Shown here: in pieces, positions 1-64,000 of the stretch | How positions within the stretch are numbered: position 1 is the first letter of the stretch | Layout: every line of letters starts with the position of its first letter | Assembly: GCA_001687465.1 (NCBI GenBank) | Contig: LVLI01000079.1 | Location: forward strand, 62,001-126,000 | Direction: 5' to 3' | DNA from: Halocafeteria seosinensis | Lineage: Eukaryota | Length of the DNA stretch: 64,000 nt | Notes under the pieces: model-generated | The model's database searches: none | Told to the model about the DNA's origin: nothing | Seen by the model: the letters and a program-made list of their open reading frames with translations, nothing else | Position numbers and translations under genes: made by a program

Positions 1-3000
1 ATGAAATACGGTCACTGTGTTCTGTATACTGGAAGCCGTGGCTAACAGTTTGTTGGGTCGGGGAAGATGGACGCCACGGAGGTATTTTCTTCTTGTGGTC
101 TAGGTGCGGTGAAACGGCTGACAGCATCTGACGAGGTACTAAACGGTCGTTTGGGCCATCGGTACCGCGAGAACCATGCTGGGATGGGATTGCTTTCCCA
201 TTGTGTGCGGTTTTCTCACTTTGAGAAACGAGGGTGGCGCGGCGCATCTCTACAATGTTTTTGAATCGCGCACGTTCATCCTCAAGCCGAGACACTCCAT
301 ACTTTAAGGTCCTCTCCTTTTCTTCTATGGTCTTCAGAAGCTCTTTACTGTTATTCCCTGGCTGTCCCACCTGAGAGTACAAGTGGGAAAGACAGTTGAC
401 CGCTTCTGCGATCTGCCTTTGGGACCCATAGAGCACAGATAACATCGTTGAGATACTAAACGTTGCCTCCCCATTCTGTTTACAATCCTCGATCTCCACG
501 GAAGCATGCTTCTGCACAATATACCGTCGAATCGCTCGTTGGATACGCAAGGCAGCATCCCTCGTCCGTTGCTTTTCTTCATTAGCCTCTTGGTTTTGCG
601 TCCCGCTGACTGCTTCTTGTTTTTTCTGAGCATTGTAAGCGTCTCTCATCTGACGCGCTAGCCACTTCGAAACGTTGAAATCTTCTGCAATACTGGAGAT
701 TACGTCAGGTGACGTTTTCTCATTGGTAGGGCGGGATACCGTGTCAGAGGGAGAAGAATCCACTTCACTCTTCCGTTCGACATTCTCCGGCTCGTTGCCA
801 CGATTCCCGACGGCGAAATCCGGATTAAATTTGTTCAACAGCTGTAACGCTCTTTCATAGGATAAGTGCTTTTTCTTTCCCGTCTGTCGAATTAGATAGG
901 AAACATCAAGTCCCGGAGAACTTTCTCTCTGAAGCGCGTCAGCGTTATTCGAAGGCGCAAACTTCCGAAGCTGTTGCCTTCTGCGGAACGATTCTGCCAA
1001 TGACTTCTGGTACAACGAACTATAGGTAGAAGAAACTGAGGAACGCGGTGAGTAGTTTGAATCGCTGTATTCGTGAGTTGAGGACGTATCGATAGTAAGG
1101 TCCGTTTTGGAGTGCGGTGCTTTCGATCCAATTGCAAAAGAACAGTCGTAATCTGCACTTCCTTTGTACCCTTTTGCCGACTCGCCCCAGGCATTGGGCT
1201 CCCGCCTCGAAAATGAATTTGCTACTGCATGCTCAACGTTGTTCTCCTGTCTCATTTTAGAAATTGCAGCACTGGTTGCAGTCGAAGTACTCGTAGTGAT
1301 TCCCCATGTTACCTTGTTATCCGTGGAGCTGTTTACAATGTTGGAGTCTTTACTACTTGCCACTTGAAATCCACCTATCTGTCCCTGATCCAAAATGCTG
1401 TCACCTGCCAACCCCTGTCGCGAAAGCGTATTCTTCACCGAAGTATCAAATCTGTTTTCCTGCTTGGATGACTTAACTGTTGAGTCTGGAGCACTGATTC
1501 CAGTCCAAACCCTGGTAGAACCAGGTTCACTGCCTGTCACTTGCAGCCCGCCCGCGCCCTTATTATCGCCTGTGTACGCGGTAAAGGTGGTATCGGTTTC
1601 CGAGGAAGTACCAGCAGGTGTCGTGGTTGCTTGCTTTGGAGTGGAGTTTACTGTCTGCTTACTTGACACCGTCGTTTCTGCGAAAGAGGATCCAGATTCA
1701 GCAACCAAACTCGCTCCTTGAGTGTCTGCTGTAGTAAAGACGTCACTACTGGGTACAGTAGGTGCATCCATGGACCACACTTGGTGAGTAGTCACTGGTA
1801 CAATATCGGAAGAGCTGCCGGTTTCGGTGTCCAGCGACGTCCACACTCCTGTCTCCGCAACGGTTGCCGAGGAAGAGCTCACTGATAGTGCAGGTTCCGG
1901 TTCCGATGCAGCGGCAGCGGCATTCTCCTGTGACGGCTTACTTGACACCGTCGTTTCTGCGAAAGAGGATCCAGATTCAGCAACCAAACTCGCTCCTTGA
2001 GTGTCTGCTGTAGTAAAGACGTCACTACTGGGTACAGTAGGTGCATCCATGGACCACACTTGGTGAGTAGTCACTGGTATAATATCGGAAGAGCTGCCGG
2101 TTTCGGTGTCCAACGACGTCCACACTCCTGTCTCCGCAACGGTTGCCGAGGAAGAGCTCACTGATAGTGCAGGTTCCGGTATCGACGCAGCGGCACTCTC
2201 CTGTGACGAGGCAGTCTGGGAGTCCCGATCGGTTTGACTCAACCAGTATCGGGGAGTGTCTGGACTAGAAGTTGCAGCGACGGTGTCTCCACTAGCCTGA
2301 AGTGAGGAATGGTAGTTCCCCATCTTTCCCTCATCCATGACGGGGTATTCTTCCGAAGGAGTTGGCGGAACTGAAGCTCCAGCAGAGTATTGTTCCTCTT
2401 GTGGGTCAGGCATTGAATTGGGAGGAGGGGGCGGTGCTCCAGGTGGACCACGCTCGTGATATGGCATGGCACCAGGTGCGTGTGAAAGAGGCTGTTTTGA
2501 TTGGGAATCACGCGAGGACGCTGCATACCGGACAGAACAAAGTCAATAGGCAGTAGCGGTTTCACAAAACGAAGGTACTGACGAACCTGGAGGAGGGGGA
2601 AGTGGGGGTGTGGGACTATCATCTCTCTTCGCGTGTTCTCCTGCAGTAAACAACATGTATTGACGCGCAGCAGCCAAACATGTTTGGTAGTGCGGGAATT
2701 TCTTACTCGGAACGGTGGTTGTGTTGCCTCCTTTGGGAGGTGCTGCAGACGACGTCGTATGGGCAAGTTTGACAACAGTAGATCAACATAATAATGCTAC
2801 CTCAGCAATCCTTACTTGCTCTACCCCCGTCATTCGAAGGAGCTGGGGAGGGAGGGCGTTCTGAAATGAAATCAGCAAGTAAACGTATCACAAGGGCTGG
2901 TAAACTCAGTAGCAGCTTACTTGGTCTAGGAGCGTAGTCCCAGTAATCTTGAGGGGGTTGCGGAGATCCTGTATAGCAAGCGTCGAGGGGCAGGTCATGC

Positions 3001-4534
3001 ATGAAAGGAGTAATCTTCTCAGTAGTCACCTTACTTGATCTAGCAGCGTAGTCCCAGTAATCTTGAGGGGGTTGCGGAGATCCTGTATAGCAAACGTCGA
3101 GGGGCAGATCATGCATGAAAGGAGTTCTCTTCTCAGTAGTCGTCTTACTTGATCTAGCATCGTAATCCCAGAAGTCTTGAGGCTGTTGAGCAGGTTGAGG
3201 GGGTGGCGGTGTTCCTGTGGTGAACAAAACAGGAATGAGTCGATCACGCATAAAGAATAAATCGTTTAGCAAAGACTTACTTGATCTAGCATCGTACTCC
3301 CAATAGTCTTGAGGGGGTGGAGGTGCTCCTGTGGCACAACATTGCCTGGCAGTGGCCGCATGAAGAGAAGCAGTAGCAAGCATCAAGGCCTTACTTGGTC
3401 TAGCATCGTAATTCCAATACACTTGCGGGGGCGGCGGTGCTCCTGTATTGTAACATCAGAATGTAGGAGGGGGCATGACTGGAACCAGCTCATCTGAGTG
3501 ATGCCTTACCTCTAACGTCGTAACCCCAATAGTCCTGCGGGGGTGGGGGTGCTCCTGTACATTGCAAAGTCGACATGTAGAAACCGCACGGGTGGAAGTA
3601 TTTCTTCTTGGTGACCACTTACTCGATCTACCATCGTAATCCCAGTAGTGTTGAGGGGGTGGAGGCATCCCTGTATTTCCGAATCAATAGGTAGAGACGG
3701 CATGAGCGGAAGAAGTTCGTTTAGTATTCTCTTACTTAATCTAGCATCATAATCTCCGTAGTCTTGAGGGGATGGCGATGCTCCTGCATTGTAGAACGGA
3801 CAGGTAGAGACCACATTGATGGACGAGTTCGTCTCGACGATATCTTACTTGATCTAGCATTGTAACCTCGATAGGATGCTTGAGGAGGTGGCGGTGCTGC
3901 TGTCCCTCTGGCGCCTGTATTGTGGAATCGACACACGGCATTACATTACAAATTGTATGAGTGGGCACGAGCTTCGTCTCAGTGATATCTTACTTGATCT
4001 TGGATCGTATTCCCAATAGTCTTGAGAATAGGACGGTGATTCTGCATTGCCAAGCCGACAGATCGGGACCACATACGGGAAGAAGTTGATCTCAGTGCAG
4101 TCTTACTTGATCGAGGAAGATTCTTCGCAGGAGGCGGAGTCGGTGGTGGAGGTGGTGGTGCTGCAGTGCAAAGACAGTGGGTCGCTAAATATACCTCGAG
4201 ACTTCACTCCCTAGAAGAGTACCAAACTTACATTCGGTTCGTATGGTTCGGCCTCCCTTGGCTTGTTTCTTCGCGGGGAGAGGCGGTGGCGGCGGAGAGT
4301 TCTTTTTTTCTGCACACACACAACAGTAAATCACCAAATCGTATACATAAGCGTAAAGTTGAATCATTGCAACGTACTTGCGGTCGCGCGTTCCTGACTT
4401 CCACTTCTAGTAGGGGGAAGAGGGCGGCTAGCCGCCGGCTGCGTTGGCGCAGTTGACCGCCAGGGTGAACGTGAAGTTGTTCGTCCAGCCGTTGACGGAG
4501 GCGGGCGACCGGTGGACCTCTGCCTCCAAGCCAT
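1..4534 (-). CDS. Large multi-exon Pro/Ser-rich protein with tandem micro-exon repeats and an IQ-like motif; 3' end runs off the window
   Basis: Manual splice model: ATG at 4534, exon 4378-4534, then 15 small exons separated by phase-1 GT..AG introns of 60-79 nt, then an open frame from 2520 to position 1 with no stop. That frame contains AALRIQRAIRRYIVQK (IQ-like). The ORF track misses it because no stop lies in the window. Confidence 0.8.
1657..2207. repeat. Near-identical 279-bp (93-codon) tandem duplication inside the long exon
   Basis: cttacttgacaccgtcgtttctgcgaaagaggatcc at 1658 and 1937; the offset of 279 preserves the frame. Confidence 0.95.
2921..4106 (-). repeat. Array of 10 exon+intron units (~114 bp period) encoding PPPPQDYWDYDARS-like peptides
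   Basis: Exons 2921-2968, 3035-3082, 3149-3214, 3281-3328, 3395-3442, 3510-3554, 3623-3670, 3736-3783, 3849-3914, 3994-4041. Each is followed by GTAAG and preceded by CAG on the minus strand. Confidence 0.92.
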
Positions 4535-5339
4535 CGTGAATAAGAATTATGTGATCAATTGCACCGGGGCGGTCCAGGTGTATAAGGAAGATATATACTT
4601 CTTCGCTGTGCGCGTTTTAGGAGCCGTTCTGTTGGGAGAAGTGCGTCATACGATGTGCAGTTATACAAGTCCATGAAGAGCTCCATGCACGTACCTCAAA
4701 TAAGACCGCCGTCAGATAGGGTTGCTTAGCAGTGTACAAGACGCGAAATGGTAGGATAGCAGCGCAGAAACAAAGAAAGCGAAAGAAAAGAAACTAGAGC
4801 GTCCTCCCGCTTGCGAGTTCGACACTTCTTGAACCGTTTTTCACACCCACTTATAAACCGTAAACCACCTGCCTACGGAGGCACGCTACTGGGGAGTTAC
4901 GGATAACAATACCAAAATAACCTGCTGGCGCTTTGAGGATAGCGCGTGGCTGCCATGGCAAAAACTTGCTACCGAAATAGGTAACCTAATGCGACCTCGA
5001 CGCGGCCAACGCTGTGGCGCAACGGTATAACCATATCAGGCAGCATGTTCGGATCGGCCACCACCACCACCTCTCCGGGACGGTCTCCCGCAGCATGCAC
5101 ACCATCAAAAAGGCTACCAGATATACGTACCATGGCAGTATACTCGCTCGAAATGAAAAAATTAGCATACCCGCACCCGTTTGAACCATGTTGCGCATAC
5201 ATGTGTAGTACCGCTCCTCGCTAAGAGGTTGCGGTCAACTCCTCGGCCTGCCTATCTGCCACGTGTGTGTGTGTATAGAGCTGGCCTTTTCTGTCGACAT
5301 CTCAAGGGTCGGTGACATGACGTACACTATTTCGCAGAG

Positions 5340-5990
5340 AACTCTCTGATCAGACAATTTTGGGAGGGGGAACTCAAGAATGCTGTCTTATCCAAATTCA
5401 TGAAGGAAGAAGATCCGACAAATAAAATATAAACCATTGCAGGAAATATCCAAAGCAGCTCAATTGTAGAGAGATTCGATGGAACATTCAAGAGGATGTT
5501 AAGGAAAGCACATATGCTGACTGGTGATACTATGGAAAGCTTTGGAGTCTTCTAGAAACAATTGAGCGCGGCAAGAATGATAACGCTTCCCCTACCGGTA
5601 GGGTTAGTGGATGAACTACGATGAGAGTAAGCATGAAACAATAGGAGTGAAGCACTAGACAAGGAGAACCGCGAAGCAGTAAGACGGGCAACCTTCTTGA
5701 ATAGAACGTTTAATCTAGAAGAAGAACGATGATTTAAACGAAGGAGGCAAAGTAAAAGAGGCATTCCGAAGACAAAAAATGGTCAAGAGCCTTATTAACG
5801 GGAGCTCAGACTGTATGAAGTCATAAGAGCTGATAGAGTCAGTGAAGATTCAAAATCAGTCGCATATCGCATTAAGAATTTAGAGACACAACCAGTAAGT
5901 GGATTTTATGGCAGAGCACTTCTACAAAAGATTGAAGGAGTGCAAAACAAAGACAGAGCGAATGAAATTCAAGGGGGAGATATGTGCATT
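5340..5990 (+). pseudogene. Decayed rve integrase, Maverick/Polinton/virophage-like
   Basis: SDN..GELKNAVLSKFMKE...SSSIVERFDGTFKRML resembles the integrase DNGxEF...NGxVERFNxTLK core. It is followed by YEVIR...YRIKNLETQPVSGFYGRALLQKI, like the Maverick integrase C-terminus. Contains stops and frameshifts. Confidence 0.7.
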
Positions 5991-6334
5991 GTGGTGTGGA
6001 ATTTCCGCTCGACGGAATTCGTCGTCGTTTTCTTTGTGGTCGATCTTGAGAACTATCACCTGCTTCAACATTTTCTGCCGAGAGTAGATCTTTCATTCTT
6101 TGTCTCCATTCCTCAGAGGTCCCGTAGCGATTACCGTAGTGATAGACGTTGCCATTGCTGACCGAAGTACTGGTAACACTTCCAGATGCGGAGTCTCCCC
6201 GCTGGCTTTCAGATATAGAGCTTCTTTGCTCGTGTGTTGCACTGTCGGCGGAATCTACGTGCTGGTCTGAGTCATCGAAAGTCCATTTAGGATAATGAGA
6301 GGGTAAAAGGAGCCAATCCCCTTTCTCGCTCTCA

Positions 6335-7422
6335 TTACTTTGAAAAAACTTTACCTTCCTCTATTGTCAACCCGTGATTAGGGTGCTTCTTAGAAAGCTT
6401 CTGAAACGAATACTTGGCATGATTCACCAGTATCCTTCTCCAAGGTTTTCTGCCATTCGGAAACTTCAGTTGCCGCATATGTAGATTCTTGTGGTCCCCT
6501 TTCCGCGCTTGCTTGTCCAAAACAACGCAGTAGAATGTGTCGCTTAAAAATTCCCACAGAAACGCGAGCTCCTTCCTATCTACTCTAAGTCTAAGGTACA
6601 AAGCATTTTTAGGCTTGTTTATAGCTTCCGTTGACAGACCCATGCCCGGCAGAAACTTTGGCCCCACTATGGGGACAAAGATGAGAGGCGACACAGTCTT
6701 CTTCAGCGGCACCGGTTAGCTGACACTTGGGATCTCATACCCGTGTTCCGTTTTCCGTGTAAAAATAATATCTTTTGACCTTCTTGTCCCAATTTTGAGA
6801 TCAATAGGTTGTTCGGGATGGATGCGTCGGACCAAGCGTCGCCGTCTCGAGCTATGAAGTGTCGCCTGGCATCATCATTCCCTTCGCCGATTACTTTGGC
6901 CAGAGCTATCAGCTTTGCCTTCATATCTTCTTTAATCTAAGGAACGTCATAAACTGTTTCTGGGTAGACAGACTTTATGACGTCCTTGTAACTTTTGAAG
7001 TCAACCCACTTATCTACCTTGTCTATTGCTCCCTTTTTGTCATTCGTCAGGAATTCTTGTTTGAGCTTTCCATGATAGAAGGCACTCTTGAATTCGTCGT
7101 CAGCAACCATAAAACATGCCACTAGGAGCCTTTTCCGAAGACTTTTAAGCTTTTCCTCAAATGACAAATTCTCCCTGCGAAAATGCCTCGTGGCGTCTTG
7201 ATAGGGTCGGCTAAGGCGTTTCACTACCTCTGCAATTTCGCCAGCTCCACCTTCCCCACCTATTTCAAAGCAACCTTCGAGCTCTTCATCTGTTCCTTCT
7301 TGAACATACGGTCTCAAAGCTCCAATAAAATACTCCTTTCGTGCTTTGAGAGCATCAACAAGAGGTTCTCTTTGTCTTCTCTCTCCTGTAAAGATGTTGG
7401 AGCGGTTCCGGGTAGGGTTCAC
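6335..7422 (-). pseudogene. Disrupted intronless ORF of unknown function (~360 codons)
   Basis: ORFs 6937-7422 and 6703-6924 are in the same frame, separated by one TAG. ORF 6335-6712 continues after an apparent frameshift. Confidence 0.5.
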
Positions 7423-7439
7423 CCCTTACACGGCGTAGC

Positions 7440-8620
7440 GTAGCCTGTAGCCTACACGTCTTCCGGCAGGAGCAATACACACAATAATGTGTATATGCAA
7501 TTGCACTGGTAAATCGTTTCTTGCAAAACTAATCTATACAATCCGCAAACGTGTTTGTATTTTCACTTCCATGATCTGCCACCTCCTTTGATGGCACTTT
7601 TTCGTTTCGCTCCCTCCCTGTACAATGTGTATTGTAAAGTTTGCACGTTCTTTTGTGTCATCCCCTTTTATTTTCTTCCAGTCTCTGCAAAACTTCCGGC
7701 TTTACGTACTTAAGCATATGGGGTCAGGTGCTGGCAGTACATCATGGTACTCGGTCTTCCGCATTAAGCTTCTCCAAGTCACGGGTGTGTGTTTCCCCCA
7801 ATGTAGACTCTTTCGGCGTCTAAATACTCCTTCGAGCCTTGTAGCCGCATCGTGCCTCCACAGAACAGAGCTTGACATAATCGCAAGCAGGTAGAAGCAA
7901 GGAGTCTCACTTGCGTTTCGATAGACATAGAAATAGTCCCAACAAGAGTCCAATGAAATTCATGTTACTCTTTGTTTTCATCACTTTTTTTTTTTTTTTT
8001 TCAAACTTCTCAACTCGTCGCGCTTTCGTATCATCATGTGGCTGCGTGTTCGTTGTTTGCCTTAGCTCCACGAGTTCCTCCACTAGCACTTCCTGAAAGA
8101 ATTCATGTTCGATGAGCCTTCAATTTTGTGCCCCAGTGAAATCGCGCCACGCTTGGCTTGAGGTCCGTGGATGTGTGCCTAGCGGTTGTGTTGCTTCGCT
8201 GTTTTGTCTTCGTCAGCTTTTTTCTTCCCTTTCTCCTCGTCGTCTTCATCCTCCCCTTCATGATACTCGTGAAATTTTTCAAGTTCTTTATACTCGCTAA
8301 TAAGATCTTCCATATTTTGATTGGCTTCAACAAAGTGTTGTTCGTCCATTGTCGTTCACTCTCGAGTCTCCGACTGCAGCTTCACCAAGTTGTTAAGCAA
8401 AAGTTCAATTGATCGCAGGCTCCAAAGTGAACGCTACAAAATGGTATTCCCTTCCAAGGTAGGATGTATTGGTCAGTAACCCTTACGGGCACGCTCAGAG
8501 AGGGAGTATAATGAGTTTGCTCTCAATATTATAGTTCCATACATTGAGAGAAAAGAACTCTGGAAGAACGAAATACCCTAGGCATTTCGGGTATTCAACA
8601 ATTCACATCGTTGTAGTCAA
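7440..8620 (-). mobile_element. Possible highly decayed piggyBac-like transposase remnant
   Basis: Fragments occur in the expected order: VTDQYILPWKG (cf. xDExMIPFKG), NMNFI / SKRK*..LL...D, and a Cys-rich tail RTCKL...DCID*FCKKR. Many disablements; no TIRs found. Confidence 0.35.
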
Positions 8621-8980
8621 TGACATTTTTCGCATTGACAAGCTACTAAATACACTATTTGGCGGGGACAATGTGGTCGAAGTTTTGTGAAGGAGTTGGG
8701 TTGAGTCTTACGCGATATAGTATAGTCTACAGACGGTCCATCCTCCTGGTTTATTAAGCATGTCGCATTCGCATTGTTTCATTACCCAATTCCGTTCTAG
8801 TTAGACAATTTTTTTTTTTTCCTGAGAATTTACTCTCCAGAACACACTGTCAATGCTAACTTTTGGAGGACCCGTATGATTCAAACACTGTCCAAGCAAA
8901 ACATCCCGCAAGTTGTCAAATCGGCGACTATACGAGTTCTTTAGTGAGATGCTCCGAGGAATTAACTTCATTCCTCTACC

Positions 8981-11944
8981 ATGGCTCATCGTCAAGAAGA
9001 AGCTTGGAAGATTCCTATAAGTAGTGAGGGAGAATGCACAGCGTTGACATCGTCAACATTGGCCATATCTGCTGCACACGGCGGCACACCTGATGGGCAG
9101 AAAGCCGAAGAGGATAACAGTGATTTCGTGTACCAGTACAGTTGCGGAATAATTGCTGTTGCTACGCATGACGGACGTCAGGGGAAGAACCAAGTGACAT
9201 TGATCCTGCGGAGGCCAAGTTGTCCTGGCGAGGATGACGACTTCCCGTCTTCCTATGAAGTATGGAATATTTCATGTGCTGCTTTTTCAACCGTATTCTC
9301 GGGACTACTGCTGTTGGTTTATATAGGCTACGCAGAGAGTGGACTGCCACGCAGTTTTCGATTCTAATCCGATTACTGCGCTGCACTTCCATCAAAACGG
9401 TGACCTTGTCCAACTTACAGGAGTTTCGACTTCAGCAATCTGCTTATGGAGATGGCAAGTACCGAGAAAGTCTCCATTGGAAACCGAGGACCTTGCTTTC
9501 AACAGAATTGGTAAACTTCTTACTGTTCCTCGGCTGATCTAGAATTGAGCAAGCTCAACGTATGTGATACGACTGCAGAGCATGGTCTAGTGGATGAGCC
9601 GCGTTGTGCTCAGTTTGATGGTACTGGAGAATGCTTAGCTATTTGCACAGGAAATTGCGTGAAAATAATGGCTATCCAGGTAAGAGCGCTCTGGATAACG
9701 TCGTACAGAATGATGATCCATAAATACCTTATGCCTTGCTCACAGGAACGAAAAGAAGTTGCAACGTTAACTGATGAAGGTCACATTAACTGCTGTAGCT
9801 TTTTCGCTAACAACAACGCAGAGCACCTGTTGCTTACTTGTGGGTATTCCCAATCGGTTGATGTATGGGATCTGGGACTATGCAAAAAGGTGTGCTCAAG
9901 CGGCATCATCTCGAGTACTGCCTTGCTGTCGCTTCACGCCACATGCGAAGATCAACCGACGGTGGTCGCTGGGGACGCCGACGGCACGATAGTTGTATAT
10001 CGGTTAGAAGGTACTCAGTCAGGGAGATATTCGCTTTATCTGATCAAGAAGCTAGATCTCTGCGGGTACATTACTCCGGATATGAACGGTGACTCCGCGG
10101 GACACAAGCCGCTATCCGTCTACGCCATATCTACGCTGCGAGATAAACCTGACCTGCACGTATCCGAAACTGAAGCCGAATCGGATAACTTTGGCACGAG
10201 AGATACGAATGAGTTGTATTTGCATACCCCTACACTGTTGCTGTGCTTAGACCAACGGACACTGGAGATCACTGCTTGTTGCTGGCTGAGTGGTTTAGTC
10301 TATTATTCTGCCCTTCTCTGCGATGGAATGAGTCAAGCAACATTTTGCGAATGGGCTGAAGGAAGTATATGCATTGCTTCGCTCCATAGCCTGCAATGGG
10401 AACGCCAGTTGTCACAGCAATGTGAACCATCTCATGGCAGCTCTATTGTACTGTTTCCTAGTCGGCCCTTGGGTAGCCACTCCTTGCTGAGATGCAAACA
10501 CCGAACGCCGGTAACAGGAGCCAGCGCAAATTGTAAAGGAGCGTCTGATAAGAACAAGGTTAAACCCGCCATGTTCCATCAGTCTGTGAAATCTTCGGGA
10601 TACGGAAGTGTCAAACCCCGAGAACTCTTCGGAAAGGATAGGGAGAAGAAAACGAAGAGTAGAGCAGAGGGTAATCGTGGTAGTGGCGAAAATCCCGTCA
10701 TGCGCCAGTTTCCAATAGACGCAGACCTTCCAAACACCCCGGAACAAAGCCTAAATGACATGCTTTCCTCGGCACCTCTTCATTCAGCCGGCATCCGTAG
10801 AGTGCGCTGGTCTTCTTCAGGGAACTCCCTGGCCACCTGTTCGTGGGATGGTTCAGTTGCCGTTTCCAGGCTTCCTTCTTCGGTTTTATACACGGAAGCA
10901 AGAACAAGGAACACTAAACAGTCACCACCATGCCAAGTGAAGAAAATGAGTCTCTTTCCGAGAAGTTGTGTGCATTTGGAGTGGAGTTTTCATTCCTACG
11001 AAGGGGCTTCAGCGGTGCAACTTGCGCAGCGTCAAGCTTCTTACGTTGTGTCAAAAAAGTCCACTACGAAGGGAGCCGAATCCCCGCTACTGCTGGCGGC
11101 TTCTGAGGACCAGGTTACCTTATGCTCTGCAGCAAAGAACGAGCCTTTATTATCAATTCCTGTAGACGATTATCTGAAATCTTCTTTTCCCATCGCACGG
11201 GCTCAATTCTTTTACGAAGACAAGATTATGCTCGTCTGCAGGCACTCCTCTCTAATGGCATTTGCTTATCAGTTGCAGCCTTCATCCGATGAAGGTTCCT
11301 ATGCTTTGAATGGCAGAGTAGATCTCCCTTCGGGTTCCGTGGCTTCTGCAGGGGTCGGCATCAACAGCCCCCGATCAACCATGGTCTTCGTAGCTACCAC
11401 TGGAAGGAGCATCCATGCGATAGACCTCGAAGCCAATAAAGTGACTACAACTTGGGAAAACGCTCATTCGGCCACTCCGCACGCGCTGGCTATCCCCGAC
11501 AACTCGTTTGCGGCGAACTTGGAACCAGGCCGATTTTACCTGCTAGCCTCGGCTTCTTCCCAAGGCTCCATACAAGGTAGAGAAGGAATCAACCTTTGGG
11601 ATTTGAGGACCAATTCCAGGTGTATGTGTCTCTATGGGCACCAACACCGCTCCTCAGCTGTGGGTTGTGGCGTGGCATTCTCCCCAGATGCGAAGTTCGT
11701 CGCCACTGGCTCGGAAGACAATGTGAGTGGCAATCTGCTATGCCGCAGTATCAGGCTTATTCGTTTTGTTTATCTCTACGTTATATTTGATCAGATGGTT
11801 TATTTGTACGACATGCGCAAGCCTTCATCATTTATTGCACGCCTGAAGGGGCCTAAAGATTCCGTTACTGACGTTACATTTCACCCAAGGTATCCGCGTA
11901 TCACCGCAGCTACGCTTGATGGAGCCCTGAAAAACTACACCTGA
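8981..11944 (+). CDS. WDR27: WD40-repeat protein, WDR27-like (spliced)
   Basis: Multiple WD repeats (LATCSWDGSV, LWDLRT, FVATGSEDN..YLYDMR, VTDVTFHP) and the FHQSVKSSGY linker motif seen in WDR27. 5' exons are approximate. Confidence 0.75.
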
Positions 11945-11956
11945 GAAAGAATTGTC

Positions 11957-14266
11957 TTACTTCGAAAGCGATTTTTTGGGATTTGGAATTTTGTTGTTGA
12001 AAAAGGGGTTACCGCCTTTACCGGAACCGCCATTCTCTGCTGGTTTGCCTTTCGAACTCTTGCTACTCTTAGATCCTTTGACCAGTTCATTCATGCCAGC
12101 TTGCGCAGAGTCATTGCTATCACTGCTACTTGAGGATGCTTCACTGTCCGATCCTTCTGATTCTTCTTCCTCTTTCCCTGAAGAGGCATGCGCACCTGCA
12201 CGGGACTTCTCAGTCTTGTCCTCCCCCCCTTCGTCCTCCTCTCCCCCTTCGTCTTCGTCCTCCGAACTCGAACTAGAAGTCTCCTCGTTGTCGTTTCCAG
12301 CCTTCCTCTTGTACTCTCGCAACTGCTTTCGGTGGTCAGCGCTTTCTTCTTCTGTCTTAGACTTCACTGCGGATTGTTCTTCGGCTTCAGACTCCGACCC
12401 CGACTCTGTTTGGACAGAGCCGTCACTGTCGTCATCATTTGCTTGCTCCGTCTCGCGGCCTGGGTTGCCCTTTTCTGATGCAGGAATCTTTTTGCTTTGG
12501 CCATGTGCGGTCGCAGTCGACACTTGCTCTGCACTCTTAACCGTGCCGGTGCTTGAACTTGCCATACTCTTGGTGTTTGTATGACCGATCGAAGAATCCG
12601 CGGGACGCTTCTGAGCACGCTGGGCCTGAGTTCCGGAGACGGCTACGCCGTTGGGGCGAGACACTTCAGGGGCCGCCCGAGAAGTACGATGTGTTGCTTC
12701 TGTTTGGGTTTCTCCCACTCCATGGGTTGTCGATTCCTCTTTGGAAATGAACTTCGCATGGGGGAAGTTGCTGTGAAGCTCGGTGTAGACATCTTTCAAC
12801 GACACATTGCAAGCCTTCAGAGAGATGAAGGTACCGACGTAAAACCGGTAGGCCTTTGGATGTTCCGTGCTACCACTTGGTGGATATACACGAACAGTAA
12901 AACTCGCGTTAAGGCACTCCTCCGACGTCCGCGAAAGATGCTCTTCAGTCTCGACAACAACATTTTCCCGACTGTCGGGCTGCAAGTGTTTCTGTTCTTC
13001 TCCACACCAAGGATAGACCGACGTTTCGTCAAATGACACTCTTCGTTTTCGCGGCTTCGATTCTTTACTTGTTGTGGCCAAAGAGCCTGCTTTGTCCGTT
13101 TCCGTCGCCGAAGAGGACGGGTGTGTGTGTTGTACTGTTGATGCAGACTTTGCTTGCGGTATTTCTGTGGTAGATGTACTCGGCGCACTAGCCGATGCCT
13201 CGTTTGGGATAGCAGCGGCTTTGGGTTTTCCCTTCGAGGTCTTTTCTTTTAATGACGATGCCAATTGCTCTTTAAGTTTTCTATGACGAATATAGTTGCC
13301 AAAGAACGTTTGTTTCCTCTCACTATTGACATATTGCTGCATCTTTTTCGATAAGTTGGTTGGAGTTGCCTCAATTTCACCTTGAGCCACCTTGTCGATA
13401 AATTCCTTTGCCAGCTCCTCCTCCTTAGGTGTCAACTTCCCCGAAGAGCGAGACTCCGGCATTGGGTTCTTCTTGCTCACAAGGTGATCACCCAGTACCT
13501 CTTTGAGATTATGTTTCTTAATGTACGTCGAAAATACTCTGTTTTCGGAGCGATTAGGATTAACGTAATGCTTCATTTCATTCGGTAGAGCAGTGGCTTT
13601 TACCCGAACATTCCCTTCAAGCACGTCTTTCTTAAACTTCTCAATACCTTCCAGCTCTTTGGCAGTAAGCTTGCCAGAAGCGGGAAAATCAACCGTTTCC
13701 CCAAGAGTTTCATTCTCCGTAGAAGCCGCAGCATTCGAAGCTTCCGCAGTGTTCGCTTCCTTGTTGCTGTGGTCGTGGTCAACGGCTGAATCCTGAGACT
13801 GTGAGAAGGGGGTAGTTCGATCCTTCAAATCCGTCGTTTTGAGGAACTCATGGAACGTCTTCTTGGACTTGTCCGGATTCACGTATTTCCTCATTTTCGA
13901 ACTCAAGTGGGAAGTCTCGATTTCACCGGACCGCACTTTCTGCATGAACTCTTGGATTTTCGTTTGCTCTTCCGCCGTGAACCCTTCCATATTTCCTTTG
14001 AATTTCCCTTGGGGTGTGGACGGATGGTCTGAGGACCCCTTGGTAGCTGTGCTGGGGTCAGTGTTACTCATCGAGGTGTCCTCTTGCCCGGCGGCGGTTG
14101 GCTCGCTTCCTTTGCTCGCTTTCTTGTGCTTCTTTTTCGTATGCTGCACTACCGCAGTGTCAGCACCACCAGAGCCTGTTGCACTACTCGAAGCTGCGAC
14201 GCTGCTTTCTTGTGGTTTGCTCTTACTACGCTTCTGAGCCTTGGAACTGGAGTTGGAGTCTGCCAT
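11957..14266 (-). CDS. Lys/Ser/Glu-rich, probably nuclear or nucleolar protein with three ~50-aa internal repeats
   Basis: 780-aa uninterrupted ORF; basic clusters (KKKHKK, KPRKRR) and an acidic Ser-rich tail. Start is 14266 or 14299. Confidence 0.8.
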   Translation of the reverse strand: MADSNSSSKAQKRSKSKPQESSVAASSSATGSGGADTAVVQHTKKKHKKASKGSEPTAAGQEDTSMSNTDPSTATKGSSDHPSTPQGKFKGNMEGFTAEEQTKIQEFMQKVRSGEIETSHLSSKMRKYVNPDKSKKTFHEFLKTTDLKDRTTPFSQSQDSAVDHDHSNKEANTAEASNAAASTENETLGETVDFPASGKLTAKELEGIEKFKKDVLEGNVRVKATALPNEMKHYVNPNRSENRVFSTYIKKHNLKEVLGDHLVSKKNPMPESRSSGKLTPKEEELAKEFIDKVAQGEIEATPTNLSKKMQQYVNSERKQTFFGNYIRHRKLKEQLASSLKEKTSKGKPKAAAIPNEASASAPSTSTTEIPQAKSASTVQHTHPSSSATETDKAGSLATTSKESKPRKRRVSFDETSVYPWCGEEQKHLQPDSRENVVVETEEHLSRTSEECLNASFTVRVYPPSGSTEHPKAYRFYVGTFISLKACNVSLKDVYTELHSNFPHAKFISKEESTTHGVGETQTEATHRTSRAAPEVSRPNGVAVSGTQAQRAQKRPADSSIGHTNTKSMASSSTGTVKSAEQVSTATAHGQSKKIPASEKGNPGRETEQANDDDSDGSVQTESGSESEAEEQSAVKSKTEEESADHRKQLREYKRKAGNDNEETSSSSSEDEDEGGEEDEGGEDKTEKSRAGAHASSGKEEEESEGSDSEASSSSSDSNDSAQAGMNELVKGSKSSKSSKGKPAENGGSGKGGNPFFNNKIPNPKKSLSK

Positions 14267-14578
14267 GCTTGGGGCTTCTTTGCGCGTCACTGAATGCACT
14301 TCCCTTCACTCTCCTTGCAGAGAGAAAGACCTACAAACAATATGAGCGCCGCAAGTCTTGCTAGTATTGGTACCCTGGAAGGTATGTATGTATGTAATGT
14401 ACAATGAATGAATGAATGAATGTGTACAACCCGGAGTCTGTTGGACGCCTCCGGGGAGGAGAGGGACGCGCCAAACCACCAACGCTATTCTGGAAAAAGT
14501 GGCAGGAAAGATTGCTGTGTTCAGAATATGAGGAATGCTACAAGAGATGGCAATGTGTTGAGTACTTTTGTTAGCACG

Positions 14579-16036
14579 ATGACGGAAAACACAGCTACAC
14601 ATGAGTCAGATGGCATCCTTCCGAAGAAGGCGTGCCTTCTGGCACCCATGGTTCGCTGTGGAACGCTCCCTCTACGGCTCCAAGCGCTCCGGAATGGGGC
14701 TGATTTGGTGTACACGGAAGAACTGATCGATAAACAGCTTGCAGAGTGCGTTCGGATGGACAACAAACAAGCAGGTACAGTAGACTTTTACAACAGAGAC
14801 GGCGCGCCTATACTGAGGACCACCACGGAGGAGACCAAGAAACTTGGCTTGCAGCTTGGAACTGCGTCGCCAGCTCTCGCCGTGCAAGCTGTGAAGATGG
14901 TACGAAATTTCATCACGTTGGTCGACATCAATTGTGGGTGTCCAAAGCACTTTTCAATCCAAGCCGGTATGGGAGCAGCTTTACTCAAAAAGCCCGAACT
15001 TCTCTGTGACATCATCAGAGCCCTTAAACACGAGTGCGACATTCCTGTCAGCTGTAAAATCAGACTACTGGACACAACAGAAGAAACAATAGACCTGATG
15101 AGGAGAGTTGAACAAGCTGGTGTGTGCTTTATTTCAATTCATCTTCGGAGTATTGAAGAAAGACCGAAGGATCCAGCGCATTGGGAGAAAATGACGGAGC
15201 TAGTCGAAGCTGTAAACGTGCCGGTGGTTGCCAATGGTGACGTTTGGAATACTTCGGATGTTGAGGACATTCAAAAACGCACCGGGTGTAGTGGAGTCAT
15301 GCTTGCTCGTGGAGCTTTGTATGATTGCTCTATTTTTCGAGTACATCGTTCAGGAAATACTGAAGATGGAAAATCTATGGAGGAAAATGTACGCGATTAC
15401 CTACGAACTGCAGCCGAGGTTGGGAACACGCATGCAAATACCAAGTATACTGTTTCCTCTATTCTCAAGGAACACAGAATGCTTAGCTCTGAAGTTGGAA
15501 TTCACGTTCAAAGGTATGTTAAGGGGGGCGACACGCGTTAGCAAGTCTGTCTGTCACGATGCAGTTCATACATGTGCAGGGCCAAGACTCCAACAGAACT
15601 CGCCGCAGCATTCAATGTGAAGAGCGAAGTCTCAGAGCGTCTTAAAGCCATTGGTGTGGACCCTGATGTTGGAAAACTTACGAAAAAGCAAAGAAACCAG
15701 CACCGACAACGTATTATCGACTTGATTAAGAAGAAAGTGGAAGAGGAGGAACGGAGCGTTCATGTAGTACGCAACGGCGAGAAGGTTTCAGGGCCATCTG
15801 AAACAAATCGCGAGAAGAATCGGAAGAGAAAAAACTTTGATGTACAACAGGCTCTCGGAATCAAGCATTCCAAAGTGTCTCACGATGGAAACGACAACAC
15901 TTCAAGTCGTGAACTGGCCGCTGCACCAGACGCTCCGTTGAACCGCAAGTATGACGATGACTATTTTCTGCAGTTTATGGATGAGGATAGCCGTCGTAAG
16001 GTAAAATGCCGAGACATGGATACCCACCAGACATGA
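14579..16036 (+). CDS. DUS2: tRNA-dihydrouridine synthase, DUS2-like
   Basis: LAPMVRCGTLPLR, DINCGCPKHFS..GMGAALL, SCKIRLL, VVANGDV, GVMLARGA; one intron at ~15513-15579. Confidence 0.92.
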
Positions 16037-16220
16037 GTTGCGGTCATAGGTACCAGTTGTCGGCATTGACTCATGCCATTGAGGCTTCCCGCACCTCTTG
16101 TGAACGTGGATACAACTTTAGACTGCATGGGTATAGAGAATGGATATCAGTATTGCCGTTCGCGAGGGAAAGACCCAAAGCTGCGCACTATTGATGTATA
16201 GAGGGAACAATAGACGGGTA

Positions 16221-17618
16221 ATGTCGCTGTACACTGTCTCATCAACATGGCTTTTTGCTGCGGCAATAGGAGCCTGTGTGACGTCAGTGACGGGTTCGAT
16301 GCCCATACGTCCAGGGTATGGGCTGCGGCGCGAACCTGCGGATGATCCCAATAAAACTATGAATCGAGAGCTATGGGAACTGAAACCAAGCACTTCTCCG
16401 CTTCCTGATGCTCGCTCAGGAGCGGCAGCAGCTTCCTTGCCTTGTGATGGTCTGATGGTCTTCGGCGGATGCAGTTCTTCCTGTTGCTATTGTAAGTGAA
16501 CGTTCGAGTTCAGTGACAATTAAGTTAACGTCGACCACTTAACTATGAATGCAGCCCCATTGAGTGACACATGGAAATGGGCGAATGGGCTGTGGAGTCA
16601 AGTATCCCAAAGCAGCGAACCAACAGGCAGGGTGTTCCACACCATAGTCAACCAAGGAGACATTGCTCTATTATTTGCAGGTAAGTATGCGTGGTGGACG
16701 TAATATTTGATTCCATTTACCAAAGATTGCTTTCAATTAATTTTCACAGGGTCAAGCGTCTCAAATGGATTTCTTAACGATTTGTGGCAGCTGGAGACAA
16801 AGTCACTCTGCCGAGATGAGGCACCTGACACACCGTGGACGCAAATTTCAATAAAAGGTGATAGCCCGCCAGTTCGTGGAAGTCATTCAGCTGCCATCAA
16901 TGATCGAGGTGAAATGTACGTGTATGGCGGACGGAATCGTATCACTGTACTAAAGGACTTCTGGAAATTAGACGTAGAAGCTCGCACTTGGACCAAGCTG
17001 AATGACAGTGAGGGCCCTGGTCCGCTCGCGAGTCATGCTTCTGTGTGGCTGGACGGTATGTGAGCTCCCAATGTAGCCACCAAGAGGCATTGCTTATTAG
17101 ACAATCAATTGCTCATCCCCAGGAACGCTATACGTATTTGGAGGCAGCAATGCGCTTGGAAAAGATAACAATCAGTTGTGGGCTTTCGATCGCTCCACTC
17201 AAACCTGGAGCGAAGTCGTCGCAACTTCGAATGCAATCCCTGCTGCAAGACAGTAAGCTGCAACGGCACGACTCCGCTTCTGAATGAGCCGTAGTCACTT
17301 CTCTGGGTCGTTCAAATGTGTTGCAGTGGGCACGTGCTCTGGGCGACGTCATCGGGAAACCTCAGGCTGTTCGGAGGGAAGAATGGCACTTCAGAAGACG
17401 ATCCTTACTTAGGCGATACATGGCTATTCAATCCGAAGGACACCTCTTGGAAACAGCTACAGGAAGGTGTTAGTAAACCTTCCAAAGAACTGCCCAATCA
17501 GAGAGTCTACCCGGCGTTTGCTGCGGCAAACACTTCCGACCTACTATTTGGCGGATTTTCTGGATACAGTGGAGGTCTTAATGACAAGCTCCACAATGAT
17601 CTGTGGGAGGCCCTGTAG
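16221..17618 (+). CDS. Secreted kelch-repeat (beta-propeller) protein
   Basis: Hydrophobic N-terminus; repeated R..H.....VYGG/FGG...DLW kelch motifs across about 5 exons. Confidence 0.8.
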
Positions 17619-17625
17619 GATTCCC

Positions 17626-18700
17626 TTAGGGGTGGACTCGATTGGAAGTCATACCCGCTACGTCGCACGCAAATTTTGTCCCTTTCGCTGTGAAAGCAGC
17701 AATAGAATCGCTTTGCTCCGGTGCCGGTTCCCCGCGTTCACCTAAAATTCCCGTCATTTCTTGGTGGAAAAGCGGTTGTTCACTGTTCGCCGTCGCATGA
17801 ATCCAACACAAGCGCTGCACTTCTTCCTCCTCGAGGACTACCCTGATATCTTTAACTTTTTGCTCGATCTGGGCCTCAAAGTATACCACCAAATGCTGTT
17901 TCCGTAATTGACCCTCAGCAGAGGTAATCGGGTAACACGATTCCCACATGCATAGAGGTTCTAATTGTGCAGGAGAGAGTACTAGTCCGGTTTCTTCCTC
18001 CACCTGTATCAGTTAGGGAGCACTACATTAGAGATACGCTGTACCATACATCCTCTCCATTGGAAGCCTACCTCGCGTATACCCGCTTGTTTGAGCGACT
18101 CATCAGGATCTACATGCCCTCCGGGAACGACCCAAAATCCTGGAAATGCCTTCATTTTGGAATTCCGCTGCGTAAGCATCACATACCCATCGTGGGAACG
18201 AACGACCACTGCTACAGCGAGCTTGATGGTTGAGCAGCCCGGCTCGACTCTGCTGTACAGCGCAGGGCACTCGCTGAAGTGGAAAGGTACAAACTCGAAT
18301 ATTGAGTTCATTAGCTTGCAGCAGGAAAGGGTCAATTCGTATGCTTCGCTTACCTAGCATGACCCATCGGTAGCTCCACATAAGTCCTCTCCTCGTCGCT
18401 CGACAAGGAATGTGGTTGTAATTTGGACAGCACCAGTCCATTGTTTCCGGGCTCAATTTCCAAACATACCCTTGCCCATTCTAGGTAGTCTAAGCCATTG
18501 AGTTTCCGCGATACGCTGTCAGATATACTGGACACGGTGGTATCTTCCGCGGGACGATCGGAGATCGTCCCACTATCTCCGACGATTTGCCGGATCAGAC
18601 ACTGGCCGAACTTCGCATGCATGAGTGAAGGGTTTTGTTCATGTTCCCTGGTGCTTTGTACAGACACCGTCAGTGTACTTAAAGGCCGCGTCGCTGCCAT
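17626..18700 (-). CDS. Nudix hydrolase, NUDT17-like
   Basis: LTQRNSKMKAFPGFWVVPGGHVDPDESLKQAGIRE|VEEETGL (Nudix box split by an intron); LCMWESCYP; HLVVYF. Confidence 0.85.
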
Positions 18701-19123
18701 TTTGTTGAAGTACGTCGTCGCTCGCAGTTTCCGAAACTGGTTAGACAGCCGAGAAACCGGAGAACATACAGCCCACAACATTCCAATCGAGTATATCACA
18801 CGATGTCCATCTCCCCCATCATCCACACGCCCGGCGTAGAATGGCAATGGTTGTATCATTCAGACCTCGATAGAAGTCGACGAAAAGTTTGCTGTCTTCC
18901 ATTGAAGTCTGTCAAAGCAAGTGAGTACGAAATGTGATTGACTGACACAAAGAGAGAAGTTTTGAAGCTTGTTAAATCGTAGTCTCTTTGCACTGTGAAC
19001 AGCGTTCCGTTTTCGTCCGAAACGATAGCGATTGAATAGAGAAGAAGTCAAACCTGGTTGGTGACTCTGTCTCTGTTTGCTCTCCCTTTGTCCGAGTTTA
19101 TTCCATACCCCAAAGGCAACAAA

Positions 19124-21381
19124 ATGTCGTCCGCGGAAGGAGCTCAAGAAGAGAAAAATAAAGGCAACAAGGCTCTGCAGGAGCAGAGGTTCGACGAAGC
19201 CATAGCGCACTATAACAAGGTATGTGGAATGAGAACGTGGGTCAGAATGTTCGACAAATCGAAGGAAACTTTTGCACTCTCGGGAGATCGTGCTGGGTCA
19301 TTGGCGTCATGAGTGTAATTCATGTCTCCTATTGGATTTTCATGGGGTATGTGTCTTCGCTGCTGCTCGACTCGCAGGCCATTGAACTGGATCCTAGCCA
19401 GCACGTGTTCTTCAGCAATCGGTACGTGTAGAAGCGAACTTTATCACTTCTTCCTTAGGAAGATACTTGAAGCATCACTTTATTTTCGAAATCACAGATC
19501 AGCAGCATACCTATCCAAAGGGGATGCTCAGAATGCGTTCGAGGACGCGAACAAATGCGTCGAAATCCAACCGAACTGGCCAAAGGGTTACAGTCGAAAG
19601 GGGGCTGCACTCCATGCATTGGGACGATACGATGAAGCCATTACGACATATGACGAAGGGTTGAAGCAAGATCCAAACAATGACAGCTTGAAATCGGGCA
19701 AGGAAGAAGTCCTTAAAGCGAAGAATGCTCCTGCCGGTGGAATGGGCGGCATGGGAGGCATGCAAAACCCTTTCGGCCCCGACATGTTCAACAAACTCGC
19801 CCTGCACCCCAAGTATCGTGAATATTTGAATGACCCAGACTTCAAAGAGAAGCTGACAAAGTTGCAACGGGACCCAAACTCTTTTGCTTCTATGATTGGA
19901 GAAGACAACAGGATAATGGAGGTCTTGAGCTACCTCATGGGGATCCCAATGGGTGAAGGTGGCCAAGATGGAGGCGATCAAGGCCACGCCGCTGGGGCAA
20001 CTGGCGCGGCCGGTGGACAGCAATCACAACCTGAGGAGAAACCAAGTTCCAAGGAGGAAGAGTCTAAGCCGCAGAAGAAGGAAACTCCCGAAGAAAAAGA
20101 GGAGAGGGAGCGCAAAGAGAGGGCCGAAGCAAAGAAGAATGAAGGCAACCAGTATTACAAGAAGAAGGAATTCGACAAGGCCCTGGAATTGTATGATGAG
20201 GCCATGGAGATCGATCCCCATGACATTCGGTATCGTCTCAATAAGGCGGCTGTGTACACGGAACAGAAAAACTACGAAAAGGCTATTCAAGAGTGCCAAG
20301 ATGCATTGGAATATGGTAGAGAAAACAAGGCTCCGTTTGCTCACCGAGCGAAAGTAAGTACCAAGCCGAATGCTCGAGGAGCCGGACGTGGGTTTCATTG
20401 AGGTTTGGATGCAGGCGCTCGAGCGCTTAGGGAACATCTATAAGAAGAGGGAAATGTATGACGAAGCAATCCAAGCATATGAGGATAGCTTCACCGAATC
20501 TTACTCGGAGAGTGTCAATACGAAGTTGAAGGAATGCAAGCGTATCAAAAAGCGGCTTGAGGAGGAAGCCTACAGGTACGCTCTTTAACGCCATGTCGCC
20601 ATTGGTTGAAGCCTGTTACGTGATTGCTGCTTGTACTCTACATACAGAGATCCCGAGAAGGGAGAAGAAGCAAGAGAGAAAGGAAACGAGTATTTCAAGG
20701 ATGGCAAGTTCACGGAAGCGATAGAGTCCTATACAGGTACGACCGTGTGCATATGACCAGTTCGTTGCTCTTTGCTTGGCCTATTATGAACCTCATATAC
20801 GTTGTCAAGTTCAGAAGCTATCAAGCGTAATCCCGATTGTGCGAAGTACTATTATAACCGGGGAACAGCACGTACCAAGATTATGGATTTCTACAAGGCT
20901 TATGAAGATATCAACAAAGCTCTTGAAATGGACCCCAATTATGTCAAAGCATGGGCGAGGAAAGGCAATATTGAATTTGTTCAAAAGGAATACCACAAAG
21001 CCATCGATTCTTTCAAAAAGGTAAGTGCGTCACTGAATCGAGGTGCATTTAACATTAAGGAAGCCATTCATTGGTTAACACAATTTGAGGACACAGGGGC
21101 TAGAATTGGACAAGGACAACTATGAGTGCCAGGATGGGTATCAACGTACAATTATGAAGATCAACGAAAGCCAAAGTGGCGAAACGGATCAGGAGCGTGT
21201 TGCCCGTGCAGCTTCAGATCCTGAAATTCAACAGATCATGCGGGATCCGATGGTATCACAAGCATTGCAAGACATGCAAAACGATCCACAAGCCTCTCAG
21301 AGAATAATGAGTGATCCTCATATTGGTCCAAAAATTGAGAAACTGGTTGCCTCAGGTATTCTCCAAACAAAATCCCAATAG
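19124..21381 (+). CDS. STI1: Hsp70/Hsp90 organizing protein (TPR1-DP1-TPR2A-TPR2B-DP2)
   Basis: EEKNKGNKAL, SNRSAAY, WPKGYSRKGAAL, DPEIQQIMRDP, KIEKLVASGIL; multiple introns. Confidence 0.96.
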
Positions 21382-21388
21382 ACATAGA

Positions 21389-24300
21389 TTACACCTTGTT
21401 CGAAATATCACCGTTGAGGGCATTTCTCCCGTTCTCTTCCGTTCTCAAGGGGTTTATAACGTTCATGTCGGAATCGGAATCGCTTTGTCGCCTGACCTTC
21501 TGCCAAAACTCTTCTTTTGCTTCGCCTGATATCGTCAACCTTCTCCCACTGTGCAGCTGTAATTTTTGTAATTTACTGCTTCCGACGTCTTTCTTCTTCA
21601 TTAGGCCACAGGTCAGTATGTGGCGGCGATCTTCGTAGAACCACCGCTCCATATAGTTGTGCAGAAGCCACAAAACTATCAGTAGACTATATTTTACTCC
21701 GACAACAACTGTTGATTCGCAACGCAGCCGGATGTGACGTCAACGGGTATCGAAGAACTACTTGAGATATTCACTTACCAACAGCAGCTGAGTAAAACGC
21801 AACCATCTCATCCCTCGCCTTACTACCCCGGACAAGCGCCATTGCAGCCAAAATTCCAAAATCGAACCCAACTTGAACTGCAATATAATACCATATCGGC
21901 AACCTCCTGGTATCTTTGACCCAGTCATAAGTAATCCTTTCAGTTCCGGGAGAGACGAAAACACTGGATATAATCTCCCCCAGATGAGCCAAGTTACCAC
22001 GCCAATACCCCTGCAACAATCACTCTTAATGAGACACGGAGGATGTGGACAACGACGCACACGCGCACGCACCACAGTAAGCAGGAGCTTGGAGCCCAAA
22101 GTTATTCCAAGGAACGCAGCAATATTAAATGAGCCATTTTCATCAAGTGGAAGTGCTTCCATTGCTAGCGATATCGTCGCTATATTTGACAACACTTCCA
22201 TGGAGCGGAAAGCAGCTAAGAACACTATAGAAAACGAAAGCGTGCTGACCCACGGCTTATCAACGGCATTTCCCCTGGAAGCATGTAATAGTAGCACATG
22301 TACGTGTAATTCGCATCGAATTATTTATGGCGTAAGATCTACATACCAAGCACCAATCTTTTGCCGATCACTTTGAGTGATTGCGCCAACCTGTGTCAAA
22401 GACAGTCATAGCATTCATCGTTCTCCAACCGACCAGGAGTAAGCGTCTTACAATACTGAGGAATGAAATACCGATCGAAGAGAGCAAGATCACTCCTGGG
22501 TCCTCTGAGTCCAATGCCACAAATGACTGCAGAAGAACTTGGGGTGCTGCCTCAAGAAGCGCTTCCATTAGTTTCAACCGCTGGATGGACTGCAATACTA
22601 AAATATCTTTTTGTGTAACTAGCAGATCAGGCAACGCAGAATCATACGACGAGCTTACCGCTAGGCCCTGCATAGGCTGCGATGTATCAATCATGATGGT
22701 TGCCGAGGGAACCTGAGTAACGCAATCGTAAAAGACAAATCAGTATTCAGGTAGTTTAGACATTGGAGACTTACCTGTCCTCGTACCACAAAGTTGAACG
22801 CGTCCAGGACAATGGAAAGGGAAAATGGATGCAAAACGCTGGCCATTATTCGTCCATCGGCACAAAGAGAGTAAGAAACGTAGATAACCGCCAAAGCTAC
22901 TACCGCGAGAAGGAACAGAAATGTCTCCCATTGCCCTGCGGCGGCAAGTTGGCCCAACACCTGCAATCATTCGACACAAAGTTTGAACCCGAAGAACACA
23001 TTCTACAATAGCGTTTTGGGGTCCTACCACCAGATCCAGGAAATAATCGATCAGGTTAACTACGGCAGAACCGACGGCAATCATTTTTGGTATTGAACAG
23101 CCCGCAGGCACTAGCATTTTGTAGCAGCCTGCGATGAAAGAAATGTTAGCAAAATGCAAAGTTGTCTTCAAAACACCATCGATAGTAGTCCCCACCATGA
23201 AGTTGTACTCTGTTCACTTTCGAAGAAAACGACTTGTTGTGAGCTTCCTCCTCTTGTAACCTCTTCGATGTAACATCAGGCGGCGTAAACGTAAGTGAAT
23301 CCCCGTGGCTATATAAAATTTCTCCCTGTGTTCATCGGAATAACATATACACCCCGTGTTTTCGACCGACATAACGAACTAAACCTTACATCGAGTATAC
23401 ATCCTTCGTCATCCACATGTATTGTTACTACCCTTCCATCTAGAAGGATGAATTCCTCCTCTTTCGAATTAGGGAAAACCTCTTCATCTTGCCTGTCCAG
23501 GAGATGCACTATGAAAGCGATTTGAGCTATTATTTCCTCCGAGTTCGAAATCCCACTGTAGTCCACCCCTATGACACTTGTATGGTGCTTTGCTATACGG
23601 AATGCACAAGCCTCTCGAACGTATCTACCTGTACAATTGTACAACAGTGGACAAGGCACGGATGCATCCACAGCAAGCCCCCAAAATCCCATGTCTTCTT
23701 GTTTACCCACCTTCGACGCCTGAACCAGTGAGGTTCAGCTTTTGCTTTTCACCTTTAACAGCTATGCAGTACTCGGCAAGACTGAAGATCAACCTATTGC
23801 TTATGGGACACTCTGCACCAGTAATGAGGTGATCGGTATAAAGCTGATTGCGAATTATCACGAAACCGCACCTGACAAGTCCAATATCCGCACGTTCGGA
23901 CAAAATTTCAGAGCATCCAGAACCGGAGCAAGAGTGTAACTAAGCTTCATCTGATTGCCAGATAATGACAGTAAGTTCAAGGACTTATTCTTCAATAACG
24001 CCCGTGAGAACGTCTCCGTCGCTGTGATCCTGTATTACCCAGTGGACTCATTTTTTAAAATCAGTCGGTTTCACTAGGTCCGAACCTGGAAGAAAAACTT
24101 ACATTTTATTCACGACAGGATCAACATGCTTATTCTTGTCAAACGTGAACATATTTTTTCCTATATACAGGCGGGTGATAGCAGTGCGATCTTCTAACAG
24201 TCGGGATAGTTGAGATAAGCTGCAACGTAAACGATGGGAGTAAGCATGTACACTATCAAAAGAATTCGTAAAGATTTCTTACCCCGCATCACTCAAAACA

Positions 24301-25017
24301 TTATCTTCTAGGTTCAGTTGATGAATCGTCGTGTTGTTTAACAGCGCTTCTGTTAGACTTGTCGTCCCTGAGTCACCGATGCTGTTCCCTTTCAGCGACA
24401 GCATGTTGATGAACTGATTCTGTGATAATGAGGTTGCTAGCATATTCGCTCCCTCTGGTCCAATGTTGGTATCCTGCATTGAATGAAATAGCACAATTCC
24501 GTTGGTTGAATTGCTTCAACTTCAAGAGGAAGATGCGGTTGTACAGCTGGCAGCACTCTCTTTTCATACCTCTAACCTGAAGCTCCTTATCGTGGTGTTC
24601 TTCGTTAGAGTGGCGGCTATAATCTTCATGAGCCATGGTTGTGTTATATCGACTTTCTCAACGGTAAGTACACTGCAAAGGCCAGGTAGCGAAGGTATGA
24701 GCATCTGTTTTAACCACCGCGCATCGCCAAGTATGGCGTTATTTGTCTACATACCGAACTGTTTCATTCGTCTGTAACAATATGAACAACGCTGCAAGGA
24801 TCCTCCCTTTTGCAACGTCGTCTCCTTGGAGCTGATCCCCAGCAATTTTGACCTCAGTTGTCTCGCTTGCAAGTACATTCCTCAGGGTTTCCCCTACGTC
24901 TCCCTGAGTTGCTTGAGCAATTTCCCTGGCTTTCGTATGGTCTGACGCTTCCAGAGCATTGGCTGCCCTTCGAGAAACACTCACACTCCTTGATGATGCA
25001 CTTCGTCCTCTATCCAT
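21389..25017 (-). CDS. RNI-like LRR + XK-related membrane domain protein, copy A
   Basis: LRR: NIGPEGANMLATSL..LSLKGNSIGDSGTTSL..LNLEDNVLSDAG. XK: NLIDYFLDL and LKLMEALLEAAPQVLLQ plus several TM segments. Linker exons join in frame through GT-AG introns. Confidence 0.75.
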
Positions 25018-26189
25018 CTTGCAGAGGCGCTAACTCCTGTAGCAAGAGGGAAGAACAACGAAAAGAGCTTGTCAGGGCTACCAGTAGGGGAGAGGGGGTT
25101 TTCTTTCGCCTCTCCCTATCACGATTCGAGACTTTCTCGAAATTGAATATTTGCAGACCCGAGTCAACAGAGGCCATGCATCCACACCTTTATATAAAAG
25201 AATCTTGTATCAACCCTGTTGACTCAAAAGCGCTACAACGCACCCTCCTGTGTCTCCTCCCTCACAGCGGGGAAGCGCCAGCAAGACGGAGCCGCAATTC
25301 AGCCGGCACGGCACCCCCGGAGAAAGCCGTCGGCAACAGAGAAACGCCGACTAAATTCCAAATTCTTGCAGAAGTCTTTTTCTCTGAAGATATGTATACA
25401 TACGACATGTATCTGTGCATTTTCTCTTCTGGTCGTGTGTAAGTAAAACTGAAAGCCAATGTGACTCGACACACCCGGCCAAGTTTATGTGCCGGCAAAT
25501 GCGACCCAGGCTGCCTTGCCGCTGGTGACAAACTTCACATGTACTGTAGTCGGGAGGAGAAAGTTTCTCCGAGAAACACCACAGCATTTTCTCCATCGAG
25601 CTATAGAGTAGCCTCATCATGAGCGATGGAAAGCTCATGACGTCTACAGACAGCCACCCTTATCAAGTATACAACGCCTCGCCGAGAAGGCAGCCGGTGA
25701 AAGCGGTAAACTGAACTTCCTACCGAGATTCGATCGTAAAGCTCAACGTACACAATGTTGTAGTAAGCAGTTGAACACCTTCATGTGAACATTTAATTTT
25801 TCGTGGTAACTATGTCGTTTGAAACCAAAGAAGAAGCCGGCATTTATTGTACTGCACATTTCGCTCTCCCTCAGAGTTCGCAACAGCGAACACTCGCAGA
25901 ATGCCGAGGTACACGGTCTGTGGATCATGGGCCTATCCTCTACCCAAAGACCAACGAATGTATGTCAAAAACCCATCAGGTAAGCATGCGCTTACTGTTT
26001 CCAGTGAATACGCTCTTCACTCATCGCCAAACAATACTCAAGACGTTTCCTTCGATGACAGTTCAAGGTAAGTTTTCTTCGGTAGTACAGATATATTAGA
26101 CAGTTAAACCTACATGAAAGCTCTCTAGAGCGTAAACTGGATGGCAAGACACTCCAGCAATGCTCGACTGTTTGACCCTCTTAATTGCG

Positions 26190-29100
26190 TCATATTATGT
26201 CGTCCAGTTCCGAGTCTTTTTCCTTCCTTTCGCCACTCCTATTGGCATTCTCCGAAGGTGGAGATGGCGACTGTGATTCTGCGGAACTGTCCGTGACGAT
26301 TTTGAACCAATTTCCGGTAGAAGGCCTTAACTCTTTTGACGGATTGGTCTTCTTGAAAGTAAAATCGTCCAATTCTCTTCCCCGGTAAGGCTTCTTCTTA
26401 AGGATTCCGCAGGTCAGTATGTGTCGCCGATCGGTGTAAATCAGTCCCGAGCAATAGTTGTGCATTAGCCATAGTAAGATAACAACGGCATACTTCCCAC
26501 ATACAACGCCTGTTACGCCCAGTCGATGTACACACTATCTAGGACAGCATTATTAGAGCTTTAAGAGAACTCCACGTACCTATGGCTCCAAAGTATAAGC
26601 GATCATCAATGGACACTCCTTCAAAGACTCGTAGCAGGGCTAAAATGCTTGAGTCGTAGACAATTTGCACAGAAATGTAAAACCACACATTCAACCTCTG
26701 AACATTCTTCACCCAATCGTATCTGCAGGAGGATTCTCGATCTCAGAATTATTAAAATCCCTGATCGTTGAGTGCGTTCTTACGTGATTCTCTCCGTGCC
26801 CGGACTGATGAAAACAGAGGAAAATACTTCGCCAAACTGAGACACATTCCCTTTCCCTGAAACCATCAAAGAATGAACGGAAAATATCGACTATGATGAA
26901 TCTACCTGATGGTCGCCGACAGCTTACAGTAGATCTGCACCGCATAAATCCAAAGGATATTGCGCTACTTGATAATGACTATCCCCACGAAGCTAACTTA
27001 CAATTATCAGCACCAGCTTACTGCCCAGGACCATGGCGACAGTGATAGGCGGTGGAAATGGAAAGAAATTCAAAGCAAGCGAAACCGTAGCTATGTTGGA
27101 AAGGACTTCCAATGTGCGGAAGGCCGCAAAAAGAAATATCGAATAAGACAACGTGCTGACCCATGTCTTCTCCACAGAATTGCTCCACTGTAGCCGCACC
27201 TCATTACGCTTGTAGGAGCTAGCGTCAACGTAATTTCTTGAATGGCCTGCTTACCGCAGTGATCTTCTGTCTATCACTCTGAGTAGCTGCCCCGATTACT
27301 GAAGCGAAAGACAAAGCAATAGAGAGAACTAGAGCCACGGTAATTCCGCTCCGCAGTACAATAAATGTTTGGAAAAGTATTTGAGGAGATGCTTCCAACA
27401 AAGCTTGTAATAGTTTCAGTCTTTGAATTGCCTGTATCAAATTTCTTGTGTCAAGAAAACGGTATCCGGTTGGATAATTGTACACTTACAGCCAAGCCTT
27501 GCATCGGTTGCGAATTCATCAAAACGATAGTAGAGTTAGGTTTCTTTCCCTTAAAAACAAAATAGTAAGCATCCAGCAAGAGCGAAAATCCAAAAATGTG
27601 TAGAAATGCTGCGAAGCGCCTGCCATCTCCTAGCAAAGAGTAGCAAGTGTAAAGAATTGCCCATAACAGTCCTGCATAGAAACGTACACCGAATATAGGA
27701 ACTGTTCTACCAAATACCATGGAACAGGACAAACCTCCGAGCGCAATCCAAAACGCGGACCAGTCTTTCGCTAGTCCAAGTTGAGCCAATACCTGGAAGG
27801 AAAGCCTACCACGATACAAATCGACCTATAGTGAGGTAAGCTCAAACAGACTTACTGCAATATCCAAACTGAAATCAACAAGATTCATCAACGACATAGC
27901 TGTAGCCATCAGTTTTTGAACTGGACTTGTATGCATCGTGTACGTCCCTGCAGGACACCAAGAGGTAAGTATAGATAAAAGACTCTATGTTCCCGCATGA
28001 CCAACCTGTCAGTTTCAATCGGGTGGTCTTGGAAGAATAGGACACGTTTGGACCTTCTTCCTTATTTATCAGAGTAGAGGGAGGAGGCATTGGAAATTCC
28101 AGAAAATCTCCATGCGTGTACTCTACTTTTCCGGTTTGTATCTGTCCGTTTCTATTATTATATAATGTCACGCTTCGGCCATCAACAAGCACAAATTTTT
28201 CCTTCGCCGAATGAGGAAAAACCTGGCCATGCGGGCGGTTCATCAGGTGGACGAGTAAAGCAAGCTGCCCCATGTTTTCATCCGAATTAGCAACTCCCCG
28301 GTAAGAAACACCCTTCAATGAAACGTCGTGTGACATGACTCGGAGAGCAGCTACTTCCCTCATGGATCTTGCTGCAATTGCAAATGAGAACAGCATTGAA
28401 CTCCCGTGACGTCGTCTTCTACTCTATTACATACCATCTGCTCCTGAATTCGTTAAGTCAATCGTTCTTCTCGTGTTCTTCGTTGCAACGCAGAATTCGG
28501 CGATTGTTAAAAATACACGGTTGGTGAATTTACAACCTGAACAACCTCCCAATTGTATGAGAAACACCGGCCTTTTGTCGGCTCTTGATAATCCCAACTT
28601 ACCTCGGAGCCCTAAATACCGAAGACTCTCGTTGAATTTTAAAGAATCGAAGAACGGAGCTATTGAAAATCTGGAACAATCGAGTGGAACTCTTACACCA
28701 TGAAGTTCGCTATGGGTGTTGACTCTAAAATGCCTTACTTTATAAGAGGCTTATTCATACTCAAATCCAAGACTCGAAGTCTACTGTTTTGCTTAAGTGC
28801 CCTTCCTAAAATGTCACTCATGCGCAGCCTGCAAAGCAGTAGATGTCTGTGAACTCGACAGAACTTAAAGTGATACAAAGCACAATCGCTAGCTCACATT
28901 TGCTTTGCTTCAGAGTCATAGAATTTCTCCTTGCCAAAAGCAAAGTCGTTATAACCGATGTACAGTTCTTCAACTACAGAGGAAGCCAGACCATTTGCTA
29001 GATTAATCATTCTGGTGAGGCATTGCACAATTGCACAATCGCGCATGAGTTAATGTAGAAGTGCGGTATTATTCTCTCATTCGAAACTTACCCGGTATCG

Positions 29101-29775
29101 GTAAATCCGTTCTCCTCCAACGTTATCCTCGATACTTTTTTGTTTTCTGCCATGAACCCTTGAATATGCTCCGTCCCACCATTCCCCAAAGGATTTCCGG
29201 AGATTGTTACGTCAGTGATGGTCTTATTCCTTTTCAGTGAATTCGTCAGCAGAGCTAAGCTATTGTCATTCAGGTTAGCGTTCTGTAGCCAAAGGTCAGC
29301 CCTTATAAAAACCACTATGTACAACGCAGCACGAACTCAGTAACTACCATACTTTGAGCACGAGCGTATGTATGGTAGTGTTGAACGAAATCGCCGCTGC
29401 CAGTACTTTCAGTACCCATTCATCAACTAGATCAACACCATTCACTTCCAAGAATCTGGATACCAACAAGACAACAATTGTACTTGTACACTACGGCTCC
29501 GCGCTTGCACTCAGCGGAAGTCATGAGACTTACTCGACAGAAATATTAACTTGCAGTAGTACGAAGAGTGCTCCCAGCAGTTTGAGATCCGCAGCACTTT
29601 CGTCTTTTAAACCTCCCCTTTCATCTATCACAACCGACCTACTCGTATCGGCTATTATCCCGGCGAGGACGTCCCCAAAGTGACCGGAGGCGGCAGTTGC
29701 TAATTCCCTCGCGAGATTGATGTCACGAGGGGCTAAACTGGAGCGTGACTGTCGACTTCCTCGCTTCTGTGACAT
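26190..29775 (-). CDS. RNI-like LRR + XK-related membrane domain protein, copy B (tandem paralogue)
   Basis: Collinear similarity to copy A: LLGALFVLLQVN, NPLGNGG..LEENGFTDTG, LVHLMN..VFPHSAKEKFVLVDGR, LKLLQALLEASPQILFQ, FAAFRTLEVLSNIAT, DRRHILTCG. Confidence 0.75.
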
Positions 29776-30619
29776 TGTATCCCTGCAAACCCAAGCGGCA
29801 ACAACAGAAGAAAAAGTGTCGGCCAGGTTGGCGGCACTCGCCCCACTCAGGACGCCTGTCGCAAACCGATCCCCCTTTTTTTTGGCTTGAATGCTTTCTC
29901 AAGAGTCACACGGCACACTCTAAACGATGCCAAGGGAAGCTTGTAGTGGTATCGTCCGTGCCTGTCTGTTCAACACTCTATCGAGTGATTCACACCCCTG
30001 CTTCCTCCCTTCAAGTTGCAAGGCTCAGTCGCGCCGTTAGCAAGATGACTTACGTTGTCGCTAACTCTGTCGCAAACAGACGCAAATACCAGCTTGCCGT
30101 GCGGTACTTGATGATTTGAGCCGTATCAGTGCATTAGACAAAAAAAAACAATAAGAGACACCGAAGACTAATAAGTTGCTCGAGGCCTGTGAGGCTCCAG
30201 ATATCCGAGCTACCCAGCAGTCGCCCTGCGACCTGGTGTTCCAACGGTTCGAACCATGAGCCTGTCGACTCAGTGTCCAGTCGGTGTCGGTTGGTTGGTA
30301 AGAAAATTGAATGCCACTGGCTCGCAGCTGCGACGGTACGCATGAATGGAACCACGTCGGGATGCAATGTACATTATTAATGTATGAAGGTGGAACACTA
30401 CCCACGATTTTTTGAATGAAGCTACGTCGCGGGAACGCAAGTTAGCCTCGTGCAACAGGCGGAGGGATAGTCTCAAACCTTTTGGATAAATTCGTCGCAT
30501 TGCGTTCTTTCTAAGTCCAACAAATCAGAACTCCTTATGTCACAACACCGAAGCATCCCAGGCCAATGCATCATCGCTGGCGCAGAGTTTCCGCCGCAAA
30601 AAGAACTTGGGAAGTGTCG

Positions 30620-31474
30620 TCATACTGGCAACTTTGACAGACGCATAATAACAATCATCATTTCAACAAACAGTGATATGACCAAAAACGTAACGGCTAA
30701 AATAAGACGTTGCTCTTCACTGTATTGAAGGAACATACCCAAATAGTACCCGGCTCCTGCTGCGGCAAACATTCCAAAGAATAAGCTGCTTCCTATCGAT
30801 AGCTGCTGCTGCATGCCGGCGAAACTGTCTCTTTCTTTTGCTCTTTCTTCATCCTTTCGAAGGTTTTCCACCATTTTGTCGTACACTCGCGCCTCTTCCT
30901 GTGCTCTTAGGCGTTGGATCCGCTTTCCGTAACTTGCATCCTGAGGCGACGCTGGTTCTGCGGTCTCCGGCTCTCGAGAAGTAGGTTTGACCACCTGGTT
31001 CCTGAATGAGTCAAAACCTTCGCACTTAACATATTTCGTGCATTTCCATACAAATGAGTCCATCTTCTTGTGTAGGTCAGGGAAGTCCCGGCAATACTTG
31101 AGGAGCTGCTTCACCGAGCTTACCGACATGGCCATGAATTCCTGTTGCTGCAAAGGCGGGCACCAGCACACCATGTACGAATGAAAGCATATCTACCGTC
31201 ATACAAGCACAACAGGGAGCGTCTTCTTTCGCACACTTACCCTGTCTGCATGCTTGCTGCCATATGGCGTTCTCGAGACTCCTTGTTCATTGTCCACCAC
31301 TGCTTCCAATAACTCATGCACTACAGCATTTCGCTCATCATACGCTTTCTGTGTAATTGTGCGAAGGTGATCCACAAAGTCATTCGTGGTCCCTGTTTCA
31401 TGCTGCTTTTGGTGTTGAATGGCTTGTCGTAAGCGCTGGAGATCTACCTGGAGGAGCAGATTTCCACTTTTCAT
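30620..31474 (-). CDS. VMA12: ER V-ATPase assembly factor, Vma12/TMEM199-like
   Basis: KRIQRLRAQEEARVYDKMV followed by two C-terminal TM helices ending in LFVEM; upstream exon approximate. Confidence 0.75.
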
Positions 31475-31572
31475 GATATTGTCACATACATAGACGCCCC
31501 TTCTGTATATATCACACACATTGAGCGAATATATAGCGCGGGGACTAGACAATCATTGTGCATATCGAAAGA

Positions 31573-33270
31573 ATGATCCGATTCGATGGAAGAGTGGCTT
31601 TGATCACGGGCGCAGGAGGCGGTCTCGGACGCGCTTACGCCATTTTACTAGCAGAGCGAGGGGCCAAAGTCGTGGTCAATGACCTGGGAGGGACAGTCAC
31701 AGGGGAAGGAGCGAGCGCTAAAGCTGCTGATCAAGTTGTGGAGGAGATTCGCTCCAAAGGAGGTCAGGCTGTGGCCGATTATCATTCAGTGGAAGATGGA
31801 GAAGCTATTGTAAACACCGCCTTGAAAGAGTTCGGACGCATTGATATCCTCATCAATAATGCTGGTATCCTGCGTGATACGTCGTTCCAGAAAATGACGC
31901 AGCACGATTGGTACGTGATTTCCAGATTGATTCCTGGCAGGATATGGTGTATCATCTTCGAATCTTCGATGCGATTGCAGGGACAAAGTGTACACTGTGC
32001 ACCTCTTGGGGACATTTCGAGTGACTAGAGCAGCATGGAATCACATGAGAGATCAGCAGTATGTCGCTAGATTGCGTCGTTCTGCCGAAAAAGCACCATT
32101 GCCCAACAACTGGTATTTCCGCAGATATGGCCGAATTATCATGACGAGTAGCGCCGCCGGTATCTATGGAAATTTTGGCCAAGTAAGTTGTATTGTCAAT
32201 CTCTGCCAGATACTTTTGTTGTCTTTGACTTCCCGTTGTATATTTTTCCCAGGCTAACTATGGCAGTATGAAAATGGCGGTTGTTGGGCTAGCAAATGTG
32301 TTGTCTATCGAGGGACGAAAACGGAACGTGTTCGTAAACACCATTGCACCAGTTGCAGGGTCGCGTCTTACAGCAACGGTTCTTCCCAGCAATATGCTTC
32401 AATCATTGCGTCCTGAATATGTAGCTCCACTGGTGGGGTATCTATGCTCAGAGAGCTGCAATGAAACGGGCTCGTTATTCGAACTGGGTGCGGGTTGGAT
32501 AGGTAAGTTACGATGGGAACGATCTCACGGAAAGTTTTTCAGGGTAACGCAGCCTCAGCAAACTGAACCACGAGACGATGAAGAAGCCGTCGGTGCAGAC
32601 GAGCAACTCCATCAAGATCCTGAAAGAGAGGAAAGTATACGGAAGCAATTTACTCCCGAGCAAGTGCGAGATAATTGGCAAGATATAGTTGACTTTAGCT
32701 CCGAAAGTAGTCATCCTAGTAGCAATCAAGAAGCATTTGCTGTTATTATGGAACATTTAAGGAAGCAGGAAGAAGAACAACAGCAGGAGGCAGGATCAGG
32801 TCCCCAGTCTTCATCATCCAGAAGCTCTAGTACGTGGCCATCTGATGGCATATTTGAACAGATTAGGAACGCAATGAAGTCTGATGGAGGAAAGTTAGTA
32901 AAGGAGGTTAAATCCGTAATTCAGTTTGATGTTTGCAAGGCCGACAACACGAAGAAATGGCTGGTGGACCTGTCTTCCGGCCAGGGTTCGGTCAAAGAGC
33001 TTAGCCTAGCAGACAAGGTCTCGCCGAAGTTGATCATCAGAGTTAACGATGAGGACCTAATCGCAATGTCAAGAGGCTCTTTGAATCCTCAGCAGGTAGG
33101 TGGTGTACAAGTAAAAGAACGATCCCGGTTTACCGATCTACTATGAGCGTCTATTCTATGATCAGGCGTTCATGCGAGGCAAGCTGAAAATGAAAGGAGA
33201 TATGAGCATTGCAATGAAAGTAGGGAATGTACTGAACACCGCACGACAGAGCGCACAAGCGAGACTGTAG
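31573..33270 (+). CDS. Peroxisomal (3R)-hydroxyacyl-CoA dehydrogenase (MFE-2/HSD17B4 type) fused to SCP2, with no hydratase domain
   Basis: [43 protein letters not shown]2 segment [19 protein letters not shown]-terminal PTS1 -ARL*. Confidence 0.92.
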
Positions 33271-33278
33271 TTGTTTCT

Positions 33279-35400
<2,122 letters not shown>

Positions 35401-35828
35401 GGTTCCCCCCACGTCTAGTTCAGTGAAAACAAAGAAAGTTAAAGATTCAGATGATCCTTCTTATACTCTAGATAGATATATCTCTGACGTATACACACGC
35501 GTCTCAATACTCGTGGAATAGACGATAGTATGCAGTGGATATCCTATCGTATCTGGGAGTCAGGAGTCTCCATTCCTATACAAGGCAGTCACTATTAGTG
35601 TACTTAGATGAAGGAGAGCCTTATGAGAATGCAAATCAGAGGCGTCGTACAGTTATGCAAGATGCTATGGTTAACTAACGCCAGAGGAAAGGGAGGGCTA
35701 GAACGGAAGGACTCCACAGTACCACTCTTGCGTCTGACAGCTGAGCTTTCCGTGCCTATTTGTCCCCCTTTGGTTTGTGCAAGAGCCATTGGATATGATG
35801 AATTGGATACGTTAGTCTAAGTGACCAT

Positions 35829-36218
35829 TCATTGACTTGTGTAAGTGCATGAATCAATGGCAAAATTGTCCACCCTTGGCCAAGGTAGACTTTCACGTTG
35901 ATGTTCTCCTTTGAATTCGTTTGCCATAGTCCCATTCATGATCCCTAAATACGGTGTTTTATGAGTGAAATTCCATCGACACTCCCATTGCTGTCGCCCC
36001 ATCGTCAAATAAACCCAGCCAAATAGACCAAACAGTATAAGAAAGCTTGCGGAAAAGAGCATTCCTCTCTGGACAAGGAGCTTTGAATCCTTGTTTACGT
36101 GCATTAAAGGGGATTGTGGTACGAATATCATTTTTACATAGGTAGATATACGACGTATGCTCGTATATATGTGGAAGTTGGAAGAAAAGTCACCCAGTGT
36201 AGAGGCATGAGAAGGCAT
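35829..36218 (-). CDS. Hypothetical small membrane protein (start uncertain)
   Basis: 129-aa ORF with one TM segment (GMLFSASFLILFGLFGWVYL). Confidence 0.35.
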   Translation of the reverse strand: MPSHASTLGDFSSNFHIYTSIRRISTYVKMIFVPQSPLMHVNKDSKLLVQRGMLFSASFLILFGLFGWVYLTMGRQQWECRWNFTHKTPYLGIMNGTMANEFKGEHQRESLPWPRVDNFAIDSCTYTSQ

Positions 36219-36551
36219 TAACTTCTTCGTGTCAGGAACTCCACGAAGAAAAGCAGCCCAAGCACTGTCGTGTTCTTTTTGCTTACACAGAGGCCATTTC
36301 GAGGGTAAGAGACTATTTCTCTAGTGTCTCTGTATGTCTACGGAGAACATCGATTGCTTAGTGACGAGCGGCTAGTGTCAAAATGGGACAAAAAGGGTGG
36401 AAAATAACACGCGCTCTGAAGTCTTTCTGAGGCATTTTGACCATTTATAGTGATGTTGTCTCTTCTCATGTTGCGCAGACGTGGGGAATTGCAGTCAATA
36501 GACGAGTAAATCGAACGGTGAGAGTCACTGGCGCTATCTGTTCGAAGAGAG

Positions 36552-39302
36552 ATGCTCCGTAATCCGTGTTGTAGGAGGCTTGCTCTCCGAAATTGCTACA
36601 TTACTGGAAATGGGAGGGGAATACAGAAACCATGCAACGTATATGAAGATTTTCAAAGAGTATGGTTTGCTTATGAAAAGAGTATGATTGCCGTTTCCTC
36701 TCTTAGAACCTAGTATTGGATGACTGCTGCAGTTCCGTGCACCTGGCGTGTATCCATATCCCCCTCCTTTCCTTAGAGGCATCCATAGCTCATTGGTCTC
36801 GCTGGACAGCTCTGGTAAAGGATCGACGACCAAGTCTTCTCAAAGCTCTGGAGCAGAAAAAACCAACGCGACTAAGGAACAAAAGGACACTTCCGTTAAA
36901 GACCCCAATGCCAGTAAAACCCACGGGCCCAAAGTGCTACCCCGTATCCTCATGCGTTCCGGCACACGTCCTTCGTTACCCAAGCCAATGGATATAGCAG
37001 CGCGAGCGTATGGACTTTCAAAGAAATTAGCGCTGAAGCTAGTAGCAGCAGTGAGAAAAATTGTGATTGGTACTTGGCATGTGTTGAAAATGGCGACAAC
37101 CGATCCGGCGAAATTCAAGTTGTGGTTGAAGGAAATCTGGGGCCACATCAAAGAAGAAATGCATCATTACAAACTGGGATTCAAACTGTTTTGGTCAGAT
37201 TTAAAGACAGCTGCTGGATTATCAAGGAGAGTGCTAGCCGGCAACCAACTGAGCAGGCGTGAACGGAAGCAGCTGGTTAGAACTACGGGCGATATATTCC
37301 GCTTAGTACCCTTCTCATTTTTCCTGATAGTGCCTTTTATGGAGTTTTTTTTACCAGTGGCAATTAAACTGTTTCCCAATATGCTACCATCGCAATTTCA
37401 AACGTCCTTAAAGAAAGAAGAAGACCAGAAAAAGGTTCTACAGTCGCGGATCGAATTGGCTCGCTTTTTACAGGACACTGTAAGTTTTTCGACAGTCAGA
37501 GAAATCATTTTTAATTGATGCAGAATGTTTGGGCGTTCTTGATACACAGGCAACGGAAATGGGGCAGAAGATCGCCAGCAAGTCAGAAGATGACGAACAA
37601 GTTGCTTCTGCAAAGGATCTGCTCAAGATGATTGAGGACGTGCGGAACGGAAGGCAAGTAGATAACAACAAAATTGTGCAATGCGCGAAGTTGTTTAAGG
37701 ATGAAGTGACTCTAGACAATGTATCCCGGGCTCAATTAGTAGCTTTGGCAAAGTATATGGGACTAAATCCTTATGGAACTGATGCACTGCTCCGTTTTCA
37801 GTTGCGGAACAAGATACGAAGTATAAAAGCAGATGACAAGCACATAATCTGGGAAGGCGTTAGCAATTTGTCGAGAGATGAGCTCAAGGCGGCTTGCGAA
37901 GAACGAGGTATGCGAGCGACGGGACTTTCAGAAGAAGACTACCGGAGACAACTGGAACAGTGGCTGGAACTGAGTGTAAACAAGAACATCCCCGCATCTT
38001 TGCTAATATTGAGTAGAGCATTTACGATTACCCAAGAACCATCTGAAGAGGCCTTGCAGGAGTCCATTTCGTCACTGGAGAAGGATGTGCTCAACGAAGC
38101 AGTCCTAGAGTCCGCCAAAGAAAGCGAAACCGAAGACTCCCGAACTCTTCGCCAAATTAGGCTGGATAGTATTGAACATCAAAACGAACTGATTGAAATG
38201 GAAAGGCAAGCATTCGAGGCCGCTGAAGAAGCGAGACGGCTTGCTAAGGATGCGGAGACTCGCCAGCAAGAACTCGCTGAACTACGGGAACGAATCTTCC
38301 GAGGGGAAGCTACGGAACAGGATTTACGTGAATCGGCTCAAGAAGCTGAAAAGGCTGCGCAGGCGGCTGCAGATGCCCAAGCAGCTGCTCAGAAACAGTA
38401 TCTGTTAGTGAGACATGAGCAAGAAGAAGAGGAGCGACCCTCTTCAAAAGAGAGCGGCCTTGCTGAACTGCTGGAGCAAGGACCGATTCTAGACCCTTCA
38501 AGGGCCGCGGAGCTGGGCAAGGAGCACGGTATGTCATCGAATCTGGACAAACCTCCGATATTGTTTGCTCTGCAATTTTGTTTGTTTCGCTCTGCAGGTC
38601 TTACGTCCGATGCTATCAAAGCTTTAGAGGTGTTAGCGTCTGAATCCTCTGTGCTTCGGGAGCGTGCATTGCTGGCACGCGTCAAGGCTACCCGTCTGCA
38701 AATGGACGCCCGAGATATGTTGGCCAGAGGGCGTATCGGTAAGAAAGCCGCAGCTAGCGTGGAAGAGAGTGAATCTGGACAAGAGGAAGCAACAGATACT
38801 GACGTCCCAACTTCGAGGGTCAAAAAGTCTTTGGACAGGATGTTATCCGTGTTGGAAGAAGACTTAGCAAATGTAGACACATCGATTGGAGATAAACTTC
38901 ACGTATTAGACAAGGACAAAGATGGCGTTCTTACTGCTGAAGAGCTACATGTAGGTACAGGATGCTAGGTGTACCATCTTAGATGTAAATTGAATTGTCG
39001 CTTTGGTGTGCGTGCAGGATGCCATAAAATCAATCCTAAGGAACAACGATACAGACGAAGCCGCTGCTGAGGTGGTAAAGATGCTGGATACCGACAAAGA
39101 TGGCTTTATTACGAAAGATGAGATTGTCAAATTTTCGCAAGCTTTGGAGGCAGCAGAGGCCGAAACTAGGTTGAGAGATAAGGAGGAAGATGAACCTCTC
39201 GCTGCTACTCCTTCGCACTCCAGTGAATCAGATTCCGAGTATTCGGACAAAGAGGGCAAGACAACTAAAATGAAATCCCCAGTTTCCACATCACAGCATT
39301 AA
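36552..39302 (+). CDS. LETM1: Mitochondrial LETM1/Mdm38 with C-terminal EF-hands
   Basis: HYKLGFKLFW, LSRRERKQLVRTTGDIFRLVPF, KLFPNMLPS, ACEERGM; EF-hands DKDKDGVLTAEE and DTDKDGFITKDE. Confidence 0.95.
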
Positions 39303-39582
39303 CAAAAAGATTGCATAAACTGTCTTTCGATTACATCATAGGTTGAAGTGGTTGGCCCTATTGATAGAGTACAGTGTTAATACACACTTTGGCGTGTGAA
39401 GTCACCTCGTCATGGAGATTAATTGCTAATGATTCATACTTTGATAGTGTTGTACTGTTAGTCACTCATAGTTTGTCAATAGCATCAGAAATGTATGTCA
39501 ACTGTGCATGCAGTACAACACAATTATATTATCTCTGTAAACGTGTATACGTATTCGGGAAGGTCCCAGGGAGCATCAAATC

Positions 39583-42500
39583 ATGCAGGGCACTAACGAG
39601 AGTGAGGATGACGATTGGGGTGATTTCTCCCTGTCCATGAGCGATACAGAGGAAGAGAATGAAGTGAATATAGCTCAAAGTGGTCATGGAATGTCCCCAC
39701 CAGCTACATCTAGCAGTAAGGAAGAGGAGTATGACCAGGAGAATCAGCGTCTTATGTCGCATGACCAAGATGACGAGGCATCGACAGCCATTGCAGAGGA
39801 GCGAAAAAGTTCGTCTTTGATGATTTTCGCAGTCGGGTTGTTCGTGGCGTTGCTGTTTTCGCTGGTACTTGGAGTGCTCTTCGGACACTCCCACGTTAAG
39901 AATTGGGTGAAGCCCTCGCACTCAGGGAATGCTGGACACAAACAGGAAGAGTTGACCCTGGTGGCCTGGTGTCACCCCAAGAAGGCTGAATTTCCAGTTT
40001 TTGCTCTTCGAAGAGCCCCGTCATTGAGTGACTTTGCGTCGGACGAGTTACTGCAAGCCATTGGGTTGGACGGCGCAAGAGGACAGTTTAAAGTTGTGGC
40101 ATACGAAAAGAGCGAGAGTCCCACTCGAAGATATCCCACAAAAATACAGGGAGTTAACAAGTCGGCGGACTGGAGGTTTGATAGGCTTAGTGACGACACA
40201 GGATACACACCGTCACCACACCACCATAGCATTCCGTGGCCAATGCCGATTGCCGTAAATTTCTCGCAGTGGACCACCTCTTTCTGCGAATCGACTTCTT
40301 GCAAGTTGGAGTCTAAGCGATTTTACGCCGACAACTTTTCTGTGAAGATTCCCCGGAAACAATATGAAGACTTGCATCAGACTGAAAGAAACATGGTGAA
40401 GTACATTGGTGGTAATATCTGTGGCGGCATCACCACTCCGAATGTGCAGTTGGTCGACCACAGCCAGCTCAACTTTCGAGAAGAGACGGATAGGCTCCTA
40501 TGTCGTCCAGCATCTGCGGTTCTACAGCTGGAAGCACTGGAGAGAGGAAGCTATGATTCGGCATTTTCTGGACCGTGTCACTTGTCTATCATGAATCCGA
40601 TAGGCAGTGTGGTTATAATGACAGATAAACTACAGGTGGATCCTGCACCAAGCCATATTCGGACTAGAGCAGAGAACGCTGCTGAGTTGGATATCGCCAC
40701 TGCACATAATGCTGTCAGGTCCTATATGAAACTAAAGAACAGCACGACAACTTGGACAGGAGGTAGTATTTGGCAACCGACAGAACCGCGTTGGCAGTGG
40801 CCGTATGAATCCACATTCCGTTTAAACTCTGCTGCACTCGTTGTCCCGGAATTGGGAATGGACGAGGAGTACTCATTAGAATTGTCTCATTCTCATGAAC
40901 AAGCAAGTGGTGATCCTTCCGTAATGCGCATCAATGCGGCCTCCATTTGGGGCCTTACAAGAGCATCATCCTCTATGAGGCAACTGTACCGGAACACTGA
41001 TGCGCTCATCGATTTTCCGGAGATAAGCGTGGTCGACTCACCCAGGTTTCCTTGGAGAGGAGTCAGTGTTGATACCGCACGACACTTTTTACCCGTACCG
41101 AAGCTGAAAGCCTTGATAGATTCTATGGCTATGAGCAAATTCAACACCCTCCACTGGCACTTAGTAGATTCCCAGTCATTCCCGCTGTTAGTTAGGTTGA
41201 CGCTGAATGTGACCGTCAAAGAATATGCCAATTTTTTCAACTGGGCGAGAGGATATATCTCACAACTTTACTCAGGAGAGAAGTGCCCGGCACAAACCTA
41301 CTCGATTCCAGCATCCAGCTTCGTGGATAGCCCACACCCTTTAGAAACAAATTTAACGCTTCAGGGCAACTTTACGGCTCCGTGGAGTCGGTCAAAAGTA
41401 TATAGTGAATCTTCTATCAATTATCTTGTTCGGTATGGCGCACTCCGCGGAATTCGTATCGTCCCAGAAATGGATGTCCCCAGTCACGCTGGAGGCTGGG
41501 GTTGCGCGTTCGCTAGATGGGCTCTTGAAGGCGTCTTGAACAGGGAACAGGAGCGAAACCCAAATGGATTTCCTTCGCTTTCCAACGGCAAATCCATAGA
41601 CGATGTATTACGCCAATTTGATGGAGTTCCATGTCCATATCGTTGCAATGGTCCTACGTTGTCCATAGTGTCCCCTTGCCACGGAACTGTCCGAAGCGAC
41701 GATTCTCTCCTGCATGGCATGAACAAATACGCCCTCGACCCTTCTCTTCGCATAACGTATGATGTTGTTCAGAAAATATTGGGCCGCGTGCAGGACCTAT
41801 TCCCGGACAAATGGATGCATTTGGGTGGGGATGAAGTTGCTCCAGAGTGTTGGGGCGGCGTTGATCATATCCACCAATGGGCACTACGCAAAAGGTTAGT
41901 CAATTATGATTCACTATAGAAGTCTGTTCTTACACCTTAATTATTGGTTTGCAGAGATACGACATCGCTACGATTTTTATGGAATTTTTTCACCAAGAGC
42001 ATCCTTAGCCATATCAGGAAGAATGCTATAGTTTGGCAGGATGCGTATGACGAATTGGGTGAACCTATTCAAAATCCACCCAAAGGTTTAGGGAAAACAG
42101 TTGCAGTCCAAACATGGAAATGTTGGGCCGGAATGGATACCAATGCGGCAATGAAAGCGGCCTCAAATTGGGAATCATCTAGAAGAGGAGTCATTCGCTC
42201 ATCGTGCTGGTACCTTGACTGGGAAACGAGCTGGCATCAAGTGTACAAGGATGATCCGTGGCCCCACTTTTCTGGGAGGATGCTTGAAGCGCCCCTCCTT
42301 GTTAATTCCCCTGCAGTATGGGGCGGAGAGGCAGCTATTTGGACTGAGCATATTGACTCTACTAACGTAGGATGTAAATCATTCCCACGATCAGCTGCTG
42401 TCGGAGAGCGTCTTTGGTCCTCTAGGCTACGGGTGACCACCAACGATACTTTACGTACGTGTGATGATGGCGTTTGCACATCCCGTGTCGAAGTATTGCG

Positions 42501-43860
42501 CGAGAGAGCAACAATGCAAAACAATATTTCTTATACTTTGGGTAGACTGTCGGTTTTCCGAGATCGTATCGATCGTGAGACAGAGTTGCGTCCATCTCGT
42601 ATGGTGCCTGCAAACGATAAGCACCACTCGAAGACATGCACAAAAGCAATATCGCAAGGCGTTCAGTGGGCACTACGGCCGCAGGATGTTCTCAACTATA
42701 CGTCGCTGTCAGAGAAGTTTCATTCACTCCCGTATGAGTATTACAGTCCGTCGTTCTCAGAGGGATTGCGGTCGTTTCACACCGTCATATCGTTCAACGT
42801 CGCAGACGGTGGACAAACCAAATTTCCTGCTCAAGTACTTGAACTGGGTAACGAATGTCAGGTTCCCGAAGGTAAAAGGATTATAAAGCCAAGACTCTGT
42901 GAGATCCTGTTATGGCTTAGACAACGGGAAGCCGATGTGGCAGCGCTCGTAGAGCTGAACAACTGGGACCAGGGCGAGGAAGATGTACCAGAAAAAGTCT
43001 TAGTCACGAAATACATGCAGGAAAATGCAGCGTTCGCCGGCTATGCACATTCCGTTCTTCTTCGTGCCAACGAAGGATACCATATGGGGGTTATGTCCAG
43101 ACAACCGATTCAGGTTTTATTTTACGATACCACCAATTTCGAACGAGGAGCACTGGTAGTAGAAATCGACAATATTGTGTATGTGGTTGCTCACCTCCAT
43201 GCCCACAGTTCCCAAGCCCGTCTAGAAGAATGCCGCGTGCTTGCAAAGGTGGTAACGGATATTTCGGCTTCAGGAAAGCCAATTCTAATGCTTGGGGACA
43301 TGAATACGCTCTCACCGAACGACCAAGCCTGGCATCAGCAAGCAGAAATATTGCCTTGGTTGAGGAAGAAGGCACCACGCCGGTTCTCTAAGAAACATGG
43401 TTACATACTTCAGTCTGGACTTGGCCTTCCCGAGGGCTGGAGTAAAGCCGTCTCCACCGACGATATTCCCGATATCTCTATCAATCATGACTCTGCGGAA
43501 AACGAGTTGAATAACGCTATAGCTAATCGCACCCTACTCGACTATCGCCCAATGCACGTACTTTTGGATTGTGGACTACAAGATCTATGCTCTTTGAAGA
43601 AATGGCCCGAAGAGTCCGCAGAAAGGGATATGGAGAAAAAAGCGCCGTCTCCATGTGACTATACAGAGCCAACGGATTACTCCTTGGTGGAGACAATCGA
43701 TGCAAGTGCTGTACCGCCTTTCCGCTTAGACTATGGCCTGGCGAACAATCCGCTGTTGGCGAAGTTTCCAGGTGCTGCATGCACGGTCGTACAAACGAGG
43801 AAGACAGCCCAACTATCTGATCATTACCCAATTGAATGCCGATGGAGGTACTTTGATTGA
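39583..43860 (+). CDS. Type II membrane GH20 beta-N-acetylhexosaminidase fused to a C-terminal EEP-family domain
   Basis: GH20: DSPRFPWRGVSVDTARHF, HWHLVDSQSFP, PEMDVPSHA, HLGGDEV, WYLD, GGEAAIWTE. EEP: ISFNV, LVE, AHL, GDMN, RLDY, SDHYPI. A 60-nt intron at 41895-41954 joins the two ORFs in frame. Confidence 0.9.
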
Positions 43861-43866
43861 TATGTA

Positions 43867-46800
43867 CTACCCTCTACTGCTCGCCTTCGCTGATATCCAC
43901 ATTTGCTTCAACATTTTCTCAGTGTCACCTTTGCTGTCGCTGTCTCTGCTGCTGAATATAGATCGGTTCGAAGGGCTTGAACTCCTGTCAAGCCTTTTCG
44001 GACTCTCCGTAGCCGGAGATTTTTTGGCAGCATGGTGTTCATGGAATGATTCGCCCATCCAATCAGCACGATAAGGGTATCCATGCTTCGCACTATATTC
44101 TCCTTCCGATACTTTATGCAGTTTACGTTGCTGTGGAGAATGCGCATGTGTCGGACTTGATACTCGCGTACCGCCGGAAATTTCTGCTCCAATATCATCG
44201 ACGGATGTTGTTAACGGGTTAGCGTCGTACACTGAGCGACAGTCGGCATCCCTAATCGCTTGAGATCTCGGACTCAGAGGGTTACGTTCACGGTATCTTT
44301 TCCACCTTTGTTGGCAATGTATCCATGACGCCGTATCATCTGCCACACATGGAAGATGGAAAAACAGTCTTTCGGAGACTACGGTGTCCCTGGATGCGAA
44401 ACTTACCAATGAAATCTACTAGCGACACGAGATCCGTCGGCATTAGATGCACGGGATAGGATAAAAGAGGATTTTCTCCTGCCGGAGTCTCACGTGTTTG
44501 CTGCGGCGGGGGCTTGCGGAAGTATTTGAATCTCTTCGGACTTGCGCCGTCGCTTCCGTTCAACTCCTTTCTGGCAGACTCGAGCTGTTCTCGGGACTTG
44601 TCTTCGGCCTTCAACTGCTTAATTCCATCCTTAAGCCAACCTGGTAGCTCATGAGAACCAACTTTCCCTATTTCCGTCTGCTTGCAAATTTGTTTTTGTG
44701 ACAGTAAACATATGAGCTAGTCCCGGTGGATTACTCACATCATTCTCGCCATAGTCTATAGTTTGTCTTGGCGGATGCAAGTGCATTTCTAACTCCTCCA
44801 CTGTTTTGGTAGCAGAAAGTATCTCTGGATTCATTAACTGGAGGTTCGAATTCCTCGTCCCGGATCTCAGCTGCGATCGAAAAGTACCATGTCTATTCTG
44901 GAGTGTTTGTACACTAGAGTGGTTGAACTTACATGTTTAGCTGCATTTTCACCATTAGTTACACTAGCGCCAGCGCGTAGGATCAATCCGCAATCTGTTT
45001 TGCCCAGTGCTGAATCTTTCATTTGTTTCCAGAAGCGCCCCTTATATTTGTTGTTACTGTGTAAGGGTAAACAGCTTTGTGAGCAACATCTATTTATTGA
45101 TGAGTTACATATACTTGTACCTGAACTGTGGGCGCAACCAGTCAACGGTCTCCGGAAACGCTTCCTCCACACCATTAGCAACAGTTTGTTCGGTGAACAA
45201 GCTTACGAGTTCTCTTTGAACTTTATACTTTGGTCTGCAGAAGTCGACGGGCTTCAGTTTGCCGCAGTCACAGAGGAAGTGTAGTGGCGTCCAGTGGCAA
45301 CTTACTTCTGTACGGGGATGTCCTTCGGATTCAGAGGGTTGATTCCTTCGAACCAAGCAGCAGGATTAATGAGAACAGGTTTGTCAGTTAGACGAGTGGA
45401 GTCCACCAAATACTGCTTGCCCTCTTTAGCAGTTTTTCTCCTCCTTACTACAGCCTTAGCAGCATCTGTGCCGACACTCCATGAATGCAGGCCTGAAAAC
45501 ACACGAAAATGCGATGTAAGCAGTCAGGCTAAGTTTCTCCAGAGATATACCGACGTACCTGTAAGCCAGTGCCGAATGTTTGAAGATTTTGGGACTAAGA
45601 TTGAAAATTTTGCACGTTCTCTGTTTTGTTCGTCTGCCTTAATAAGACCTATAAGTTCGCGGGTCTGGTTTACTCGTTTGCGAACGCGGTAATCCCGGAA
45701 ACAGCTTTGAATTTTGGCTGCCGATTCGTGCCTGTTGAAGAAGTTTCTATGTATCCGGTACGTGATGGCGCAAGGAGATAACAGAGTGGACGTACCTGCT
45801 CTCAAAGAAGGTATAAGGGATAACACGGATTTGATCTCCCTCAGGTTTTGTATGCGTCTCCGCATGAATTTTCTGAAGAGTTTCAAACGTTTCTTGTTGA
45901 AGCCTTAACTCATCGCCCTGGAGCCGTTGGATGTAAAGTGCTCGTCCATTGAAACTTTGCCTTACTTCCAAAATACTACCTTACCATCAACGACGCGATT
46001 ACTGAATCAGCAAGGTCCACAATGGCTGGTTTTTGGTGTGTTATCATGTCCGTATAATTAAACTGCATCGGTCGTACTATCCACCTGATAACTCTAGAGT
46101 ATAGCCGGTACCGGGAAGTTGTTACGTACCTGATATTCGATACTCCTACCGGTGTTAATGTTCACAATTTCTAAGCGGAAGTGAGATAGCCAGCGTAGAT
46201 CTCCCGAAACTTTTGCAATATCATAGGAAGTTCTCAAAGGAGGCGTCGTTTCCATGTAGTTCTTGACTTTGTCATGTTCATAGAGCTGACGTCTATAACG
46301 GAATTTCAAGCAGAAGCGAACCAGTTGTTTATCTACTTCTCTGTAACAAAAAGTGGCTAATATCACAGCGCTTAACAAGGCAATGCACGCGTTCAAGTGT
46401 GAATTACCTTTCAACAACAGCTAACGGGATCCAATCTGTATATCTCGCGAAACTCAGCAGAGGCGACCGGGGCCGTGTTAGCTGCGTGTTTCCTGCCTTT
46501 GTCTTATCGATAAACTGTTTACACTGCCTGGACTCAAATATTCTGGCCGAATCAAGAATTTTTTTGTCACTTGTCAACGACAGCAGTTCAGTAAGAGAGC
46601 ACACCCGGCTCTCAGTGTCTCGTGAATTGATACAATGTCTTTCTAAGATGAACCAATTTGGGTCAACAAGTGTGTGATATGGGGTCTCGGTGTTAGAACT
46701 AGTTCCGCTTTGCAACGCATAACTTAAATGTTGATCCCATGAAGATAACGTTTCCTCACAAAAATCTTTGAAAGCTTCTTTCATGCGATTAGCTAAGCTA

Positions 46801-48170
46801 CGATCTTCTTCCCAATCTAAACGTCCCTTCAATGTGTAGACGACATACTTGTCGCTTTCTTGCCTGTATGAACAGTTGAATGTGAGGAAACCAAATCAAA
46901 GCTCTCCAACTATGGAATAATAGGATCTGCTTACCTTAGAGAATTCACCAAAATTGTTGTCTTCACTGGTAGTGAATGGGCATGATCATACTTGCTGCTA
47001 ATATTCTCATTTTCGGAAGTCATTTTTTGTAGATAATCGTGGGAAATGCTAGCGGTAAAGTCATCCTGAAGCTTGTGGAGCCGATCTGGGTGGATACGGG
47101 TAACAATGGTGGCACCGGTATCAGCGTCTTTGCGTTCTAGTCTAAGCTCCGTCGTTAGTTTGTGGTTCGCTTTCAATCGAATTAGACTCTTCTTGTCACC
47201 GAGAACTCTAGAGGATTGATATAACAGGATTGACTTTTGTAAGACGTGAAAGCGGTTGTCGTTCTCTTCAGTTTGCGTCCCGGCATTTTTCCTTCTTACA
47301 AACGTCTGTGTTGCTCTGTGCGCATACGACTTGTTCAGGTGCTTATCAAGTTCTCCCACTTCTATTGAACTTCCGGGTAAGAATACATCACGTAACGTTG
47401 CTTGTCGCTTGGGAAGCAGCTCAGTAAGAGAGATATTTTCGGTTTGTACTCCCATTTCCTGCTCCGTCAACTGTTGTGGCTCATAACAGAAGGTATCCCT
47501 GAGAACTACCAACATTTTCACATTAACTTGGCGGCACTTACTCTGGCTTGAAGCTTTTCTGAAACCATGTACGGTGGAACGATCTTCTTACAGGAACAGC
47601 ATGATCCTAGAGTTCTCTGCGTACTAAAGGCAGCAATAGACGGTAGGCATGTATGACTTAAGAGCGATGTGTCCATACTTTGAACTTCTTCCAGCAGTTA
47701 TCCGGGAAACCATCATCCATCCCGTGCACATCTCTTGTCTCAACCCATCTGTACGCAGGCATTTTGCCTTTATATTTTGCGGCATCAGGCATCATTTTTA
47801 GGGGTAGTCCTGTTTGTTTGTACACCGTTTGCTATGTTCACTCCTGTTCTGGTCATGCACAACCGTGACGGAGCACAGAATTCGAGCGACAATCACTCAT
47901 ATAAATTGAACAATACTAATCTAGCTTCAAACAATAGAAGGACGTCATGGCAACTGATTCATGCATGAACGCACAATCACGATTCAAACAGGAAGCCGTT
48001 GCTTCCTGGTTGTGAATTTCCATATAGTTGAACTCCGTTGTGCCAAACAGTCGGTCGGGTGTATTGCAGTGACACAGCAGTGTACATGAATACATGGAGT
48101 TTCCTTCGAAGACAGATTACCATACAAGTACTGATCCTGAGGTTGGGGCTTCAAACATCCGGACAGGTCG
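43867..48170 (-). CDS. Large multi-exon hypothetical protein with an IQ motif
   Basis: Series of minus-strand ORFs bounded by splice signals; AAKIQSCFRDYRVRK. The 5' end and single-gene status are uncertain. Confidence 0.55.
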
Positions 48171-48318
48171 CATCGGCCAGTGGGAGTTATCGGCTGCTGC
48201 CTAATAGGCGTTATTTGCGTGAAGGGCTTCAGGATTGTGGACTTGACTAGCAAAGTACCGGTACGAGTGTAGCAGCAGTCGCTTATCGTTGGTTAGAAAA
48301 GAAAAGAGCGTCTCTATC

Positions 48319-50209
48319 ATGAAGAAACACACGAAACCGACCAATGAGGAAGCTACCCCTCCGGCAACAGATATCACCGAAGATGTGGAGGAGGAGGAGG
48401 ACAAGCCTTTCTTGAACCGCGATAAGGATACAACTCAGCCACAAGAGGAGCCATCAGACGAAGAAAGCCGCAAAATGGCGGCGACGCAAAACAAAATTAT
48501 GCAGAAGTTCTTTCCAGCGTACTTTGTGGCGATCTTGGCGGACTGGCTTCATGGGCCTTATTTGTACAATGTCTACGAAGAAAAGGGATATTCACATTCT
48601 CAGAGTATGTAGCATGACGTTAATCTGTGACGGCGTTGATGATGGTATCGATGTGCTTTTGAAACTTGCTGTCTGCAGTTGGTATGCTCTTCACTATTGG
48701 ATTTGCCAGTTCTGGCTTTTTTGGAATCATTGCCGGCAAGCTCGTAGACATGACCGGTAGAAGGAAAGGATGCATCGTCTTTTGCGTACTGTATGCTTTG
48801 AACTGCTTAATCATTCGCTCTGCCAACCTCTCTCTTTTGGCACTTGGGAGAGTGATTAGTGGAGTAGCTACGTCGTTACTGATGTCGGCTTTTGAGGGGT
48901 GGCTAACTTCTCATTGCGAAGAGGTGAGGGGATGCATAAGGAAGGCTAAATCTTACTTACCTATCGTTGTCAAGGGAGATGATACATGTCGCCTTGTCTA
49001 TGTGTGGTGCAGCAATTGGTTTCCTCGAAGCACCAGGGCAGGATCTTTGCTTTCATGGGTACCTTGAATAGCGCATCAGCCATCCTTGCAGGGGTTGTAG
49101 CTAATTACGTGAGTGCATCGATAACCCTGTTTGATATGTTTATTGTGTTCTTTATATCGATTTGTCTAACATGGTGCGCAGTTGGTACTTCTGGCGGGTT
49201 ACCAGGGACCGTTTGACGGCGCGGCCTTTATACTGATCGGCGGTCTTTTGTGGATCGTAAACATATGGGAAGAAAACAAGTTTGCTTCCAGTCAAGCCAA
49301 CATATACGATATAGCCGAACTCTGCAAGAAGATGTATCAGAGCATTGAAACCGTTCGAAACAGTAAGATTGTTGATACTCATCCTTCTCGCCCTGCGCAA
49401 CCAACGGATGCTCTACTGACACAGATCCGAGCATGGTGACACTGGGATTAGCGCAAGTAGTGTTTGAGACATCGATGTATATCTTTGTGTATGTCTGGGT
49501 TCCTGCTCTTCAGAATTGTGATACGAGCTTAAATGTAGGTGCCTGTCCCTGCGTGGGAAATCAGTCTCTGTTGTGTGATCGTTTATTTGAATGCCCGCTA
49601 CAGCTTTCGAATGGTTACATTTTTGCCATTTTGATGGTATTCATGACACTTGGATCCCAGGCAACAACATACCATCATGCAAATTCAGTCTCGAGCTTGG
49701 CGAAACGCGTTGTCTTCATTGGTAGCATGGGTGTAGTTCTCTTCGGCATTTCCATCTTCGTGAGCGACTGCACTCTCTTGCTGACCATGTTCTGCTTGTT
49801 TGAATTTTGTTGTGGTATCTTCTTCCCTACAATGGTGAGCACTTCTGATAATGTATTCTCACTTTTATGCAAACTGTTTAACTAGCTGTTTGCATTCTCA
49901 CAGGGGCATCTGAGGTCTTATATCGTTCCAGATGGGGACAAGGTGACGGTCATTAACATCTTCCGAACGGTCTTGAACATCAACGTGATTATCTTCTTGC
50001 TAGTGGTAAGAGGAATCGTTCTCGCATTGTGTTCATCGATAAGTTGTTTTCAATGGAACGTTTTGATCGTGGATATGCAGGGCTCTTCTGTGGCTATTAA
50101 ACAAGTCTTTGTGGCATGTTTGCTTCTCCAAGCAGTTGTAGTGTCTTGCGGCCTCCGTTTGATGTCTCAGCGTCCTGAAACTCAAGAAACTGCATCGTTG
50201 TCTGAATAA
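48319..50209 (+). CDS. MFS transporter, MFSD5/MOT2 (DUF791) family
   Basis: ADWLHGPYLYNVY, GRVISGVATSLLMSAFEGW, FETSMYIFVYVWVP, FEFCCGIFFP, INIFR. Confidence 0.9.
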
Positions 50210-50376
50210 ACACTCTACGCGTGAAAGACCATCGGCACCATAATGTACTTCTCCGTCACTGGTATCACTCCCTGCTTTGTGAAGCTCGTTCGTTAGGTCG
50301 TTCTTAGGTCAGAAGAAAGAGATATCTGCATGATATGATCTAGCCTCTTTGAGGTACAAATAGTACAAGGTGCAAC

Positions 50377-51596
50377 ATGCACCGAACTCGAGTAGTAGCG
50401 CGAGTAGTGTTGCAGAGGATGGGCAAAACGGCCCAACCGCCGCGTCACAGATACAGCCTCAGGAGCTGTAGTCATGCTTCGACCTTTCAGGAAGACGGCC
50501 GCAAGGGGGCTAGTACTACAGGCAGCACAGGTTCAAATGATAAGAAACGCCTCAGGGAATCAAGCACTCGCTCTTCTGAAACAAGAGCAGTTAAACGAGC
50601 AGCCCCCAATGGAATTAGTGAGAGCAAACTGAAACAAGTGACTTTGTCACGGAAGTACGAGGAGCGTGTTTGGAAGGCCGGCAAGGAGCTTGTAGCTGGA
50701 GTAGACGAAGCGGGTAGAGGTAGGTGAACATGGTATGATCTGTGTATTCGCTACGAAGCAGACTGTACCACAACGAAACTTGCAGGACCATTGGCAGGCC
50801 CTGTGGTGGCTGCAGCATGTGTGATTCCTCCCAGCGTTAAGATTGAAGGAGTTGGAGACAGTAAGATGCTGACAGAAAGCGAACGAGAACGGCTGTTTGC
50901 TTTACTTGTAGAGCATCCTGAAGTGGACTACTGCATTTCGATCGCTGACCACACGTTGATTGACGAAATCAACATTCTACAAGTATGTAGAGAAATATTG
51001 GTCGCCCACCATACCAGCTGTCCGACTCTTCCATGGATCCGTGGGTCATACAGGCAACGTTTGTGGCTATGACTCGAGCTATCGATGGACTGAAGAAAAA
51101 TCCTCATCATATTTTCATCGACGGCAACAAAGTACCGCCTACCTTGGAGGCGCGTTCAAAAGGAACTGAGTCGATCCCACAGCCAGGGTCCGCGTCACTA
51201 TGTATGCCGTGGAATACAACGGAGGAGCGCGGGGAGTCATCAGAAGGTAATAGTGAAGCTTCACCTTACAGTGTAGAAGCACTTGTGAAAGGAGATGGGA
51301 AGTGTTATAGCATCGCTGCCGCCTCTATCTTGGCCAAGGTTGCTCGAGATAAGCTGATGGCGGAGTACGATAGACAATTTCCTCAGTACAACTTGGCGAA
51401 ACATAAGGGCTATCCGACTGGAGACCATATGGCCGCAGTCAAAAAGCACGGGGCCAGCTCGATCCACCGGTACACTTATGCACCCATCAAGCATACGCTG
51501 GTTCGAGATCCTTCGTGGAAATCTCCACCAATTCCAGTGGAGTGCTTGGGCGCATTGAGGGTCCTTCAAACCAAAGCGTCGTATGAATCACATTAA
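50377..51596 (+). CDS. rnhB: Bacterial-type ribonuclease HII with N-terminal extension
   Basis: GVDEAGRG|PLAGPVVAAA, DSK, INILQAT, IDGN, VKGD..SIAAASILAKVARD, HKGYPT; two introns. Confidence 0.93.
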
Positions 51597-51964
51597 GAAG
51601 GGAAACGTCTTCTACCATCTGTCGCTTCGAACCTAATCCCTGCACACTGGCCCGTTCTTTCCTCGATGCGGTAGTTGCGCAATAGTCTGTCTTCTTTGGT
51701 GCCATGATAGTCTAATGGGGAAGACGTTAATGCAAGCGTTCGTACGTTTCCTACACGCCAAAGCTTTAGCTGAAGAGAATGCCTCCAATCCTATGGAAGC
51801 CACTTGAAATCCGTACTCTTCTCTTCCGCATGACTTCGACGATACGGTTGGTGAGGCGCCACCGACGAGTCATGCTTCTTCGCCGGAGTTGTCTTGAATA
51901 AACATTATTACAGATCCAGTGCGTGTCTGTCTTCAATCAGCCATGTCTTTTCTGATGCTTCCGT

Positions 51965-53275
51965 TCACACGTCGAAAATTGGTTCAATGAATTCCGTAAA
52001 TAATTTCGAGTAACAGAGAAGGAAATGGATCATGAGTACAATCTCTTCGGCAGAAATCAGTGTTGCAGTTAGATGACTCACGACGGTGCAGATTGCTAGA
52101 AGAAACGGTCCCCAAACGTAGCTGATCTTCACGGCCTTGCCGATTTCGTCATGGATTGCGTCAGGGTCGTCTCTTCGGTTTCGAATTTCCACTCGGCGAA
52201 ACTGGAAGTCCTGCTCTATGTACTGCTGGCTCATTTTCGGATTTAGTACCAACATGTAGAGGTGTGGCAAAGTGAAGGACACAACTACCGCAAACAATTC
52301 GTATATGAACATTGTGTTGGCAATTGAGCCGAACCAAGGACTGAACGCACCAATCTTGGGGAGTTGAAGAATAACGTAGAGGGTTAAGATAATCGGAAAC
52401 GGGAGCATGTGATCGAAAATGGCGATAGTAACTGGTTCGAACTTCCTGCGGTGGCGGACATACACTTCAGTTACCTTCTGAACGTACCGAGTCCAGAGTA
52501 CGCATGCTACGAGAAGGACAGTGAAAATGATTGATAAAAAGACCTTTCCCATTAAAAGCGAACTTTCCAAAACATCTGTACGAAAATGCTGAGCAGCACC
52601 GGACAATCTCTCACCGAGCCTCCAAAACAATTTGCAAATAATTAGCATCACAATAAACGTGCGGGCAGCTGACCCATACATAAAGACTCCAGCTACTCGC
52701 ATAGTTTCCTCTAGCATAAAAAAAATTAAAGTTGTCCCGACTGTTTGGAGCAATACGATTGCGTAACCGAGTAAGTAGGGATAATCCTGTAAATATGCAA
52801 CTCCTGTAACTGGCAATACTTCTATGACTCTGGTAAAGATGGCTGCCACAGTTGTCACTGCAGCGAGTACGATACCGGCTAATTTCACCAGAGTATCGTT
52901 GAATAGACGATTGTGATTCCTTTCGGCCTGAGTCATTCTTCTAGTATCTTTCCTTATCAAAGGCACTTCAAAGTATTCACCCAGCACGGGTACAAGAATT
53001 TGAGCTGTGACCAATGCAAACAACGCCACACAAGCTGGTGAGCCATAGGGGAATAAAGCGATCGGTGGTAGATCCTTCACTGCCTTAGCTGCTTCAGCTT
53101 GACCTGCCATGGGGATAAAGCAGAAGGAGAGCATCAAAATCAGAATAATGACCGTATGCCATATTCGTCGTGATGTGATGGCTCGAGTACCTTCATGGCC
53201 TTCTGTTCGACATCGGGGTAGAAAGTGCTGAGCCACCCGCGCGATGGGAAACACCCACTTGCCTGAGGTCATCAT
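51965..53275 (-). CDS. Highly divergent Sec61alpha/SecY-family paralogue, intronless
   Basis: About 10 TM segments, collinear with Sec61alpha: IWHT..CFIPMAG (VLWT..CQIPLFG), RLFN..VKLAG (ALFNGAQKLFG), LQ..LEE..YGSA..FI (IQ..LDE..LGSGISLFI), IAIF..FPIIL (IKLF..IPIIL), AIHDEI (SMVHEL), ISAEEIVL..Y..F (GSGTGILL..YFEIF). Confidence 0.8.
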   Translation of the reverse strand: MMTSGKWVFPIARVAQHFLPRCRTEGHEGTRAITSRRIWHTVIILILMLSFCFIPMAGQAEAAKAVKDLPPIALFPYGSPACVALFALVTAQILVPVLGEYFEVPLIRKDTRRMTQAERNHNRLFNDTLVKLAGIVLAAVTTVAAIFTRVIEVLPVTGVAYLQDYPYLLGYAIVLLQTVGTTLIFFMLEETMRVAGVFMYGSAARTFIVMLIICKLFWRLGERLSGAAQHFRTDVLESSLLMGKVFLSIIFTVLLVACVLWTRYVQKVTEVYVRHRRKFEPVTIAIFDHMLPFPIILTLYVILQLPKIGAFSPWFGSIANTMFIYELFAVVVSFTLPHLYMLVLNPKMSQQYIEQDFQFRRVEIRNRRDDPDAIHDEIGKAVKISYVWGPFLLAICTVVSHLTATLISAEEIVLMIHFLLCYSKLFTEFIEPIFDV

Positions 53276-53517
53276 TCATGGATATCTTACCACGTATGTC
53301 CCAATCCATCAATCAATCCGTCCAACTCGGCTTTCTAGCCAGTACCGTAGCCGGTCCGTAGGTATAGGATTAACTGTACACCTTCACAAACACTTCAAGT
53401 ACAGAGCCCAAGCACGAACGGTGTCAAATGCTCTAGGTTTGTCTCGGGATGACTGTTCACTTTCAGAAGTAGTTCTTGAACCGTGGAAGACTTCACTGGA
53501 AGTGGGGATCGTGTAAC

Positions 53518-55394
53518 ATGATGTCCGGGGTCAGCAGGAGAACGGATGGCCGACATAAAAAGGGCCGTAACTTTATCCCCAGTCAAGGGCCATCCAAACT
53601 GAAATGTGCTGGTTATTTTATAGCGTTTCTGATGGCAGTAATGGCTGTGTCCTCGATTGTGAGGATGCTCAAAGGTCAAACGAAGACCAGCATATATGAC
53701 GACGATGATACACAGGGAGGGGCAGAATCACGGACACGAGAAATGATGCGTGGACATAGACAGCAACAGAAGCAGGATTGCAACTGTGAAAAGTCTACGG
53801 TAAACACGAATAGTAGAGTAGAGAGCGAGAGGAAGGGCGAGAAAGGTGGTGGGGAGGATGCAGACAAAGGGGAATGGCAAACGCCCCAAATTGAAATGGA
53901 ATCACATTACAAACGAGGTATGACAGGTAGTAGAGTTACGTACGTCTTTTTTTTAAATTTGCTACCACGAAGTGTGTCCTTCACTGCAGTTTTCGGGGTG
54001 GAACCCTTCGATGAAACTCACCGAAAGCACTGGGAGTTACACAATATCCCGACAGATCACTGGTATCAAAAGGCTAGAGAAGACGTAGATAAATGTGATT
54101 TGCGAATTCCGGACCCAGACCATGCGGCGTACACTGATGAAACAACAGTCGTCACAGCACTGCTAGATCTGAAGCGAGGTGAGAAAGGGAACGGAATGTT
54201 CCAACGCAGCATGAAAGAATACTTTCAGCGGTTAGACCGCATTCTCGCAAACAAATGGCCCGTTGTAAGTTTCGTTGCGGAAACAATATCTGTTGGTGCA
54301 TCTTTTCACTGTTCCGCAATGTTTGTCAACCAGGTAGTATTTATCCCTGAAGACTTTGCCCAGGAAATCCATCCACACAACGATCGAACTCATATAATCC
54401 CGTTCGATATGGAGAAACTCAAGAAATTCTTCCCCTATTGGGACCGAGTGGAGCAAATCCGTTTGTCGTCACTGTGGCAGGCACAAGCCAAGGCAATTGG
54501 TATGTATCATATCACTGGTTGTGGGATTTAGCTTTTATCGTGATTTCTGCATTTCTCTTCAGGGTGGTTGTATGATTCCCCTCAATCGAGGTTGCAAGGG
54601 TACAATCCGTTGGTAATGTCGAAAATCCTGTTCCTCCGCGAGGGTGCTCGCTTGAATCCCTTCAAGACTAAGAACTTTATGTTTTTAGACGCTGGACACA
54701 TGTGTGCCACGGAAATCAAGCCCGGTGAAATACCGACTTACGAGGAGCACTTTGATAAGGTTAGTGAAGAGGGATTAGCACGAAGGATCCACCGTAGTAT
54801 TTCATTTCTGTTTCTGTGATGGCAGTTCATGGTGACACATTGGCCCTATGGGACTACTACGGAGGTGCATGGCTTTACAGATAAGGCCATGCATATGTAC
54901 ATGAACACGAAGTCTGACCCGCTTCAGATAGTGCGAGGAGGGTAAGTTTCGTGTGGAAGACTTTGTGAGCCTACGGTCGAAGCAGCTAACCAATTCTTGG
55001 CTGCAGAATCTTTGGAGGGCAAAAGCCATACATTGAATGTGTAACGAAGGTTTATCTAAGAATACTGGCTCAAACGCTTCAAGATGGCTACATGGGAACC
55101 GAAGAAAACATCTTCGCAATCGCAATGAAGAGGTATGTCCGTGGAGGAAGTCATGTTTCCAAAAGCCAGAGATTATACGTTTCTCTCTTGTTCCTGGTTA
55201 TTTTCAGATTCCCAGAATTGTTTCATGGCTATGATAATAATCAGCGAGGTAATCACGGCGACAATTGTGCCTCGTTTGCTGACAATCTCGAGCGAGTCAG
55301 AGACGCCAAACGAAAGGGTGGTTGGGAACCTAAGCCGTGGATCGACAAGTACGAGACTGGAAAATATAAACCGGGTGATCAAGTCAAGCCTTAG
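53518..55394 (+). CDS. Type II membrane HtrL/YibB-like putative glycosyltransferase
   Basis: Single N-terminal TM and stem; TTVVTALLDLKRG..RSMKEYF, YNPLVMSK..A..NPF.T..F.FLDAG, MGTEENIF. Confidence 0.65.
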
Positions 55395-55727
55395 GAACCA
55401 ACTGGACATATGACCTTGTGTTGTTGGAATCTTATTTCGAATCTACAAACTTATATAGAAGGAAGGGTCTCACAGATTTCTGGCGCATCCGAAACTTTCG
55501 TGACGCTTGAAGGTTCTCAGTATGTTCAACTATACTATGTTGTTGTCTATTATATTCAGAACTTTTTCTGAGGTTTTGATGGCATAGAGAGAGTAGATTA
55601 AAACAAAAATATGTATAAACATTTTTTGATAGCGCCAGAAATTATACGTCATGCACTGAAGAAACGATAGACGAGTTACTCCCGCGTTAGTTGGCAGGGG
55701 GGCACCCCGGGTAGAACGCAGTCTACG

Positions 55728-57880
55728 ATGAGTTCGAACGTGTCTGCACATCGTTCGAAGGGAGGGCGATATACAGGAAACAGTACTTCATTCGCCCCGT
55801 CGAGACGCTTGGCGCCACGACCGCCAGCGTATGAACATCCTAGCCGGCAAAATGGAGGGCCTCCGGGAGAATGTATTCATGACGGAGCACCTCACAGAAT
55901 AACCCCACGCCCTCCATCGCAGCTAGGACACCGGCATCAGAGTTCTTCAGCGTCCGCATCCACCTCATCGTCCTCTGGAACAGGGGCAGCAGCTTCTGGA
56001 GTGTCGTCATCGAGAGTACTCAGCCAGCAAACCTCCTCTAATCGAACAATTCGCAGCAGCATGAGTACAAGCAGTGGTGGCGAGGATATTACTACTGGAA
56101 CCAACGGTGATGAAACAAAATTCAACCGCCACAGTTGGTCGAGGGGACCTCAACAAAATAGTCAGACTAATGCCGTATTGAGGTACCGTGAACCTTGTGT
56201 GTTGAGAGCACCGGAAGCGTCCACAACGACGCAGGGGGGCTATCTCAGAGGAGTAGGGGGCTCGAAGACTACATACGCAGCTCTGGGAGATGCCAATGCG
56301 ACCGCTGTTTTAGCTTTCCACCATCCCGAAAAACTCATGACTTCGTGTTATGAGACCTCACAGATGTATGTAAAGGCCACCCATAATCCACTGCTGTGTG
56401 GCAAGGTATCGGCAGCTACCGTCTCCGAAAGTCCTACCGAATGCGAAGGTGATGAAGAGGCTGCGGGCTTTGGGATAAGCGGAAGACAACAGGACGAAGG
56501 CACATACTGCTCCTATCATCAACCTGTGTGTGTATATATGAATGTAGATTCCGGCAAGTATTTGAGCATGGATAGTAAAGGTGTTGAACTGAAGAGGCCT
56601 GAGGATGTAAGGAAAAGCAAGAAGAAGCGAGAGATCCAGTTCTATGCACGCCCATTCCAGGGCACAGAAGAAATGGTTTTCGCAAGATCTGATGCTAAAA
56701 TTTTGCTTGGTGACTCTATACTACTGGAGTCTGTAAGGTATCCAGGCGTCTTCATATCGGGGGAATGGGAAAACACTTGCGACGACATTAACAATTGCGT
56801 TCCACTGGGAAAGACCACATCGGAAATGTCAGCTCTGATAGTCCGGCCGCACCTTGCTCCCTTAAATATACTGGTCAAACTACGTGTAGGCTCCGGTTCA
56901 TCGACTTCTGATAATCAGCCGTACAATGGTCGTAGTGGAGGTTCCGGAGACAGAGAAGTTGACCAGCGCGCAGAAGATAGTTATTTTGAGGCAGATGTAG
57001 AGGACAGGGTCGCGGTAGAATTAATGAAGTAAGCTATTTTGAGTTCTGTGCTTGTATTCATTTGTGCCTTTTGCTACCTTACACTTTGCGACTGATTCTC
57101 TCCAGACGATTACCGGAGTCTCTGGTACAATATATTTTTACATTTCGACGGGCATGGCTTCAGACGTGTCGGCTAGTATCGAAGTCTTGGAGGAACTTTG
57201 CAGAAGAGCGGGTGACACGGATTTCAATTAGCAGTAGCTTCTTCGGAGGTGTGTCAACTACACGTAGACGAGCTATGAAGCCATATCAAGGCTTTGTATC
57301 CCGGTGTCACTATGTTAAAGTTCTGGTACTTCAAGGGATTGATCCTCTCTCTGAGGTAAGTAGGAGAACCAAGGAGTTCATGTGTTGGTGAAGAAAGTAG
57401 CTGATGTATGTGCAGGGGGCTGCTGAAGATTTGATAGAGTGCAAATCACTCCGGGTACTTTCAGTTGGGGTAAGCTGTCAGTTACAGAACGCGTTGAAAC
57501 CTCTCTGGTGTTTACCTGTAGAGTTTGCTCTCTCTTTATCGTTTCAGGGATGTAGTCGCTTGGGAGATGGTTTTGTCCAGCGAGTTGCTGAAACGCAACC
57601 TTACCTCAAGACGTTAAATCTAGCGACGACCTTGACGACTGATTTTGGACTGGAAATGATATCAGACGGTTGCCACGATCTTGAATCTCTGAACCTGTAC
57701 GGCTGCCAGGGAATTACGATAGTTGGTATTGAAAGGTTGCTAGAACTGCCAATGCTGAAGACGCTGAATATAAGAGGGACGCCCCTCTCCAAGGAGGAAG
57801 TAGAACACCTCCGCAACCTTGCCCAGCAGCGCGAAATAACGTTGTTGGTAGGTCCGAAGGTAGGGGACACCATATACTGA
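55728..57880 (+). CDS. F-box/LRR protein with a low-complexity N-terminus
   Basis: F-box LPESLVQYIF...CRLVSKSWR; Cys-containing LRRs (LESLNLYGCQGIT). Confidence 0.75.
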
Positions 57881-57887
57881 GGTGTCA

Positions 57888-58550
57888 TCAGCCATTCGCA
57901 GTAGTACGTCGTTTCGATCCCCTTTGTTGAGCATCCTCATTGAAGAGCTCTTCCCGAACTTTTCTTTGCTCTCCTTTTTCTAGTTCGCTGGACCTAATGT
58001 ACAAATAAAGTGTTTTTTTCGCCATAGGGCAATGTGTCTTCCCTCGCGAATTGTTCGTTGCTTCTTGACCAGACTCCTCCAGGACACCTAAATCCACCAC
58101 TTCACACGGCATTATGTTGTCTCTCATTTCGAACTCACAGACCAACGGAGGTGAGTACAGGTACGGCGTGTCCTTGAAAACTCTATTCTGGGTGACGAAC
58201 CCGCAATGCGTCAAAGACGACGAACCGAGAGTCCCTCTGGGTTTATGAGACGACCCTCGCCCACGGGAACTGGGTTCTCGAAGGTCAGGTGCTGGGAACT
58301 TTTCGTCATCTTCGTCAGCTCCTTTGGCTTCGGGAGGGAATGTAGCTCGAGGGTTACGGTTGATTAGTCCTCGTAATTGCTCCACGAAGTCCTGACTGTC
58401 TGGTTTGAGTTCGGAGTAGTGCTTGCGCAGAATATACACCTTGACGGGAAAAATGACGGATTCGGTTGAGGAGGAGGGGGAGGTGGAAGTCTCACCAGTG
58501 GCTGTACGTGGAGTTAGACGGAAGAAATATAGACGCCGACTCGTATACAT
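57888..58550 (-). CDS. Hypothetical protein, 220 aa
   Basis: Uninterrupted ATG-initiated ORF whose stop abuts the convergent neighbour. Confidence 0.65.
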   Translation of the reverse strand: MYTSRRLYFFRLTPRTATGETSTSPSSSTESVIFPVKVYILRKHYSELKPDSQDFVEQLRGLINRNPRATFPPEAKGADEDDEKFPAPDLREPSSRGRGSSHKPRGTLGSSSLTHCGFVTQNRVFKDTPYLYSPPLVCEFEMRDNIMPCEVVDLGVLEESGQEATNNSRGKTHCPMAKKTLYLYIRSSELEKGEQRKVREELFNEDAQQRGSKRRTTANG

Positions 58551-58783
58551 TGCGAAGATTGGGGAAGAGGGAAGAACTTAATGATTTATTCAACAAGACA
58601 AAAGTGTACGACGGTCGGTGCCGTGTCTTACCCTCTCAACCGGGCCATCCGGGCCGGCGGATGATCCGGCCCTGCCAGGGCGTTCCGGGACACCGTTCCC
58701 CTGCCACGCTTGCGGCAGACAGGGTCAGGCTGTCGCGCCCCTGAAGGACGAACACGCTTCGAAGTCTTCGAGTTACTCGGAAA

Positions 58784-60133
58784 CAGGCTGGGACAAATCT
58801 CCCTAGTGTAATCAGGGAGACTGGGGAGTCTCCGAGACTGTCTCCCCACTGGCCATTTGGGGTGATGTACGAAAAATTGTTATATATCCATTATGAGCAT
58901 TTGTCATTAATCTATTGCCATCTCACATTACTTAATACATTATTTTAAGGCTGTATGCACCTTTATTTGGGCCTGTATTATCTCGTAAGTGGCACAGGGA
59001 ACATGCCTGCTACCCGCGCCAGCGCCGGTCGCTCCAAGGGCGAAAAGCGTGGCCGCCATAGTAGTGATACAGATACTGAGCAACATGCTACGTAACAGTA
59101 AGATTATCTTGATGAATTTGGGGATATTATTGAAGCAGAGGAAAGGAAGACAAATGCTGATTCCGACCGCTGTAGCGACGGAAGACGTGGAGGAACTCAA
59201 ATATAAACTCAGCAGTCTGTTCGACTTATGGAAGGTGATGCGGGCCAAGGGCTGGTTCGACATGAAACCACTGGTGTTACATTGAAGGAAACACAAGGAA
59301 GGAGTATGTGTCCGCGGCGTCGACAATTTCAATAGGGACCAGGAATCCAGGATTTGCTGAGCTAGCTAGACGACTCCTCAAGAAGTTCGAAACATATGTG
59401 GAACCAGCCATAGAGGTCTTGCCCAGACAGAAAAAATGCTTTGTACTGCTGAAGAAAATTGATTATGAAGAATGTGGTTCTGAATGCGATGTCAGTAAAA
59501 TCGTCTGGACCACTTTTGTTTTCGACGAGGAACTGAAGCCTCCACCGATTTACCACCAAAGAACAAGCGAAAGATCATTGGACCAAACAGCTAGAAACAG
59601 GCAAAAAGGAGCATAACATGGAAGGAAGGAGCCTAGAACAAGTGATGTTGAGATACAGTATCTCACTATAGGAGTGAGCAACGCCACAGTAGAGCGAGCT
59701 TTCGCAGGTCAAGAACCGAACGGAAGATCCGCAGGCTTCTCTACGATAAAATGAGCTTACTGATGGTCGTGTAAAATCCGCAACAAATTATGAGATGATA
59801 CATGACATGGTGTACGATTTTCATAAGAGGTTGCTCTTCTGTCTCCCGGTCGACATTCTGCGAGTGTGGAAAGTGCGGAACCAGAAATTCCAGAAGGCCA
59901 CGAGTAAGATGTTTAATGACTCTATCCTCCGAAAATGTTCAATTTTACACAATTTCTGTTATCTAGAGTCTATATGAGGTGTTTACATGGGCCATAAAAC
60001 CATAAAATAGTACATTTTGGTCCGAGAACCGAAATTTCCCCTTGCACACCCAAGAAATCTGTGAAAACCCCGGGCCGGATCTCCCCAGACCCCGATTGGG
60101 GAGACGAAAAGTGGGGAGATTTGTCCCAGCCTG
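58784..60133 (+). mobile_element. Internally deleted hAT DNA transposon with perfect 20-bp TIRs
   Basis: caggctgggacaaatctccc at 58784-58803 and its reverse complement ending at 60133; hAT dimerization remnant YLTIGVSNATVERAF at ~59658-59703. Confidence 0.85.
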
Positions 60134-60294
60134 ATTGGGCTCTGTAGCATGTATTGCTAGCCGATATGTGGAATATAAAACGGTATATAAAGGGAAACTA
60201 GGTAGACACCATTGTTATATATCAGGAGAATGCAGAATACTTCGTTGCGTACAGAAGTTCCTTGCCGTTTATTGAACTGCGCGCCATGAAACTC

Positions 60295-60552
60295 AAGCAT
60301 TGGAAGATGGCGGATACAGAAAGTGCAATTCAGTAGGAGGGTAATAGTGCTTGCCTTACTAGTGCGTCGAAACTTCGAGAGTTTCGTTCATTTCAGATCT
60401 CAGTCCGAGTCCGACGAAATGGGCGCCGTTTGTTGAAATGGGCGCAAGCATTGGAAGAAAGCGGATACAGAAAATGCAATCTTGTAGGAGGATAATAGTT
60501 CTTGCCTCACCGGTGCGCTGAAAGTTCGAGAGTTCGGTCATTTCAGATCTCA
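60295..60552. repeat. Two diverged ~108-bp direct repeats (period ~150)
   Basis: caagcattggaaga...gcggatacagaaa...catttcagatctca at ~60295-60402 and ~60445-60552. Confidence 0.85.
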
Positions 60553-60779
60553 TTCCAAGGGAGGTCTCCTGTTACTCAAGGCTCGCTGTTTTCGGTCGGT
60601 TGTGTCATCTGAAGCAACAGGCTTCAGGAGCTGAAGACCAACAGGGATATAAGACGCATGTGCTGGTCGCAGACAACCTAGACATAAGCGAAGATGAATG
60701 GAGCCCTATTATCCCTACCCAAAACATAGTACGACCATTGGCCGTTACAGATATCATAATTCTGGGAGTCCGACAATGA

Positions 60780-61450
60780 GCAATTTCATGAGAACTAAGA
60801 ACCACACTGGAAGCTGAAATTAGCATGGGGAGCTGGAGTAGAAGTTCAGGCCACGATGAACTGGCAAAGGGAGGTATCCGCGCATATCTCGACATGTCAA
60901 ACACGACCCAGCAAGTGGCAGGAAACGAGCAGGGCCCGCTCGCTCAACACCGCAAGAATCCCCCACCAAGTCTGGCGGAGCGTTTCGAAACGGAACGCGG
61001 TACAGGAAACGATCGGTCTCCCGAATGCATACTACGAAGGGTACTGGGAGAACCGAAGCTCAAGCAAGATGTTGTAGAGAGTGGCTACACGGACCCTGAA
61101 AGGGACGCTAAACCCACAGCAGAAAGCGCTACTTACAGCCCCCAAAGGGACAGAGTAGCCGCCTGACTATACGCATATCAAGGAAAGGGTTTACACTTAC
61201 TGACGCAGAGACATGGTAGCACTGCGTCTACGCCTCAGGCTCCCTCAAACTAACCTATGTACGGAGCCAGTCGGTGGATTATGTGGAGACGGACCCATTG
61301 ACGACCGGCTGCAGCACGCACTGGGATGCGGCAAAAAAGGGAACGCCACACAAACGATTTACCCTCATGGCAGGATAGTATGGAACTTGAAAGCTACTTT
61401 CGCGTGGGCATTTGGCCGTGGAGAGAGGTGCTTGTAGGTGCGCAGAACGA
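60780..61450 (+). mobile_element. Decayed RLE-type (CRE/R2-like) non-LTR retrotransposon fragment
   Basis: ALRLRLRLP....C....CG...DDRLQHALGC...H matches the zinc-knuckle region before the RLE domain; in-frame stops present. Confidence 0.6.
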
Positions 61451-61965
61451 AGGAGAAGTGAGGCACGTCAACTTGATCCGCTCATAATTCGTAGATTATC
61501 AGCGACAGCAGGGTAACCCCTCACCTTCGCGGTAGAGTCTGAGTAGAGGAAACGGACAAAATACGGAAAATGTGAGGGGTCATCACGCGCGATAGAGGCT
61601 ACAAGTGGCTTCAGCGAAGACGCCACCACGGTTCTAAAGAGAGTTTTCAGAAAAGGACCGGGGAGGCACGGGGCTTTCGGGAGCTGATGATAGTCAAACT
61701 GTCTATCACGTTGAGATGCTGGAGCGGTTCCGGGTAGGGTTGACCCCACACGCGGCCTAGCATAGCACCAATACTCATACACTCAAGCTATTCGAGATGT
61801 TTGAAAGAAGCCCACTTGATTTGACACAGTAAGACCATTGGGAGATTCCATACGAGGAGTGAAAAGTCCAGGATTGTTTGCAAGTGAGGAGCTCACGTGA
61901 AGTACGATATTTACATTTTTTGTAAATTTTAATTGTAAATTCTGGCGGGTGATAAATGTACGCAG

Positions 61966-62152
61966 GTGGCTTAATGACAATAAACTGCAAAATCTCCCGT
62001 CGGATGTGTTTCAAGGTTTGAAAAGTTTGCAAGAGCTGTACGTGACCGCCGCACGCCAGCCAGTCGCTTTCCATCCGAATGAATGTATGCTGCATGTGCT
62101 CTTTGTTACTCCATGTGCACAGGAGGCTTAACAATAATAACAGACTGGAATA
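61966..62152 (+). pseudogene. Orphan LRR exons (one 72-nt exon = one 24-aa LRR)
   Basis: CAG|61966-62037 WLNDNKLQNLPSDVFQGLKSLQEL|GTACGT; intron to 62122; the next exon RLNNNNRLE* is truncated. Confidence 0.8.
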
Positions 62153-62339
62153 ATTATAATAATAATAATGATGGTGTTATTATAATAGAGGGGATAGTCA
62201 GGACCGTAAAACTCTAGAATTGACTTTTTTTCCGACCCATAAACTTCATCCTTGCATAAAAATCGGGTGGAAAAGTTTGCTCGGTTGAAAAACTCCAGTC
62301 TTGCCTGGAAAACGGGGGAAAACCTTAGATTTGCTTTTT

Positions 62340-62640
62340 TGCCTCCGAAAAACTCCATTCTTGCAAATTTTTGTTTTGAGAAAGGATTTATCTCAAATTG
62401 GTCGCACGAAATCTTCGTTGTATCAGAGGTTCTTGATACTAACCCAGTAACTTATAAGTTGGTGGATTGGACGGGTGAACCTGTGAAAGGTTCCTCAAAA
62501 GACAGAACTCACCGATACTTCCTTGGTAGAGAAAATTAATTAAAGAAGAGGTAGTAAAGCTTTAGTTAAGTGGCTTGGGTGGGAGTCTCCCAAGTTTGAT
62601 ACATGGGAACCTATTTCTGAAATTAAAAACATTCAAAAGA
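62340..62640 (+). pseudogene. Maverick/Polinton integrase C-terminal + chromodomain fragment
   Basis: FEKGFISNWSHEIFVVSEVLDTNPVTYKLVDWTGEPVKGS, then frameshifted LVEKI...LVKWLGWESPKFDTWEP. Confidence 0.8.
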
Positions 62641-63051
62641 AAACCGCTCGATGACGCCTCGGTCATTGTAGCCAGACTACAAGCGAAATAACATCGCAAA
62701 AACTACATGCTATAGAATTAATTGTGTGTTTGAAGTTTAAGATGTTTTCTGAAGCATCTTATATATGACTTCTTACCATAACCCCAATGACGTTTACAAA
62801 TATATAGGAGATATTCTGAATGGTAATTTACATACTATTTGTTTTTACCCATCTATTCCTGATGATCCCGATTTAATAAGACATTCTATTGAAATTAAAA
62901 ATGCTAAAATCAAAGACTATTATTTTTATCACTTAGCTGATATGAGTTTCCATCTATATATGCTGGTAATTTATCAAGCTGGGACAGCTAAGATAGCGAG
63001 CCGAAATTCTACGCAACACCGCAACGAGAAACCACGTTTTAATCTTAGCAT

Positions 63052-64000
63052 TTAGTGTCCCGTAGATTCGCGGTCCTCGCGAAGTGCCGCCTCTAGGGTT
63101 TCGAGTCTTTTTAAAGTCATCCCTCTTCCGTCGAGATGCTCTATTGCAGGAGGATTGTTCTTCGGGCCGTAGGCGTACCCAATGTTCCTCCGGCCAATCG
63201 GACCTTCTATACCTTTGCTACCCTTTTTCGCCCCCCGCGGATTTTTTGCGATGTATGGGATATGTCGCCTGTAGGGTGGAACCATAATCAAGTGAGGTCC
63301 GTTGGCCCGTCTAGCTGCTGCTCCAACGTCATCTCCCGCAATGCAAACTGTAATATGAGGGCCTTTGAACGGAATGGAGCACCGCTTCCTATTGCCTGTT
63401 CCCGCTGTAAACCCAAGATACTCGATGTTCAATTCCTCCATGCCTTGTATCAGGTCACTAATTGAATGGTTTACGCTTCTCCTTCTCAGCATCCAATCGT
63501 GCTCCAATTGTAGGGCGTACTTACTATGGGTATTCACCAATGATTTTCGGTAGCCATCAGCCAGGCCATGAGTCCTGATCACCTCTCCAAGTGTAGATAA
63601 CCTTGTCAGGTACTCACTGCAGTCGCGAGTTGACCTACTGGGGTGTACATAAACCCTTACATGGACTTTTTCAAGCCCAAAACCGTCAACGAAGCTGGAA
63701 AGGGTCAGGCGTGCCATCACAGTGCTGGATCCTGAACTCAAACAATTGGTAAACAAGTTAATGGTAAGCCAATCATGTATGTTGTCTGGTCGTGGTTTCC
63801 CTTCGATAAACATTTGCGGATATGTGGTACTTCTGCCGAACCATAATGAAAATACATCTTGTCCTACAAATAGAGTGAAGCCTCAGTAAAAACTCACTTT
63901 GCGTCTTCATTCAACAGGTTGGTTACCCTAGGAGAACTGTTTCGGTTGCTGTCCACGACGTCGCGCAATTCTGTCTTCCTGCATCTTCCAAAGCCGATAA
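63052..64000 (-). CDS. Putative glycosyltransferase-like protein, 5' end outside the window
   Basis: 253-aa ORF with YALQLEHDW (ExD, GT-A-like); probable short intron at ~63865-63898 and upstream exon(s). Confidence 0.5.

Follow-up and report, generated by a model that had tools for sequence, protein, structure and literature searches.

Tandem LRR–XK genes of Halocafeteria seosinensis and a predicted regulatory module on a candidate lipid scramblase

Two spliced genes in tandem

Two paralogous genes stand in tandem on the minus strand of the Halocafeteria seosinensis DNA analysed here (the window, a stretch of 64,000 nucleotides whose numbering we use throughout), gene B at 29775-26190 and gene A at 25017-21389. 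Gene B, which opens with an ATG at 29775, is modelled as 17 coding exons for 837 residues (29775-29534, 29455-29353, 29282-29092, 29011-28898, 28828-28739, 28670-28603, 28536-28435, 28371-28006, 27947-27856, 27792-27735, 27671-27490, 27431-27255, 27187-27002, 26934-26928, 26856-26784, 26722-26580 and 26509-26190), and gene A, which closes with a stop codon at 21391-21389, as 16 coding exons for 859 residues (25017-24755, 24672-24570, 24473-24283, 24219-24103, 24029-23872, 23812-23711, 23628-23390, 23325-23196, 23128-23028, 22960-22775, 22712-22659, 22589-22452, 22390-22347, 22274-22073, 22010-21779 and 21708-21389). No stop codon interrupts either model, and the introns, of the GT-AG type, are 58–96 nt long. 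The fourteenth exon of B is a 7-nt microexon (26928-26934) predicted from the paralogue alignment, and seven letters lie between the joint sides in three of three spliced runs; a 271-nt intron in the 5' UTR of B (29783-30053) is indicated by loose contig ends at 29782 that resume with sequence from 30054. The neighbouring genes encode STI1/HOP, Vma12 and a short-chain dehydrogenase.

In each gene, a leucine-rich repeat (LRR) region and a membrane domain share one spliced reading frame. All 15 modelled introns of gene A are absent from the contigs of runs X2, X3 and X4, and for gene B the joints among those listed cover 15 of the 16 introns, while the EukProt protein P0001 agrees with model B at 836 of 837 residues. 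An earlier note on this DNA had proposed an LRR region and an XK-like domain on one protein in both copies, and this holds: it had also raised the prospect of separate LRR and transmembrane transcripts, and what was found instead are spliced contigs that cross the linker-to-TM1 intron of B (28005-27948). Runs X2–X4, which are not recorded as RNA, come from at most two samples of one study, and P0001 perhaps derives from the same data, so that together they amount to one line of transcript evidence; moreover, an assembled contig is not a single molecule. The contig of gene A also takes in the STI1 transcript.

An old duplication gave rise to the pair, of which both members have been maintained. 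The two proteins are 41.6% identical overall, 43% over the linker region and 52% over the membrane domain; 11 of the 15 introns of A share their codon position with an intron of B, and one more is shifted by 2 nt, and no long DNA repeat was found between the copies (the best is 41 nt at 80%). The linker motifs read earlier in both copies are there (in B, VFPHSAKEKFVLVDGRSVT and GKVEYTHGD; in A, VFPNSKEEEFILLDGRVVT and GEILYSHGD), as is the E-x-(A/S)-P-Q signature of the membrane domain (EASPQILFQ in B, EAAPQVLLQ in A).

The XK-family membrane domain

The membrane domain occupies residues 431-757 of B (26433-27933) and approximately residues 440-779 of A (21632-23114). Against a Pfam gathering score of 24.8 bits for XK-related (PF09815), exon 12 of B scores 28.4, exons 11–12 of A with their in-frame intron 26.2, and the whole of P0001 25.0; 13 of the 17 relatives scanned also pass. 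A search of 177,635 PDB sequences with the family profile gave four matches at E≤1, which are XKR4, XK, XKR9 and XKR8 alone. The HMMER search suggested in the earlier note, for XK-related and LRR domains on one protein, is borne out for the first, whereas Pfam LRR models stay under the cut-off in both A and B (at best 22.1 bits, for LRR_6 in A, where 23.4 would be needed).

The predicted structure of B, a single model built from an alignment of 44 partly fragmentary rows, has a pLDDT of 84 and a whole-chain pTM of 0.78, with the XK part mostly above pLDDT 80. In a fold aligner its residues 431-757 match residues 7-345 of XKR8 with Z 26.0 and an rmsd of 3.1 Å over 288 residues, and match XKR4 and XKR9 with Z 24.5 and 24.2, at a sequence identity of only 11–15% to the solved XKRs in the structure alignment. 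These matches came from the wider structural aligner, those listed by Foldseek being all LRR proteins. The model thus predicts a complete XK fold with both internal repeats (ND and CD; eight TM helices plus re-entrant helices), and the possibility that the transmembrane domain would fail to match this fold, entertained in the earlier note, did not materialise: the whole of the XKR8 fold is covered.

According to PMC8500837, scrambling by XKR8 requires D26, D30, K/R134, E137, E141 and R183. When these positions, R183 included, are mapped by profile alignment, A keeps all six (D462, D466, K554, E557, E561 and R603) and B five (D450, D454, K542, E549 and R590), with Q545 in place of E137, a site that the profile alignment gives as Ala in the active XKR4. 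In XKR4 the important acidic residues are D125, D129 and E313 (PMC12334663), which correspond to D26, D30 and E141 of XKR8, and hence to D450, D454 and E549 of B and D462, D466 and E561 of A; all three, like P552 (B numbering), are unchanged throughout the 16 family rows, which span 20–60% identity. Other sites have changed. At the TM5 arginine of XKR8, R214, which forms a stabilising salt bridge with D295, Asn is found in six of six close relatives (N626 in B) and Arg in six distant rows, and the second stabilising pair of XKR8, R98-D129, has no equivalent in the alignment of the A/B clade. The site of the gatekeeper W45 is A469 in B and T481 in A, and two residues before it, within a loop whose length varies, stands a tryptophan (W467 and W479, respectively). 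It might be that an invariant arginine two turns before the R214 site, R619, together with D707, substitutes for the R214-D295 pair.

Animal members of the XK family flip lipids across membranes. Because each protein is encoded in one transcript that joins LRRs of the ribonuclease inhibitor (RI) class to a complete predicted XK fold, with the scrambling residues largely kept, A and B are likely to be lipid scramblases. Fold and residues are no guarantee of activity, since purified XKR9 does not scramble in liposomes, and it is conceivable, if unlikely, that these are XK-fold proteins that do not scramble but act as membrane scaffolds, contact-site tethers or carriers of another kind, with the LRR as an adaptor. 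The low identity to the solved XKRs, the changes at the R214 and R98/D129 sites and the fact that scrambling has been demonstrated for only some XK members would all fit such a role; the invariance across the family of D450, D454, E549 and P552, residues tied to scrambling in XKR4 and XKR8, argues against it.

Compared with XKR8, XKR9, XKR4 and CED-8 (PF09815; PDB 8XEJ, 7P16, 9BOJ), A and B are alike in the two-repeat membrane fold (Z 24–26, rmsd 3.1–4.1) and in a largely kept TM1 D-x3-D, TM3 K-x2-E-x3-E-x2-PQ and R183 equivalent. They differ in carrying Asn where XKR8 has R214, in the absence of a tail DxxD and in the addition of a 430-residue LRR/beta module that is predicted to be cytosolic. 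Their host is unicellular, whereas the Xkr family has been called conserved from nematodes to humans (PMC12334663).

The LRR arm, the connector and the tail

In B, an N-cap and an RI-class LRR solenoid with C-cap helices span residues 16-347 (28241-29730), with about 9–10 strands, and match ribonuclease inhibitor with Z 24.9 and an rmsd of 4.5 over 289 aligned residues; alignment to B places the corresponding region of A at approximately residues 24-355 (23498-24950), where repeats start at 113, 141, 169 and 197, a period of 28 residues. LRR_6 exceeds the cut-off in 4 of 17 scanned relatives, and ribonuclease inhibitor leads the PDB sequences matched by the LRR region (E 3.5e-8). The repeats belong to the RI class, beta-alpha units of 28/29 residues in a curved solenoid. 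Of the RNI/NLR type assigned to them previously, the RI class stands and the NLR type does not, as RI, NLRP3, NOD2, axonemal LRR proteins and RanGAP match about equally (Z 22.9–24.9; NLRP3 24.8, NOD2 23.3). Relative to these proteins, and to CARMIL and tropomodulin, A and B have no NACHT/NB-ARC, PH or other of their partner domains, are fused to a multipass membrane domain and have, following the fifth repeat, an inserted hairpin that is common to close relatives. For NACHT or NB-ARC, there is no Pfam match at E≤1 in P0001 and no room in the model.

The topology of XK would place the LRR in the cytosol, where it could read intracellular partners only. The earlier note had supposed a ligand-gated sensor-scramblase for defence, cell death or fusion, and had seen diversification in the divergence of the copies. 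In an immune role of this kind, the LRR would bind a pathogen or damage ligand and the scramblase would open, exposing phosphatidylserine for death, engulfment or fusion. The matches to NLRP3 and NOD2 and the presence of at least three paralogues in one transcriptome assembly (A, B and P0002), with other fragments of exon size pointing to additional copies here or in close kin, are in keeping with an immune role, as is the occurrence of one XK clade that bears LRR, ankyrin or both, domain swapping of this kind being typical of receptor families. However, a hypervariable concave LRR face was not found in four pairwise comparisons of low power, with 20–28 positions each: exposed strand positions against the rest of the LRR region gave 5/28 versus 47/165 between A and B (p 0.36), 14/28 versus 91/165 with P0002 (p 0.68) and 7/24 versus 36/143 with P0026 (p 0.80), and against L001 the exposed positions were the more conserved (10/20 versus 35/141, p 0.03, in one of the four tests). 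Of the 20 allelic differences listed in exons of gene B, 17 are silent. Neither diversification nor defence sensing is borne out by these results, and given the lack of a NACHT and of a caspase site, the housekeeping genes next door and the axonemal proteins and RanGAP that match as well as NLRs do, we hold an immune sensor-effector to be distinctly improbable.

Between the LRR and TM1 lies a beta-sheet connector, at residues 348-430 of B (27934-28240; model strands 360-364, 370-375, 381-387, 393-397 and 423-429) and approximately residues 356-439 of A (23115-23497). It is weakly conserved in distant relatives, has no match among PDB sequences below E 0.69, and in the Atlas gives only LRR-type leads, below 0.9. 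To us it resembles a sheet of MORN repeats, presumably most clearly in P0007; no MORN Pfam match was obtained in A, B, the scanned relatives or the connector search. After residue 430 the model of B contains a single strand, 518-525, in the loop before TM3, and its sheet partner must therefore lie in the N-terminal module, so that the connector sheet is predicted to pair with this strand. Such a clamp, read from the secondary-structure listing of that one model from 44 partly fragmentary rows, suggests a built-in regulator. It has a parallel in XK/XKR1, which is also without a caspase site and in which the PH domain of VPS13A grips the loop before TM3, a beta strand there joining the sheet of the soluble domain; in A and B the predicted partner sheet would be in the same chain, leading into the LRR solenoid, and the strand is single rather than one of a hairpin. 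A domain docked there does not necessarily act as a gate, since a reconstituted XKR1-PH fusion is reported to scramble comparably to XKR1 alone.

It could be that the scramblase is constitutive and that the LRR merely anchors it to the cortex, the flagellar apparatus or a lipid-transfer contact site. P0001 bears a precomputed match to PF27087, named LRR_TMOD-LMOD, CARMIL is the top Foldseek match with several axonemal LRR proteins ranking high, and XK partners the lipid bridge VPS13A. We nevertheless think an ungated anchor improbable: the structural matches to tropomodulin and leiomodin are weaker (Z ~15), the model has the LRR/beta module packed onto the membrane domain at a site known to be regulatory, and kinase-type motifs are enriched in the tails. 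In the tails of six close relatives there are 11 R[RK]x[ST] motifs against 2.2 in shuffles, none of 2000 reaching 11, for a motif that was picked after the sequences had been viewed, in rows that are related, and that is absent from B and P0002. The tail of A (21392-21631), probably disordered since the B model is of low confidence in its own tail, has two (RRLT and RRQS). Activation of XKR8 is possible via phosphorylation of its tail. The last 69 residues of both A and B are free of a caspase-type DxxD, and XK/XKR2 is likewise without a caspase site.

A candidate scramblase with a built-in regulator, and its relatives

The reading that we prefer, and to which we give about an even chance, is that each gene encodes a single phospholipid scramblase onto which the LRR/beta module is clamped as a built-in regulator and partner-binding arm. 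Lipids would move across the membrane along TM1/TM3, as they do in XKR4 and XKR8, and the module, by XK topology cytosolic, would be held at the cytosolic face by the pairing of its connector with the strand that precedes TM3, where the VPS13A PH domain binds XKR1. A cellular partner on the LRR, or phosphorylation of the tail, might then shift the clamp and so adjust scrambling independently of caspases; that partner is more probably a conserved component of the cell than a foreign ligand that varies.

The switch that turns Xkr scramblases on is a matter of debate: structures before and after cleavage resemble one another, several members have no activity once purified, and the cytosolic pocket is suspected, no more, to be regulatory. 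A natural XK protein with its own predicted docking module would offer a test of gating in one chain, and its rigid 430-residue arm would serve as a built-in marker for cryo-EM. What is new here is the predicted pairing of the connector sheet, and a protein of this kind raises the question of what Xkr proteins do in single cells, which have no macrophages to signal to. Our literature search, with subscription journals and supplements outside its scope, found no paper describing an LRR-XK fusion. Integrin-like proteins of Pirsonia (PMC13524835) similarly unite a protist XK-related domain with repeat domains, but these are FG-GAP/EGF repeats and not LRRs, and in the passage concerned XK-related is mentioned as a domain label only.

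The search for this architecture in other protists that the earlier note had urged did succeed, as XK-domain relatives in other microbial eukaryotes carry LRR, ankyrin or both. It is tempting, although we consider it a doubtful extension, to see in them a family of caspase-independent receptor-scramblases in which interchangeable cytosolic LRR or ankyrin sensors are clamped in cis onto an XK core at the VPS13A-XKR1 site, with partner binding switching lipid asymmetry; if so, the VPS13A-XK interface would reuse an ancient regulatory socket that predates animal apoptosis. Word-indexed homologue searches returned P0001 as the sole match or, in one that covered lengths 1001–2855, nothing, and since they missed P0002 at ~57–60% identity their blanks carry no meaning. 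None of 70 pattern matches in viral contigs was a relative, and one of 234 was in metagenome contigs. The Atlas gave for the whole protein, as a lead only (score 0.86), a cluster in which 12% of the members bear LRR_6 and 11% XK.

One reading frame in two tandem genes

The two intron-rich paralogues lie on the minus strand. In the window STI1/HOP precedes them on the left side, and to their right come Vma12 and a short-chain dehydrogenase. Models assembled from three-frame translations and splice-site lists are stop-free for both gene B (29775-26190, minus strand; 17 exons, 837 aa) and gene A (25017-21389, minus strand; 16 exons, 859 aa). That LRRs and transmembrane (TM) helices share one transcript, as the earlier note had proposed, is practically beyond doubt, and the separate LRR and TM transcripts that it named as the refuting outcome were not seen. 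Four sequencing runs contain the stretch, one of them (X1) unspliced on the window; in X2, X3 and X4 all 15 introns of gene A are skipped, on one contig each, and among the rows listed, spliced ones cover at least 15 of the 16 introns of gene B, including that between linker and TM1. One X2 contig of 2437 nt spans the last exon of B through to the LRR exons, and a search with B's linker exon found a EukProt protein (P0001, 837 aa) that equals the model save for F82Y. The runs come from one study and P0001 is possibly of the same source, so these are counted as a single line of evidence. The fusion genes are a real, expressed variant built from already known domains.

Of the 829 residues that align between A and B, 345 are identical; by region, identity is highest in the membrane domain (52%), followed by the linker (43%), the LRRs (34%) and the tail (23%). 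Their tandem duplication is old, since 11 intron positions are exactly common and one more is displaced by 2 nt; no additional copy was found within the window. The displaced intron follows the DRQK motif (window 22347 in A, 27255 in B); both positions are backed by spliced contigs, and the offset is possibly an intron slide. A 7-nt microexon in B (26928-26934) was predicted and then seen in spliced contigs; gene A has no separate counterpart.

Predicted fold and relatives

Pfam XK-related lies above cut-off in both A and B. Set against 48,161 solved chains, the AlphaFold2 model of the gene B protein (44-row alignment; pLDDT 84.3, pTM 0.78) is closest to XKR8 (Z 26.0, rmsd 3.1 over 288 residues, model residues 431-757), followed by ribonuclease inhibitor (RI, Z 24.9), NLRP3 (24.8), XKR4 (24.5) and XKR9 (24.2) and, lower, by a trypanosome doublet LRR protein (24.1), NOD2 (23.3) and RanGAP (22.9). 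This ranking points to a complete XK fold and to LRRs of RI class without immune-receptor preference. The XK membrane domain of the earlier reading is therefore upheld, and the predicted fold is almost certainly present, and its 'RNI/NLR-type' repeats are of RI class, with the NLR type not singled out. By sequence, the N-terminal part matches RI, axonemal LRR proteins and NLRP LRRs. The connector (window 28006-28240; P0007 residues about 330-395) resembles a worn MORN-type beta-hairpin sheet, a likeness for which Pfam and PDB searches yielded no backing.

With linker and membrane domain as query, 24 matches were found among 1.84 billion representatives. A domain scan of 17 of these, the seven shortest fragments being omitted, placed XK above cut-off in 13, LRR_6 also in four (P0003, P0007, P0011, P0021) and ankyrin in two (P0020, P0021). 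P0002 (838 aa, 57.5% identity to B) is taken as a third paralogue because its assembly prefix is identical to that of P0001. The full layout, with the N-cap, recurs in L001, a metagenome locus whose DNA is of higher GC and whose GT-AG intron lies at most 1 base from a position common to A and B. Sixteen XK domains were placed in a tree: there A, B and P0002 make up a supported clade (100/98) nested in a group with P0026, P0004 and L001 (99/100), and no deeper forks are resolved. Within the same XK clade, P0020, P0021, P0036 and P0018 carry ankyrin repeats, LRRs combined with ankyrin, or a pair of LRR blocks, and the second repeat of their membrane domain contains long insertions. One member of the cluster to which P0004 belongs, P0027 (654 aa), bears the NCBI label Symbiodinium sp. 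KB8, which may reflect a co-assembled organism; the other members are metagenome records.

Neither the XK domain nor the RI-class LRR is new in itself, and Pfam labels such proteins automatically. No description of their fusion was found in the literature covered, which excludes supplements and subscription journals; the nearest precedent is a single line on integrin-like proteins of Pirsonia that mentions their XK-related domains (PMC13524835).

Scrambling residues and a putative regulatory arm

Against the PDB, the family profile matched only XKR4, XK, XKR9 and XKR8. Scrambling by Xkr8 requires D26, D30, K134, E137, E141 and R183 (PMC8500837), which family-profile alignment places at D462/D466/K554/E557/E561/R603 in A and D450/D454/K542/Q545/E549/R590 in B. 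The E137 site, Gln in B, is Ala in XKR4, which scrambles in dependence on D125/D129/E313 (PMC12334663). Equivalents of these three are invariant in 16/16 family rows, with K134 conserved in 14/16, E137 in 14/16 and R/K183 in 9/15. Counting against scrambling are Asn at the R214 site in all six close relatives, the missing R98-D129 pair, Ala/Thr at the W45 site and the lack of scrambling by purified XKR9 (PMC8298096). On these residues, A and B are probably lipid scramblases.

The LRRs would be cytosolic, because XK termini are intracellular (PMC12334663) and a sequence and hydropathy scan gave no N-terminal hydrophobic leader in A or B. In the B model a sheet of five strands separates LRR and TM1, and the loop leading into TM3 forms one more strand (518-525); as the sole strand past residue 430 it must, if correctly predicted, pair with the N-terminal module, a pairing we infer from the structure listing rather than from coordinates. 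At this place an XKR1 hairpin joins strand 7 of the PH domain of VPS13A, which positions that domain over the cytosolic pocket that XKR8/9 C-terminal peptides fill; in simulations the PH domain opens TM1-TM4, yet a PH fusion scrambles at about the speed of XKR1 alone (PMC9436381; bioRxiv 10.64898/2026.01.07.698282). In XKR1, and by prediction in B, a strand before TM3 joins the sheet of a soluble domain, which in B is part of the same chain. From the predicted pairing and this comparison we propose that the LRR/beta module docks in cis on the XK domain as a regulatory arm; the chance that A and B are such cis-regulated scramblases we would put at about even.

Tail phosphorylation can activate XKR8 (PMC8500837). 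Basic kinase-type motifs, picked post hoc, number 11 in the tails vs 2.2 expected, an enrichment stemming from 4/6 close relatives, A included; neither A nor B has a DxxD site in its tail. The tails of B, P0002, P0004, L001 and P0026, otherwise unalignable, end in short acidic-hydrophobic words (ELDDII, VDEDIV, VDVDEL, VDLGDFG), possibly, by analogy with the XKR9 C-terminus, a sorting or pocket-binding peptide.

The defence reading and other features of the window

An immune-type sensor-scramblase, gated by a ligand as the earlier note had it, would fit the number of paralogues and the LRR/ankyrin swaps, but seems unlikely: exposed strand positions in seven repeats are no more variable than the remaining LRR region in four comparisons, 17/20 listed exonic alleles of gene B are silent (the other three, F82Y, T169A and V315I, are mild and all in the LRR part), a NACHT domain is lacking, and the genes on either side are of housekeeping type.

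X1 differs from the window at 1 position across gene A (21200-25639; 4,440 nt) and at dozens across gene B (26183-29828), a sharp switch from near-homozygous to polymorphic at about 25,600. STI1/HOP (plus strand) and gene A (minus strand) end 7 nt apart (21381-21389), so their transcripts must overlap; their spliced contigs are merged. Within 24993-25700, a 149-codon ATG frame (24993-25442) overlaps the start of A in antisense and X4 skips a GT-AG intron of the plus strand (25439-25509), which may point to divergent or antisense transcription; between A and B, about 25900-26180 is likewise covered by contigs. Elsewhere, two adjacent long plus-strand frames (39541-43860), resembling by eye a beta-hexosaminidase then an endonuclease/exonuclease/phosphatase-type domain, are possibly a single fused gene, and a minus-strand frame (2802-3455) carries repeated P-P-P-Q-D-Y-W-D-Y-x-A-R units.

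Follow-up and report, generated by a model that had tools for sequence, protein, structure and literature searches.

P0001, a gene of Halocafeteria seosinensis, encodes what is by profile comparison a Sec61α homologue with ten predicted TM segments, and it belongs to a real, maintained family that is a variant of the second-translocon theme, unusual in the depth of its divergence and in which parts of the channel survive. Halocafeteria is a halophilic bicosoecid stramenopile, and few eukaryotic proteins vary as little as Sec61α. A specialised translocon or insertase role is a fair inference for P0001; that P0001 acts beside a near-canonical copy as an auxiliary translocon of the ER, inserting hydrophobic segments of membrane proteins cotranslationally, is a reading to which an even chance is given on the basis of sequence. 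The gene lies in a window of 64,000 nucleotides (the whole stretch of DNA that was analysed; contig LVLI01000079.1, positions 62,001 to 126,000), and the coordinates in Table 1 count from the first letter of this window. The earlier note on this DNA had described an intact, intronless reading frame collinear with Sec61α, and it was right on both counts: no stop interrupts the frame, the contigs of the three spliced-type runs described below show no splice joint within it, and the family profile matches Sec61α nearly end to end.

Table 1. Features of P0001 and its surroundings, in positions of the window.
Feature	Position	Strand	Remark
Divergent Sec61α paralogue P0001	51965..53275	(-)	Intronless ORF, 436 aa, stop-free
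Upstream stretch, possible 5' leader	53276..53318	(-)	Inside spliced-type contigs
Luminal loop 1/plug region, aa 54-79	53039..53116	(-)	Sequence replaced; pLDDT <50 at 58-78
TM2, lateral gate, aa 80-101	52973..53038	(-)	19/22 identical to P0004
Run of eight T (coding strand)	52718..52725	(-)	One base longer in the transcript-derived EukProt record
TM5, aa 203-221	52613..52669	(-)	I179 -> A204, S180 -> R205, I183 kept as I208
Luminal loop 5, aa 222-243	52547..52612	(-)	Some 20 residues fewer than canonical
Cytosolic loop 6, aa 265-290	52406..52483	(-)	Canonical length, predicted beta-hairpin
Codon of R277 (loop 6)	52445-52447	(-)	Animal R273, yeast R275
Luminal loop 7 remnant, aa 309-321	52313..52351	(-)	Some 40 residues fewer than canonical
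Cytosolic loop 8, aa 345-388	52112..52243	(-)	34/44 identical to P0004 (53%-identical relative)
Codon of R368 (loop 8)	52172-52174	(-)	Animal R405, yeast R406
TM10, aa 409-430	51986..52051	(-)	L449 kept as L414; T445, G446 -> E410, E411

The window consists of eukaryotic DNA dense in genes, with a GC content of 43-51% and short GT..AG introns of 62-75 bases. P0001 is flanked tail-to-tail by an RNase HII-family gene, as assigned by Pfam, and head-to-head by a gene without family assignment. P0001 is possibly a retrocopy, being intronless, but several other long ORFs of the window are intronless too. Two further loci of the window were recorded in passing. An ORF of 769 aa at 11957-14266 (-) has no Pfam match and by eye contains three units of about 55 residues (aa ~95-150, 195-255 and 275-330) set among acidic and basic low-complexity stretches. 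At 39583-43860 (+), a GH20 hexosaminidase domain extends across two ORFs, the second of which runs in frame into an endonuclease/exonuclease/phosphatase domain; should the two ORFs be exons of a single gene, this may be an unusual fusion.

The relationship of P0001 to Sec61α exceeds chance through its relatives only, as the single sequence has neither a Pfam match at E<=0.1 nor a Sec match in the PDB (one unrelated match, E 0.8). A profile of five family sequences matched 17 PDB chains, comprising 16 eukaryotic Sec61α and one archaeal SecY (5.6e-10), with no bacterial SecY among the 17; eukaryotic Sec61α ranked first, the best match having an E of 1.1e-17 over profile positions 36-412 of 442. 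The relative P0006 gave 16 PDB matches by itself, all Sec61α (best E 3.9e-17), and is the one relative of five with a Pfam SecY match, scoring 24.2 bits where the cut-off is 32.2. The search with a SecY profile suggested by the earlier note finds nothing in Pfam for P0001 alone. Comparison of the family with 19 canonical sequences by hhalign yielded 98.2% over 393 columns, and the profile scores favour eukaryotic Sec61α over archaeal SecY as the kin of P0001. The top match of both the family-profile and the P0006 searches is chain U6 of PDB 7w5z, named Sec61 alpha; this entry is presumably a ciliate mitochondrial complex IV, for which such a chain name would be odd.

Identity of P0001 to 35 canonical Sec61α sequences, a set that leaves out the moderately divergent eukaryotic rows L121 and L188, is 14.6-19.8%, and that of the family to canonical rows is 15-24%. 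P0001 keeps 39 of the 187 canonical-conserved columns (21%) while four archaeal SecY keep 56-66%; one Asgard SecY is 38.8-46.4% identical to canonical Sec61α, with 120 of the 187 columns kept. The three motif replacements noticed at the outset (among them GSGISLFI to GSAARTFI and GSGTGILL to ISAEEIVL) are reproduced, as MAFFT, HMMER and hhalign give the same correspondences. L121:57-1511 (-) and L188:110-1528 (-) are themselves eukaryotic Sec61α with mean identities of 48% and 52% to canonical sequences; they group together and are possibly other second copies in unidentified protists.

A structural model built from a 26-row alignment reached a pLDDT of 77 and superposes on Sec61 (TM 0.62-0.64, Z 22.7, rmsd 4.8 over 369 residues); as 21 of the 26 input rows were other Sec61α, it indicates compatibility with the SecY fold and is not independent evidence. 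The single-sequence AlphaFold model was too poor (pLDDT 48): Foldseek returned 0 matches at E<=0.001, and a wide VIA search with it returned helical bundles alone. Neighbours in the ESM Atlas are SecY clusters at 0.86-0.88, below the 0.9 line and with a recognition value under its threshold; the three best are bacterial SecY at 0.87-0.88, and all serve as a lead only.

Relatives were sought by a word-index search, which gave 3 proteins among 7999 scored, and by an exhaustive search, which gave 5 among 1.84 billion representatives. P0002 and P0005 are halves of P0001's own protein, from a transcript-derived EukProt record; the others are P0003 (79% identity to P0001, partial; JGI), P0004 (53%; Logan/ENA), P0006 (28%; ENA) and P0007 (26%; NCBI). 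The relatives of P0001 are called as single ORFs. Profile word-search found no further members, and none of 417 candidates from a metagenome scan with family patterns was confirmed. The composition of P0006 (GARP 0.37) is that of high-GC genomes, and the P0006 cluster includes a fragment labelled Symbiodinium sp. KB8, an assembly which we take to carry bicosoecid-like sequence; if the Symbiodinium label is right, the family would span stramenopiles and alveolates and be older.

As the relatives at 79%, 53%, 28% and 26% have many derived residues in common, the family is maintained and not decaying. In the four full-length family rows, 29 columns are invariant yet unlike the canonical majority, and 12 are shared with that majority; the 29, some of which are alignment-dependent, look like new constraint more than lost constraint. 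Conservation between close relatives is also patterned by topology. P0001 and P0004 are identical at 68 of 108 cytosolic-loop positions but at only 27 of 85 luminal-loop positions (Fisher p 2e-5); for P0001 and P0003 the counts are 75 of 82 and 21 of 40, respectively (p 2e-6). The differences are not significant for P0006 (28/104 cytosolic, 11/63 luminal; p 0.19) or P0007 (25/104 and 7/47; p 0.28).

Four sequencing runs contain the window sequence, namely the DNA run X1 and the spliced-type runs X2-X4, all from one study that is possibly the window's own source. X2-X4 are not recorded as RNA, and their RNA nature is deduced from splice joints, 13 of the GT..AG type in neighbouring genes, all of which are absent from X1. 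Contigs of X2-X4 span the P0001 ORF; in X2 and X4 a single piece covers it and the convergent neighbour together, and in X3 the coverage is divided between two pieces. The spliced-type contigs of P0001 end at 53309-53318, and those of the neighbour on that side begin at 53430-53438. These contigs, which carry no strand, start or level and come from a single study, are moderate evidence that P0001 is transcribed; read-through from the neighbour is possible since the coverage is unstranded and joined to the convergent gene. In the head-to-head neighbour, X2 skips 65 bases (GT..AG) at 54940-55006 (+), whereas the gap in X3 and X4 is just 20 bases, at 54979, a difference due to either alternative splicing or a very short intron.

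The extra base at the T run splits the protein of the EukProt record into P0005 and P0002. Contigs of all four runs are free of this indel, the frame being open in the DNA run, and P0004, P0006 and P0007 continue through the site in the genomic frame, which is therefore the conserved frame. Contigs of X3 break at 52699-52727, over the T run. The extra base and the contig break likely reflect slippage in the library or the assembly. Programmed frameshifting at this site was set aside, as these three relatives pass it without leaving the genomic frame.

The same organism likely carries a near-canonical Sec61α as well, judging from a stretch of about 47 codons for which a co-cultured eukaryote is the alternative source. 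Canonical loci gathered by motif numbered 121 eukaryotic and 120 prokaryotic; the motif occurred in no viral contig, and none of the 121 eukaryotic loci has a DNA match to the window. Among the matches listed for the canonical locus L128 (120 of 7769), none bears the source name of P0005, which is no sign of absence. When the four window-containing runs were compared with the canonical locus L128 at 80% likeness, each of the four yielded one contig matching L128:133-212 (TM9-TM10) over 80 bases at 80% identity. Five of the 16 differences in these 80 bases are listed, and all five are at third codon positions. Read by hand, the flank before the match gives P-E-V-K-S-I-T-A-E-L and the flank after it V-G-T-G-T-G-A-L-L-A, 8/10 identical to the canonical TM10 motif. 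P0001 reads I-S-A-E-E-I-V-L there, so the L128-like stretch belongs to a second gene. The earlier note had taken P0001 for a retained paralogue, not the housekeeping copy, and had proposed looking for the canonical SEC61A elsewhere; this near-canonical stretch in 4/4 runs and the intact relatives at 26-79% bear that reading out.

Evidence on origin comes from insertions and trees. Provided that the near-canonical copy retains the invariant arginine, its loop 8 carries at least the two extra residues that the family has there, which hints weakly at local duplication; the same insertion also occurs in a few unrelated rows. In the tree the four full-length family rows form a single clade with an SH-aLRT of 99-100, to which a very long branch leads. 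Grouping the family with stramenopile-type rows (p 0.64) and grouping it with three Asgard rows (p 0.41) are both compatible with the AU tests. The trees were built without an Ssh1p sequence, and duplication independent of Ssh1p is the default inference.

Several functional parts are retained. Positions are numbered by the animal-type locus L160, which agrees with the human pore ring (I81/V85/I179/I183/I292/L449) given in passages of PMC8147068. By alignment and not by coordinates, the ring maps to P0001 L85/V89/A204/I208/I296/L414; five of six positions are bulky hydrophobic in P0001, and the sixth, the I179 site, is A204 (relatives: A, A, T, A). In the lateral gate, TM2 keeps pore-ring residues L85 and V89 while canonical G88 and Q92 become the family-specific Q92 and P96, and TM7 is identical to P0004 at 14 of 18 positions. 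Loop 6 has exactly the canonical length in all five family rows. R277 and R368 are invariant in the same five, and R368 in all 26 aligned rows. In yeast, Sec61 with R406E no longer co-sediments with ribosomes, cells lacking Ssh1 grow less well when R275 is changed, and mutation of either residue impairs cotranslational import (passages of PMC2171681). Lys and Arg account for 25 of 146 cytosolic residues of P0001 versus 5 of 86 luminal ones, a cytosolic bias that fits normal topology. The N-terminus lines up with the helix that opens Sec61-type proteins and is not extended beyond it.

Other parts are altered. The plug segment between anchors is 24 residues versus 26-27 in canonical sequences and 18 in P0007, its tryptophan aligns with Asp, and a plug helix at 60-68 is predicted at pLDDT <50 only. 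Polar plug changes loosen the yeast channel (passages of PMC3518225), and with the plug so altered a simply stricter gate is disfavoured. At the polar cluster of the gate (T86/Q127/N300), P0001 has T/T/Q, P0004 T/L/Q, P0006 A/L/H and P0007 G/F/Q. Of the rewritten plug and gate proposed initially, the plug sequence and the polar cluster are indeed changed, but the pore ring stays largely hydrophobic and both ribosome arginines are untouched. The charges R205, E410 and E411 in TM5 and TM10 occur in no canonical row; they are found together in P0001, P0003 and P0004 only and are absent from P0006 and P0007. A buried TM5-TM10 salt bridge of R205 with E410/E411 would be a guess.

The luminal loops after TM5 and TM7 are shortened, as had been claimed. 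The span W218-T252 across loop 5 has 35 residues versus 55-57 in 21 other Sec61α, and L305-P337 across loop 7 has 33 versus 72-77. Between anchors, loop 7 measures 33, 32, 33, 47 and 48 in the five family rows, and the di-tyrosine (YY) BiP site in this loop is absent from all five. Loop 5, described in literature passages as the TRAP-binding loop in mammals, is cut in four family rows, whereas P0006 has 65 residues there and no shortening; of the two cuts, that of loop 7 alone is thus family-wide. Insertions are present in cytosolic loop 2 (36 versus 26-27) and luminal loop 3 (47 versus 38-39) of P0001, and loop 8 of the family is likewise longer than canonical through an insertion.

An auxiliary cotranslational translocon is favoured because the docking and sealing parts are kept and the luminal-helper parts are lost, and because of the yeast loop 7 and Q129 mutants. 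Translating ribosomes would dock on P0001 via loops 6 and 8, together with Sec61β/γ-type partners. P0001 would no longer answer to TRAP or BiP, as the sites of both lie in the lost loops. Transmembrane helices would leave through the lateral gate, and soluble or weak-signal clients may be imported poorly. This bias toward membrane proteins is suggested by yeast mutants that mimic the P0001 changes: deletion of Sec61 loop 7 is viable and blocks post-translational soluble import with cotranslational membrane integration unaffected (passages of PMC3897919), and an aliphatic or aromatic residue at Q129 gives less CPY import, unharmed DPAPB integration and a higher hydrophobicity threshold (passages of PMC3518225). 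The Q129 site (Q127) is L, L and F in P0004, P0006 and P0007, which supports the bias, but T in P0001 itself, which has no bulky hydrophobe there and counts against it. Also against this explanation, the low-confidence loop 1 plug, taken with the loosening effect of polar plug changes in yeast, suggests the opposite of a stricter gate, and the small share of canonical columns kept (39/187) and the TM5/TM10 charges R205, E410 and E411 weigh on the same side. A more radical proposal, for which the odds are poor, is that in a protist lineage a Sec61α duplicate became a ribosome-docking machine with its ribosome face frozen, plug and luminal chaperone interface discarded and the pore re-gated by a buried Arg/Glu pair in TM5 and TM10, serving as a dedicated insertase or ribosome-gated channel and not as a secretory translocon. 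If true, this would be the most divergent Sec61α derivative known in the eukaryotic endomembrane system, and the family would be invisible to standard annotation and possibly unnoticed in more lineages.

P0001 may also no longer translocate at all, instead anchoring ribosomes to a membrane subdomain or serving as a ribosome-gated ion, solute or lipid conduit whose pathway is reshaped by R205, E410 and E411. Such repurposing would explain the 21% of canonical-conserved columns kept against the 56-66% of archaeal SecY, the replaced and poorly predicted plug, the joint occurrence of the charges in P0001, P0003 and P0004, and the strongest constraint falling on the ribosome face; it is nonetheless unlikely, as the pore ring is hydrophobic, TM2 (19/22) and TM7 (14/18) remain close to P0004, and P0006 and P0007 lack the charges. 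Doubtful too is a general back-up translocon like yeast Ssh1p, under relaxed constraint and without special clients. Yeast can dispense with Ssh1p, which works only cotranslationally and has about 30% identity to Sec61p (passages of PMC3618304), and every channel element is still there in outline in P0001, but a divergence far above that of Ssh1p (15-20% identity) and the 29 family-specific invariant columns are poorly accounted for by relaxation. Residence in another membrane, such as a nuclear envelope subdomain, an extrusome or hair-assembly compartment, or a mitochondrial or relic plastid membrane, is highly improbable. The sites for ER-luminal partners are lost and the best protein-language-model neighbours, a lead only, are bacterial SecY (0.87-0.88); against this, the N-terminus has no extension beyond the Sec61-type helix, 0/17 PDB profile matches are bacterial and the ribosome arginines are kept, and the suggestion of another compartment made at the start finds nothing that points there. 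That P0001 is the organism's sole, fast-evolving Sec61α or a decaying pseudogene, as a frameshifted transcript-derived record and unstranded coverage open to read-through from the convergent neighbour might suggest, is largely refuted by the near-canonical gene in the same runs, the frame open in the DNA run, the indel-free contigs of all four runs, the read-through in P0004, P0006 and P0007, and the conservation by topology.

Among known systems, canonical Sec61α (SEC61A1, yeast Sec61p; PF00344 and PF10559) has in common with it the N-terminal helix, ten TM segments, the pore ring, the loop 6 and 8 arginines and the loop 6 length. Unlike canonical Sec61α, P0001 has 15-20% identity, replaced signature motifs and a score below Pfam detection, together with cut loops 5 and 7, no BiP di-tyrosine, loop 2, 3 and 8 insertions and TM5/TM10 charges. 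Yeast Ssh1p, to our knowledge the one well-studied divergent Sec61α paralogue, resembles P0001 in standing beside a canonical copy with its ribosome-binding face kept. The P0001 family is set apart from it by its 15-24% identity to canonical sequences, compared with about 30% between Ssh1p and Sec61p (passages of PMC3618304), and by a different eukaryotic lineage. The engineered yeast sec61-deltaL7 and Q129L/N302L mutants are like the family in the loss of loop 7 and, for three members, in a hydrophobic Q129 site; unlike in these mutants, the family changes are natural and fixed amid wholesale divergence, and the N302 site stays polar (Q or H). Archaeal SecY, plastid SecY and jakobid mitochondrial SecY, the last described as highly divergent in passages of PMC8662606, have the fold predicted for P0001. 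Unlike organellar bacterial-type SecY, P0001 is a nuclear gene without a targeting extension, and its family profile ranks eukaryotic Sec61α first.

No description of such a Sec61α paralogue was found in the full-text literature, and none of the best-ranked papers listed concerns both Halocafeteria and Sec61. No Sec61 or SecY term occurs in the 12 of 19 supplementary files of PMC5447177 that were covered, and the passages available from PMC8662606, PMC9004409 and PMC4588681 contain no mention of such a family. It is apparently undescribed; an annotation is possible in the rest of PMC5447177, in the supplements of PMC4987115 or in bioRxiv 10.64898/2026.06.25.734631. Pfam-based surveys miss paralogues of the P0001 type. 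At 15-24% identity, the family separates what is unchangeable in Sec61α (the two ribosome arginines, the pore ring and the loop 6 length) from what is changeable (the plug sequence and the luminal loops), and it is a natural counterpart of the loop 7 deletion and the gate mutants. With it one can therefore ask whether a translocon may become specialised for inserting membrane proteins through changes in its own sequence instead of through accessory factors.
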